IMG/VR virus record: IMGVR_UViG_3300025529_000003
Length of the DNA: 48,626 bases
Strand: one strand, 5' to 3'
From: a virus
The notes under the pieces: model-generated
The model's database searches: none
Told to the model about the DNA's origin: nothing
What the model saw: the letters and a program-made list of their open reading frames with translations, nothing else
Translations under genes and position numbers: made by a program
In this document: piece by piece, positions 1 through 48,626 of the stretch
Numbering within the stretch: position 1 is the stretch's first letter
How the letters are laid out: every line of letters starts with the position of its first letter

Positions 1-127
1 ACCTTCAAATAATTCTGGATTTCCACGATCAACTCGGGATCGCGGATCGGCTGGACTTCGCGCATATCACCACCTCGCTTGAAAAATGGCAAAAGAAAAA
101 GCACCCGCAGGTGCTACAAAATTTCAA
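1..127. repeat. Terminal direct repeat copy 1, identical to 48500-48626. Assembly overlap of a circular molecule.
   Basis: Read directly: both copies run accttcaaataattctgg...gtgctacaaaatttcaa. The repeat splits the recombinase ORF; its first 65 nt and RBS recur at 1-76. Confidence 0.95.
91..116 (-). terminator. Intrinsic terminator between the Cys-rich gene and the recombinase gene.
   Basis: Minus strand AGCACC-tgcg-GGTGCT followed by TTTTTCTTTTG. Confidence 0.7.
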
Positions 128-135
128 TATCTCGC

Positions 136-357
136 TCATTTCATCTCAGCAACCCCGCCTCTTTTAAAGGCATATTTTTCGTTGCAGTCTTTGCACTCGC
201 AGCAAATATCCCAATTTTTGAATCCTGGGATATCATCAATTTCATATGTCACTGTGCCTTTCCCACAAGGACATTCATAAATCATGTTGATAGTCTTACC
301 GTGATGATTTCCATAGCCAACTGAAGAAATCTTCCTTTCGATTAATCTTAGTTCCAT
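136..357 (-). CDS. Small Cys-rich, putative zinc-binding protein, 73 aa.
   Basis: ORF 136..390 trimmed to the ATG at 357, which is preceded by GGGGAGGTG. Motifs CPCG and CCECKDC. Visibly AT-richer than the flanks. Confidence 0.6.
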   Translation of the reverse strand: MELRLIERKISSVGYGNHHGKTINMIYECPCGKGTVTYEIDDIPGFKNWDICCECKDCNEKYAFKRGGVAEMK

Positions 358-415
358 AGTGCACCTCCCCGCATCACAATTTCGACACAAGGAGGAAACT
401 TCCTTTTTTTGTAGA

Positions 416-520
416 TCAGCTGTAATTAATTCTTTTCCTCTCCCGCCACTCTTTCCGGTTGCGCGGATCCGGTCCGGCGAGCGACAACCGTCTCACGAAT
501 CGATTTAGCCACTTTTTCAT
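416..520 (-). CDS. Possible 34-aa basic micro-protein (MKKWLNRFVRRL...).
   Basis: Its ATG overlaps the TGA of the upstream micro-ORF (ATGA). Below the ORF-track cutoff. No homology recognised. Confidence 0.2.
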   Translation of the reverse strand: MKKWLNRFVRRLSLAGPDPRNRKEWRERKRINYS

Positions 521-639
521 TTCCTGATTACCCCTGTCCGCTTGTCCCGCCGATGCGGATGCACGCTCCAGATGATACGATGTTTCACGCTAATCCATCC
601 GGCAAAGTTCTTCGGCAATTTCAACGACTTGTCTTTCAC
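517..639 (-). CDS. Possible 40-aa micro-protein with a GTG start.
   Basis: GGGGAGGGG lies 6 nt upstream of the GTG at 639. Translationally coupled to 416..520. Confidence 0.25.
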   Translation of the reverse strand: MKDKSLKLPKNFAGWISVKHRIIWSVHPHRRDKRTGVIRK

Positions 640-815
640 TGTGACCCCTCCCCTGAATATTTGAGGCCGGCACTTCCGGATCGTTTGCGCGGCCGGCGAG
701 CGCCCGGGTCCTGCTCATTCACCGCTCCGGTCGCGGTCGAAAGGAGGGAGCCGCGCCCGTCTCGCTTTGCCCCGCGAGCAGGATTCGGTCATGCGGCAAT
801 TTGGGGATGAGCAGG

Positions 816-847
816 CAAAAAGAAAAGGTCGCCGATGATCGGCAACC
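816..847 (-). terminator. Strong intrinsic terminator ending the non-coding transcription unit.
   Basis: Minus strand GGTTGCCG-atcat-CGGCGACC (8 bp including one G-U) followed by TTTTCTTTTTG. Confidence 0.8.
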
Positions 848-1270
848 CTGAATTCAATTTTGGTGTTGGGATGCGGGCAGGGATTTGCACCCTGCATGCG
901 CTCTACCAGTTCGGGTGATCATACCGCTCAGTTGCGATCTTGGCAGTAGGAGCGCCACCCGCAAGTGTCTACCTATTCCACCACCGCATCCCTATTCAGT
1001 TGACCGTCCATCTGGACGGCGACCGGGCTAACCCCGATCCCTCGTATCGGGCCGGTGGGGACCTACTGCCGCGTCTTGCACGGGTTCAGTCCCGATCAAT
1101 TGGCCCTGGAAGCCCATCTCGCCCGCAGCCCCATGGACTCTACAACCGATGCCGCAACGGCTGATTGATTTCGGAGCGACAGGCGGTGGGTTCGCCCGCC
1201 GTCCCGGGATGCCGCGTCACCGGCCGCCTAGGACAGACAGTTCAGCGGCGCGGCGGGCAAATGCTTCGCT
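848..1270 (-). ncRNA. Candidate large structured non-coding RNA, about 420 nt.
   Basis: No credible ORF or RBS. Bounded by an extended -10 promoter and the terminator. GC-rich helices, e.g. GCCCGCCG (1258-1251) with CGGCGGGC (1201-1194), and CCGTCC-agat-GGACGG (1019-1004). Confidence 0.5.
861..992 (-). ncRNA. Aberrant tRNA-like module at the 3' end of the candidate RNA.
   Basis: 9-bp acceptor-type helix GGGATGCGG (992-984) with CCGCATCCC (876-868). Type-II-like D arm GTGG-AATAGGTAG-ACAC. Arm TGGCG-CTCCTAC-TGCCA (957-941). T arm GCAGGG-TGCAAAT-CCCTGC (895-877). Tail AACACCA. Confidence 0.55.
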
Positions 1271-1290
1271 GATATCATAGTAGCACGGAA
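1271..1290 (-). promoter_or_regulatory. Putative extended -10 promoter of the non-coding unit, possibly the late promoter.
   Basis: Minus strand TGcTACTAT (1285-1277). No good -35, which fits an activator-dependent promoter. Confidence 0.4.
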
Positions 1291-1313
1291 TTTCCCAAAA
1301 AGTCGGCCATAAT

Positions 1314-1342
1314 GCGGACAAAATGCGGACATAGAGCGGACA
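1314..1342 (-). repeat. Three direct TGTCCGC repeats phased 11 bp apart. Candidate activator binding sites.
   Basis: Plus-strand GCGGACA at 1314, 1325 and 1336. They sit immediately downstream of the arpU stop and upstream of the extended -10. Confidence 0.6.
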
Positions 1343-1348
1343 TGATTT

Positions 1349-1795
1349 TCAGTCTTCTTTCAGCACCACCAGTCCCAGGGCTGCCGCCAACCTGTAGATG
1401 GCGATCGACTTGATCCGTCGATAGTGCCGGGTGCTGTACCCGAGAGCTGTAGCCACATCGACATCAAGCACATTGTCTTCGTCCAGGTAGCGCATCCGGA
1501 TCAGCTTTTGCTGCCGGGCACCCAGCCGGCTGACCGCCTTCTCTACGCGCTCGACGTGCTTCCGGCGCCGCTCCTGCTCGTCCACATTCAGGATGGCAAT
1601 TTTCTCTACCTGCGACACGACCGAATTCGTCTGGCCATGGTAGCGCGGTTCGTACAGCGGTGTGACCTTCAGTTCGTGCGGGATGTATTCCGTCACTTTG
1701 TACTCCCGGGCCAGCAGCAGATACCGCTCGACCGCCTCTTTCGTCTTTTCTTCGTCGATCTCGTATATGCCGAAGCAAAGTTGTTGTGCCCCCAT
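1349..1795 (-). CDS. arpU: ArpU-family phage late transcriptional regulator.
   Basis: 148 aa. C-terminal sigma region-4-like HTH (RQQKLIRMRYLDEDN...ATALGYSTRHYRRIKSIA). Located just before the packaging module. Confidence 0.8.
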   Translation of the reverse strand: MGAQQLCFGIYEIDEEKTKEAVERYLLLAREYKVTEYIPHELKVTPLYEPRYHGQTNSVVSQVEKIAILNVDEQERRRKHVERVEKAVSRLGARQQKLIRMRYLDEDNVLDVDVATALGYSTRHYRRIKSIAIYRLAAALGLVVLKED

Positions 1796-1798
1796 ACC

Positions 1799-1832
1799 CC
1801 TACACCTCGCTGTATGGTAAAATAGGTGTAGG
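1799..1832 (-). promoter_or_regulatory. Hairpin that can sequester the arpU ribosome-binding site.
   Basis: Minus strand CCTACACC (1832-1825), 18-nt loop, GGTGTAGG (1806-1799), then ggtATG. The SD GAGGTG lies in the 3' arm. Confidence 0.4.
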
Positions 1833-1884
1833 AACGTCTGTTTGCTTTTTCCCCTGCATGGCCCATATGCAGGGGATTTTTTTC
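1830..1884 (+). ncRNA. Candidate 55-nt cis-antisense sRNA opposite the arpU leader.
   Basis: Plus-strand extended -10 TGgTAAAAT (1815-1823), then hairpin CCCCTGCAT-ggcccat-ATGCAGGGG (1851-1875) followed by ATTTTTTT. Confidence 0.3.
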
Positions 1885-1997
1885 TAAGCAGCCTTCTCCC
1901 GCCCGCTCACGCGGATCACGGTCGGGATGCCGCGTTTGACTTTCCGGATCGTCACGATTGGCCGATATCTGTCACCGGCATTCAGCGGTTTGGCCAT
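1884..1997 (-). CDS. Possible 37-aa basic protein (MAKPLNAGDRYRPIV...).
   Basis: GAGGGGGGA upstream of the ATG at 1997. Below the ORF-track cutoff. Confidence 0.3.
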   Translation of the reverse strand: MAKPLNAGDRYRPIVTIRKVKRGIPTVIRVSGREKAA

Positions 1998-2287
1998 GAG
2001 TTATCCCCCCTCGGCGGCTCCGGCAGCGGCATCCAGTGGGTAACCTCGATCAGCGGGTCGAAAATCAGCCATAGTCCGCCAATGTATCTCAGGATATATG
2101 TGCCCCTATAGTCGCCGCGCCGATAGTACACCAGCACAGTATCGCCGCTTTTGGGCAACCTCTCCTCGACGCTGATCCACTGCTTGCTTTGTTTCAGTTG
2201 CTCAATCTCCGCTTCCAGTTCCTCAATCTCGCACCAAGGACAGCTTCGCTTCACATGATCATGTTTTTCGCACCACAGACCGCTCAT
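1982..2287 (-). CDS. DUF551-like phage protein.
   Basis: C-terminal ERLPKSGDTVLV...THWMPLPEPP signature. N-terminal CxxxxxxxCPWC. Confidence 0.6.
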   Translation of the reverse strand: MSGLWCEKHDHVKRSCPWCEIEELEAEIEQLKQSKQWISVEERLPKSGDTVLVYYRRGDYRGTYILRYIGGLWLIFDPLIEVTHWMPLPEPPRGDNSWPNR

Positions 2288-2529
2288 TCCACCGTCACCC
2301 CGATCTCTTTGAGGATGTCGCGGGCACGTTGGCCGTTGTCAAGGTTAATGGGCGCCCATTTTGCGTGAATTATATTTCCAGCATCGTCCCATTCGACGTC
2401 TCCCTCATATGTTTCCTCGTCCCCGTAAAACCGCAACCCCTCGATCAGTTTTTGCCGTTCTTCCTCAAGTTGCTCTATATAAGCACATTCTCCGCACCGT
2501 ATCCGCCCATGTCTTTCACATGTGTTCAT
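2284..2529 (-). CDS. Hypothetical early protein, 81 aa.
   Basis: ORF with overlapping stop/start junctions in a tightly packed operon. Confidence 0.55.
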   Translation of the reverse strand: MNTCERHGRIRCGECAYIEQLEEERQKLIEGLRFYGDEETYEGDVEWDDAGNIIHAKWAPINLDNGQRARDILKEIGVTVE

Positions 2530-2536
2530 TCCGCGG

Positions 2537-2905
2537 TCACTCCGAATAAAGTAATCTTTTCAAAGTCTTGACTATATGTGGTATTGGCTCACTGGTTGCC
2601 CTAATATGCGTGTCAATTTCCATCAACCCCTCGATCAGCTTGGCCCGTTCCTCCCGCAGCTTCCGGTTTTCATCTTCCAGTTCTCGAACAATTTCCTTGT
2701 ATCCATCAACCGACATTTTCAGGCATTCTCGGCATGGATTTTCTTTCGTGCATTCGTCCCGCTTGTCCAGTTCAGACAGGAGGAAACGTACATCAGTTGG
2801 AGCATTCATAAGGGCTGATTCAGGATTATTTTCCGAATCTAGCTTTGAATTCTTTGCCGCAATGCAAACAAGTTCTATCAACCCATGAATCATCCAACAT
2901 CCCAT
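2537..2905 (-). CDS. Hypothetical coiled-coil protein. Start uncertain.
   Basis: 122-aa ORF with a Glu/Arg/Leu-rich heptad-like segment. Confidence 0.5.
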   Translation of the reverse strand: MGCWMIHGLIELVCIAAKNSKLDSENNPESALMNAPTDVRFLLSELDKRDECTKENPCRECLKMSVDGYKEIVRELEDENRKLREERAKLIEGLMEIDTHIRATSEPIPHIVKTLKRLLYSE

Positions 2906-2945
2906 CTTTCCCGAATCTTCGCGATCTTCTTTTCCTTGTCCATGG

Positions 2946-3365
2946 TCATCCCTCCATCACCGCCAGTAGAGCAGCTTTGCAGCGGTCCGCGGGCGAAGCG
3001 TGGACGTAATCAAACATCGTCACATAGTCATTGTTGTTACGAACGACGATTTGGAGTGCCTGACAATACGCAACCCGAAGATACAGTTTGTCGATTTCTT
3101 CCTCTACTTCCCACGCGGCGGCTATGTCGGTGGAATAGCGCGGTATGTCTTCCCATGCCTTTTTCTCTGTTTGTCTCCACCCACAATTTTTCCACCCACC
3201 ATTGAGGGGTCTAATGTCGTTTTCTCCGAATTCACCGATCACGACAAAATTACGCACATCGTCCCGCGTACATATTCGCGCATTAAATATCTCTTTTGCT
3301 ATCCACACATCCCGTTCGCGTGGCGTCAGACTGTCCCACTTCGCCAATATCTCATCACGGGTCAT
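2946..3365 (-). CDS. Hypothetical phage protein, 139 aa.
   Basis: ORF whose ATG overlaps the upstream stop (ATGA). Confidence 0.55.
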   Translation of the reverse strand: MTRDEILAKWDSLTPRERDVWIAKEIFNARICTRDDVRNFVVIGEFGENDIRPLNGGWKNCGWRQTEKKAWEDIPRYSTDIAAAWEVEEEIDKLYLRVAYCQALQIVVRNNNDYVTMFDYVHASPADRCKAALLAVMEG

Positions 3366-3511
3366 GCTTGTTCCTCCATTTCAGCAAGTTTGCACGCTTC
3401 CTCAAACGTACCGTCAAACTTTCGATTGTTAACGTAGACCACAAGCTTGTCAGCCCAATAATACTCCTCAATCATTTTTCCATTGATTTTTTTATATCGT
3501 TCAGGTTTCAT
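3362..3511 (-). CDS. Hypothetical 49-aa protein.
   Basis: GGAGGAG RBS. ATGA overlap with the next gene. Confidence 0.4.
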   Translation of the reverse strand: MKPERYKKINGKMIEEYYWADKLVVYVNNRKFDGTFEEACKLAEMEEQA

Positions 3512-3577
3512 CCTTCTGCTCCTCCAATCCGGCAAGTTCAATTTGTTTATCGCAGTGTTTGATAATCTCTTCCAGCG

Positions 3578-3745
3578 TCACAGCTCACACCTCCCGTCCC
3601 TGCAGTCCATCCCATACGCTGCCGCCTCATCGACAGCCGCCACCAGCTCCACGCCCGGGCCGCAAGTCTCGCAGTACGTCTCGTTGTCCCGTAGCTCCCC
3701 CGGGCGACCGCACTCCCAGCATACCAGCACATGTTTCGCGCTCAT
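3578..3745 (-). CDS. Small zinc-ribbon-like protein, 55 aa.
   Basis: CWEC...CETC pairs. GGGAGGAG RBS. ATGA overlap with the upstream gene. Confidence 0.45.
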   Translation of the reverse strand: MSAKHVLVCWECGRPGELRDNETYCETCGPGVELVAAVDEAAAYGMDCRDGRCEL

Positions 3746-3951
3746 GACTCGCTCAGCTCCTCCCTCGCCAGTTCTGCCAGCATCGCCCGCCGCTCTACCG
3801 GCGGAGCTTGTCGCAATATCTCCCGAATCGCCTCGATCCGCTCCTGATATGTCGCCCGCCGCCGCGGCGGCGGCTCGGCCGTGATCGCCACGCCGGTCTC
3901 GCTGTTGACGCGGCGGTTAGTGCGGTACAGGCGGTGGATCTTCCCGGGCAT
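3742..3951 (-). CDS. Hypothetical 69-aa protein.
   Basis: ORF in the operon with coupled junctions. Confidence 0.45.
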   Translation of the reverse strand: MPGKIHRLYRTNRRVNSETGVAITAEPPPRRRATYQERIEAIREILRQAPPVERRAMLAELAREELSES

Positions 3952-3973
3952 CGTTTCGGCTCCTTTCTCATGC

Positions 3974-4783
3974 TCAAAATAGCGTCAGTTGCCGGCCGCA
4001 ATGTTCCGCCGCGACCGGGTTGATCCAGAGGACTTCCTCTGTGGCCTTCCCGCGTTGTGCGAGGGCCTGCCTTGTCTCCCGGTGCCAATGGCGTAGTCGT
4101 TCATCATATAATCGGTTCGCATATCCCGATAACAGCACCGGGCCCGGGTGATCATCGAGCAGATCCAGTAACTCCAGATGCTCATCGTCCGTCATCTCGT
4201 GCCGATAAATCGCTCCGCTTCTGGTTTCGAGAACGTATGGCGGATCTGCGAATATCAAGACGTCCGGCCGCCGATAACGCTTGATCAACTCTGTCGCTTG
4301 CTGCTGTTCTATCTGTACCCCTCGCAGACGTTCGGTGTATGTCATGATTCTGTTCGGAATGTCGCCCCATTGATGCGCAGGTTGAGGGTCCGACACATCC
4401 ATGACACTCCTCCAACCCGTCCGTGCGCACATTTTCGGTCCCTGACCCATCCAGCACCGCACCAGGAACCTCCGCGCTCGCTCGAGCTCGTCCAACTCCC
4501 CCCCCGATTGGTAGGAGATGTAATATTCCTGCCGGCTGTACGGTGTCCAATAGATCAGCCGCGCCAGCTCGTCAGGTCGGTCCCGGATCACCTTAAAAAG
4601 GTTGACCACATCCCCGTCAAGGTCATTGATGGTTTCGAGCGTGGCCGGAGGTTTGTTGAAAAACACCGCGCCGCTGCCGAAAAACGGCTCGAGGTACGTT
4701 TGATGTGGCGGCATGTGCGAGATGATCCAGTCGGCCAGACTCCACTTCGATCCGGGATAGTGCAATATGCGTGGTGCGGTCAT
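3974..4783 (-). CDS. dam: Dam-family DNA N6-adenine methyltransferase.
   Basis: N-terminal YPGSKWSLADWI, FFGSGAV (AdoMet site) and FADPPY catalytic motif. Confidence 0.85.
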   Translation of the reverse strand: MTAPRILHYPGSKWSLADWIISHMPPHQTYLEPFFGSGAVFFNKPPATLETINDLDGDVVNLFKVIRDRPDELARLIYWTPYSRQEYYISYQSGGELDELERARRFLVRCWMGQGPKMCARTGWRSVMDVSDPQPAHQWGDIPNRIMTYTERLRGVQIEQQQATELIKRYRRPDVLIFADPPYVLETRSGAIYRHEMTDDEHLELLDLLDDHPGPVLLSGYANRLYDERLRHWHRETRQALAQRGKATEEVLWINPVAAEHCGRQLTLF

Positions 4784-4796
4784 GGCAGCCCTCCTA

Positions 4797-5561
4797 CTAC
4801 AAAATCAACGACGTCGGTATGACCGACAACATCTTTTCATGCGCCAATCGATACATGTCCTTCTTGATTTCGAAGCCATAGGCGTGGCGATTGATTTCGA
4901 CCGCCGCTCTCAGGGTGGAACCGCTGCCTGCGCAGGGGTCAATCACGACGTCGCCAACGTCCGTGAATATCTCGATAAGTCGTTTCAATAGCGGAACCGG
5001 CTTCTGGGTGGGATGGATCTTCGGACTATCGTCCGTCTCCCACTTGAACCAATTCAGGATCATACGGCCATCGTTGTTGAACTTCGGAAGCTTGTCACGA
5101 TACAGAACGAGTCCGTATTCCGTCGCGCCCACAATCTTCATGTTCGCCTTCAGCACTTGGGGCGACGATGATTTGATGAACACCAGCGGGATGTAATTCT
5201 TGAATCCATATTTCTGTCCTTGCTCAACAACGAGTTGAAGCTGCTGGAAGGAACAAAACACGATCATGGCCGGCGCCCTTCCCCGTTCCTTCGGCTCCTT
5301 GATCAGCATCTTCGAACAGAAGTGCATGAACTCTGGAATCTTGAAGTTTTCGTCGGTATCGAAGAAGGCTTTCCCCGCCTTCTCGGACTCGCCTTTTGAA
5401 AGATCGCCATCCACATACCACTCGGGGTTGCTGGCATACGCATTGCTGCCGAGGTTGTACGGAATGTCAGCTATGACCAGTTGAGCCTTTGGGATGTTGT
5501 ATCGCTTGTAATTTTGGAAATGGTCGTTAAAGAGCTGGCATTTGATCTCCATGTTACTCAC
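4797..5561 (-). CDS. Beta-class N4/N6 DNA methyltransferase.
   Basis: ADIPYN (DPPY-type) precedes HPTQKP and IDPCAGSGST. This order is typical of the N6_N4_Mtase family. Confidence 0.85.
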   Translation of the reverse strand: MSNMEIKCQLFNDHFQNYKRYNIPKAQLVIADIPYNLGSNAYASNPEWYVDGDLSKGESEKAGKAFFDTDENFKIPEFMHFCSKMLIKEPKERGRAPAMIVFCSFQQLQLVVEQGQKYGFKNYIPLVFIKSSSPQVLKANMKIVGATEYGLVLYRDKLPKFNNDGRMILNWFKWETDDSPKIHPTQKPVPLLKRLIEIFTDVGDVVIDPCAGSGSTLRAAVEINRHAYGFEIKKDMYRLAHEKMLSVIPTSLIL

Positions 5562-5565
5562 CCAC

Positions 5566-5805
5566 TTATCCCGATCGTCTCCTCTGCCAAAGTCCGTATT
5601 GACTGGCCCACCCGATGACTGTTGGTACGGTCACACCCAATATGTCCGCAATCTCAGACGGCGTATGATACGGCCACAAGCGAATCAGATCATAGACCTT
5701 GCGCGAGCTGAGCGTCCGGCGCTGCAACTCCCGGGCGGCTGCGTAGCGTTCGTCGAGCGGCTGGCTTTCGTCGATGGCGATCTCATAGAGCTGTTTCTTA
5801 CTCAT
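5566..5805 (-). CDS. Small HTH DNA-binding protein.
   Basis: 79 aa. C-terminal PSEIADILGVTVPTVIGW helix-turn-helix. Confidence 0.55.
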   Translation of the reverse strand: MSKKQLYEIAIDESQPLDERYAAARELQRRTLSSRKVYDLIRLWPYHTPSEIADILGVTVPTVIGWASQYGLWQRRRSG

Positions 5806-6797
5806 AGTTCACACACCATACCTTCAACGAAGCAGCCGCATCCGCCGATGTCGAAAAGGTCAATCTGCAAGTCATTCTCGACATCGAAGTGAAGGTCTCT
5901 GATGGGATACGGTTTCCCGTCACGCTTCATAAAGGCGTACTGCCGAATCTTCATGTACTCGCCGGTTGCTGCGCCTGCCGGGTGAACGTAAGGTTTCGGT
6001 TTCGGCGCACGATCATAGAAATAATCGCGGTATGCATCGTCCAACTCCTGGAGCATCCGTTCCCGAACATGATCCGGGATGCGCTCTTGTTCCGGCACCG
6101 TGTCGTCCATGATGTACCGATACGCTGATACGCAGACTTTCAGGTGATGCTCCTGCTCCATGATCTTCTTGAACACATCCGGCATGGCTTGTTTCAGCAG
6201 CTTGTAGTGCCCCTGCCCGGCCTTCACGCAGCGGCCTGCGCAGTTGTTGTGGGCGAATCCGTAATCGTATAAGGCCGGTTGCCGGATACCCCACTTTTTC
6301 AGCGCCTCATCTGGCCAGATGTTGTGCTCGATCATGGGCATTTCGACGCGGAACGGCTGCCAGTTCTTCCGAATAGCTGGTTCCCGGTGCATCTCGTCGA
6401 ACCCGATGCCGAAATAGAGCGTCGCATCGGTCACGAAATCTTCCTGCTTCAGGCATTCCCGGTTTCGCCACTTCTCGATGGGCGGCCGCTTCCCGCGCTT
6501 GAGGAAATCTGCCGCCACGCGCATCTTCAGGATTTTCGAGCACTCACCGAGCATCGAGTTGAACACCAGTTTCTTCTCGAACATGAGTTGGATAGGGTTA
6601 AGCCCCATGCTGTGCGTCAGGAGCGGCAGCCGCAGCTTGTCTGACGCTTCATGGATAAAGCGGTATAAGTCCTCATGCTCCCAAAGTGTGTCCGTAAAAT
6701 AGAGCACGATGTTGTCGTCGGGATACCGCTCCAGAACCCAATCTGCTACTGCGAAGCTCGACTTGCCACCGCTGAAGAAGATGATGTGGTTGCGCAT
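5802..6797 (-). CDS. PAPS-reductase-like PP-loop ATP-pyrophosphatase family protein.
   Basis: N-terminal IIFFSGGKSS (SGGxDS-type PP-loop). C-terminal Cys cluster GGCGCFVEGMVC. Confidence 0.7.
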   Translation of the reverse strand: MRNHIIFFSGGKSSFAVADWVLERYPDDNIVLYFTDTLWEHEDLYRFIHEASDKLRLPLLTHSMGLNPIQLMFEKKLVFNSMLGECSKILKMRVAADFLKRGKRPPIEKWRNRECLKQEDFVTDATLYFGIGFDEMHREPAIRKNWQPFRVEMPMIEHNIWPDEALKKWGIRQPALYDYGFAHNNCAGRCVKAGQGHYKLLKQAMPDVFKKIMEQEHHLKVCVSAYRYIMDDTVPEQERIPDHVRERMLQELDDAYRDYFYDRAPKPKPYVHPAGAATGEYMKIRQYAFMKRDGKPYPIRDLHFDVENDLQIDLFDIGGCGCFVEGMVCEL

Positions 6798-6798
6798 C

Positions 6799-8595
6799 TC
6801 AATTCACCACCGCTGGCTGTTCTTCTACTTCCGGCAGCACCCATACATCATTCCAGCTCATCTCAAAGGTGATGCCGGCCTCAACCTGTGCGATTGCCAT
6901 CATGATCACATTGCCCATGGCCTCAGCAGCCGGCACCGGAACTGCATTCCCGATGTATTCCCGGGCCTTCGCGTCGCTGCATCCATCGAGCTGGAACGGA
7001 CGCCCATCAGGAAGGTGAGTCGGGAACCCCTGCAGCATCGCCAACTCGTAGGTCGTCAGCGGCCGGTGCCATGTGCCGTCCTCGGCGATGATTACCCATG
7101 TTCCTGACTCGTTGTCCTCCGGGATTCGCGGGTCGGCGACGGCCGCCGCGCCGGCGTGGATGTCCCCGGCGCCGATCACGGTCTTCGCTGGCTCGTCCCA
7201 CTTTTGGACGCCCATCGTGCCAGACCGGGGCGAGCAGCCAATGCGCGGGTCGGCAACACTCGACGCCGACTGCATGATCCTGCTGTTGCCTCGGATCGTT
7301 TTCGCCGGTTCGTCCCAATCCTGGACGCCGTAGCAGTCGGGCATCAACTCAGTCTTCACGCGCGGATCTGCTATCGCTGGCGCGCCGCTGCCGAATCTCG
7401 TGCCGGTCACAGTCGGCGAAGGTTCGCCCATCCGCACAACTCGGTACACGCCCGGATGCTTGCCTTCCTGAGCCCGCAATCGTGGGTCACTGATCGTTAT
7501 CGCACCGTTGTTCGGCCTGTGTGCACCCGTGACGCACGGGGCGGGCTCATCGTACCGGACCACTCGGTATATTGCGGCGTGTCCGTTCGCATCGAGCCCA
7601 ATGCGCGGGTCCGATACCGCCGCGGCGCCGTTGCTCCGCCCAGGGCCGGCTGTGGCCGTCACCGTGCGGGATGGATCGTCCCACTGTTCGACCGCGTATG
7701 CGCCGCCGCGCGCCTCGTGCTCAATCCGGTACCGCTGCCAGTCGATAGCATTCAGATCCCGCCAGTCTCCGCCGGCCGGTATCAGCGCCAGCCGCACCCA
7801 CGTTTTCCACTGGAGCCGAGGCAGCCGGTGCATAGGGCCGCCGGCCGGGTCGTCCGGAAGCGGAAGACTGCCGATGACATCACCGATCGTTTTGAGTGGC
7901 TTCTTCGGTGGCAGGTAGCACCAATTCGGCACGCGCTTCTGGTTCCGGGCCAGCAGCAGGAACCGCATCCGGTTCTGGCCGAGGCCGCCGATCTCACCGA
8001 GATTGTGGTCGGACCGCATGTCCACCGCATACCCGTACCGCTCAAGCAGGCGCTTGATGCGTTGCAGGATGTCGGCCCCCCGGGACGTGATTCGTGGAAC
8101 GTTCTCGAAGTGGATGAAAGCCGGCAGCTCGCCGTCGCCATAGAGGCGGCACGCCTCGAGGCAAAGTTCCAACCCACGGATCGTCAGCAGGTTCAGCGCC
8201 TGATATTTCTCCGACCGCGCCGATTTCTCCGGCAGCAAGCCGCTGAAGCCTTTGCATGGCGGGCTTAAGAACAGGTAGTCCGGAACCTGCTCTTTGAACG
8301 CCTGCCAAATGTCCCGCGGCGTCGCCTCCTGCCACTCCGCTGGCGGCTCGTGGCCGAACCATTTGCGGTACTGGTCCCGGTCGAACAGGTCCATCTGCAC
8401 GGCCGTTTGCTCGCCGGTGATGATGTCGTGATTCCGGCAGGCGACCGGGTCGAAGTCAATCGAGCAAAGGATTTCCCAACGGTATACCTTTCCGTATGCT
8501 TCGACAAGCGAACGCTTCAGACCCGCTGAGAATCCCCCGATGCCGCCGAACAGGATTGCTGCTGTGCGAATCTCCGACTTCATGCGGTCGAGCAT
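6799..8595 (-). CDS. DNA cytosine-C5 methyltransferase with an expanded variable region.
   Basis: Motifs FGGIGG (I), SPPCKGFS (IV), ENV (VI), QNRMRF (VIII), GNAVPVP (X). The variable region is about 190 aa. Confidence 0.85.
   Translation of the reverse strand: MLDRMKSEIRTAAILFGGIGGFSAGLKRSLVEAYGKVYRWEILCSIDFDPVACRNHDIITGEQTAVQMDLFDRDQYRKWFGHEPPAEWQEATPRDIWQAFKEQVPDYLFLSPPCKGFSGLLPEKSARSEKYQALNLLTIRGLELCLEACRLYGDGELPAFIHFENVPRITSRGADILQRIKRLLERYGYAVDMRSDHNLGEIGGLGQNRMRFLLLARNQKRVPNWCYLPPKKPLKTIGDVIGSLPLPDDPAGGPMHRLPRLQWKTWVRLALIPAGGDWRDLNAIDWQRYRIEHEARGGAYAVEQWDDPSRTVTATAGPGRSNGAAAVSDPRIGLDANGHAAIYRVVRYDEPAPCVTGAHRPNNGAITISDPRLRAQEGKHPGVYRVVRMGEPSPTVTGTRFGSGAPAIADPRVKTELMPDCYGVQDWDEPAKTIRGNSRIMQSASSVADPRIGCSPRSGTMGVQKWDEPAKTVIGAGDIHAGAAAVADPRIPEDNESGTWVIIAEDGTWHRPLTTYELAMLQGFPTHLPDGRPFQLDGCSDAKAREYIGNAVPVPAAEAMGNVIMMAIAQVEAGITFEMSWNDVWVLPEVEEQPAVVN
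7120..7701 (-). repeat. Five tandem intragenic TRD-like modules of about 35-40 aa each, inside the C5-MTase.
   Basis: Protein repeats W/Y-D/G-(D/E)P-x-x-T(V/I)-x-G...(A/S)DPR(I/L/V), aa 299-492. Confidence 0.8.
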
Positions 8596-9371
8596 TGTTC
8601 CGCATCCCTTTCTTCCAGCATTTCTTTGAGCTCGTCGGCCTGTTTCAAGAGGTAATGCACCTTTCGTTCAATTCGCGGATCACGCCCATTACCGAGCGCT
8701 TTTCGCAGTTCGTCTTTCCAGTCCTGACTCCATGTACTGAGCCATATCCCGTAATCTCTTAAAATTGCACTGACCTCGTTGAGAAGTTGCAGACTCTCCT
8801 TCTTGCCCTGCATCCTCTCAAGTTCACGCCGCAATTCCCCGATTTCTTTTGTCACTTCGATTTCGAAATGCCGACCGAGCTCTTTCCGCTCTTTCTTGTC
8901 CTGCAGGTACGCCTCAATGAACTCGCGCCGCGTCGAGAAAAACGGATGACGGTCATTCTCGAGCCTGGTCATGATGACGTACATAAGCAGATTCGAAGGG
9001 ACGTTTACATTCCGATACGCCGGCTTTCGCTTCGTCACGAGCGCTTCCGTCTCGGGAGTGTAATAGATCAGTCCAACTTCATCCGGCAGCTCGTCGGGCT
9101 GGATCAATCCCTTCGGACAGGCGAATGCGAATTGATGGCAATTCTGCAGGTACGCCGGCCATTTATCGTCCCGCACGAAATCACTCCGATCGACCTTTAT
9201 CTCGTAGGCCGTGATGCACGGATGCGCCCAGGATTTTTTGATGGCGAGCGCGTCGATGCGATGATGCTCGTAGCCGGTTGGACCGGTCTTGACCTCGGTG
9301 AGAAAGAAATCTTCACGATGCCGCTTGCTCAACGCTCGCTTGATCATGTCCGCCCGGACCTTCGACCTCAT
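8580..9371 (-). CDS. MmcB-like PD-(D/E)XK nuclease family protein.
   Basis: IDALAI...AYEIKVDRSDFVRDDKWPAYL core. Confidence 0.6.
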   Translation of the reverse strand: MRSKVRADMIKRALSKRHREDFFLTEVKTGPTGYEHHRIDALAIKKSWAHPCITAYEIKVDRSDFVRDDKWPAYLQNCHQFAFACPKGLIQPDELPDEVGLIYYTPETEALVTKRKPAYRNVNVPSNLLMYVIMTRLENDRHPFFSTRREFIEAYLQDKKERKELGRHFEIEVTKEIGELRRELERMQGKKESLQLLNEVSAILRDYGIWLSTWSQDWKDELRKALGNGRDPRIERKVHYLLKQADELKEMLEERDAEQCSTA

Positions 9372-9763
9372 GCTTCCACCTCCACGATCTGCAGCGTAGG
9401 GTAACGCCGCTCGAACATCTGCCGCTTCATGCGATATTCCCGCGTCCGCATGCCCTTCACGTCCTCGACGGTGTTCGTCCCGTCCGACCAGCGGATCAGG
9501 AAATCCGCGACGTATTCAATCTTGCCGAACGTAATGTCGCCCTTCTGGAAGCCCTCCTGCAGCAGAAACCGCGGCTGAAGGATGAACCATTCGATCACGC
9601 CGGCTTGCTGGAGGGCCTTCAGCTCGGCGTACCTTCGCGCCTCAGCCTGTGAGTCGAATGTGATGCCGTCGACGCGGGTCTTCTCGTTCCGGTACTTGCT
9701 GCGCTTCTTGCCGTCCAGGTACGCCCGATACTCTTCAACCGTCATGCGTTCCGTCACGCCCAT
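9368..9763 (-). CDS. DUF1064 protein, a putative resolvase-like nuclease.
   Basis: ITFDSQAEARRY...EYVADF...EDVKG pattern. Confidence 0.6.
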   Translation of the reverse strand: MGVTERMTVEEYRAYLDGKKRSKYRNEKTRVDGITFDSQAEARRYAELKALQQAGVIEWFILQPRFLLQEGFQKGDITFGKIEYVADFLIRWSDGTNTVEDVKGMRTREYRMKRQMFERRYPTLQIVEVEA

Positions 9764-11154
9764 CGCCTCCGCTCGTCAGGTTCTGATCGGCGCGCCGGCT
9801 GCTCACCGTGCCCGCGGTCGAGGCTCACGAACTTGTTGAAGTTCTTCAGGAACACGAGCTCGACCGTGCCGACCGGGCCGTTCCGCTGCTTCGCGATGAT
9901 GATCTCGACGATGTTCTTCTTGTCGGTGTCTGGCTGGTAGTAGTCGTCCCGGTACAGGAAGGCGACAACATCCGCATCCTGTTCGATGCTGCCCGACTCC
10001 CGCAGGTCGGAGAGCATCGGCCGCTTGTCCTGCCGCTGCTCGACGGCCCGGCTGAGCTGGGACAGAGCGATGACCGGCACGTTCAGCTCGCGCGCGATTT
10101 GCTTCAGTGTGCGGGAAATTTCCGAGACTTCCTGCTGCCGGTTCTCGCCGCGGCGCCGCGTCTGCACAAGCTGCAGGTAGTCGATGATGATCATACCGAG
10201 TCCCTGCTCACGCTGCAGCCGGCGGGCCTTGATCCGGATGTCCTGCACCGTCAGCCCAGGCGTATCGTCGATGTAGATCGGGGCGTCGTTCAGTTGGCCG
10301 ATCGCTGTTGCTACCCTCGTCCAATCCTCCGGTTCCAGTCGACCACTCCGGATTCTACCGGCGTCGACGTTGGCCTCCGCGCAGATCATCCGGTCTACCA
10401 GTTGACCAGCGGACATCTCAAGGCTGAATATTCCGACCGTCTCCCGCGCCCGGATCCCGACATTCGCCGCAATGTTGAGCGCGAACGCCGTCTTCCCAAC
10501 CGACGGCCGGGCCGCAACGATGATCAGGTCGCTCGGCTGAAGTCCGGTCGTCATCCGGTCCAGATCCGGATATCCCGTTGGCAGCCCCGTTACCCCATTT
10601 CCTGCTGGAGACTCTGCGCGCTGCTCAATCTCGTCGTAACGGCTGACTGCAACCTCACCAATTGGCTGGAATGTCTTCTCGGCCGTTGCGCTCTGCTCGA
10701 GGATGGACATTGCCTTGTCCTGGACGGCCGCCGCAATCTGGCCGGCCTCACCATCCCCCTGCATGGCCTTCTGCAACGCTTCGCGGAGCATCAGGATCTC
10801 AGCGCGCTTCAGGTGCCGCTCACGGACGATGCCGGCGTAATACTCGATATTGGCCGCCGTTGGCACAATGCTTTCGAGCCTTGCCAAATAATCAACCCCG
10901 CCGACTGTCTCCAACTCGCCGCGTTTGATCAGTTGATCCGTCAGTGTCACGAGGTCGATCGGCTCGCCCGCCTCGCGCATCTCGCACATGGCCCTGTAAA
11001 TTCGGGCGTTCCGGGCGTCGTAAAACTCGTCGCCGCGAAGGACGCTTTCTGCCGCGTCAAATGCGGTGTTGTCCAACAGGATTGAGCCGAGCACCGACAC
11101 CTCTGCCTCGTAGTTCTGCGGCAGTTCAGCCGCCATAAGCTCGTCGCGCAGCAA
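9754..11154 (-). CDS. dnaB: Replicative DNA helicase, DnaB family.
   Basis: 466 aa. GLPTGYPDLD, Walker A ARPSVGKTAF, IIDYLQL, SQLSR. Confidence 0.95.
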   Translation of the reverse strand: MLRDELMAAELPQNYEAEVSVLGSILLDNTAFDAAESVLRGDEFYDARNARIYRAMCEMREAGEPIDLVTLTDQLIKRGELETVGGVDYLARLESIVPTAANIEYYAGIVRERHLKRAEILMLREALQKAMQGDGEAGQIAAAVQDKAMSILEQSATAEKTFQPIGEVAVSRYDEIEQRAESPAGNGVTGLPTGYPDLDRMTTGLQPSDLIIVAARPSVGKTAFALNIAANVGIRARETVGIFSLEMSAGQLVDRMICAEANVDAGRIRSGRLEPEDWTRVATAIGQLNDAPIYIDDTPGLTVQDIRIKARRLQREQGLGMIIIDYLQLVQTRRRGENRQQEVSEISRTLKQIARELNVPVIALSQLSRAVEQRQDKRPMLSDLRESGSIEQDADVVAFLYRDDYYQPDTDKKNIVEIIIAKQRNGPVGTVELVFLKNFNKFVSLDRGHGEQPARRSEPDERRRWA

Positions 11155-11506
11155 GCTGCCTCATCCTCTCTTTCACTTCCGGCGGCGCCGGCACGGCCGT
11201 CCGGGCGTATTCTTCAAGCTTCCGGAAATGTTCCTCGCTTTCGCGTCGCAGCTGCTCATGATAGACCGTCTCCGGGTCCTTTTGGTCGAGTGGCCGCCGC
11301 AGGTCAGCGATGGTCGGCGGGAACTTCTCCGTCCGCACGTGCCGGCGAAGGTTCTCCATCGCGTGGTCGAACGTGATGTCCTTCAGGTGCTCATGCCAGA
11401 GCATAACCTGCTCCTTCGCCAGATCGTCCGTGAGCCGAAACGCTGGATATGACAATGTGATGGCCTTGAACAACTTGACGATTTCAGCCTGTGTCATAGG
11501 CTTCAA
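11126..11506 (-). CDS. Putative helicase loader, G39P-like.
   Basis: 126 aa between the organizer and DnaB. YPAF...W...FPPTIADL pattern. Confidence 0.5.
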   Translation of the reverse strand: MKPMTQAEIVKLFKAITLSYPAFRLTDDLAKEQVMLWHEHLKDITFDHAMENLRRHVRTEKFPPTIADLRRPLDQKDPETVYHEQLRRESEEHFRKLEEYARTAVPAPPEVKERMRQLAARRAYGG

Positions 11507-12287
11507 ACTCCTTCTCGAGCTGATTCAGGATATCGAACGTCCTGGACTGGCGCGTCGTCCTCGGATCGCCCCGCTGTCGCCGTGCTTCATGTTCAGCGTC
11601 GAAGGCGATCGCTCCCTCGAGCGTTTTCGCTCCTGCTGCGGCATAGTCGTTCAGAATGTGCAGGATTAGTTTGATGCCGCCTCCAGCCAGCGCCGCGCGC
11701 TCGATTGCTCGATTGATGACAGCTTCTTCGAAGCCATCTTGATCGATGTACGTGCCGAGTTGTTCGGCCTGAAAAGGGGTCAGGTCCCGACGATAGACCC
11801 GCCGATACGCGGCCGGGAACGATTCTTGCTCCGGTTGCTCCTGCTCGCGCGCGTGCGCGGCAGCAGTAGCAGTTTCATTTTCAGTTCTGTTCCTATTCCC
11901 TTCTTCTTCAGAAGGGAATGTCTCGGCATTTCCGGGAATTTCCCGGAATTTATTTGGCGGTTCCGGGAACTTCGATTTGGTGCGCTTATGAAGCCCCTGC
12001 TGGTGGCTCTCAAAATTGGTGATTTGGATGAACTTCTCGCCGTTCACTTCGTACCAGATGATGAGGCCACGTTCATGCATGTCAGCAAGGGCTTGCTCGA
12101 CGTCCTTCACCGTCTCATCGGCCATCGGGACAACAAGAGCACGAACCTTCGCAGGAGATCCGGGCAGACGGCCGAAGTCATCAGCATGCGGAATCATCCA
12201 CGTGTACAGGAGGCGCCCGAACAATGACAGGCTATTCACTTTTTCCGAGATACTGATGACCTTACTGATCATTCGCCGTTCTGCCAT
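11484..12287 (-). CDS. Phage replisome organizer with a DnaD-domain C-terminus.
   Basis: N-terminal FGRLLYTWMIPHADDFGRL. Low-complexity linker. C-terminal DnaD-like region. Confidence 0.75.
   Translation of the reverse strand: MAERRMISKVISISEKVNSLSLFGRLLYTWMIPHADDFGRLPGSPAKVRALVVPMADETVKDVEQALADMHERGLIIWYEVNGEKFIQITNFESHQQGLHKRTKSKFPEPPNKFREIPGNAETFPSEEEGNRNRTENETATAAAHAREQEQPEQESFPAAYRRVYRRDLTPFQAEQLGTYIDQDGFEEAVINRAIERAALAGGGIKLILHILNDYAAAGAKTLEGAIAFDAEHEARRQRGDPRTTRQSRTFDILNQLEKEFEAYDTG
11896..11969. repeat. Candidate origin of replication inside the organizer gene.
   Basis: 10-bp-arm palindrome ATTCCCTTCT-tcttc-AGAAGGGAAT. Three TTCC(G/C)GGAA boxes at 11930, 11940 and 11961. Confidence 0.45.
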
Positions 12288-12303
12288 TTTCGTCGTCCCC
12301 TTG

Positions 12304-12453
12304 TCATGCTGGAATTATCTTTCGTGTGCCCGTTAACCGATGAATCAGATGCAGTTCCCCCGGCGGCGCCTTCGCAATGAGCCAATTTTCCGGGTTGAGC
12401 CCCATGCCGGCGATCGCTTTCTTCTGCCGCAGTGTCGGTCGTTTTCCTCGCAT
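12304..12453 (-). CDS. Small conserved Bacillota-phage protein, DUF6906-like, 49 aa.
   Basis: MRGKRPTLRQKKAIAGMGLNPENWL... GGGGAGGTAAGG RBS. Confidence 0.5.
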   Translation of the reverse strand: MRGKRPTLRQKKAIAGMGLNPENWLIAKAPPGELHLIHRLTGTRKIIPA

Positions 12454-12457
12454 GTCC

Positions 12458-13165
12458 TTACCTCCCCGCAATGTAGACCGGTTTCCCGGACACTTCCTGT
12501 ACCTTTCGCTTGAACAGCGCTTCGTCGCTGTTGTTGTCCGAAAGGTGCAGCAGGTGGATCTCCTGCACCTTCGACATGTCGTTCGCCCGCAGGAAGTCCA
12601 GCACGTTTTCCAGGCTGAAATGCGACCGGAGCAACCGCGGCCGCATCGCTGGGTGTACGCGGCCGGCGGCGATGTTTTCGTCCAGAATACGGAGCGAATA
12701 GTTCGCTTCGATCGCGATGTGTGTCAGCCCGCTGAACGTGTACCGGCAATAATAGCTGTCCGTGATAAACACCAGCTTCTCACCGTCGCGATTGGCCAGA
12801 AGGAACCCCAGCGGTTGCTCCGCGTCGTGCTCCACGTCGAACGGCATCACGGTCCACGTCCCGACTTCAAACTGCCGTTTCGGCTCGATTGGTTTCACAC
12901 GGTGCCCGGTGAGCTTCCGGGCGGCGATCGTGCCATCGCTGGCGTAGATGTCGACGCCGGATTTCGCGAGGTCTGCGGCTGCCCTGGAGTGGTCCATGTG
13001 CTCGTGGCTGATCAGGACGCCCGCAAGGCGCGAGACGCGGAAATCCAGCGCCTTGCGGATGTCGGTGAATCGTATGCCGGCCTCGATGAGCAGCTCTGTA
13101 CGGCCGTCCGTCACGTGGTAGCAGTTGCCGGCGGACGAGCTGGCGAGGGGACGAAATTGGATCAT
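12458..13165 (-). CDS. Metallo-beta-lactamase-fold hydrolase, probable RecT partner nuclease.
   Basis: HEHMDH (HxHxDH) motif. Abuts recT. Confidence 0.75.
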   Translation of the reverse strand: MIQFRPLASSSAGNCYHVTDGRTELLIEAGIRFTDIRKALDFRVSRLAGVLISHEHMDHSRAAADLAKSGVDIYASDGTIAARKLTGHRVKPIEPKRQFEVGTWTVMPFDVEHDAEQPLGFLLANRDGEKLVFITDSYYCRYTFSGLTHIAIEANYSLRILDENIAAGRVHPAMRPRLLRSHFSLENVLDFLRANDMSKVQEIHLLHLSDNNSDEALFKRKVQEVSGKPVYIAGR

Positions 13166-14091
13166 CAGAAGTCCGGCCCCGCGCCGGCTGCCACGGGATC
13201 GCCCGCCTGGTCACCGAAGTCAAAGGCGCTCTGGCCGTTATCGAAAGGTGCGCCGGAATGATCATCAGGAACCGCGTCGACGGGACCCGGATCGACTCGG
13301 TAGTCGTCGATGTCGATCGGCGTCTTGTTGGCGTTCTCCGCGATTTCCGCCTCGACCTCGGCTTCGTCGATCAGCTCGTCCTGCCGGCGGATGTGCTGCA
13401 TCAGCAGACTGCCATCATCCGAACTGTTCAGATACGCCTTGCACGTCCGATTGATGATCGTGCGTTTGGCCATCTCCTGCGGGAACTCCTTGTGCGTGCT
13501 TCCCTCTTTGTCGGGATTTTGGCGCGACTTCCGCCAAGCGGCCTGAATCTCGTCCCAAGTCATGATCTCGGTAAACTCGCTGTCGTCAGGGAAGATGATC
13601 GTGCAGTACGCGGCCACAATCTTCCCGCTCGACATGCTCTTGAGCGTCTGGACATGCTTCGTGATTCGCTTCTTCCCCCGCACGATCTCGAACTCAAACT
13701 CGTCGCCTTCGTAGACCACCATTGGCAGAATGTCCTTCGCACCGGTCACACGCTTCGTGACGGCCATCGTGCCGAAGTACGACCGCTGGAATACCAGTTG
13801 CTTGCCATACACGATGAAGTAACCCTGTTTCTTTGCCGGATTCAGCCCCTGGACCACCATATCCAGCATGGCATTCGCGATGCTGTCCCGGGTGCAAACA
13901 TACAGCGCCGGATTCCCGTTCCGGTCCGTGATGCTTTGAAGTTGCAGCCACGCCGCTTTCATGGCGTTCTCCGGGCTGTAGTTTGCGGGGAAATGAATCT
14001 CCCCGCGACTTTGGAATTCCCGCACCTTTTCTGCCACAACGTCCACGGTGTCCCTTTTGATCAGGGCGAGTTGGTTTTGTTGATTGCTCAT
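13165..14091 (-). CDS. recT: RecT-family single-strand annealing protein.
   Basis: 308 aa with a RecT-like core (NPAKKQGYFIVYGKQLVFQRSYFG). Confidence 0.8.
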   Translation of the reverse strand: MSNQQNQLALIKRDTVDVVAEKVREFQSRGEIHFPANYSPENAMKAAWLQLQSITDRNGNPALYVCTRDSIANAMLDMVVQGLNPAKKQGYFIVYGKQLVFQRSYFGTMAVTKRVTGAKDILPMVVYEGDEFEFEIVRGKKRITKHVQTLKSMSSGKIVAAYCTIIFPDDSEFTEIMTWDEIQAAWRKSRQNPDKEGSTHKEFPQEMAKRTIINRTCKAYLNSSDDGSLLMQHIRRQDELIDEAEVEAEIAENANKTPIDIDDYRVDPGPVDAVPDDHSGAPFDNGQSAFDFGDQAGDPVAAGAGPDF

Positions 14092-14094
14092 GGA

Positions 14095-16089
14095 TCAAAC
14101 CGCCTCCTTGACTTTCAGTTGTTCCGTCTCCACCCTGAGCGTCTTGTCGCCGGCGGAAACGATCAGCCGGATCTGCTGCCCCGGCGTCTCCAGCGGCCGG
14201 GTGATCGATTCGGCATTGTCCAGGAAAATCGGCGCGCATACGCCGTAATGCTCGCTGAGCGTTGCGATGATGTCGAGTCCTACGTTGTGCCGCGCAGCGT
14301 TGTTTAGCGATCCATAGGGAACGCCGTCCACCATGACCTCGCACGTCTCTTCGAGGCCGCCGTGCAAAAGTTGGTTGAAGAGTTTGAACCGAGCCATCCG
14401 GAACTTCGAATTGATCCGGTTTTCCAGCAGATCGACCTTCGCCCGGGTGAACTCGTCGAGCAGATGCAGTTCGTGCTCAAGCCGTTCGAACTCGGCGGCC
14501 AGTTCCTTCTCCTGCTGCTCCAGTTCGGCGATCCGGGCCTCCTGCCGGCGAACGACGTCGAATTTCGCGCGTTTCGACTCAAGCAGTTCCAGCTCGGTCC
14601 GCAGGCCCGCCAGTTCGAGCCGAACCTTGTCCAGCGCGCTGATGTTGGACGACCTCAGCGCAGCGATCTCGGCCTTCACGACCTCGATTTCCTTCTGCGT
14701 CGCCGTATACCGGGGATCAGCGGCCACGTCCGTCATGCCGGCCTGCAGGTCTGCCAGTTCCTTCTCGGCGACTTCGACGGCCGCCCATCTCGGCCCGCGG
14801 ACTTCCTGCAGTTCGGCCAGCGTCCGTTCGTGCTCGGCCTTCTCCTTGTTGAGTCGTTCGATTTCGGCGACTTTTGCCTTCCCGCGCTGGTTGATCGCCT
14901 CCAGCCGCTCGGCCTTGCGCCGGTTGAACTCGGCCTCTGCCTTCTGCCGGGCGGCAGCGACTTGCTCTTCCGGCAACGCCTGCCCGCACGTAGGGCAGTT
15001 GGCGTCTCCGCAACTCGATGCATCGAACTGCTCGGCATTGACCCGGCGCCATTCTTCGCGGAGCCGGGCGGCTTCCTCGTTGAGCTCGGCGATTTCGCGC
15101 TCGATCGCTTCGATGCGGCGCCGGCGATCCTGGATGCCGTAGTCCGCTTCCTCAGCCTGCCGGCGCAGCTCTGCGATCTCCTGCCGTTTCGCTGCCAGCT
15201 TGTCCATCGTTCCGGCCTGCAGCTCGTTCTTGATGGCCAGAAGTTCGGCCTCGAGTTCGCGCTGCCGCCGTTCCTTCTCGGCGATCTCGCCGCCGTTCTG
15301 GATTCGCGTCAGTTCGGCTTGCTTCGCGTCGATCTGCGCTTTCAGCGCCTCGATTTTCTCGTGCAGCTCGTCCTCGCTGTAGCCGCTGACGTCCGGCTTC
15401 GCGCGGTTCGCTTCATCAATCCGGTCCGGGATGCGCTCGAGCTCATCGTTGATCTCCTTGCGACGAGCCAGCACCACTTTGCGATGCTGTTCGATCGTTC
15501 GGCCGCCCAGAATCGCCGGCAGGTCCGCCAATTCCGCGCGCGACGCGATCACTTCGTCGTCCTTCAGGTCGCCGCAGACCGTCAATAGGATTTTCCGCCG
15601 GTCCTGCCACTTCAATTGCTCATTGAAGTATCGCGGATCAGTCAGCAGGCGGAAAATGTCCTCGTCGACGATTTTGGCGACCTCCGCCTCATACTCGCTC
15701 TTCTTGACCGGGACGCCGTCAACGAAATAATCCGTCGTGTGCCCCGAAAACACGGCCTCCACTCTGCCGCGGGTCTTTGTCCACTTCTCGCGATATACTT
15801 TCCGAAGTGTCGTCCGGCGGCCATCGATCAGCAGAACTCCTTCGACTTCGTGCTCGAGGTTGTGAATCGGCGTGCCGTCCGGCCGCAGCGTCTTGATTTC
15901 AAAGTTGCCCGTGCTCTTGTTCTCGCTGTCCTTGTCGAAGAGAAGCCAGTTCCAGGCGTCGAACAGCGTGGTCTTGCCCGCAGCATTGTCTCCGTAGACG
16001 TTCACGTTTGCGCCGCGGGCATCCAGCGTGAAATCCCGGATGCCCTTGAAATTACGGAGCGTGAGACGCTCCAGAACGATCTGCTTCAT
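14095..16089 (-). CDS. SbcC/Rad50-like AAA ATPase with coiled coil and zinc hook.
   Basis: Walker A GDNAAGKTT. Long Glu/Arg/Ala coiled coil. CGDANCPTCG hook. C-terminal IFLDNAES. Confidence 0.8.
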   Translation of the reverse strand: MKQIVLERLTLRNFKGIRDFTLDARGANVNVYGDNAAGKTTLFDAWNWLLFDKDSENKSTGNFEIKTLRPDGTPIHNLEHEVEGVLLIDGRRTTLRKVYREKWTKTRGRVEAVFSGHTTDYFVDGVPVKKSEYEAEVAKIVDEDIFRLLTDPRYFNEQLKWQDRRKILLTVCGDLKDDEVIASRAELADLPAILGGRTIEQHRKVVLARRKEINDELERIPDRIDEANRAKPDVSGYSEDELHEKIEALKAQIDAKQAELTRIQNGGEIAEKERRQRELEAELLAIKNELQAGTMDKLAAKRQEIAELRRQAEEADYGIQDRRRRIEAIEREIAELNEEAARLREEWRRVNAEQFDASSCGDANCPTCGQALPEEQVAAARQKAEAEFNRRKAERLEAINQRGKAKVAEIERLNKEKAEHERTLAELQEVRGPRWAAVEVAEKELADLQAGMTDVAADPRYTATQKEIEVVKAEIAALRSSNISALDKVRLELAGLRTELELLESKRAKFDVVRRQEARIAELEQQEKELAAEFERLEHELHLLDEFTRAKVDLLENRINSKFRMARFKLFNQLLHGGLEETCEVMVDGVPYGSLNNAARHNVGLDIIATLSEHYGVCAPIFLDNAESITRPLETPGQQIRLIVSAGDKTLRVETEQLKVKEAV

Positions 16090-16304
16090 GCAATCGCGCC
16101 CTCCTCTTGATCGACTTCAAACCTTCCGACCGTCCTGCCGCCTACCCGGATCGCTCCATCTTCGTAAAAATCAACGAAGCTGGAGGCGAGGGCTTGATTC
16201 CTTCGCACTTCCCCGATCAGGAAGTCATAAGTGACCTCGCCGTCACAGTGGGCTTCCCATGATTTCGAATCACGGCCCACGTTAATAAACCGAACTTTCG
16301 GCAT
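16086..16304 (-). CDS. Hypothetical 72-aa protein.
   Basis: GGAGG RBS. Overlaps the ATPase start. Confidence 0.5.
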   Translation of the reverse strand: MPKVRFINVGRDSKSWEAHCDGEVTYDFLIGEVRRNQALASSFVDFYEDGAIRVGGRTVGRFEVDQEEGAIA

Positions 16305-16388
16305 CTCATTGCCTCCTTGTTGCCATTCCCCGTCCGTGGTAAAATGGCGGTGATAAGCAGATTTGCTGATGGCCCGCCTGCCCGCGGG

Positions 16389-16511
16389 TCATTCTTCGTT
16401 TTCGCAGTCTTCGCAGAGTCGCGGGAAACCTTCCGGTTCGCCTTCTTCGATGTAGCCGCCACAACGATTGCACAACGTTCCGTCCAGCATCATGTCGGCT
16501 ATGTCGCCCAT
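16389..16511 (-). CDS. Small zinc-ribbon protein, 40 aa.
   Basis: CNRC...CEDC. GGAAGGTGAT RBS. Confidence 0.45.
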   Translation of the reverse strand: MGDIADMMLDGTLCNRCGGYIEEGEPEGFPRLCEDCENEE

Positions 16512-16647
16512 TGGATCACCTTCCTTTCGTTGGTTTGGCGGGCAGTTGCTGCCCGTGATGCGTCAGCCGCATCGTGGAGCGCTCGAAGTCATCGGTGCAG
16601 GGGGTGGGACACCTCGTTCGAACGCTCAACGACGGGGCCGACGGCCC

Positions 16648-16851
16648 CTATGAGGCGTTTGCTGCCGGCTTCTGCCGGTTCAGATGCGTCCGGATCGTTT
16701 CTGCGATCTCTGCGAGTTGGTCGTCATCTACCTGCAGCCGAACTTCCGTCCCGGCGCCGGAAATCACCAGCTCCGGCGGCGTCCAACGTGATCCGGGTTC
16801 CACTTCGACACGGATAATCGCACGCGAAAGATCGACCGTAAATTCCGCCAT
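16648..16851 (-). CDS. Hypothetical 67-aa protein.
   Basis: ORF 16648..16977 trimmed to the ATG after AAGGAG. Confidence 0.45.
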   Translation of the reverse strand: MAEFTVDLSRAIIRVEVEPGSRWTPPELVISGAGTEVRLQVDDDQLAEIAETIRTHLNRQKPAANAS

Positions 16852-16855
16852 CCCG

Positions 16856-17068
16856 TCACGCTCCTTTCTTCTGCTGGAGTTCAGATACCGCCCGGCATAG
16901 GCGGGCGAACGTTTCAGGCGCGATCTCTTCCGGATGCCGGCAATGCAACCCGTTCGCCAGCGTCTCCCGGACCGCATCCTCGATCGTGAGCCCGCGACAC
17001 ATCACCCGGCAGTAGGCCATCGTGACGGCCGCCTTTTCCGCTTTCTTCGAAATCCAGCGGAACTTCAT
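16856..17068 (-). CDS. Hypothetical 70-aa protein.
   Basis: GGAAGGGGA RBS. Confidence 0.45.
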   Translation of the reverse strand: MKFRWISKKAEKAAVTMAYCRVMCRGLTIEDAVRETLANGLHCRHPEEIAPETFARLCRAVSELQQKKGA

Positions 17069-17337
17069 AATTGCCGTTCCCCTTCCCGCGCCCCCGCAAG
17101 GCGTGGTATAATAAAAGAAAGCATATTTTCAAACCGCACTATCCGAGACGTCCGGCCCGCCCGCCGGGCGTTTCGCTTTTCTTCGCGCGCGAAACGGATC
17201 AGTTTCCGCAGGTACGCTTCCATGTCCGCGCGTTTCGCAGGGTCGATCCTATCCGGATGCTTCCGGATCCATTCGAGATTGTGCTGCGCCCGCCGAGCTG
17301 CAGCCTCAGCTTCACGCGCCAGTGCTTGTCTGTCCAA
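17065..17337 (-). CDS. Hypothetical basic 90-aa protein with a TTG start.
   Basis: GGAGGG lies 7 nt before the in-frame TTG at 17337. Confidence 0.35.
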   Translation of the reverse strand: MDRQALAREAEAAARRAQHNLEWIRKHPDRIDPAKRADMEAYLRKLIRFAREEKRNARRAGRTSRIVRFENMLSFIIPRLAGAREGERQL

Positions 17338-17548
17338 CTGTCTTCCCTCCTTCGGTTTTTTGGCGGATTTCCTCCCGAACCAGCTCGAACGCCTTGAGCA
17401 CGTTCCTGATGCTCTGGATTTGCTCGAAAGGTTTGTCGGGGCTCGAAACAATCGCTACAACCGCACCGACAACGAATTCATATCCGCCCGTCGTGCCATC
17501 CATGTGCTTGCGCAAAAATTCCGAAAATCCCTTGACTGTGGTGATCAA
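17312..17548 (-). CDS. Hypothetical 78-aa protein.
   Basis: GAAGGGAGGA RBS before the TTG start. Confidence 0.45.
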   Translation of the reverse strand: MITTVKGFSEFLRKHMDGTTGGYEFVVGAVVAIVSSPDKPFEQIQSIRNVLKAFELVREEIRQKTEGGKTVGQTSTGA

Positions 17549-17563
17549 TGAACAGTCCTCCCT

Positions 17564-17827
17564 TCATCCAACCCCGACCATGCCGAGAATCGTCTGCATG
17601 ATCTGTAGCCCATCCAAGCCGCAAAAGTACGCGACCGCAACCTCGTGCGCGTTCGTCTCGCGGAGCCAGCGGAGGAATATTGACGCCGTCGGCTCCTTCG
17701 AACCAGTCTCGAATTTCGAAATGTCCGACTGGTTGTAGTGGAGCCGATCAGCTAATTCCTCCTGGCTGAGTCCGGCCCGGAGGCGCACAGCTTTCAAAAT
17801 TGCACCCAAATCGCCTTTCACGTTCAC
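17564..17827 (-). CDS. XRE-family HTH protein.
   Basis: LRAGLSQEELADRLHYNQSDISKFETG. Confidence 0.7.
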   Translation of the reverse strand: MNVKGDLGAILKAVRLRAGLSQEELADRLHYNQSDISKFETGSKEPTASIFLRWLRETNAHEVAVAYFCGLDGLQIMQTILGMVGVG

Positions 17828-17944
17828 CCCCCCTTCATTCCATCTCGGAATGGCACAGGGGTAAGATCGCGAGATATTCTAGTTGTGGCCCAACCCTACA
17901 CCATCCCTGTGCCGCCAGCTCGCGTTGGGCTGGCGGGCTTTTTG

Positions 17945-18238
17945 TCATGCGACCGAGTCGCCGCAGTGGATGCTCTCAAGTTCGAGTTGATCCAGAACCT
18001 TGTCCAGCGTGGAAGCTCGCAGGACAATGCGTCCAGCCAACCTTGAAACCGGGATCACTCTCTCTCGGATCAACTTCCGTACCGTGTCCGGGTGGACGCC
18101 GAGATAGATCGCGGCTTCTTCAACCGTCAGCGTCGCCCGCTTGACCGTTTGCTGCTGCTTGATCTCTGCGGAGACCATTGCGGGCAGGACGGATTCGACG
18201 AATTGTTTGAGCGCTTCAATGAGGGTTTGTTCTTGCAT
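17945..18238 (-). CDS. Excisionase-family (MerR-like) HTH DNA-binding protein.
   Basis: TVEEAAIYLGVHPDTVRKLIRERVIPVSRLAGRIVL. Confidence 0.65.
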   Translation of the reverse strand: MQEQTLIEALKQFVESVLPAMVSAEIKQQQTVKRATLTVEEAAIYLGVHPDTVRKLIRERVIPVSRLAGRIVLRASTLDKVLDQLELESIHCGDSVA

Positions 18239-18250
18239 GGTGATCCTCCT

Positions 18251-18496
18251 TTATGCGGTTATTTGCAACCTCGAAATAACGGTTTCCGTTAGTTTGTCAT
18301 CAAAAAAAACTTCGACTGGTTCTCCGAGGACATTGGCAATTACTTTCAGTCGCTCAACGTCCAGGCTGGTGTCACCATTTGCAATGTGACGATAACCCTG
18401 AAGCGAAAGGCCCAGCGCATTCGCCAGCCTAGTCTTGGTCACACCTTTTGCCTTTCTAATTTTCTCTACATTTACGTGCACCACCCTAATCACCAC
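18251..18496 (-). CDS. Cro-like XRE HTH regulator. Exact start uncertain.
   Basis: KGVTKTRLANALGLSLQGYRHIANG. Divergent from the repressor gene. Confidence 0.7.
   Translation of the reverse strand: MVIRVVHVNVEKIRKAKGVTKTRLANALGLSLQGYRHIANGDTSLDVERLKVIANVLGEPVEVFFDDKLTETVISRLQITA
18277..18291. promoter_or_regulatory. Operator-like palindrome TAACG-N5-CGTTA, the remote copy at the 3' end of cro.
   Basis: taacggtttccgtta. Confidence 0.55.
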
Positions 18497-18503
18497 CTTC
18501 CAA

Positions 18504-18518
18504 CTAACGCGATCCGTT
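18504..18518. promoter_or_regulatory. Operator-like palindrome TAACG-N5-CGTTA.
   Basis: taacgcgatccgtta in the cI/cro intergenic region. Confidence 0.6.
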
Positions 18519-18530
18519 ACTTAAATAATA

Positions 18531-18545
18531 CTAACGACTTCCGTT
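18531..18545. promoter_or_regulatory. Operator-like palindrome TAACG-N5-CGTTA.
   Basis: taacgacttccgtta in the cI/cro intergenic region. Confidence 0.6.
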
Positions 18546-18632
18546 AGTGTCAAGTGCTTTTTCTCATTTTTCGTTATTTATATATCGTTTTACGTTAGCT
18601 GTTGGTATCATATTCGCAAGGAGGCAAGAGCG

Positions 18633-18995
18633 ATGTCGTCAGTAGGCGAGAGAATTAAGCGGCTCCGCAAGGAGAGAGGATGGACGCAAGCCGAGTTGGC
18701 TAAGCGAGTGAATAAATCTCCCCAGGTAATTTCAAATTGGGAACGTGATTATACTTCACTTTCCCATGATGATGTCGCTGGGCTCGCGAGAGCATTTCAA
18801 GTACCAGCAGATGTGATACTTGAGACTTCAAAAACCTCAGAAAATCAACTGAACCGCGATCTAATGATCACGGCTCAAAAAATCGAAGAACTTGCAAGGA
18901 AATATAATTTAAAAGTCTCAGACCCTGAGTTCCAAGAAATACTTACGAAGGCGTTTGATCTCGCACTCATTGTGAACAGAAAGGAGACGGAGTAA
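18633..18995 (+). CDS. cI-like XRE repressor, 120 aa, with no S24 peptidase domain.
   Basis: RKERGWTQAELAKRVNKSPQVISNWERD HTH. AAGGAGG RBS. Short helical C-terminus only. Confidence 0.75.
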   Translation: MSSVGERIKRLRKERGWTQAELAKRVNKSPQVISNWERDYTSLSHDDVAGLARAFQVPADVILETSKTSENQLNRDLMITAQKIEELARKYNLKVSDPEFQEILTKAFDLALIVNRKETE

Positions 18996-19152
18996 TTCAT
19001 TCAACAACTGTTCCTTAAAGACAAATACATTGTTCTGGCCCTTCGCCATACAAGTCACCGTCCTGTATGTATTAAACTAGAGCAACAGCGACGTATATAA
19101 GAACGGCTTCTTAGAAAGACCGCTAAGCGGGAATTTTTGTGAGGTAGTTATT

Positions 19153-19181
19153 ATTTTACGAACATATGTTTGTGTTTTCAA
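19153..19181 (-). promoter_or_regulatory. Near-consensus sigma-A promoter with a LexA (Cheo) box in the spacer, firing antisense toward cI and cro.
   Basis: Minus strand TTGAAA-17-TAAAAT. Box CGAACATATGTTTG at 19159-19172. Confidence 0.6.
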
Positions 19182-19217
19182 GGAAAATTATTCGGTAGCA
19201 CTGCAAGGGGTTACGGC

Positions 19218-19463
19218 ATGGAGTTCTACCCGGACAAATGCCGCGTCCCCGAATTGTTGCGCGAAAGGCATATTGAGCCAGTCGATTTTTATACAGACCC
19301 ACGGATCAATTGGTCAAAGCAGCAATACTACGCTTACGCTAGCGGACGCAGAAAGATGTCAGCTAGTCAGATGAAGAAATGTGGACACTACTTTGGCCTT
19401 CCCATGGATGATATTTACACATGGAAAGTGATTCCTTCGCGCAAAGGGGCCGGTAAAAAATGA
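19218..19463 (+). CDS. Hypothetical 81-aa lysogeny-module protein.
   Basis: ORF 19170..19463 trimmed to the ATG after AAGGGG. Confidence 0.5.
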   Translation: MEFYPDKCRVPELLRERHIEPVDFYTDPRINWSKQQYYAYASGRRKMSASQMKKCGHYFGLPMDDIYTWKVIPSRKGAGKK

Positions 19464-19583
19464 GAACAGTAATATTCGCTGTTCTCAGCCCGGGAGGTAA
19501 AACAATTGTATTACCGCGCTAATAATAAGACAATGTTAGCGTTTACCATTTATTCATAAACTATTTGTAATCAAGGAGGAGAT

Positions 19584-19799
19584 ATGATGATCATATTTAT
19601 CTTAATTTGTCTAGTGGTTGGTCTTTTCCTCGGCGTAATTTTAGCCGGCGGAAATGGAATAATCACGCTTTTTTCCGATCCTATCGAGTGCCCAGCATGC
19701 GGTCGAAAGATCAAGGTCCGGGGCAATTCTACGCGCTGCTATAAATGCAGGTCGAAATTGTACAAGCATGCGAACGGTCAATATATGGTTCGGCAGTAA
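19584..19799 (+). CDS. Membrane-anchored zinc-ribbon protein, 71 aa.
   Basis: N-terminal TM segment IIFILICLVVGLFLGVILAG. CPACG...CYKC. AAGGAGG RBS. Confidence 0.6.
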   Translation: MMIIFILICLVVGLFLGVILAGGNGIITLFSDPIECPACGRKIKVRGNSTRCYKCRSKLYKHANGQYMVRQ

Positions 19800-19826
19800 A
19801 CAGGATGATAGACTGGGGTCTTATGA

Positions 19827-20255
19827 ATGAACGATTTTTTTGATTGGGACGACTATGAAAGAACCGGGTTCCATTTTTTGAACAAAGCCAAAGAATATCA
19901 GGATGATCCTTATCAACTTCATTTTGTGTATAACGGATTCATAAAATTGTTTTTTAAACATAGAAATCGCGTTCCTGATGCAGAAGACAAACTAATAACG
20001 ATATGTAAATTAGACATTGAATTGTTCCCGAAATTTCGTGAAGCATGGTTTGAGAAGAACCCAGATTATATATCTCTTCCACGAATACCATCATTTCAAC
20101 GCCTCATTCAGGTATATGAAAAACGAAACCAGATAAATGAAGCAATTCAAATATGCAAGCTGGCAATTCAATATGGATTGGATGATGGTACAAAGGGCGG
20201 ATTTGAAGCTAGATTAGAAAAATTGAGGAAAAAGCAAATCAAGGTAAGCTGGTGA
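19827..20255 (+). CDS. Hypothetical 142-aa protein, AT-rich accessory gene.
   Basis: ORF with helical-repeat-like composition. No family recognised. Confidence 0.5.
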   Translation: MNDFFDWDDYERTGFHFLNKAKEYQDDPYQLHFVYNGFIKLFFKHRNRVPDAEDKLITICKLDIELFPKFREAWFEKNPDYISLPRIPSFQRLIQVYEKRNQINEAIQICKLAIQYGLDDGTKGGFEARLEKLRKKQIKVSW

Positions 20256-20545
20256 TAGTGTTGGCTCTTCGATATCGTCTCCAGGTAAACACGTCTCCGA
20301 AAAAGATCGCCATCTTCAAACCTGACGAGCAGCATTTGCCTGACGAGAAAAAGACGTTCTTCGCTGAACTCTCGTTCGGTACATACGACGAGTCGACCGT
20401 CATGCTGACAGCCGACGATCTCATTGTCGACGAAAACGGCCGGATCGGCATCGATCGCGAACTGCTCAACCAGCTACCGGCCGGCGCGAGGTTCGGAATT
20501 ACATCTGAGGAGCTGGTGAAGTTCAAAAATCGCTTCCGCCCGTAA
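20252..20545 (+). CDS. Hypothetical 97-aa protein.
   Basis: GTG start overlaps the upstream stop (GTGA). Confidence 0.4.
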   Translation: MIVLALRYRLQVNTSPKKIAIFKPDEQHLPDEKKTFFAELSFGTYDESTVMLTADDLIVDENGRIGIDRELLNQLPAGARFGITSEELVKFKNRFRP

Positions 20546-20557
20546 GGGCTTTTTTTC
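20538..20557 (+). terminator. Weak intrinsic terminator.
   Basis: GCCC-gtaa-GGGC followed by TTTTTTTC. Confidence 0.4.
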
Positions 20558-20601
20558 TCCTGTACTATCCGAACATTTATTCGCTTCAAGGAGGGATTAT
20601 C

Positions 20602-22089
20602 GTGGCGTCGTTTGAACGAAGGGGGAAAAATTCATGGCGTCTGGTCCTCTCTCTCGGGTTTGGACCGAACGGAAAACGGATGAAGCAGTATCAATCGCTG
20701 GTAATAGAAGATCCAGCACTGCAACAGTCCATCTCGGCTCTGGATGAGATCGATCCCAATATTCTCAAGTCAGCAAATAATCTGAACCGATTTATCGAAA
20801 GTAAAGAGGCGACTTCGACGGCGATTCGGCATGCGAAAAAGTTGAACCAACATTTCCAGGACGAATACCTCAAGTTTAAGTATCAGGCCGAAACCGGATC
20901 GCTTGTGAGGGTAAAAAAGATCAAGTTCGCGGACTTCGTAGAAATTTGGCGCGAAAAATACGGATCAGATCCAGAAAAGCTCTCACCAGCGACTTACTCC
21001 AACTACAACATCGTCATCAATTCACGGCTCATTCCGGCTTTTGGACATTTCTGGATCGATGAGATCACGCCGCTCATGATCCTGTCGTTTCTAAAAGATT
21101 TGGAGAAACCAGGCGCCAGGCTGACTCCGAAAATGTCCGGAACACTGACCGAACGGCAAAAGGAAAAACTGATGAAACCGCTCGATGTAGGAACGATCGG
21201 GTATATTTATCGCGTTCTGAAGAATATACTCAACCGAGCAGTAGAATGGAAACTACTCGCGGAGAATCCGATGAACGGTATTCCGAAACCCGGCGAAAAA
21301 GACCCTAAGAGAAAGCTTCTCGAGCAGCGGGAAAATCCACAGTTTTATGACGAGGCCGAAGCTCAGCGTGTCGTCGATGCGCTCTACAAAGAGTCACGTA
21401 AATGGAGACTCCTGATATTGGGGTCCATGATTGGCGGCGCCCGTCGGGGAGAACTGAACGGTTTGGAATGGCCGTACGTCCATTTTGATGAAGGGTATAT
21501 TTCCATCGAGAACAATATCCCTCTATCGAAAGACGGGAAAGCAGTTGAGAAAGGCCCAAAGTCGATCGCATCATACCGCAACATAGACATGCCGAAATGG
21601 TACATGGATGAGCTGCGGGCGTACAAAGATGAGTGGAATCACGAGAAGGAACAGCTCGAGGCTGAGGGGCTCTGGCAAGGTGGAGACCGTCAGTACGTCT
21701 TCCATAACGGCACCGGCAAGCCGTACTACTACCAGCACCCATCAAAGTGGTGGAAACGGTTCTGTGAGCGGCATGGCATCCGATACATCAAATTCCATGG
21801 CCTCCGGCACAGCTCCGGTACACTGCTGCTTGAAGACGAAGACGTGTCGAATTTTGATTCGATCTTGAAGGTAATCCAGCAACGGCTCGGCCATTCTAGG
21901 TTTTCCACTACGTCGGACATTTATGTGCATGTCACGAAAAAAGTCAAGCGGCGTGCTGCCGGCAAATATGACAAGTTCGCCAGAGGTAATGCTACCATTC
22001 CGAGGGGGGACAATGGGGACAAATTGGGGACACAAATCTTCGGAAATGATCATTTCGAATCGTCCGAAAACAACCTCCCATTGCAATAA
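20602..22089 (+). CDS. int: Tyrosine integrase, large, 495 aa.
   Basis: AGGAGGG RBS with a GTG start. Catalytic ARRGELNGL (R), HGLRHSSGT (HxxR), LGHSRFSTTSDIYVHV (H...Y). Confidence 0.9.
   Translation: MASFERRGKNSWRLVLSLGFGPNGKRMKQYQSLVIEDPALQQSISALDEIDPNILKSANNLNRFIESKEATSTAIRHAKKLNQHFQDEYLKFKYQAETGSLVRVKKIKFADFVEIWREKYGSDPEKLSPATYSNYNIVINSRLIPAFGHFWIDEITPLMILSFLKDLEKPGARLTPKMSGTLTERQKEKLMKPLDVGTIGYIYRVLKNILNRAVEWKLLAENPMNGIPKPGEKDPKRKLLEQRENPQFYDEAEAQRVVDALYKESRKWRLLILGSMIGGARRGELNGLEWPYVHFDEGYISIENNIPLSKDGKAVEKGPKSIASYRNIDMPKWYMDELRAYKDEWNHEKEQLEAEGLWQGGDRQYVFHNGTGKPYYYQHPSKWWKRFCERHGIRYIKFHGLRHSSGTLLLEDEDVSNFDSILKVIQQRLGHSRFSTTSDIYVHVTKKVKRRAAGKYDKFARGNATIPRGDNGDKLGTQIFGNDHFESSENNLPLQ
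22016..22048 (+). repeat. Arm-type repeat cluster (3x GGGGACA) inside the 3' end of int.
   Basis: GGGGACAAT GGGGACAAATT GGGGACACAAA. Confidence 0.6.
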
Positions 22090-22144
22090 ACGCCCATATA
22101 TCGGGCTTTATCGTTCCCGATCATATCACATCAGAAGGCGGAAT

Positions 22145-22194
22145 CTCCTTTGACAGGGTGGGGGTCAGTGGTTCGAGCCCACTACAGATCACCA
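22145..22194 (+). other. tRNA 3'-half-like segment, the candidate attP core.
   Basis: Canonical T arm AGTGG-TTCGAGC-CCACT (22167-22183), then ACAGATC-A-CCA. Immediately downstream of int. Confidence 0.6.
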
Positions 22195-22287
22195 TTACAA
22201 AATGCCCGAGAGCCCTTGCGCAGCAAGGGTTCTCTTCTTTTCCCCTTGCTTCAGATCCGTTCTCTTCGACACCTTGGAACAGCGACT

Positions 22288-22310
22288 GGGGACAATTTGG
22301 GGACACAAGG
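22288..22310 (+). repeat. Arm-type repeat cluster on the other side of the core.
   Basis: GGGGACAATTTGGGGACACAAGG, near-identical to 22025-22047. Confidence 0.6.
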
Positions 22311-22344
22311 CGTCATGTTTCTTCATATTATTTCGTTCGAGATC

Positions 22345-22373
22345 AGAAAAACGGCCGCGGGGATGCCCGCGGC
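22345..22373 (-). terminator. Intrinsic terminator after the yolD-like gene.
   Basis: Minus strand GCCGCGGG-catc-CCCGCGGC followed by CGTTTTTCTG. Confidence 0.7.
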
Positions 22374-22389
22374 TTTCGCATGTTCTGGA

Positions 22390-22749
22390 TCAAAATTCCG
22401 GCCGTTCCGCTGTCAGAATATCCAAAAACGGCACCTTCTCGATCGTAGTGAAATGCTTGATATGCACCCGACGCGTTTCCGGATCCATCTTCACGATTTT
22501 TCCCCGGATCGGGATGTCGCGGCCCCAGATCGTGATCTCGAGTTCGCGGCCCTCCTCCATCGCATCCTGCAGCCTGACGGCCAACTCCTCGAGCTCGAAT
22601 TCGTCGCGGACCGGTCTCTTCGGTTTTGCCATGGCAATTTCCTCCCTGTGGCGCACAAGCGCCTCTTTGTGTTCTGGAATGATCATCCGACTTCCTTCCC
22701 ACAGTAAGTTACTTCCTGGTGACAATTTCGTGAGCTTGATTCCAACCAC
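22390..22749 (-). CDS. yolD: YolD-like protein. Start uncertain: GTG at 22749 or ATG at 22686.
   Basis: W-x4-MIIPEHKEAL...VRDEFELEEL pattern typical of YolD. The first codon of the track ORF lies inside the promoter -35. Confidence 0.6.
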   Translation of the reverse strand: MVGIKLTKLSPGSNLLWEGSRMIIPEHKEALVRHREEIAMAKPKRPVRDEFELEELAVRLQDAMEEGRELEITIWGRDIPIRGKIVKMDPETRRVHIKHFTTIEKVPFLDILTAERPEF

Positions 22750-22765
22750 CCCCCCCGTGTAAGCG

Positions 22766-22794
22766 ATTATATACGAACATATGTTCTGTTTCAA
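22766..22794 (-). promoter_or_regulatory. Consensus sigma-A promoter with a LexA (Cheo) box in the spacer.
   Basis: Minus strand TTGAAA-17-TATAAT. Box CGAACATATGTTCT at 22774-22787. Confidence 0.7.
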
Positions 22795-22885
22795 GGTAAA
22801 AAAAAGACCGCGGCGGCGCTTCTTGTCTTATATCACCAAATATGCCACGGCAAAAGTAAAGAAGCGTGGACACTATACCCTGATA

Positions 22886-22896
22886 ATCCTCCCAAC
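22886..22896 (+). repeat. 11-bp direct repeat ATCCTCCCAAC, left flank of the DUF3800 cassette.
   Basis: Identical 11-mer at 23692-23702. Confidence 0.7.
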
Positions 22897-22994
22897 GGAG
22901 AACGTTGCAGGAATAGTGGCCAGCGCTTCAGTACCACGTGGTAATTTACTATTATGATTGTTTAGGCACATTTTATACTCGTCTTAATGAAATG

Positions 22995-23648
22995 TCAAAG
23001 CTTATTTTTAGGTTTCCACTCCCAAATATTGATTCTTGATGCATATTTGTTTCGAATGTATTCGCCAAACGCATTTTTTCTTGCTCCCGCAGGGGAATAT
23101 TTATTCTTTACAACACCCGTTAACAAATCACATATTTGAACAACATCGCATTTATCCGATGCGGTTGATTTGCAGGACTTAACACTATAATTATGACCTT
23201 CCAGAAAAGCCTTCTCATTTAAATTACGCATTAAGTAACTATAAAAGTTATCTTCTTTTAATCTGTTTTTTTCGTCAGGGCGAATATGTATGTCATCAAC
23301 TCTTTTTTTTATATGGTGATAAATCAATAATTCAGAAAACTTGTTATATGCAAGGTGTTTTTTATATCCAAAGTACTTTAGATCAACGTCTTCCTTCCTA
23401 ATCACAATGGATTTAAAACTAAAATAACACCGAAACGCCTCATCTAATACCTCTTTATATACTCTATCTCGGAAGTTAGAAAAAACTTGAAAATGAATTT
23501 CATCATAGAATTTATTTTTATCCCTAACAGAGCGAACGATATCAAGTAGCTTACGCTTAACAGAGGAAGTCATGCAAAGAATACCAACAATAAAAATGTC
23601 ATCTCCTGGTTCCCCGGACTCATCCTGAAATACCCAATACTTTGACAT
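22995..23648 (-). CDS. DUF3800-family protein.
   Basis: N-terminal VFQDESGEPG...FIVGIL and C-terminal VQICDLLTGVV. GGAGGAG RBS. Strongly AT-rich gene. Confidence 0.65.
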   Translation of the reverse strand: MSKYWVFQDESGEPGDDIFIVGILCMTSSVKRKLLDIVRSVRDKNKFYDEIHFQVFSNFRDRVYKEVLDEAFRCYFSFKSIVIRKEDVDLKYFGYKKHLAYNKFSELLIYHHIKKRVDDIHIRPDEKNRLKEDNFYSYLMRNLNEKAFLEGHNYSVKSCKSTASDKCDVVQICDLLTGVVKNKYSPAGARKNAFGEYIRNKYASRINIWEWKPKNKL

Positions 23649-23691
23649 TTTTCTTTCTCCTCCATATTCCCCACTAGGAAGAGAGTATTAT

Positions 23692-23702
23692 ATCCTCCCA
23701 AC
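23692..23702 (+). repeat. 11-bp direct repeat ATCCTCCCAAC, right flank of the DUF3800 cassette.
   Basis: Identical to 22886-22896. Confidence 0.7.
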
Positions 23703-23775
23703 AACTGCAAGTCTGTCAAACATAAAAATCCCAGCCTAGACAAGAAACCAGGTGGATGTTATAGCTTTAACTGAA

Positions 23776-24573
23776 TCATGACTCACACGCTATTCCGTCA
23801 CCATCTCGATCAAGCTTTTCACTATATCCCGGATCTCCCCGGTACAACGGTGCTACGCCGGCTGCCCGCGCCTCAGCGCAGGATGCAAACTGCTTAGACT
23901 GGCCGGACACCTCGCTCGATCCATTCGTCGTTCGCTTTGCATCCGCATCGAGTTCGCCAAATGTAACGACAAACTTTACGCGCGTGCCGTCCGGATACTT
24001 CTCGAGCGAATTGCCAACCCAACTGCCAGCGCCGCGGTTCTCCGCCGGGTCGATGTACGTCACAGAAGCGCCGGCGCCGCCTTCAGCGCAGACGGCCATC
24101 GGCCACTCATCGCGATCGTAACCATCCCGCGTCGGGATGCCGTCAAGCGACGCCTCGCGGCGCTGGTCCGCACCGTATCGGTCGATCGTGCAGACAGAGC
24201 TTTCGCCGGCAAGGATCGCGCTGGCGATGTGCGCGGCAACGGTCGGAAAACGATCGGCTGGGAACTCCAGAATCGCGTCATAATTTTCGGCTTCCGGTGC
24301 TCCGTCGGTCGTAATACCGATGGTCTGCGTCGCCCCATCCCAGGTTATCTGTGCGCCGAGTGCCTCGCCGACTGCTCGGAGTGGTAAGTACGTGCTGCCG
24401 TTGTAGGTGATAGGTGTCTGCGATGGCTGCCAAAGTCGTCCATTCAATGCAATTTTGATCCCGTGATTCAGATGCGCCTGAATGGCCTGCAGATTCGCGC
24501 TGGCGTTCAATACCACAGGTACGGACGCAATCATGAAAAACACTACAAATGAAACGAGCAGAATCTTTCTCAA
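23776..24573 (-). CDS. Secreted NucA/NucB-type DNase with an N-terminal stalk-like domain and a C-terminal Excalibur domain.
   Basis: Signal peptide [45 protein letters not shown] nuclease core. [10 protein letters not shown] Excalibur motif. Confidence 0.7.
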
Positions 24574-24770
24574 TTTGACCCCTCCCGGCTGATTTTCTCC
24601 TCGATCGCCCGAACAATAAACTCGTTCAGACTCTTGTACCCAAGCTTTGTTGCCAACTGAGCGTAGTTTTCTTTTTCGCCCTTCGGGACCACTACCTGAA
24701 TACGGTCATACGCTTTCTTATTGTATCTATTTTTTGCCTTTGTTGCAGGATTACCTTTTCTTTCATCCAT
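24570..24770 (-). CDS. Ribbon-helix-helix (Arc/CopG-like) regulator.
   Basis: 66 aa. [20 protein letters not shown]...[16 protein letters not shown]-coupled to the nuclease gene. Confidence 0.6.
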
Positions 24771-24810
24771 TCTGATCACCATCCTTTTTCCAGTATAGTA
24801 TCAAAGAATA

Positions 24811-24828
24811 TATACTTATGCAAGTACA
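24811..24828. promoter_or_regulatory. Operator 1 (imperfect palindrome) overlapping the -35 of the RHH promoter.
   Basis: TATACTTATGCAAGTACA. Minus-strand promoter TTGCAT-17-TACTAT. Confidence 0.55.
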
Positions 24829-24835
24829 TTTTCTC

Positions 24836-24864
24836 TTGACAATATACTTATGTAAGTATATAAT
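24836..24864 (+). promoter_or_regulatory. Perfect-consensus sigma-A promoter with palindromic operator 2 in the spacer.
   Basis: TTGACA-17-TATAAT. TATACTTA-TG-TAAGTATA at 24843-24860. Confidence 0.75.
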
Positions 24865-24891
24865 AGAATCAGAAAGGAGGTGAACAAGAGG

Positions 24892-25098
24892 ATGGACAAG
24901 CACACCATGAGAGCTATCGAAAAGCTTCAAAAACGCGAACACTTCCTGCGGATGCTGAATGACCGATTGGCGCGCGGCATCATCACCCGGGAAGTGTTCG
25001 AGAAAGAACAGGCCGGTATCTACGAGATGACAGAACTGACACCCGAAGAAAACCGAGCCTACCGTCAGTATACCAGACAGCAAGCCAAACGCAAGTAA
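24892..25098 (+). CDS. Hypothetical basic helical 68-aa protein.
   Basis: AAGGAGGTGA RBS 8 nt before the ATG. Confidence 0.6.
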   Translation: MDKHTMRAIEKLQKREHFLRMLNDRLARGIITREVFEKEQAGIYEMTELTPEENRAYRQYTRQQAKRK

Positions 25099-25158
25099 GG
25101 TTCACGGAGAGGGCTCCGGCCCTCTCCCCCAAACATTCAAAATAAACCGGAGGGTCAA

Positions 25159-25308
25159 ATGAAACTCAAGTATTTGGATTACGCGGTTTATGGGAATGTT
25201 ATCGTGCCACTTGTCATTTTCGACTCAAGCGTTTGGTTTCGGATCGACGCTGATGCTGAGGCTGGTATTTGCCGAGTAGAGTGCCGGCGTAGGAAGGACA
25301 GGAGGTAA
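25159..25308 (+). CDS. Possible 49-aa protein.
   Basis: GGAGGG RBS. Its 3' end supplies the RBS of the next gene. Confidence 0.3.
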   Translation: MKLKYLDYAVYGNVIVPLVIFDSSVWFRIDADAEAGICRVECRRRKDRR

Positions 25309-25315
25309 TGTTATA

Positions 25316-25501
25316 ATGTCAGAAATCATCTTCGAGAGGATTGACACTGCCGGGGCAACCGGAACATACGACGGCAAGCTGTTTGAGGTTATTGCTGAAA
25401 GTGAAGACGATCTCGGGAACATTGCGGAAGGAATTGTCGAGGGTGATTTTACTTTCGAGGAGCGTCTGGAAATCTTCTATGCCTGGGAGATGCAATATTG
25501 A
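25316..25501 (+). CDS. Highly acidic 61-aa protein (16 D/E against 3 K/R).
   Basis: AGGAGG RBS. Composition counted from the translation. Confidence 0.6.
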   Translation: MSEIIFERIDTAGATGTYDGKLFEVIAESEDDLGNIAEGIVEGDFTFEERLEIFYAWEMQY

Positions 25502-25513
25502 TCAAACAAAAAC

Positions 25514-25545
25514 ATCCCCGCCCAGCCATATGGCCGAGCGGGGAT
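25514..25545. terminator. Bidirectional terminator between convergent genes.
   Basis: ATCCCCG...CGGGGAT stem with an inner GCCATATGGC palindrome. Flanked by an A-run and a T-run. Confidence 0.6.
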
Positions 25546-25551
25546 ACATAT

Positions 25552-26352
25552 TTAAAAGAGTCCTTTGCGGTGCATCACCGTCAGGATTCGGTAGAAATCG
25601 AGGCTGCCGCCATGCGGAGTATCGACGACGCCGGCAGCGATCGCCGCGTCAACGGCCGGCTTTGCCCATGCGGGCACGTCCATCGAATGTGCCGCGAGCA
25701 GCGCGCCAACCTGGGCGGAAAGGGCTGCAATCCCCTCCCGGAGCGCTGCCACATCCTTGCGGAGCGCTTCGAATGCCGCCTTTTCCTCTTGCGTCATTGG
25801 CTTCTCTACCTCCCATGGAAAGATCCAAAATTGCCGCGCCTCGCGCCTGAAAACATCGTCCTTCGCCCATACCACGCCGTCATTGCGGGCGCCCTGATCT
25901 ATCAGGCCGTCCGCGCCGTATTTGGTGTTGTCGTGGTTTGGGTCGAATACTTTGATCCGGCCTTTCTCAACAGCCACCAACAGGATATAGTGGCCGCCGC
26001 CAGTGAAATGCCCCGGCCCCATGGACGCGATGACGAGCGCGCCCTGCTCAAGGGCTTGTTTCGCGGTCTCAAACACGGCTGTTTGATACATCTCAAGCCC
26101 GTACTGCTTCGCCGCGGCCCCGAAAAATCCCCACGCGGTCCCGCTGTTCGCGGTTCGGTATCCGTTTTTTACCGCGAATTGGCACAATTCAGGAGGCAGG
26201 ATCTCACGGCCGAGCAGCGTGCTGGCGACCATGGCCATGCACGTCGGGCCGCAGCCGGACGTGCCGATCGTCTGTGCCGGGTCATTTCGGATCGTGTACG
26301 GCCGCCCGGCCCAGCGCTTGTCCTCCTGGCTGTAGTAGACGACGGCCGTCAT
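25552..26352 (-). CDS. Endolysin: C39-like cysteine peptidase with a C-terminal SLH-like wall-binding segment.
   Basis: GTSGCGPTCMAM (catalytic Cys), GGGHYILLV (His), DVPAWAKPAVDAAIAAGVV. Confidence 0.7.
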   Translation of the reverse strand: MTAVVYYSQEDKRWAGRPYTIRNDPAQTIGTSGCGPTCMAMVASTLLGREILPPELCQFAVKNGYRTANSGTAWGFFGAAAKQYGLEMYQTAVFETAKQALEQGALVIASMGPGHFTGGGHYILLVAVEKGRIKVFDPNHDNTKYGADGLIDQGARNDGVVWAKDDVFRREARQFWIFPWEVEKPMTQEEKAAFEALRKDVAALREGIAALSAQVGALLAAHSMDVPAWAKPAVDAAIAAGVVDTPHGGSLDFYRILTVMHRKGLF

Positions 26353-26663
26353 CCTGCATCACCCTGATCGTTCCCCGGCGGCTCGACCGCCTTCCGCTGC
26401 ATCTGGCCGGCGGCCGCCGCCACGAGGAAACCATTCGCGATGGCGAGCACATACACGCGCCAGTCGGCGGGATCGGCGCCGAGCGCAAGCTGCGCGGTGA
26501 TGAGTACCGCGCTGGCCACGATCACGGCATAGAGATCCGTCGGCAGCCAGCGGGCCGCGAATCGGTCGATGATGCTTTTTGTGTACTGCACGACGAAAAA
26601 CGTCAAAAGAGAAGCGCCCCCCATAGCGGAGAGCGCTTCCCATGTGAAGAGTTGGTTTTCCAT
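26349..26663 (-). CDS. Holin-like membrane protein.
   Basis: ORF trimmed to MENQLF. Hydrophobic segments. Overlaps the lysin start. Confidence 0.6.
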   Translation of the reverse strand: MENQLFTWEALSAMGGASLLTFFVVQYTKSIIDRFAARWLPTDLYAVIVASAVLITAQLALGADPADWRVYVLAIANGFLVAAAAGQMQRKAVEPPGNDQGDAG

Positions 26664-26670
26664 ATTCCAA

Positions 26671-27006
26671 TCAACCTCCCGTTGCTGTGGCGAGGACGGC
26701 GCCGATTGCCCCGCCAATGATGGTTGTGATGACAGATGAAGCGATCAACTTAGGGAGCCAGTTCCCGTTTTCTCGCAGCCCGTCAACTTCCTTTTTCAGC
26801 TCATCGAGTCGGTGGTGTGCGCTTTTCGCTCGCTGGTCAGCATCCCGGGCGATGTCGTCCGATCGGTCGAGTTTTTCCACGAGGCGGCTCACGTTGGCCG
26901 TCAGATCGTTGATCGTTCGGATATTGGACTCCTGCAGCGCCTCGAGGCGCGCCAGCCGACTTTCAATCTTTCCGAGCGCCTGTAACTCCATTTGGTTCAT
27001 ACTCAT
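26671..27006 (-). CDS. xhlA: XhlA-like lysis accessory protein.
   Basis: Coiled coil plus a C-terminal TM segment (LIASSVITTIIGGAIGAVLATA). Confidence 0.6.
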   Translation of the reverse strand: MSMNQMELQALGKIESRLARLEALQESNIRTINDLTANVSRLVEKLDRSDDIARDADQRAKSAHHRLDELKKEVDGLRENGNWLPKLIASSVITTIIGGAIGAVLATATGG

Positions 27007-27086
27007 GCCGCATCACCGTCCTGACTCATGGTGCCAGAAACAGCAGCGGCGGCCGATATGGCCGCCGTGATCGAGAGATGTTCCAT
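27003..27086 (-). CDS. Possible 27-aa peptide upstream of xhlA.
   Basis: GGGGTGGGG RBS. ATGA overlap with xhlA. Confidence 0.25.
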   Translation of the reverse strand: MEHLSITAAISAAAAVSGTMSQDGDAA

Positions 27087-27115
27087 AAGCCCCACCCCTG
27101 TGATAGAATGAAAGT

Positions 27116-27197
27116 GTTTGCCGTGTCCCTGTGCGCGGCATACCGAGAGGGGCCTGGTTGGGGAACCTCCCTCTCGTCCCCGCCACAGGGATTTTTC
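27116..27197 (+). ncRNA. Candidate ~80-nt cis-antisense sRNA opposite the lysis-cassette leader.
   Basis: Plus-strand TTCCAT-17-TAGAAT with extended TG (27081-27109). Long nested hairpin TCCCTGTG...CACAGGGA (27126-27191) followed by TTTTTCTATTT. Confidence 0.4.
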
Positions 27198-27212
27198 TAT
27201 TTGGCCGGCGAA

Positions 27213-27443
27213 TCACGCCGGATCGGCCCGTTCCTTCTGCGCTTCCTGCTGCTTTGCCTTCCCCTGCTCGTCCTTGCGTTCGTAAAACTCCAGCGCCTTG
27301 TCGATGTCGTTCCGCACGCCCCGCAGGATATCGACCTCACTACCCGGCCAGAGCCGGATGACGCCGGCGATCACGTTGCAGAGCTCGGCGACGGGTTGGG
27401 ATGGGTCGATTTCAATTCGAACCACGCTTTTCAATTCGGCCAT
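27213..27443 (-). CDS. Hypothetical 76-aa protein.
   Basis: ORF 27213..27602 trimmed to the ATG after AAAGGATGA. Confidence 0.5.
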   Translation of the reverse strand: MAELKSVVRIEIDPSQPVAELCNVIAGVIRLWPGSEVDILRGVRNDIDKALEFYERKDEQGKAKQQEAQKERADPA

Positions 27444-27548
27444 TTGAATCATCCTTTCATGTTGATTCGAACGTTCGTTTGCAAGGAAAAACCTCCCATA
27501 CAGTCGAATAGTGAAGTAACTCATTCGAAACAGGGAGGTTCTTAATAC

Positions 27549-28166
27549 ATGACTATAAAAGACATATTTAATTGCGATACCATAATTCAGGCAGGTCTTC
27601 AAGCAATTCCATACGTGGGAGGTTCCATTTCAACCCTTATTTATAACAGCAAATTAGAGAAACGACTCAAACGACTTGAAGAATTCTATAAAGACGTTGC
27701 CAATACGATTAAAAGCATTGATGAAAAACCCGCACCAGCCAGTGCACATGATGCCAATTCATTATCTTCAATTTTGGAGAAATTAAATGATCAAATCGAA
27801 AAAGAACATTTGGAAAGAAAAAGAACTCTCTACAAAATATATTTTATAAAAACCTTATATCACCCAGTAACAGTAGAAAATTATGACATTAGAATGTTGT
27901 TTCTTGATATTCTGGAGCATTTGACTGAAACACATATTGATATATTTACTTTCTTGGTCAATCAAAACAATCCGGTTATTGATAAAAGCATTTCTGCGGA
28001 AGGTGTAAGTCCAGCTCTTGTTCAAGGATCAATATCGCAATTAAAGATACATGGTCTGGTCGACTCAAGATTACATGGAGTTACGATTTCAGCAAATAGT
28101 GAAATTTCAGAGTTAATTTGGGTCAGCCAATTGGGTCGTGAGTTCCACGACTTTTGCATGGCTTAA
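27549..28166 (+). CDS. Orphan 205-aa protein, AT-rich and opposite-strand.
   Basis: GGGAGG RBS. No family recognised. Helical, Lys/Glu/Ile-rich. Confidence 0.6.
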   Translation: MTIKDIFNCDTIIQAGLQAIPYVGGSISTLIYNSKLEKRLKRLEEFYKDVANTIKSIDEKPAPASAHDANSLSSILEKLNDQIEKEHLERKRTLYKIYFIKTLYHPVTVENYDIRMLFLDILEHLTETHIDIFTFLVNQNNPVIDKSISAEGVSPALVQGSISQLKIHGLVDSRLHGVTISANSEISELIWVSQLGREFHDFCMA

Positions 28167-28299
28167 TCTTTTTCGGTTATTTTGATCCATACCAGTGACC
28201 CTATAGTAATAAAAGTCCATAGCCACCAGTATTTTATCAATAATTGCCCTGGGGTTAGGTTTATGAAGTCGGCAATCAACACCACTCACCCTTTTTTGG

Positions 28300-28329
28300 C
28301 ATAATAAAACCCTCCGTGATGGGAGGGTT
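28300..28329 (-). terminator. Terminator between convergent accessory genes.
   Basis: AACCCTCC-catca-GGAGGGTT followed by TTATTATG on the minus strand. Confidence 0.6.
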
Positions 28330-28957
28330 ATTTCAATTCGTTTGGTTTATTTTTTTCCAGTTCTGCAAGCTGAGCTTCGAGCTCGGCAAGCTGGGCTTCT
28401 AGGTCGGCGAGCTCAGCCTTCATGTTTTCCAGGTCTTCCTGGTGTTTCTTCTGCAGGTCGGATCCTTCATAAGGTACGTTAGGAGCAGCAAACAAAGGCG
28501 GATTCTTCAGTCCTTCTTCGCGGCTTTGGATTTCACGTTGCAAATGTTTGATCTTGAATTGGAGCAACTCGATTTCCGACTTTATTTCATTCCTTGCTCT
28601 CGCATATTGCTCAATTCGTTCATGCGTCTCCTGCGCAATTCTCTCATATTCTTCTTGCTGCTTGCGCGCCTCTTCCTCTATGTCTTTGCGAATAACAACT
28701 TCCTGATTCGGAATCATGATTATCTCACCATCCAACCACGCAACTTTCGCTCCGAACAGTTCCCCTGCTGCTCTCAGAGGGATGTAGCTTACACCATCAA
28801 TCGTTATTGCCGGAATCTCGGACATCTTGTCGCCAATTTTCAAGGGAAACTGTCCGTCAATTTTCCGGCCAACGAGACTTTGAATTTCCGCATAAGCTGC
28901 GCTGGCTCCGACAGCCAACAGAAATCCGACAAAAAACGATATGACAGCCTTTTTCAT
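28328..28957 (-). CDS. Secreted stalk-domain plus coiled-coil protein.
   Basis: Signal peptide MKKAVISFFVGFLLAVGASAAYA. IDGVSYIPLRAAGELFGAKV (copper amine oxidase N-terminal-like). LAELEAQLAELE repeats. Confidence 0.6.
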   Translation of the reverse strand: MKKAVISFFVGFLLAVGASAAYAEIQSLVGRKIDGQFPLKIGDKMSEIPAITIDGVSYIPLRAAGELFGAKVAWLDGEIIMIPNQEVVIRKDIEEEARKQQEEYERIAQETHERIEQYARARNEIKSEIELLQFKIKHLQREIQSREEGLKNPPLFAAPNVPYEGSDLQKKHQEDLENMKAELADLEAQLAELEAQLAELEKNKPNELK

Positions 28958-29032
28958 GAAGGGACACCCCCGCATTATTTGATTAGGAACATTATACCAA
29001 ATAATACGAGGGATAGATTAAGTTTGATCACC

Positions 29033-31045
29033 TCATATAGAAGTACCCGTGGTAAATGTCCCGCCGGCCCATGGTGAAAAGACTACCCCTCCACCTCCCA
29101 CAGTCGCCAACATCGTACCAGGTGCAATCCCATGATTGTGTCCAGTGATGTTCACTGTATGGACATGGTTCTTGTCAGCTTTATTATTTACTGCAATCCA
29201 CAAATCGGAGATGCTGCTCCAGAGCTGGTTGATCACCTGTTGCAAAGTTTGATTGCTAATAGCTCCACGTAATTGGTTCCAACTCGGGACCTCAATCACA
29301 TTTGATGTCTGCAATGAAATCCCATTGTCTGCCGAAATGATGATATATCCGAACGACTGTAAAAGCCCTCCATAAGTCATGTGGCCCAAATAAAACTGCA
29401 AATTCGAGCCCGACATGGCGTAAATGGCTGGCCCGCCTCCGATTGCTGCATCGGGATCGATGGCCAAATACGTGCCGGCATCCCTATAAGCAAAGATCTC
29501 ATTCCCCGACATCACGATGCGGGGATAAGTTGCCGACGTCTGAATCGTCGCACCCGTGATGACCCCGCCGGATATCGATGCGCCAACGATGGAACCACCG
29601 GAAATCGTGAGACCAACAATCTCGCCGGCCGTCACTCTCCCTAGATTGGCAGTGATCGCTGAGAGTGTTTCCGCCTCGATTTGGTTCGCCTTCACTTTCC
29701 CGGTATAAACGCCATCGGGTGTCAGCAACGTCGTCTTTCCATTCCAGTTGGCCGAACTCGCAATCTGTGAATCCGGGAGCTTGCCGGTGATCTCAATATA
29801 GCCACTGTCAACACGGAGGCCATATCTACCGGGCCCGATCTGGCCAATCCGCACGCGCTCGACGTTTTGCGGGTCCGTTACCTTCATTCCCATGCCGTCA
29901 ACGAGCGTCAGGCTGTCGTCGTATTTGACGCCCTTGAGCACCGCGTTCTTCGTGGTGTACGTGATCGCTTTCTTGCTGCCGACTGTCGCCTGGAAGATGT
30001 AGTCGCTCGTCTTGTACTCGCGAAAGTTCGCCAGCGTCACGGATCCGCGCTTCGGTTCGAAGGGGTACCGGATATACTGTTGCACGCGCGCGTCGAAGGC
30101 GTAGCCTAGCAGCTCGTCGTACACGGTCACGGTGTCGCCGACTTCGATCCGCTCATCGACGAACTTTACCGGATCGACTTTGAAGAGCTCCACCAGATCG
30201 ACCTCGTAGCTGACCTTCGGCAGCTCGTGCTCCTTCAGGTATTTCTGCATTGCCACGAGAAGCGCGCCCTGATCTTCGATCTCCGGCCACTCCATCTTGC
30301 CCATGTAGGGGTTGGTCGGGTCGAAATATTCGGAGTCGATGTATTTGACTGTGTGCCCTTGATACCCCTCGATCGTCAGACCATTCTTCCCGTACCCGTA
30401 CAGCCGCGTGATGCGTTCCATGCTGTGGCTGGTACGTTTGATGCCGTTCAGGTTCTTCCGGTACCTGATGCTGACGTTCCGGTTCTCGCCCTTCCGCGTG
30501 GTGAACGTGATGTCGTAGTTGTCAAAGTCAAGCTCGGCGCCGTACAGCGTCCGGGCCTCCTGCAGTAGGTCGATCTTCGATTTTTCGCCCCACTCGAACA
30601 CGTCTTGCGGCGCAAATTCGCCCTCGATGTAGAAGGTGAACGGTGTGCCGCTGCCGAGCTTTCCGAGCAGCGTTTCCGGCGGGACGGTCGCTTGGAAGTC
30701 GATGTACTCGTCGAGGTAGTATTGACTGAGGGTCAGCGCAACGTGGTGCGCCTCCACCAGCTTGTACACGCGCCGCTTGTCCCGTACTTCTTCGACGCGC
30801 ATGATACGGAAGTGCTGGCCGTTCTCGATATCGCTCGGAAAGCGCACTTCGTTCGCCCCGTCGTCACGCAGAGCCTCATAGCGTTCCTCATCTCCCGGTT
30901 CTTTCGGGTAGAGGAACTGAACGAAGTACTCGCCGTTCAGCGTTTCGCTGACCTGAACGTCGAACGCTTTGCGGAGAACGCCGACCATGCCGGCCGGCGT
31001 CCACAGTTCAAGGCGGGATTCGAATTTACTCGGCATGCTCGCCAC
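29033..31045 (-). CDS. Tail-associated minor structural protein (Tal, prophage-tail family).
   Basis: 670 aa. The N-terminus resembles siphovirus Tal proteins. Gly-rich beta-repeat C-terminus. Confidence 0.7.
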   Translation of the reverse strand: MASMPSKFESRLELWTPAGMVGVLRKAFDVQVSETLNGEYFVQFLYPKEPGDEERYEALRDDGANEVRFPSDIENGQHFRIMRVEEVRDKRRVYKLVEAHHVALTLSQYYLDEYIDFQATVPPETLLGKLGSGTPFTFYIEGEFAPQDVFEWGEKSKIDLLQEARTLYGAELDFDNYDITFTTRKGENRNVSIRYRKNLNGIKRTSHSMERITRLYGYGKNGLTIEGYQGHTVKYIDSEYFDPTNPYMGKMEWPEIEDQGALLVAMQKYLKEHELPKVSYEVDLVELFKVDPVKFVDERIEVGDTVTVYDELLGYAFDARVQQYIRYPFEPKRGSVTLANFREYKTSDYIFQATVGSKKAITYTTKNAVLKGVKYDDSLTLVDGMGMKVTDPQNVERVRIGQIGPGRYGLRVDSGYIEITGKLPDSQIASSANWNGKTTLLTPDGVYTGKVKANQIEAETLSAITANLGRVTAGEIVGLTISGGSIVGASISGGVITGATIQTSATYPRIVMSGNEIFAYRDAGTYLAIDPDAAIGGGPAIYAMSGSNLQFYLGHMTYGGLLQSFGYIIISADNGISLQTSNVIEVPSWNQLRGAISNQTLQQVINQLWSSISDLWIAVNNKADKNHVHTVNITGHNHGIAPGTMLATVGGGGVVFSPWAGGTFTTGTSI

Positions 31046-31424
31046 CTTCGTTCGGTTTCGGGTACTGCTGTTTTACGGCTAGCCAACGGGCCCGCATCTC
31101 CGCCGCCTCCGTCCCTTCCGGCGGCTCAAGCCATTTCCAGAGCGCGTCGAGCTGGTCGCCGATGGGTGGGTACTCGGGCCGGCGCAGCGTCGCGTAATCG
31201 AGTGCTGCGCGGGCCGCCTCGAGCTCGGCGGCGAGCTCGTCGGCCGTCTTCTCACGGATCTCACTCCCGTCAAGCTTGTACCGGTGCGGTGCGGCGGAGT
31301 ATGCCTCGTACTGCTCTGCTGTGATTGGTATTGCGGTTTCGGGGATTGCATCGCCGTGAATGTCATCGAGGTAAAAGGTGCGGATGTTCCCATCTTCTTT
31401 TATCTGTACGAAATATTGGGCCAT
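31026..31424 (-). CDS. XkdW-like or tail-fiber-assembly-like protein.
   Basis: EYPPIGDQLDALWKW motif. Start moved to MAQYFV. Confidence 0.5.
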   Translation of the reverse strand: MAQYFVQIKEDGNIRTFYLDDIHGDAIPETAIPITAEQYEAYSAAPHRYKLDGSEIREKTADELAAELEAARAALDYATLRRPEYPPIGDQLDALWKWLEPPEGTEAAEMRARWLAVKQQYPKPNEGGEHAE

Positions 31425-31428
31425 ATGG

Positions 31429-31986
31429 TCATGCCCCCCATGCAATATAGTGCAAGGTAGCATCGCCCTGCAAGCCGCTGACGTGAGCGATGAACCCGAA
31501 TTTGTCTGGAAATTCCACGGTTACCGTTGCCGGCTGGTTTGTTTCCAGCACAGCCGTGACTGCGATGACATCGCCAGGAAAAGCCATTGGAAAAATGACA
31601 GAGTTCTGTCCAGAAGCAACGGTCACCCTGCTGAATATCGCGATTTTCCCCGACGAAAAACGCTGGAATTGTCCGCCAAATTGGCAGTTTCCGTCATGCC
31701 ATGCTTTCCAGTTGCTCGTGCCAAAATAGAGGTCACCTTGGGTCGGATCACTTTCCCCAACCAGCCTCAGGGAATTCGCCCTGTCGAAATCTTCGAAATG
31801 TGCGTCATTGCCGATTTTCAGCTTCCCGGTGCCTGACCCTACGTTAAGTTCGCCCAAAACGATAAGGCTGCCGCTGATCGTTCCGCCCGACGTTTCCAGC
31901 TTCGCACTATTGAGCGCCGCAAAGTTGTCGTTGAGCGGCTGACTCTCAATATACGGTCCGATTGTCTGCAAATTTGCCACATTCAT
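31429..31986 (-). CDS. Tail-fiber-like protein.
   Basis: 185 aa. N-terminal LNDNFAALNSAKLETSGGTISG, typical of fiber proteins. Confidence 0.5.
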   Translation of the reverse strand: MNVANLQTIGPYIESQPLNDNFAALNSAKLETSGGTISGSLIVLGELNVGSGTGKLKIGNDAHFEDFDRANSLRLVGESDPTQGDLYFGTSNWKAWHDGNCQFGGQFQRFSSGKIAIFSRVTVASGQNSVIFPMAFPGDVIAVTAVLETNQPATVTVEFPDKFGFIAHVSGLQGDATLHYIAWGA

Positions 31987-31991
31987 TCACC

Positions 31992-32783
31992 TCACAGATG
32001 TAAGAAGTTGTAATCCCATGTCAGCGTTCCCGTCCCACCCGTGATCTCAAAGAAGCATTCGCAGCCACCCGGTGGGATCGGGGCGAAATCCGAGTGCGTC
32101 AGCGTCTGCAGGGCGCCGTTCTTAGTGATACGGCCGTTCAGCGTATCGATCACCAACTTGTCACCCGCAGCGAGCGTCGACGCGCTGCCCGCGGTACGGC
32201 CGTTGATCGTAATGCGTGGATTCGAGCCGCTACCGGTGTACGTGATAATGGGGTATGCGTCCTCGAACCCGCGGTTTTGCATGTACATGGGCAGGCGCGG
32301 GACCGCGATCGCGAATTGCGTCTCGTTCGGGTACATCAGGCCGGTGTCGTATTTCAGGCCGGTATCATACTTCAGCGTCGGCGTATCCGTCGCTTCCTCC
32401 CGGCCGAACGGGTCGGTGCATTTCATCGTGATCTCGAACGTGCCATACCGGTTGAACTGCTGAATTCCGAGCTGACCGGTCAGTTTGGCCATGTATGTGA
32501 TCTTCGGCATTTCGTCAAATACCAGCGGGCCCGCGGGAAGCGTGGGGTTGAGCCAGGAATAAATCTCCGACTGCCGAACCTTGAACGGCCTGTCGTCGGG
32601 CGTGATGTCGATCACGAGGTCGATCTGCCGCTTGCCAAACTCCGTTCCGTAGTCGATGACGCCGGCCAGCCCAGCAACCTCTTCCTCATACTCGCGAAGT
32701 TCAGGAGGCTGGATGACGTATTTCAGCAGATTCACGCCGAACTCCGAGCAATGTCTGCCGCGATATGTGAACCCGTATGCCAT
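31992..32783 (-). CDS. Distal tail protein (Dit).
   Basis: Start moved to MAYGFTYRGRH, 2 nt after the TMP stop. Position and N-terminal pattern fit Dit. Confidence 0.7.
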   Translation of the reverse strand: MAYGFTYRGRHCSEFGVNLLKYVIQPPELREYEEEVAGLAGVIDYGTEFGKRQIDLVIDITPDDRPFKVRQSEIYSWLNPTLPAGPLVFDEMPKITYMAKLTGQLGIQQFNRYGTFEITMKCTDPFGREEATDTPTLKYDTGLKYDTGLMYPNETQFAIAVPRLPMYMQNRGFEDAYPIITYTGSGSNPRITINGRTAGSASTLAAGDKLVIDTLNGRITKNGALQTLTHSDFAPIPPGGCECFFEITGGTGTLTWDYNFLHL

Positions 32784-32784
32784 A

Positions 32785-35700
32785 TCATCCACCGCCCCCC
32801 GCCAACTTCTTCCGCAGCACCTCAGCCGCCGTGTTGCCGCTCTCTCGCTCGAAAGTACGAAGGTCAATGCCGTCCTCGAAGACCGGATCATTTATCTCAT
32901 ACATCTTCTCGATATAGACGTTTCCGCCTCCCCCGCGTCCGGACAATGCGTCGACGAGCGAACCGATCTGTCGATCTGTGAGCGTCACTTCACCCACCTT
33001 GAGAATGGCTGCGATCTCGTTCGGCAGCAGGATGTCAGGCGACCGAAAATTCATCATACCGGCAATACCGCCTGTATGATAGAGCGGCACGCCGCCCTTG
33101 TACCAGCGTCCGTCTCTGCTGTTGAACGTCGCACCGATCAACGCTGCGAGGCGTTGGTTTTCGGCCTGCAATCTCTGGCGCTCATCCGGAGACGCCGAAT
33201 GCCATGCGGCGCTGTTTGCCTGCATCTGCTGGATAATGGACATGGTTTGCGCGCCGGTCGTCGTTCCGGCTGCCGAACCGGGCGAAACGGTTCCGTATCC
33301 TCCTGAGAGCGCCGCAAGGTCGGCAGTCAGCTTCGCCATTTCTTCCTTGATACGCTGGTTGGTCGTGATGAACGACGCGAGCCGCTCGTCGTCAGCCAGC
33401 TTGTAGAGCGTCGTCAAGTCGCCCGTGAACTCTTGCGTTGCCTCGCGCAGGTCGTTATACCACGATTCGATGTCAGCCTTACGTCGTTCGAGCGCCTCGA
33501 GTTCCTGATCACGCTGCTTTTCAAGCGACCGCTTTTGATCTTCCACGTCCATCTGCCGGAGCTTCTCCTGCAGTTCTTGAAAGTGCTTCTGTCCCTTCTC
33601 AGACGTGGCGTAGCGGTACTTCTCCATCTCCGCGATGAGCTCGTTGCGCTCTTTCAAGCGTTCGGAGTCATCGATCGCTTCGAGCTGCTCGTCATAGAAC
33701 TTTTGGATGGCTTTCCTCCGCTCGTCCAGAGCATCGAGTTCGGCCTTCCGCTGCTTCTCGATGGCCGACAGGGCGGCTTTGGTGACGTCGTTGATTTGAC
33801 GCTCGCGCTCCTTTGCCAGCTCCTCCGCGGCGCGCTGTTCCTGCCGCATGAGCCACACCCGCAGGTTGTAGACTTGCGTGTCAGCCTTTTTGTAGTACTC
33901 ACTGTCCTTCTCATACCGGTTGCGGACGCGGGTCCAGGCTTCGAGCTTCATGCGGGCGATCTCCTCTTCGGAACGACCGGCGAGCGTCATGCGGCGCTCT
34001 TCCTGCTCAATCCATTCCGCCGATGCTTCGAAGCGTTCCTTTTCCGCCTTCTCGGCCTCTTTGGCTTGTTTCTCCTGCAGCTTCCTCTGATCCTCGGCCA
34101 TCTGCTGCCGCACGCGATAAATGGCGACCTCAAGTTCGCGCGTGATCTCGGCGTTGCCCTTGAACCGCTCGAGCAGGCGAGACATGGCATCGATCTCTTC
34201 CTGCTCGCTCATCCGGTTCAGCTCGCGCCGGTACCGGATCCAGTCCAAGGCGGCCCGGAATTGTTCTCTCTGGATTTCTTCCCGCGTCTTCGTCTTCGAT
34301 GTTTTTTTCTTTTTTTCGTCCGCAGGTACATCATACGACGGAACAGTGAACAGATCCGTATAGTTGCCGCTCTGGATCGATGCGATTCGCTTGTCGATCT
34401 CGATCAGTGATCGCTCCAGCGTGCTGATTTCATCGATCATGTCCGTGACGCGATCCTGCTGCTCGTTTTTGAACTGCTCTCTGGCCGACTTCACCCAAGC
34501 CGGTTCTTCCCGGACCAGTTCCGGGGCCACCGGGGAAAGGAGCGACGGATTTTCCTCGACTTTTTTGATGTTCCGAAGGGCGAGCTGCAAACTCTCGACT
34601 TCGGTCCGGAGCAATTCCAGCCGCGCAGTTGTGTGCTGCTTCATGTTCTCGAGGTCTTCACGCATCTTCTCGGCGCGCGCATTGTAGTAGTTCGTCTCAG
34701 CCTCGAGTGCCTGATCGAGGACATCCAGACTCTGAAGCCGGAGCTGGTTCTCATCATCGTAGTAGACCAGCAGGTTCGGATATTCCTCTTTCAGTTGGCG
34801 GACGATGTTGGTCATTTCCATGCGCTGGGCAGCGCTCAGTTCTTCCAGCCGATTCAATTCCTCGTACCGGTTCCGGAGTGCTGTCAACTTGTCGATGTGC
34901 TCAACCTGGGTTGCGAGTTCCCGAACCTCGGCCTTGTTCAACTCCAACATGGCCGGGATCGCTTGTTCAAGCTGCTTGTTCAGCTCCTCCAGCACTTTCG
35001 GCGCTTTGTCCGGCGTGTCAATCCCGAGCTTCGAGAGTTGCTTGTCGATCTCCGCCAGTTGGGCGCTCAATTGGCCCAGCTCTCGCAGTTCGGGCGTCAC
35101 CATGCGTTGTTGCGACCATTCACTTGAGCGAGACCGGATCTCAGCAATTTGCTCTTCAAGCTGCCTCCGACGATCGAGTAACTCATTCAGCGTATCGATA
35201 TCCGCCTGCAAGTTCTGGACATCTTGAGATGTCCGTTTGAGCGGCGATTCATCCAGCTTCCGGTTCAGTTCTTCTTGGTTCTGCGCGAACTTCCACACCG
35301 ATCCTGCTGCGGCGTCTGCTGCGGCGCTGTAAGCGAGCGTGCCGGTTATGAGCGCGCCGATCCCGAGCACCGCCCATCCTACCGGCCCCATTGCCGCATT
35401 CAGCACCAGTAATGCGGTCGTGAGCGCTCCAACAACCGCTATCAATCCAGTGATGGCCACGGCGGCCGCCGTGACGCCTGCGACAACCTCTTTATTCCCT
35501 TCCGCGAAAAGCGCGAACTCGCGAATGAGCGGCGTCACGAGCTCGAGCAGATCCTGCAGTACCGGGATAAAGGCTTCGCCGAGTTCTTGGCGCGCCGTGG
35601 CGATCGTCTGGTTATATGTCGCCTGAATGCCCGTATATCCGCTCATTGCCTCGTCGGCGTTTCCGGCGTAGATCGCGGCTTCCTGCATCATGCCGTTGTA

Positions 35701-36642
35701 GGCGGCTTGAACCTTCTGCGCCTCCGTCAGTTTGGCGGCCGTCGTGCCGATCGAGCGAGCATACCGCTCATACATGACAGACAGGTTTGTCGTGATGCCG
35801 GCAGCGTCCGTCAGATTGGAGTTTCCCTGTTTAATGCCTCGTGCTACCTGACGGATAGCCTCATCCCATGACAGATGTGCTTCTCGGTTGTATGCAGCAG
35901 CGTCAGCTGTTGCGATGATCAGATCTTCGGTCTGCTGAAGGGTCAGCCCCATCGAGAGGTACGTCTTTACGGTGTCGGCGATGACGGCCCGGTTCATCCC
36001 CCACCGGTCAGCCAGGCGGTCGGCGAGGTCGGCGGCCGCCTCCACGTCAACGTTGTATGATTTCGCGACGGAGGCAAGGCCGCTATATGAGTTGGCGAGT
36101 TGGTTTGCTTCCTCGGCGAGTGTGATCATGGTGTTCTTGAGCTTCGAGAATGCTGCGCCGGCGCCGAGGGCTGCGATGGCGGACGCGAATCCTTGCATGC
36201 TGCCGCTGGCTTTTTTCGATTTTTCGTCGGTTTCATCGAGTTCTTTGTTTGCCGCGGAGAGACTGTCTTCGAGCTTCCAGATTTCACGAGCCGTCCGATC
36301 GGAGGTTTGGGTGAGCTTGAGGAGCGATGCTTCCGTCTTCAGGATCTGCTCCTGCAGTCTCGACCGCCTGTCCTCGTTGAACGTGGCGTCGTATGCTTTT
36401 TTCAGCCGCTCGAGCTTCTGCTGCTGGATCTCGATCCGGGCGTTCACGTTGTCCAGTGTTTGGGTGAGATGCCCGATTTTTTCGCGGGTCAGCGCGATTT
36501 TCTCCATCTCAGCCGCGGTCTTCTTGCTCTCCGCCCCCAGGTCGGAAAACTCTTGTTTGACCGCACGGATCTCGCGCTTCATCTGGTTCGATTCAGCAAC
36601 AAGACGCGCCCTCAGTTCGCCAATTTCAACAGCCATAATCAC
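32785..36642 (-). CDS. Tape measure protein.
   Basis: 1285 aa. Coiled coils plus a hydrophobic Gly/Ala block. Follows the chaperone pair. Confidence 0.9.
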   Translation of the reverse strand: MIMAVEIGELRARLVAESNQMKREIRAVKQEFSDLGAESKKTAAEMEKIALTREKIGHLTQTLDNVNARIEIQQQKLERLKKAYDATFNEDRRSRLQEQILKTEASLLKLTQTSDRTAREIWKLEDSLSAANKELDETDEKSKKASGSMQGFASAIAALGAGAAFSKLKNTMITLAEEANQLANSYSGLASVAKSYNVDVEAAADLADRLADRWGMNRAVIADTVKTYLSMGLTLQQTEDLIIATADAAAYNREAHLSWDEAIRQVARGIKQGNSNLTDAAGITTNLSVMYERYARSIGTTAAKLTEAQKVQAAYNGMMQEAAIYAGNADEAMSGYTGIQATYNQTIATARQELGEAFIPVLQDLLELVTPLIREFALFAEGNKEVVAGVTAAAVAITGLIAVVGALTTALLVLNAAMGPVGWAVLGIGALITGTLAYSAAADAAAGSVWKFAQNQEELNRKLDESPLKRTSQDVQNLQADIDTLNELLDRRRQLEEQIAEIRSRSSEWSQQRMVTPELRELGQLSAQLAEIDKQLSKLGIDTPDKAPKVLEELNKQLEQAIPAMLELNKAEVRELATQVEHIDKLTALRNRYEELNRLEELSAAQRMEMTNIVRQLKEEYPNLLVYYDDENQLRLQSLDVLDQALEAETNYYNARAEKMREDLENMKQHTTARLELLRTEVESLQLALRNIKKVEENPSLLSPVAPELVREEPAWVKSAREQFKNEQQDRVTDMIDEISTLERSLIEIDKRIASIQSGNYTDLFTVPSYDVPADEKKKKTSKTKTREEIQREQFRAALDWIRYRRELNRMSEQEEIDAMSRLLERFKGNAEITRELEVAIYRVRQQMAEDQRKLQEKQAKEAEKAEKERFEASAEWIEQEERRMTLAGRSEEEIARMKLEAWTRVRNRYEKDSEYYKKADTQVYNLRVWLMRQEQRAAEELAKERERQINDVTKAALSAIEKQRKAELDALDERRKAIQKFYDEQLEAIDDSERLKERNELIAEMEKYRYATSEKGQKHFQELQEKLRQMDVEDQKRSLEKQRDQELEALERRKADIESWYNDLREATQEFTGDLTTLYKLADDERLASFITTNQRIKEEMAKLTADLAALSGGYGTVSPGSAAGTTTGAQTMSIIQQMQANSAAWHSASPDERQRLQAENQRLAALIGATFNSRDGRWYKGGVPLYHTGGIAGMMNFRSPDILLPNEIAAILKVGEVTLTDRQIGSLVDALSGRGGGGNVYIEKMYEINDPVFEDGIDLRTFERESGNTAAEVLRKKLAGGGG

Positions 36643-37348
36643 ACACCCGCTTTCATCCGAGCAAGCAGCTCTTGATATTGTTCCTCTGCCGACTTCTGTG
36701 GCTCCGGCGGCGGTTTGGGCAGCCGGTTTCTATACCGCTCCCAGATCGACTTCTTGGCCTTCTGATCCGTCACATGCGGGAAAACCGTGGCATCCAGCAG
36801 TTCAAACCATTCTCGCGCCTTCATCTCGTTCCGAATCTTGAGCAATTCCGGCAGATCAACCCACGCATACTCGTTCTCGATCTCCTGCGGAGTCTTGCCC
36901 AGTGCGACAGCGCAGCGCCGAACGAACTCATCCGGGGTTATACGCTGGCCTGATCCATCCGCTTGATGATGCTCTCCACGAACTGCCGGGCCAGCGGCGG
37001 GATCAGGCCGTTCAAGTTTCCCAGCGCCCGATTCATGTCGTTCTTTTCCCACGTCAGCCGCAGGAAGTTCGTGCATTCCGCGAGGCTCGCATGCTCGTCC
37101 AAATACTCAAGTGGCAGATCACTCAGGATCGACGTCAGTTCGTAGATTTCATCTATTGCAACGTCAGCGGCCGCCACGATATAGACCGCGCGCTCGTTTT
37201 CAGGAGTCAGGAACAATTTCACAAGGTAATCGCCAATCGTGCCAATGTGCTCGGTCAGTTTTTTAAGCCGGGCGCGGGTAAGCTTCGGGATTTCAACTTG
37301 CTTTTTGCCGAGGATCACGCGCTCGGATTTCAGGAACGGAAGGTTCAC
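36639..37348 (-). CDS. Tail assembly chaperone, -1 frameshift fusion product (G-T-like).
   Basis: Second frame 36639..37076 overlaps the first. Canonical heptamer G GGA AAC at 37022-37016 in the zero frame. Confidence 0.6.
36938..37348 (-). CDS. Tail assembly chaperone, zero-frame product.
   Basis: AAGGAGGG lies 7 nt before the GTG at 37348. Sits between the major tail protein and TMP. Confidence 0.7.
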   Translation of the reverse strand: MNLPFLKSERVILGKKQVEIPKLTRARLKKLTEHIGTIGDYLVKLFLTPENERAVYIVAAADVAIDEIYELTSILSDLPLEYLDEHASLAECTNFLRLTWEKNDMNRALGNLNGLIPPLARQFVESIIKRMDQASV

Positions 37349-37406
37349 AAAAAGTCCCTCCTTCGTTTCGGGATGATAAAAAAAGGGGCCTTTGTGGCCC
37401 CAGAGA

Positions 37407-37961
37407 TCAGGATGCCGTTGCGGTAATGTCTCCCCACGTATACAGCAGACCGACCGGATCTGCATTCAGATCCGGATACGCCACCACTTCGATCGGGAAC
37501 TTCTGGTTGTCGTCGAGCCGGAAGCTGATGTTCGCGTCGAACTTGATCGCGCAGCTCTCCAGGTAGATGAACCGGCTCGGATCCGTGACCCCGAGCGGCT
37601 TGATTACCGCGCGCTTGCGCGGAAGTTCCTGTCCGGCCAGACCGGTGACCTGGTACTTGACCTTCGTCGGTGCGGAGCCATCCACGACCTTGTTCACATC
37701 CGGATTGAACTTGACGACCTTCTCGAAGTCCACATCCGGCGTCTCGAACGTCACCCGGCCAACGGTTCCAGTCTTGATCGTCTTCACCGGCGCCGTGCCC
37801 GTCTGGTCGGTCGTAGGCTCGAAATACGTGGTCTCCGTGACGAAGTTGATGCCGCCCTGCGTCATGTCGATCGTGACGGCGTCGGTATTCGGCGTGCCGT
37901 CTTCCTTCACGTCCCAGATGAAGATGCCAGGGCCTGCGTAGATTTTGTTTACGTCAGCCAT
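37407..37961 (-). CDS. Major tail protein.
   Basis: 184 aa. Position and beta-rich composition. Confidence 0.7.
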   Translation of the reverse strand: MADVNKIYAGPGIFIWDVKEDGTPNTDAVTIDMTQGGINFVTETTYFEPTTDQTGTAPVKTIKTGTVGRVTFETPDVDFEKVVKFNPDVNKVVDGSAPTKVKYQVTGLAGQELPRKRAVIKPLGVTDPSRFIYLESCAIKFDANISFRLDDNQKFPIEVVAYPDLNADPVGLLYTWGDITATAS

Positions 37962-37967
37962 CTTTTC

Positions 37968-38372
37968 TCACGCCTCCCTCAGATAAAAAGTGAAATTGGT
38001 CGAGAAGATCGGCCGGTCTTCCTCGTCCCGCCCGAGAAAGATCGGGTTGGACTGCGAAGCCAGACACGAAAAAACCTGTACGCTGCCAACCGTGAAGTTG
38101 GCCTTGCGGTGCAGGTGTCGAATGAGTGATTTTGCCAACGCCTCAGCGTTTGCCATGTTGTACGGATCGCTCTTGTACGGCTTGCCCTTGATGATGATCT
38201 GGAACGTCACGCGCTCCGTCGGAACATATGGATGTGGCGCGAATCCGCCGGTGCCGAACACGAACAGGCACGGATACTTGTTCTCGGGCAGGCTTGCCGG
38301 GATGAAGTTCGGGTCCGGGTAAACGGTGAATCCCGCGGACGTGAGGTAGGCAATCAAGTCAGTTGCGAGCAT
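37968..38372 (-). CDS. Tail terminator or tail completion protein.
   Basis: Gene order. Confidence 0.55.
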   Translation of the reverse strand: MLATDLIAYLTSAGFTVYPDPNFIPASLPENKYPCLFVFGTGGFAPHPYVPTERVTFQIIIKGKPYKSDPYNMANAEALAKSLIRHLHRKANFTVGSVQVFSCLASQSNPIFLGRDEEDRPIFSTNFTFYLREA

Positions 38373-38376
38373 GTAA

Positions 38377-38820
38377 TCACCCCTTCAGCACCCGGGCCAT
38401 TTCCTCGAAGAACGCCTGCGCGTTCATCTTGACGGCGTTCTCGAGGAACTTCTTGCCCGGCATGTACCCGTTATACGGCCCTTTGCTGCGAGTCTTCTCG
38501 CCCGGTGTCATTGGGATGATTTTTCCATCCTTCGTCTCCCGGAATCCCTCATGCTGGACGACGGCGTAATGGTCGACCTCCGGGCTCGTGCCGATGTCGA
38601 TGTACTTCGTTCCGCCCTCCTGCTGAACATCGCCGGCGTTGATCGCGGCTTCGAGGTCTCCCGAATCGATGGGCGCCAGCCGGCGGCCGTCATGGACGAT
38701 TTTAGCGCCGAACTTCACCAGCGTCTGGTCGACACCCTCATCAATAGCGCGTTCAATCTCACCCAACGACCTTACGATAGCATCGAGCCCGTCCAGTCGG
38801 AACTCGAACTTGTCAGCCAT
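38377..38820 (-). CDS. HK97 gp10-family head-tail joining protein.
   Basis: LAPIDSGDL...YAVVQHEG pattern. Confidence 0.65.
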   Translation of the reverse strand: MADKFEFRLDGLDAIVRSLGEIERAIDEGVDQTLVKFGAKIVHDGRRLAPIDSGDLEAAINAGDVQQEGGTKYIDIGTSPEVDHYAVVQHEGFRETKDGKIIPMTPGEKTRSKGPYNGYMPGKKFLENAVKMNAQAFFEEMARVLKG

Positions 38821-39130
38821 AGACGACCACCTTCTTCACATCGTCGGTTCCGATGAACTTTTTGACCTCGACGTGCCGCACGTGGATCGCGATCGTCTCG
38901 CCGAGCGCGTTCACGTATTCGAAAGTATCGTCGAAGCTGACCGCGTTCGGTCCTTCGAGGTGGATCGCATAGGCAACCTGGATTTCCTCGCCGCGGGCGT
39001 TCCGGATCAGTTTCTGCTCCTCCACCACCTTCGCGGCCTTCTCGGTGGCGACAGGCGGCAACGGACGGCCCCATTCGTCGGTGCCGGAGTGATAGTGCGT
39101 CACTTTTGCCGGGTATCCGAACAGGCTCAT
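38813..39130 (-). CDS. Head closure or head-tail adaptor protein.
   Basis: Gene order. Confidence 0.5.
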   Translation of the reverse strand: MSLFGYPAKVTHYHSGTDEWGRPLPPVATEKAAKVVEEQKLIRNARGEEIQVAYAIHLEGPNAVSFDDTFEYVNALGETIAIHVRHVEVKKFIGTDDVKKVVVYG

Positions 39131-39516
39131 AACAGCACACCGCCGTACTGTCTGAGTGCTTCATGCTCGGCTAATTCGTCAGCCGTCGGCCCGAGCAGTT
39201 CACGTACGTCAGGCGCAACGGCTGGACGCTCTCCATCCTTGTATGTGACTGACTCGCCGGTATCCGTGACCGTCTTCACGTTGTGCTTCTGGTACTTGAG
39301 TGCCGGGTCGATGCCCTGAAGTTCCCAGACGGCCTGATACGCCACAATTTCGACCGAGAAGGCATCTTTGTCCGGGTACCACCGCGAAAGGTTACGCTCG
39401 GACTGCGCGATGGCCACAGCGCGTTTCTGATCGGTCGCCTTGTCCCACGCCTCGGAATCCAGCAGGTTCCCCGCGATCCAATCGCCGACCTCTTGAATGG
39501 TAGGCATGGCAATCAC
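39127..39516 (-). CDS. Head-tail connector protein.
   Basis: Gene order. Confidence 0.5.
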   Translation of the reverse strand: MIAMPTIQEVGDWIAGNLLDSEAWDKATDQKRAVAIAQSERNLSRWYPDKDAFSVEIVAYQAVWELQGIDPALKYQKHNVKTVTDTGESVTYKDGERPAVAPDVRELLGPTADELAEHEALRQYGGVLL

Positions 39517-39707
39517 CCGCCGTCTTCATCCGGTTCCTTATCCTTCTTGCCGCTTCCCTTACCCTTCGCCGCCGGTTCTTCCGCGGTCTCAGCAATACCG
39601 GAATCAATCAGGCGTTTGGCATCGTCTGGTTTGATGTCCTTGATCACGTCCCCCGGCCTGTACCAAACGCCGTCGTGTTTGACGACGCCTTTCACTTTCA
39701 GATCCAT
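39513..39707 (-). CDS. Hypothetical 64-aa protein.
   Basis: AAAGGATGA RBS. Confidence 0.5.
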   Translation of the reverse strand: MDLKVKGVVKHDGVWYRPGDVIKDIKPDDAKRLIDSGIAETAEEPAAKGKGSGKKDKEPDEDGG

Positions 39708-39728
39708 GCTTCATCATCCTTTCGTGAG

Positions 39729-39752
39729 AAAGAGCGCCCCGAAGGGCGCCCT
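39729..39752 (-). terminator. Terminator or attenuator after the capsid gene.
   Basis: AGGGCGCC-cttc-GGGGCGCTCT followed by TTCTC. Confidence 0.55.
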
Positions 39753-39755
39753 TCA

Positions 39756-40841
39756 TCAGATCACCTTCGCCGAAATGACGGAGTCCGCGTACGGGAACAC
39801 CGGGAACGCGAGGTTCACGCCGACCGTGCGGATCCGCAGCGGGTGCTTCGACGCCAGATCGCGGAACACATAGATGCCCGCGTCTCCCGTGGTTTCCGCC
39901 TCGATGCCGTCGACCAGTTCCTCCGTGGACGTCGCCCACAGGTAGTTGCCGAGCGAGCCGTCAGGCAGCATCACGAACCGGTCTTGCGGCGCCATGCGGA
40001 CCGTTTGGAACTGGAGTTTGCCGCTCGCCAGCTCATCCACTTCGACGCGTGCCTGCGTGTCGTACGTGATGATCCGCGGCAGACCGAGCGAATCCATCAC
40101 GGAATCAAGCTGCGATTGGTTGAGTTGCGGCGGCTCCGCCGTGCCGCTCGGGTTGCCGAAATAGTGCCGGCGCAGCGACAGGTTTTGCAGCAGATACGAC
40201 AGCACCTGCCGGCTCGTGAAAGCGCGCGTCAGGCGCACGCCGCGGTCCGCCTGGTAGTTCCACCAGGTTTGGATGTCCTGCAGCGGCTTCGACTCAGTCG
40301 TGTTGCTCCACAAGCTTGTGCCGGACAGTTCGGGTTTTTGTTCCGGCTTGTAGCCCCAGTCGACTTGGATGCGAACGTCGCCTTCAACATAGTTGATTGC
40401 GCCAAGTGAAACGGCCTGCATGGCGACCCATTCTTTCCGCGCGCGGATGGCGTCCACGCAGTATTGCGCGTCGTTCAGTTGCTCGCGTACGATTTGCGCG
40501 ACTTCTTGCCGGCGCAGGCCGCCACCTTGCCCAGCCATCAGGAGCAGTCGGATCAGCTTTTCGTCCATCCAGCGACCGCGCTGAATTTTCGGGATTTCCA
40601 CCCGTTGACCCTTCATGCCCTCGCGCGAACCGTAGCGCGTCTCCGTACCCAGCTCGGCGATTTGCGCCATGACCGGCAGGCGGTTTTCGCTCATGATGAC
40701 GTCAACCGTCAGTTCGTCGGTCTGACGCGACGGGAACAACGTTTCGTGCAGGTATTCGTTCGGAATCGAAAGGTTGCGCGCGTATACGAGCAGTTCTTCG
40801 CCCGACAGCGCTTCTTCAAGCATCAACAGTTCGTCAGCCAT
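39756..40841 (-). CDS. Major capsid protein, lambda gpE-like family.
   Basis: 361 aa. Follows the scaffold and decoration genes. Confidence 0.8.
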   Translation of the reverse strand: MADELLMLEEALSGEELLVYARNLSIPNEYLHETLFPSRQTDELTVDVIMSENRLPVMAQIAELGTETRYGSREGMKGQRVEIPKIQRGRWMDEKLIRLLLMAGQGGGLRRQEVAQIVREQLNDAQYCVDAIRARKEWVAMQAVSLGAINYVEGDVRIQVDWGYKPEQKPELSGTSLWSNTTESKPLQDIQTWWNYQADRGVRLTRAFTSRQVLSYLLQNLSLRRHYFGNPSGTAEPPQLNQSQLDSVMDSLGLPRIITYDTQARVEVDELASGKLQFQTVRMAPQDRFVMLPDGSLGNYLWATSTEELVDGIEAETTGDAGIYVFRDLASKHPLRIRTVGVNLAFPVFPYADSVISAKVI

Positions 40842-40869
40842 GATTCCACCTCATCCCCTTCTGTTGAGA

Positions 40870-41244
40870 TTAAGCAAAGACGATATGCGGCATCTTCTGC
40901 CGCAGCGTGTCGTCCACGGTGACCGGAATCCGGGCCGCGATCACTTTAGCAACCTCGTAAGCACCGACGACGTGGTCGCCATCCCGGACGTTCACAGTCC
41001 GTTTCAGGATGACCGACGGTTTTTCGCTGCCGTCGTTGCCGGCCGGGTTGTACGGCACATATTTGCCGTTGGCCAGTTTCGCCATCGGCATGCCCTTCTT
41101 GATGATCTTGTCGCCGTTGCTGTCGGCGGTGATTGCCGAAGAATCGATCGTGATGCCATTCGTCACCTCGCGGACGACTTCCAGCGACGCCAGGATTTCG
41201 TAATCGTCGTCGACGATGAACTGTTCCTTCGGTTGCAGTCGCAT
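40870..41244 (-). CDS. Putative head decoration protein.
   Basis: 124 aa, immediately before the capsid gene. Confidence 0.5.
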   Translation of the reverse strand: MRLQPKEQFIVDDDYEILASLEVVREVTNGITIDSSAITADSNGDKIIKKGMPMAKLANGKYVPYNPAGNDGSEKPSVILKRTVNVRDGDHVVGAYEVAKVIAARIPVTVDDTLRQKMPHIVFA

Positions 41245-41260
41245 CCTTCATGCACCTCCG

Positions 41261-41974
41261 TTATTTTCGTGCCCACGGGTCGTTTTCAGGTTTAGTGACG
41301 ACGCCGCGGTTCTTTGCGAGTTCGATCAGCCGATCATGCGACTTCTTTTTCTCGTCCGGGGAGTTGCGGACGTCGGCGCCGAAGCGGCCGGCACCAGGTT
41401 TCGGCTTCAGCAGGTGCGGCTTCTTCTTGGCCAGCGCCTCGAGCGCTTCTTTCACGCCCTCGATCTCGCCCTTGTCGTTTTCCTTGCATTTCGACAAGTC
41501 GGCGAGTTTCAGGGCGTCCTCCCAGTCGGCGAACCCGAGTTCATTCGCCACGATTTTGACCTCGGCTGTGAGCAGGCGCTGATATGTCTTCGCGTTCTGC
41601 TCTTTCAGGCGCTCATCCAGCAGCTTTTCGATGTCGGCCGGATCGGTCTTCTTGTCATCGCCTTCTTTGCCTTTGGAGCCTCCATCGGGCTTTTTCAGCG
41701 CCGCTTGGAGTGCTTCTACCGAGTCGAAGCCCAACTCCTTCGCCAGCGCCTTTTGCGCGGCCTTCTCAGCCCGTGAGAGCCGCGACTGAATGGCTGCGTC
41801 AAGCTCGGCCTGCGTGAACTTCTTTTCGCCACCGTCGCCAGCGCCTCCGCCTTTTGCCCCGTCACCATCACCGCCACCATTGCCGCCGCCGGAGCCGCCG
41901 GAGCCGCCCCCATCTTCGGCAAACAGTTGCAGATCGAGCGGAAGCAGAAAGGGTCTTCTTATGGTTTCGAACAT
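41261..41974 (-). CDS. Scaffolding protein, DUF4355-like.
   Basis: N-terminal LDLQLFAE, Gly-rich tract, Lys/Glu/Ala helical body. Confidence 0.7.
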   Translation of the reverse strand: MFETIRRPFLLPLDLQLFAEDGGGSGGSGGGNGGGDGDGAKGGGAGDGGEKKFTQAELDAAIQSRLSRAEKAAQKALAKELGFDSVEALQAALKKPDGGSKGKEGDDKKTDPADIEKLLDERLKEQNAKTYQRLLTAEVKIVANELGFADWEDALKLADLSKCKENDKGEIEGVKEALEALAKKKPHLLKPKPGAGRFGADVRNSPDEKKKSHDRLIELAKNRGVVTKPENDPWARK

Positions 41975-42053
41975 GGTTTTGACCTCCGTTTTTAAGCCTG
42001 GGTCGGCTGTTTTCCCGCCGGAGCTTTTAACGACTTCACGGCGTGTTGGTCAT

Positions 42054-42087
42054 GAAAAAGGGCCCACGGAAGTCTCATCCGGGGCCC
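42054..42087 (-). terminator. Intrinsic terminator before the scaffold gene.
   Basis: GGGCCC-16 nt-GGGCCC followed by TTTTTCATG. Confidence 0.6.
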
Positions 42088-42088
42088 G

Positions 42089-42319
42089 CTACCTTTCCAT
42101 CTCTCGAATAACCATGTGTTTTCCGCACTCGAGCAATCCAATGATTTCAGTGTCCAGTGTGTCACTCCAACCCACTTTGATCTCTCCATTTGGCTGCCGA
42201 GCGACAAACACAACCGAATCGACAAGCCCCATCTCAATGGCCTGCATGAGATTTTCAACACAGGCCCGCGGCGTTACCCTGCCCTCGCGCTTGGCTCGAT
42301 GCTCAAGGATATCGTTCAC
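42089..42319 (-). CDS. Hypothetical 76-aa protein.
   Basis: GGGGTGA RBS with a GTG start. Confidence 0.5.
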   Translation of the reverse strand: MNDILEHRAKREGRVTPRACVENLMQAIEMGLVDSVVFVARQPNGEIKVGWSDTLDTEIIGLLECGKHMVIREMER

Positions 42320-42325
42320 CGGTAA

Positions 42326-42706
42326 TCACCCCGTCAAACCTCTTTTCAGCGCCACAAGCCCGCGGCTGATCGCATCGATTGCTTGTTCAAGCGCGCAGTG
42401 CCTCAATTCGTCTTCGTGATCTGGGGTAACAGCGACCAGATGGAGATGCAGGAGTTCATGAACCAACGTAAGTTCCATATCCTGCTCTTCCATCAAGCCG
42501 TCTGGATAATCGACAGGATCAAGAATGCGGATTGACGCCATGCGCTTCTCAAGTGTCCATTCAACTTCTCCGCAGCGGTTCTCGCCTTTCATGTCTCGTT
42601 CCCGGAAGATCGAAACGTTGATGATCCAATCCTGCAGCCGCAGGATCTTTTGCCATTCCGCTAATTTAGCGCGAAGTTCGTCTTCGGTCTGAATGACGGC
42701 GCTCAT
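42326..42706 (-). CDS. Hypothetical protein with an HExxH motif.
   Basis: LVHELLHLH. AAAGGAGGG RBS before MSAVIQ. Confidence 0.5.
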   Translation of the reverse strand: MSAVIQTEDELRAKLAEWQKILRLQDWIINVSIFRERDMKGENRCGEVEWTLEKRMASIRILDPVDYPDGLMEEQDMELTLVHELLHLHLVAVTPDHEDELRHCALEQAIDAISRGLVALKRGLTG

Positions 42707-42831
42707 CCCGCTTTTCCCTCCTTTCGAAGAAAACATCGGCCGCAATCAAAACCGCCGCGATCACCAACCACAGCGGCCAATAGGTTACTAACTTTTCGCC
42801 TTCGGTCATGTGGATCATGTCATGGATAAAC

Positions 42832-43893
42832 CTATCCATCGGCCTCGCCCGCCTTTATCATTGCGTTAACCTTTCGATAAACCTCCTGCAGTTCTCGGTA
42901 CGACTGCGTATTCCGCGCCTTCATGCTGGCGAATGTCCGCAGGTCAGGCGTATCGTCGGGAAGCACCGCCTTATAGCGGATCCATTGCTTGCGCGTCGCG
43001 TTCTTGCGCGACTTTTCGCGCTGCAGCTCGTTGTAACGCCGGATATTCGCTTCAGTCCGGTTGTCCACGAACGGCCGGTTCGATTGCTCGATCATGCGCT
43101 GGACCTCGTCCGGCGACGTCAGCTCCTCGATCCACGGCGTGAGCGAATGGACACAGTGGGAATGGTACGGCGGCCGCTGCTCAAGCTTCGGGAACCGTGG
43201 ATCGTTTCCGCTGATCGAGTACACGCGGCCCTGGTATTTGGCGCAATATTCGCATGTGATGCCGACGGCGTTGACATAGACGAGATCGATGCCGTTCTGA
43301 ATTGCCATGTTCTCGGTACCGGTGACGTGCGCCTTGCGCTGGTGGTAGTGGATCACGCCGGTCATGTACTTGTCGGCCGGCACCCGGGCGCCGTTCCGGG
43401 TAACGATGCCGGTAATGCCCTGCTGGTTCAGCTCGGCGACGGCCTGATGCGTCGCTTCTCGGCGGCTCATGCCGGTCAGCAGCGACCGCTCGTTCGCCCG
43501 CCTGACGGCCTCTTCGACGCGCCACTTCGCATCCGCGCTCATGTTGTCGCTGGCCTCGAGGATCGAATAAAATGCCTCGTCCATGATCGCCTGCGCGGCC
43601 CTCTGGTGGATTAACGGCCGGAGCGTCGTGTTGATCGATTCCGCGGCCATGCCGGCCCGGATCATGCTCGTCACGGCCTCCGCGGCGCCGGCGTGGTACG
43701 ACTCGCTGATCATACCCGCCATTTGCTGGCCGGTCTGTCCGGTCAATTCGGCAATGATCGCCTCCACCTGCCGCAGCAGATCGTTCTTCCGCCGCTGAGA
43801 GATCGAACCATCCTCGAGCGATTGGACCAGCTCGCGCAAGCGCTCGTCCGCGCGGACGTAGAGCGCGATGATTTTTTCTGCCGACGTCGCCAT
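42832..43893 (-). CDS. Head morphogenesis protein, SPP1 gp7 / Mu F family.
   Basis: CEYCAKYQGRVYS...PPYHSHCVHSL. Confidence 0.8.
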   Translation of the reverse strand: MATSAEKIIALYVRADERLRELVQSLEDGSISQRRKNDLLRQVEAIIAELTGQTGQQMAGMISESYHAGAAEAVTSMIRAGMAAESINTTLRPLIHQRAAQAIMDEAFYSILEASDNMSADAKWRVEEAVRRANERSLLTGMSRREATHQAVAELNQQGITGIVTRNGARVPADKYMTGVIHYHQRKAHVTGTENMAIQNGIDLVYVNAVGITCEYCAKYQGRVYSISGNDPRFPKLEQRPPYHSHCVHSLTPWIEELTSPDEVQRMIEQSNRPFVDNRTEANIRRYNELQREKSRKNATRKQWIRYKAVLPDDTPDLRTFASMKARNTQSYRELQEVYRKVNAMIKAGEADG

Positions 43894-43894
43894 A

Positions 43895-45427
43895 TCACAG
43901 CGTCACCCGCGGCGGCTGCACGAAGGTCGGGTTCAGCGTATCGACCGCCTTCTCTTCTTGAATCTTGCGGATTTCCTCCTCAATCGCTTTCTCCGACCAA
44001 TCCGGATGGATGCGGCGGACCGTCGTCTCAAGCGACTGGACGCCGGCTTCGTAGGATGCGCGCTCTTCCTCATTCTGCTCGGACTCGGCCTTCGGCAACA
44101 TGTCGCCCCATTCGATGACCGGCGCCTTTACCTCGTACTGCGTACCGCCGAGCGTGTTTTCAAGAATGATGCACTTGCGGATGGCGTCCTTGATCGCCGT
44201 GTCGAACTTCGCCTTGATTGCCTCGGCCTTGATTACGCTTTGAATCCAGAGGTAGAGGAGTGCAATTGCCGACGATCCAGTTCCCGGCTCAAGGCCGGCG
44301 GCCTGCGGCGATGTCTTCGTGATCGCGAGCATGTACTTGATGAGCCGCGTCACGTGCTCGAAGCTCTGCTGCGTCTTCGCGTCCCACGTGATGTACTGCG
44401 GCACCGCGCCCTTGTTCTCATCGTAGGACACGACTTCGAGATCGGCGTTCCGGACGAACCGCTGGCCGTAGTGCTGGTGGTTCGTGTTCGCCACAGTGTC
44501 CCAGAGCGAGCGCGGTATGGCCAGCTTCGGCTTGCCGTGTTTCTCGAAGATCACAGCGTCCCGGGTGATGGTCCAGTTGATCTCCTCTTGGATCATGTCG
44601 ACATTCCGGAGCGCCGAACGGCCACGCGGTCTCGTAAGCGTCTCGTCATTCGTAACGACACCACACATGAGTTCAGTCATGCCGACCAACTCCACGTCTT
44701 CCGGGATGTCGACGTTGTACTTGCGCGCATACTCCTGCACATCCATCTCCTCCGAGACGCTGTCGCCCTTCATTCGGAACACCATCTGCTGCATCGTCAG
44801 GCCAGTTTCGGTCAGGCGTTGGCGCTCGACGCGGAGAAACTGCTCCGTATTGACGCCGTCGCCGTGATTCTCGATCCACACGATGTCGGCGCCGAGGCCG
44901 TCCTGATGCGGGAAGAACATATCGCGCAGTACCCATTCGAACCATGTCCGATTGCGCGCACCGTCGCGGCGAATACGATACGCAATCATGCCGTCTACCT
45001 GGTGCTGCGTCACAGCCGCCCACAGCCCACTGCTAACTTTCGACGCCTCGACGACGCCGGAAACGAATTCGAGTTCCGGATCCCGTTCCGAGTCCGCCGA
45101 GATGTTGCCGAGAGACCGGTTCAGGAGATCGGCCGGCAGTTCCGCGACCAGGCTGCAGAAATTGACGACGATATACGGAACGCCACTCTCTACGACCTCT
45201 GTGACCTGTTCCCATTCCTTCAGCGACTTCCGGCGCCAGCGGTATCGTTTGTCTTTCCCCGCGTGCCGCGCCCGAGGGAAGATGTCCGCGTGGTCGCCGT
45301 CGTACAGCTTGCGGTAGTAGTTGGTCTCAGCGACTTCGACGTCAAATGGCGGCGGTGGAAACTGCTTGCGAGCGTATTCGATGGTCAGTGGAATCACCCC
45401 ATTTCTGCAAAAGAAAAAGCCGCTCAA
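43895..45427 (-). CDS. Portal protein, SPP1 gp6-like. Start uncertain.
   Basis: 510 aa, between terL and the gp7-like gene. Confidence 0.8.
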   Translation of the reverse strand: MSGFFFCRNGVIPLTIEYARKQFPPPPFDVEVAETNYYRKLYDGDHADIFPRARHAGKDKRYRWRRKSLKEWEQVTEVVESGVPYIVVNFCSLVAELPADLLNRSLGNISADSERDPELEFVSGVVEASKVSSGLWAAVTQHQVDGMIAYRIRRDGARNRTWFEWVLRDMFFPHQDGLGADIVWIENHGDGVNTEQFLRVERQRLTETGLTMQQMVFRMKGDSVSEEMDVQEYARKYNVDIPEDVELVGMTELMCGVVTNDETLTRPRGRSALRNVDMIQEEINWTITRDAVIFEKHGKPKLAIPRSLWDTVANTNHQHYGQRFVRNADLEVVSYDENKGAVPQYITWDAKTQQSFEHVTRLIKYMLAITKTSPQAAGLEPGTGSSAIALLYLWIQSVIKAEAIKAKFDTAIKDAIRKCIILENTLGGTQYEVKAPVIEWGDMLPKAESEQNEEERASYEAGVQSLETTVRRIHPDWSEKAIEEEIRKIQEEKAVDTLNPTFVQPPRVTL

Positions 45428-45523
45428 TTGAGAGACTTTCGATTTCCTTCATTTGGTTTCAGGTACGAAGCACGGCATGTCCGACAATTCTTTGTCGTTC
45501 ATCCATGCACGCATGTTACCACA

Positions 45524-46954
45524 TCACCAACCCGCCGGCCGCTGACCGCTGAACGGCAAACTGCGTTCTTCCACGAACGCCAGCACGACAGCGTCCGCCC
45601 GGTCCGGCGAGTCCAGCCCGCGCTTCTTCATATCTTCCTTGCGCTCCAGCGCGAGTTTGCCTCGGCTCGTCATCCGGTACTTCCGCTGCGACAGCTGCGC
45701 GATCAGCCGGTCGTCGTTCGGCAGTTCGATCGTAGGTTCTTCGCCTCGCATGTGCCGCGAGAAGCTGTCCTGCAGCAGATCCCGGACCGTCGCCCAAGTC
45801 TCGGTGCCGCGGTTCTCGTAATGCTCTTCCTCGTCCGATGTCGGCTTGCCGCTGTTGTTGACCGGAACCACCGTCCAATCATATAGCCGATCCTCGTGGA
45901 TCACCTCGTTGAGTCGGTCCGTTACGCCGCCGCCGACGCCGGTGTCGTCGACCTTGATCACAACCCGGCGGATGTGCGTGTACTGCTGCAGCATCTCCCG
46001 GACCGTCGCGATCACACAGCCGGCCGTCACCATCGTGTCCTGCTTGTGGTATGCGCGCAGGTCGAACACCTTGCCACCAATCCGCGGCGCGATGACGGTC
46101 TCATCGTCGCCGAAGCGCGCCACGTCGACACCGATGTGCAGCGTATCACCCGTCGGCCGGACCGTCGAGTTTGCTGCGTGCTCCACCAACTCGAGCGCGA
46201 TGAAAGCATCCGACTCAGCCTTCGGGAACTCTCCATACACGCGCACGCGCACGACGTCGCTGTCGGTGCCGTACTTGTCGATCAGCATCTGGATGTTCTC
46301 GCGGCTCGTGCGCGCGCTGTCCCGGCTGTCGACCTTATGAGTCTTGAATCGCTTGCGGTCGCGGTTGTGCGAATCATAAAAAACACCCGACGTTCTCGTC
46401 GGGTTTCCGCACATGAGCAGCTTGTTCTCGGGCCCAGAGAGCGTGCCGAGAATCGCTTCCATGATCGGATCAGCCACCCCGGACGCCTCATCGACGATGA
46501 ACAGCATGTAGTCTTCGTGGAAGCCCTGCATGTTCTCCGGTCTCGTCGCCGTCCGTGTCGTCGCAAACCAGCGTTCTTCGTGGCCGATCATGTAGACCTT
46601 CGTCTTCGTCCACTTCAGCAACCGCCGGATTTTCGCCTTCTCCAGCCACTTTGCAACTTCGGCCCAGAGCACATCCTGCAACTGCTGTTGAGTCGGCGCC
46701 GTGCAGATAACCTTCGGATTCGGTCGGCAACACAAGAACCAGATGACGGCCCATGACTCGAGCGCCGTCTTGCCGACTCCCTGACCGGACCGCACGCTCA
46801 CCCAACGATGCCCAGCGAGATCACGGAGAACGGCCCGCTGCCAATCGTCAGGTTCCGCGTCGAGCATATCCTGCACGAATGCGACTGGGTCATCCCAATA
46901 CACATCGAGCAGATTGACAAGCGTAGATTGGACGGTTTGACTACTCATCGTCAT
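45524..46954 (-). CDS. terL: Terminase large subunit.
   Basis: Walker A RSGQGVGKT. LFIVDEASG Walker B. C-terminal nuclease region. Confidence 0.9.
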   Translation of the reverse strand: MTMSSQTVQSTLVNLLDVYWDDPVAFVQDMLDAEPDDWQRAVLRDLAGHRWVSVRSGQGVGKTALESWAVIWFLCCRPNPKVICTAPTQQQLQDVLWAEVAKWLEKAKIRRLLKWTKTKVYMIGHEERWFATTRTATRPENMQGFHEDYMLFIVDEASGVADPIMEAILGTLSGPENKLLMCGNPTRTSGVFYDSHNRDRKRFKTHKVDSRDSARTSRENIQMLIDKYGTDSDVVRVRVYGEFPKAESDAFIALELVEHAANSTVRPTGDTLHIGVDVARFGDDETVIAPRIGGKVFDLRAYHKQDTMVTAGCVIATVREMLQQYTHIRRVVIKVDDTGVGGGVTDRLNEVIHEDRLYDWTVVPVNNSGKPTSDEEEHYENRGTETWATVRDLLQDSFSRHMRGEEPTIELPNDDRLIAQLSQRKYRMTSRGKLALERKEDMKKRGLDSPDRADAVVLAFVEERSLPFSGQRPAGW

Positions 46955-47756
46955 TCACCTGCTGCGCCCTCCGCCGCTCGGCGGCCTGTTTCAGCGCCGC
47001 TACCCAGTCTTCGGCGTCGGCGTTCTTGCCGCCGCCTTTGGCGCTTTCTACTTCGGCCTTGACCTTTTCGATCTGGGCCTCCATCAGCGCCAGTTTCATG
47101 CGGCGCTCGTCGTTCTCGGGCGCTGCGGCAAGAAACTGCTTGATCGAAGAGTTGAGCGCCGATATCGCGGCCGCCTGCGCCTTGAGATAAGTCGCGTAAC
47201 GGTCCCAGGCGAACTGGAATTCAAATTCTTCCTCAGTCACCACAGGTATGATCTCTTTGTCCTTCCCTCGACCTCTGGTGACGACATCGAACTTCCGCTT
47301 CTTCAGCTCTTTGATCATTTCGTCGCGATCTTTCACAAACATAATCTTCTGCGCGCGGATGATCGCGGCGAACTGCGTGGTGATGTTGTGCCAGAGCATG
47401 TCGAGCGGATCGGCCTCGGCCGCCAGATCATAGATTTCGAGGAACTCTTCGTCCTGCGGCATGTATTTGCGGTACAGCCCGTGCTTGACGGCGCGGTCGT
47501 TGCCCGGCGGAGCGCCCGGGCCGCCTTTGTTGCCCTTCGCGTTCTTGTTTCCTCTCGGTGCGCCGCGGCGAGGATCTTCGCGCTCCTCCCACTTGTAGTA
47601 GTGCTTCCATTTCCTCACCATTTCCGGCGAGATCCCGAGCTTCTCAGCGATCCACTTCGTCGAGCGCGGCCGGCCGGATTCACACCAAAGCTTGAAGGCT
47701 TTTTTTTCGATTGGACTGCGTTTCGGCGCCACTACATCCACCCCACCTCCGCACAA
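46941..47756 (-). CDS. terS: Terminase small subunit. The true start may be the GTG at 47732.
   Basis: N-terminal HTH (STKWIAEKLGISPEMVRKW). GAPRGNKNAKGNKGGPGAPPGN repeats. Overlaps terL. Confidence 0.8.
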   Translation of the reverse strand: MCGGGVDVVAPKRSPIEKKAFKLWCESGRPRSTKWIAEKLGISPEMVRKWKHYYKWEEREDPRRGAPRGNKNAKGNKGGPGAPPGNDRAVKHGLYRKYMPQDEEFLEIYDLAAEADPLDMLWHNITTQFAAIIRAQKIMFVKDRDEMIKELKKRKFDVVTRGRGKDKEIIPVVTEEEFEFQFAWDRYATYLKAQAAAISALNSSIKQFLAAAPENDERRMKLALMEAQIEKVKAEVESAKGGGKNADAEDWVAALKQAAERRRAQQVNDDE

Positions 47757-47813
47757 TTGAGTCTGTTTTCACGTTTTGGCCGCTTCGACCAAGAAAACTT
47801 TCCGTCGAAGCGA

Positions 47814-47838
47814 CGAAAAAACCGAGGTTTTCCCTCGG
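47814..47838 (-). terminator. Intrinsic terminator between the recombinase gene and terS.
   Basis: CCGAGG-gaaaa-CCTCGG followed by TTTTTTCG. A second 9-bp hairpin follows at 47781-47812. Confidence 0.7.
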
Positions 47839-47955
47839 CTGAACTTCCATCTTCTGACTCTACACTTTTACTAAACCTATATTCTGTCAAACTCGTAAAT
47901 TCGCTGATTCCGCAATTTTCAAGGCTTCTGCGGCTGTGAATTTTGAGTTTGACAG

Positions 47956-48564
47956 TCACCCGGTTTTTGTAAAACTCAACCTCAGAATCATGCGGTCAAG
48001 CATGTCCTGAGTGAGCCCCAAATACCGCAAAGTGACCTCCTGCGACTCGTGTCCGAACGCTTCCATGAGTAACGCCATGACGTAGCCCCACTGCTCCTTC
48101 GGGGCGTTCATAATCATATGATAGCCCCATGTCTTTCGCAGCGAGTGCGTGCCGATGTCCTCGAGGCCAAACCGCTGCGCGACGTCCGAAATCATGCGCC
48201 AGGCCATCTGCCTACTGATCGGCAGCCCTTTCTCGCCGGTCGCCTTCTTTTGCCGCGACGCGAATAAATATTCATCGTCATCCATGTCCTGAATGTAAAT
48301 CATCAGGTCGTCATAGTACGACGGATGGATGATGAATCTTTTTTCCTTCCGGCGCTTCCGGCGGTTCCTGGTCTTCTTTGCGACATAGTTGATATGCAAC
48401 TGGTCCCGGACATCGCCTACCTTGAGGCTCAACAGGTCCGACACGCGCAACCCGCAGTGGATGCCCATCGTGAACAGCAAGTAATTGCGGAAATTTCGAA
48501 CCTTCAAATAATTCTGGATTTCCACGATCAACTCGGGATCGCGGATCGGCTGGACTTCGCGCAT
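47956..48564 (-). CDS. Minimal tyrosine recombinase, 202 aa, essentially the catalytic domain only.
   Basis: GAGGTGGTG RBS before MREVQP. GLRVSDLLSL (R), HSLRKTWG (HxxR), FGHESQEVTLRYLG (H...Y). AT-richer than its neighbours. Confidence 0.8.
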   Translation of the reverse strand: MREVQPIRDPELIVEIQNYLKVRNFRNYLLFTMGIHCGLRVSDLLSLKVGDVRDQLHINYVAKKTRNRRKRRKEKRFIIHPSYYDDLMIYIQDMDDDEYLFASRQKKATGEKGLPISRQMAWRMISDVAQRFGLEDIGTHSLRKTWGYHMIMNAPKEQWGYVMALLMEAFGHESQEVTLRYLGLTQDMLDRMILRLSFTKTG

Positions 48565-48626
48565 ATCACCACCTCGCTTGAAAAATGGCAAAAGAAAAAG
48601 CACCCGCAGGTGCTACAAAATTTCAA
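48500..48626. repeat. Terminal direct repeat copy 2, identical to 1-127.
   Basis: Exact 127-nt identity with the window start. Confidence 0.95.

Follow-up and report, generated by a model that had tools for sequence, protein, structure and literature searches.

The locus lies in a 48,626-nucleotide (48.6-kb) stretch of viral DNA, the whole of which is called the window here. The window resembles a complete temperate phage genome of the siphovirus or myovirus type. Its lysis and structural genes, including those for a C39-like endolysin, a holin and an XhlA-like protein, occupy the minus strand between 25552 and about 48.6 kb. Between these lysis genes and the integrase with attP is an accessory region that holds the cassette described below (Table 1). 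The cassette comprises an operon of three small-protein genes of 68, 49 and 61 codons, a σA promoter with two palindromic operators, and a divergent gene for a ribbon-helix-helix (RHH) repressor that is followed by one for a secreted NucA/NucB-type nuclease. A YolD-like gene and a low-GC DUF3800 gene lie in the same region, and the DUF3800 protein matches PDC-M04A, a candidate defence gene. The cassette therefore has neighbours of lysogenic-conversion or defence type (DUF3800/PDC-M04A, the secreted nuclease, YolD-like), a setting that counts against the mechanism proposed further on.

All relatives of the locus that were recovered are either Paenibacillaceae (Paenibacillus spp., P. cymbidii, Gorillibacterium) or uncultured. 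The cassette has a GC content of 44–51%, against 55% for the phage. A block of 1.26 kb (24356–25617) was 100% identical across the contigs covering that stretch, with the exception of contig L007, in which the few differences all fall outside the 49-aa and 61-aa genes. The phages that carry this block are mosaic, and differ from one another in nuclease C-termini, endolysin types and tail modules. Together, the low GC content and the identical block in mosaic phages favour a horizontal origin of the cassette, as far as base composition and identity can indicate. Identity within the window lineage also made a coding test based on substitution patterns impossible for the 49-aa and 61-aa genes, so distant homologues were used instead. 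In the related lineage L011-14, only the RHH and 68-aa genes are kept, and the nuclease, 49-aa and 61-aa genes are absent. The features by which morons are recognized are thus present: a promoter and terminator of its own, atypical GC content, and presence/absence polymorphism among relatives. When the locus was used as query in a DNA search, the nuclease core was the sole match.

Table 1. Features of the cassette and of the neighbouring regulatory and integration genes, in window coordinates
Feature	Position	Strand	Remarks
Cro-like gene	18251-18496	-	CI/Cro switch spans 18251-18995
CI-like gene	18633-18995	+	6 kb from the small-protein operon
Tyrosine integrase	20602-22089		
Secreted NucA/NucB-type nuclease	23776-24573	-	Cu_amine_oxidN1 stalk and Excalibur domain
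Arc-like RHH repressor	24570-24770	-	66 aa; alternative start at 24782 gives 70 aa
Putative RHH/nuclease promoter, TTGCAT-17-TACTAT	24795-24823	-	Extended -10 (TGA upstream); read from sequence
Operator O2, ATATACTTATGCAAGTACAT	24810-24829		Imperfect copy of O1; overlaps -35/spacer of the putative RHH promoter
σA promoter, TTGACA-17-TATAAT	24836-24864	+	Drives the small-protein operon; 12/12 consensus
Operator O1, ATATACTTA-TG-TAAGTATAT	24842-24861		Perfect palindrome; occupies promoter spacer, overlaps -10 hexamer
Shine-Dalgarno sequence of 68-aa gene, AAAGGAGGTGA	24873-24883	+	
68-aa basic three-helix protein	24892-25098	+	New family; sub-threshold SHOCT-like motif
GC-rich hairpin without U tract	25106-25127	+	-20.7 kcal/mol; 3' of the 68-aa gene
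49-aa protein, family f50	25159-25308	+	Stop overlaps Shine-Dalgarno sequence of the 61-aa gene
61-aa acidic protein	25316-25501	+	Four β strands and C-terminal helix modelled; new family
Bidirectional terminator hairpin	25514-25545		Common to the small-protein operon and the convergent lysis operon

The promoter, its operators and the RHH repressor

A reading made from the sequence alone, which preceded this analysis, had described a perfect σA consensus whose spacer is filled by a perfect palindrome, with a near-copy of the palindrome 32 bp upstream, and had presumed that the divergent RHH protein binds both and so clamps a very strong promoter. The elements were all present as described. 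The hexamers TTGACA (24836–24841) and TATAAT (24859–24864) are separated by a spacer of 17 nt, and four promoter sites with at most one mismatch were found in the window against 0.04 expected, this being the sole perfect one. O2 differs from O1 by two changes over 20 bp and begins 32 bp upstream of it, start to start.

The presumed role of the repressor was examined by comparison. Operators of the type ATATACT-N6-AGTATAT were present in all four lineages that carry an RHH homologue (the window, L011-14/L038, L039 and L043), with invariant 7-bp arms and a variable central 6 bp. In each of the four, one operator copy lies within the spacer of a TTGAC(A/T)-17-TATAAT promoter and a second lies 32–33 bp upstream, the pair and its spacing being kept in L011, L039 and L043. 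With up to one mismatch allowed, operators of this type were confined to loci with an RHH homologue, and no perfect match was found in the 22 checked loci, among those fetched, that are without one. At loci with an HTH_26 or HTH_3 repressor, unrelated repeats hold the equivalent promoter position. Lineage L043 has the RHH gene relocated, so that it is convergent and translationally coupled to a gene of the f50 family, to which the 49-aa protein belongs. There the operator pair, or an O1 copy, is found on two separate perfect promoters, which drive the 68-aa gene and a gene for a ParB-like acidic protein of 126 aa, respectively. Co-variation of the RHH β strand with the operator centre was considered and rejected: among the four lineages the central 6 bp differ freely, and the arms do not change.

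The co-occurrence of operator and RHH homologue in four diverged lineages is strong comparative evidence that the RHH protein would bind sites of the O1/O2 type, and lends good support to the presumed clamp on the promoter. The comparison also shows a unit of RHH gene, operator and promoter that appears to act as a portable gate. The regulatory device as a whole is well supported, and we consider it probable.

Assignment of the repressor to the RHH family follows from an N-terminal β strand with two helices and from similarity to known RHH proteins. The protein, for which 24770 is the likely true start, matched AmrZ (3qoq) with E = 0.0027 over residues 8–65. Among PHROGs it matched phrog_13890 at 1e-18 and, weakly, the Arc-like phrog_582 (0.08); by tblastn it matched an annotated ‘Arc-like repressor’. 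The orthologue from L011 gave weak matches to the HicB, NikA and TacA RHH models. No Pfam model scored above its threshold.

The nuclease start overlaps the RHH stop (TTGA), which indicates that the two genes are co-transcribed. The putative promoter for this operon has its -35 element inside O2, and an extended -10 (TGATATGAT) is found at the equivalent position in L011. A consensus scan listed a different minus-strand site instead, TTCACC-18-TATACT (24884–24855), and for that reason the promoter assignment is kept as putative. Were it correct, the overlap with O2 would make the RHH–nuclease operon autoregulated. A 265-aa protein of lineage L029 has the N-terminal stalk in common with the nuclease, and the nuclease part is absent from it.

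The small proteins and their families

The sequence-only reading had seen an operon of tiny proteins, made up of a basic helical 68-aa protein, a ‘possible’ 49-aa protein and a very acidic 61-aa protein. Distant homologues indicated that all three short open reading frames are real genes, the 49-aa gene included. The properties assigned to the products also agreed with the present results: the net charge was +5, as computed for P0002, a 99%-identical cluster relative of the 68-aa protein, the model of the 68-aa protein consists of three helices (pLDDT 94.9), and the 61-aa protein has 16 Asp/Glu against 3 Lys/Arg, a net charge of -13. Neither the three small proteins nor the several homologues scanned with them scored above threshold for any family in Pfam, PHROGs, NCBIfam or PADLOC, profile searches of the PDB with the small proteins returned nothing, and neither the 68-aa nor the 61-aa protein had a tblastn match among GenBank phages. 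The three families (68-aa, f50 and 61-aa) are previously undescribed.

Homologues of the 68-aa protein, with 43–74% identity, were found in eight genome records, of which seven are from Paenibacillus, as well as in metagenomes and IMG/VR contigs. In a seven-sequence alignment, KLQKREH, G29, T32 and RAY were invariant. A promoter matching at least 10 of the 12 consensus positions lay upstream of the homologue in 22 of the 22 lineages for which upstream sequence was present, and matched at all 12 in eight; these promoters are apparently controlled by a small repressor, of the RHH or HTH type, whose gene is close by. The leader from the -10 hexamer to the Shine-Dalgarno sequence is conserved across the homologous loci, even where the operator has been swapped. 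The protein scored 15.3 bits against the SHOCT model (PF09851; cut-off 27), and two homologues scored 16–17 bits against the SHOCT-like DUF1707 (cut-off 27.6). These matches are consistent with one another and below threshold, so they amount to a resemblance only. The model contained no HTH or other DNA-binding fold and had no significant Foldseek match in the PDB.

The 68-aa family is kept while the class of the adjacent repressor (RHH, HTH_26 or HTH_3) and the operators change, which makes it unlikely that the protein is a Cro-like, anti-RHH or CI-specific partner. A role as a CI-specific antirepressor was rejected: the CI proteins of the window and L013 are 25% identical, whereas their 68-aa proteins are 74% identical. 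More likely, the target of the 68-aa protein is itself conserved. A hairpin like that 3' of the 68-aa gene in the window recurs at the equivalent position in homologous loci. The function of the hairpin may be attenuation or 3' stabilization, and it may terminate much of the transcription ahead of the 49-aa and 61-aa genes.

The 49-aa protein belongs to a family of about 50 aa with the motif ‘LDYAVYGN.IVPLL...AG.CR’. A member of this family adjoins the 68-aa gene in 22 of 23 Paenibacillus (pro)phage lineages, and lies within about 90 nt of it in all lineages but one. The two genes are co-directional in 10 lineages and convergent in 12. In the convergent lineages f50 must be separately transcribed, which would be expected of a partner or antagonist more than of a payload that is simply co-expressed. 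A type I toxin or secreted peptide was rejected as an identity for f50, which, judged by sequence, has neither a hydrophobic stretch of transmembrane length nor a signal peptide.

Paenibacillus cymbidii (L022) has its genes in the same order (68-aa family, f50, acidic family), with about 40–50% identity. In that lineage the pair is followed by genes for a 54-aa protein and a 102-aa protein of the acidic family, and the operon continues into ligase and Rep_O genes. Elsewhere the genes following the pair are different: the window encodes the 61-aa acidic protein, L030 a 62-aa protein, and L033, of which L044 is a close relative, a 189-aa protein. Because the genes 3' of the pair vary in this way, the acidic protein behaves as swappable cargo. 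By this comparison the conserved core of the payload is the 68-aa/f50 pair and not the acidic protein. The sequence-only reading had overlooked the pair as the conserved payload.

Relatives of the 61-aa protein were few. A word-indexed search found the protein itself only, and exhaustive HMMER with a follow-up profile search was what revealed a small family. The family profile gave no match in an IMG/VR scan, and a metagenome scan returned the window lineage only. Eight residues are invariant (G16, G20, F23, G43, F45, E49, I53 and W57). Net charge over the domain is between -7 and -13 in every member, and is conserved in composition, not in position, with E49 as the only invariant acidic residue. 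Structure prediction, which the sequence-only reading had suggested as a check for DNA-mimic charge patterns, yielded a confident model (pLDDT 86.5) of four β strands and a C-terminal helix that matches no known structure: the best Foldseek hits were E = 0.31 with TM < 0.5 in the PDB and E = 0.07 in BFVD, none of them significant. An internal promoter for the 61-aa gene was rejected, as the candidate TGTTATAAT (25308–25316) overlaps the start codon and cannot serve that gene.

Acidic-family genes are usually found close to the beginning of operons that diverge from a small-repressor gene, an arrangement shared by several unrelated phages. In L021 the gene is first after a divergent RHH gene, behind a TTGACA promoter flanked by palindromes; in L052 it is second after a divergent RHH gene; in L022, fourth after an HTH_3 regulator. 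In L053 it is first after a region of operator repeats, and a clear homologue of AcrIC5 (71.6 bits) is encoded 0.9 kb upstream. Those of L023, L026 and L054 are inside runs of small early genes. No NucA/NucB gene was among the called neighbours at these loci (L021–L026 and L052–L054).

Comparison with known systems and possible roles

In acr-aca operons, an inverted-repeat operator inside a strong core promoter allows a small repressor to limit the expression of tiny phage proteins (PMC9410906, PMC6765145); the regulators Aca1-10 are of the HTH type, and the aca gene shares an operon with the acr genes and comes after them (PMC9410906). The window resembles these operons in having O1 in the promoter spacer overlapping the -10 hexamer, a small repressor, very small proteins, and cargo that varies between relatives. 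It differs in that its regulator is an RHH and not an HTH protein, is divergent, and heads its own nuclease operon, and in that the conserved payload is the 68-aa/f50 pair. No Acr homologue was found among the three proteins in Pfam, which as searched includes Acr families such as PF22147, in PHROGs, or in the PDB by sequence or fold. The locus is thus not a canonical acr-aca operon, and the established layout invoked by the sequence-only reading is reduced to an analogy, the regulator being neither of the HTH type nor downstream in the same operon. Of the anti-defence or DNA-mimic locus that was suggested there, the strongly promoted, gated operon of real tiny proteins has stood, and the acr/aca layout is not established.

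Two other known arrangements are informative. In the immI region of phage P22 (mnt / arc-ant), which is separate from the main CI/Cro immunity region, an RHH protein of the Arc/Mnt type is divergent from a strong promoter that an operator occludes, and expression occurs as a burst at infection followed by shut-off. The window has the same divergent RHH, occluded strong promoter and position outside the CI/Cro region, and a burst with shut-off would be expected here also. Unlike immI, it has one RHH protein and not two, the RHH gene is co-transcribed with a secreted nuclease, and the payload is three tiny proteins without similarity to Ant. Secondly, Ocr, ArdA, Ugi, phi29 p56 and AcrIIA4 are acidic DNA-mimic or decoy inhibitors, very small and strongly negative, from early phage operons. 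The 61-aa protein is likewise very small, with a net charge of -13, a charge kept throughout its family and a promoter-proximal gene. It differs from them in that neither sequence searches nor Foldseek related it to a PDB entry, the known mimics included. The sequence-only reading had recognized no similarity to a known inhibitor, and none was found here by sequence or fold (Pfam, PHROGs, PADLOC, PDB).

The anatomy of the locus, the reality and conservation of its genes, and the co-occurrence of operator and RHH homologue are observed; from them we infer RHH binding and every protein function in the following scheme. The cassette would be a portable expression unit under repressor control, located among the accessory genes of a temperate phage of the Paenibacillaceae. 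A weak promoter of the extended -10 type would supply both the Arc-like RHH protein of 66 aa and the secreted NucB-type nuclease. The RHH protein would bind the two 20-bp operators (ATATACT-N6-AGTATAT), which, being 32 bp apart, are on the same face of the helix. Occupancy of O1, in the spacer and -10 of the perfect σA promoter, would exclude RNA polymerase, and the imperfect O2, overlapping the -35 and spacer of the RHH gene's own promoter, would provide autoregulation. When the phage DNA enters a cell the RHH protein would be absent, and the consensus promoter would fire at once, giving a burst of the 68-aa, 49-aa and 61-aa proteins. As the RHH protein accumulated, the operon would be shut off and would stay silent in the lysogen. 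This timing is suggested by analogy with acr-aca operons (PMC9410906, PMC6765145) and with P22 immI. The 68-aa/49-aa pair would act on something conserved in the host or the phage, and not on repressor or operators. The 61-aa protein would be the variable downstream cargo, and would most likely inhibit a defence or nucleic-acid-binding protein of the host by binding to it. We hold this scheme, mechanism and payload together, tentatively, being slightly more sceptical of it than convinced.

For the payload, a role in anti-defence or host take-over is our best guess, and one more likely wrong than right. In its favour are the early, promoter-proximal genes, a variable cargo, conserved acidity, and the Acr homologue near one member of the acidic family. 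For the acidic protein in particular, this support is circumstantial. The fuller proposal, in which the 61-aa protein is an inhibitor with a new fold, carried as swappable cargo behind a near-universal 68-aa/f50 effector/antagonist pair under interchangeable small repressors, is doubtful.

The near-universal pairing of the 68-aa and f50 genes in either orientation, together with the coupling of RHH and f50 genes in L043, also fits a regulatory pair or a toxin/antagonist module, and readings of these two kinds remain serious rivals. The first would make the cassette a secondary module for immunity or switching, comparable to P22 immI, with the RHH protein as Mnt/Arc, the 68-aa protein (with its partner of about 50 aa) as a small antirepressor or regulator of the phage's lysis–lysogeny circuitry, and the acidic protein as a passenger. 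The divergent RHH gene, the strong gated promoter and the small first gene all agree with this. So does the position of the 68-aa gene in L017, L022 and L030, where it heads the operon in the ‘Cro position’ beside an HTH repressor, as does the run of the L022 operon into replication genes. The separate, canonical CI/Cro switch in the window would make the cassette a second regulatory unit. Against these points stands the 68-aa protein itself, which has no DNA-binding fold, is conserved far beyond the CI protein between the window and L013, and, being kept across unrelated repressors and operators, cannot be specific to them. An immI-type module is accordingly an unlikely account of the cassette.

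The second of these rivals would be a three-component toxin–antitoxin or abortive-infection module that guards the lysogen, in which the 68-aa protein is a toxic effector, the protein of about 50 aa its antagonist, and the RHH or HTH protein a transcriptional lock. In the omega-epsilon-zeta system, omega is such a lock, separate from the two-protein epsilon/zeta pair. The RHH repressor is separate from a two-protein pair here too, whereas the partners have no homology to epsilon/zeta, are of 50–70 aa, and are variable in orientation and often convergent. Pairing whatever the orientation is what a module of this kind predicts; in L043 the putative antagonist and lock would be co-expressed, repression of the maximal promoter would be tight, and the cassette lies in a prophage accessory island beside the DUF3800/PDC-M04A gene. 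We assign the module a low probability nonetheless. It had no PADLOC, Pfam or NCBIfam match, the pair heads an early operon in L022, L017 and L030 (in L022 one that leads into replication genes), and the 68-aa model is that of a plain soluble helical protein. A putative antidote encoded 3' of a strong hairpin, as in the window, would also give an odd antitoxin stoichiometry.

An improbable further reading is that of a lysogenic-conversion moron, an operon at least leakily on in the prophage that benefits the host, for example through superinfection exclusion or, as paratox does, competence modulation, and plays no part in infection. A promoter and terminator of its own, a GC content below that of the phage, and the fully conserved block common to mosaic phages are as expected of a moron. 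Its position, between lysis genes and attP and beside a secreted nuclease, recalls that of paratox (Prx), a small conserved protein encoded adjacent to toxin genes in Streptococcus pyogenes prophages, which acts on a host regulator by attaching to its DNA-binding domain (PMC8383118, PMC6224593). However, no homology or fold match to paratox was found, nor a fold match to any other PDB entry, the host family is another, and the operon here is behind a repressor-gated consensus promoter, which the co-resident, autoregulated RHH protein should hold off in lysogens through the spacer operator. Homologous pairs, moreover, head early operons in L017, L022 and L030.

Bacillus subtilis NucA has an inhibitor, Nin. 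It is highly improbable that the 61-aa protein confers intracellular immunity, in the manner of Nin or barstar, against the adjacent nuclease: an acidic inhibitor of a DNA-binding enzyme is plausible, and the nuclease, 49-aa and 61-aa genes occur together in the window lineage and are all missing from L011-14, but the nuclease has a signal peptide and is transcribed from an opposite, differently regulated promoter, the protein had no Pfam match at all and hence none to a known inhibitor family, and the absence of a NucB-type nuclease beside other acidic-family members (L021, L022, L023, L026, L052, L053 and L054) argues against such a role.

Implications for Paenibacillaceae phages

The locus is a real, well-delimited and moderately interesting candidate that can be tested: a repressor-gated operon of small proteins from three undescribed families. 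If the proposed mechanism holds, a perfect σA promoter with a 20-bp RHH operator in its spacer would constitute a portable off-switch for Firmicutes. The three uncharacterized small-protein families would be specific to phages of the Paenibacillaceae, a family of hosts that includes the bee pathogen P. larvae as well as plant-associated species, and one of the three would supply a candidate acidic inhibitor without detectable structural relatives. A conserved anchor pair with variable downstream cargo is, in turn, the type of landmark that has been productive for the discovery of anti-defence genes. On the fuller proposal given above, the 68-aa/f50 pair could anchor searches for such genes among phages of the Paenibacillaceae, a use to which aca genes are put in other groups.

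Neighbours and fusions of the acidic family

Analysis of the loci fetched for comparison showed that, in L053, a gene for a 63-aa protein matching the Pfam family AcrIC5 lies 0.9 kb from a member of the acidic family (homologues of the 61-aa protein), within a cluster of small genes adjoining the small terminase gene. Some homologues (P0011, P0012, P0015, P0010 and P0025) combine the acidic domain with further modules, and several members carry C-terminal extensions. In P0025, a CxxC...CxxC zinc ribbon precedes the acidic domain. The C-terminal module of P0011 and P0012 ('VLPPATY...GEPYSH...GQW.Y') resembles, as judged by eye, a free-standing 75-aa gene of L032, located 3′ of the 68-aa gene.

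In the window, the 61-aa gene has its start codon within reach of an extended -10-like motif, TGTTATAAT, the two overlapping. The motif belongs to a 32-nt imperfect direct repeat. It is probably coincidental.

Features of the window and of comparison loci
Feature	Location	Strand	Details
63-aa protein gene	L053 2870-3061		strong match to Pfam AcrIC5 at 71.6 bits (cut-off 27)
75-aa gene	L032 4926-5153
Extended -10-like motif	window 25308-25316		in direct repeat with 25192-25223
Putative exchanged block	window 24356-25617		1.26 kb
DUF3800 protein gene	window 22995-23648	minus	217 aa; matches PDC-M04A, a candidate defence family of PADLOC (E = 5e-17)
205-aa gene	window 27549-28166	plus	between lysis cassette and tail genes
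YolD-like gene	window about 22390-22794
Near-consensus promoter TTGAAA-17-TATAAT	window 22766-22794	minus	GAACATATGTTC within spacer
Second O2-O1 operator pair with perfect TTGACA-17-TATAAT	L043 2063-2529		divergent from RHH gene
Main early promoter TTGACA-17-TATTAT	window 18525-18553	minus	flanked by the CI-like gene (18633-18995) and the Cro-like gene (18251-18496)

Probable exchange, gene orientation and moron-like genes

The block spanning the nuclease N-terminus, RHH gene, promoter, three small genes, terminator and endolysin C-terminus was 100% identical in the contigs covering it, L007 excepted. Its flanks among those contigs were only 87-96% identical or were non-homologous, and the contigs differ in their endolysin catalytic domains and tail modules. 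It has the look of a recombination block that was exchanged recently.

The orientation of f50, the family of the 49-aa ORF, relative to the 68-aa gene flips, being convergent in 12 lineages and co-directional in 10. For orientation, one set of loci (L011-L016, L031, L032, L034-L036, L039-L043, L045, L049 and L050) was compared with another (the window, L017, L022, L029, L030, L033, L044 and L046-L048). With one exception, f50 lies no more than about 90 nt from the 3′ hairpin of the 68-aa gene; where convergent, it is the final gene of a late (lysis), early or RHH operon.

At 33%, the GC content of the DUF3800 gene is well below the phage value of 55%, and the gene is missing from several sister contigs (L003, L005 and L006). 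This gene is probably a moron of the defence type, acquired recently. The 205-aa gene, which runs opposite to the surrounding late minus-strand genes and is kept in L001 and L002, is another moron-like insertion; its product gave weak matches only (CARF-like, E about 0.02).

Promoters with putative operators in their spacers

The near-consensus promoter lies directly upstream of the YolD-like gene, and its spacer sequence is, as judged by eye, a Firmicutes LexA (Cheo) box. This suggests SOS control of the YolD-like gene. In L043, the gene behind the second operator-bearing promoter encodes a 126-aa protein that is very acidic and, by eye, carries a 'GSHRLAA' motif of ParB/Srx-like type. Given this second operator pair with its consensus promoter, a single RHH protein would gate at least two consensus promoters in L043. 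The spacer of the main early promoter is filled by the palindrome CTAACG...CGTTAG, an operator-in-spacer design that it shares with the promoter of the small-protein operon.
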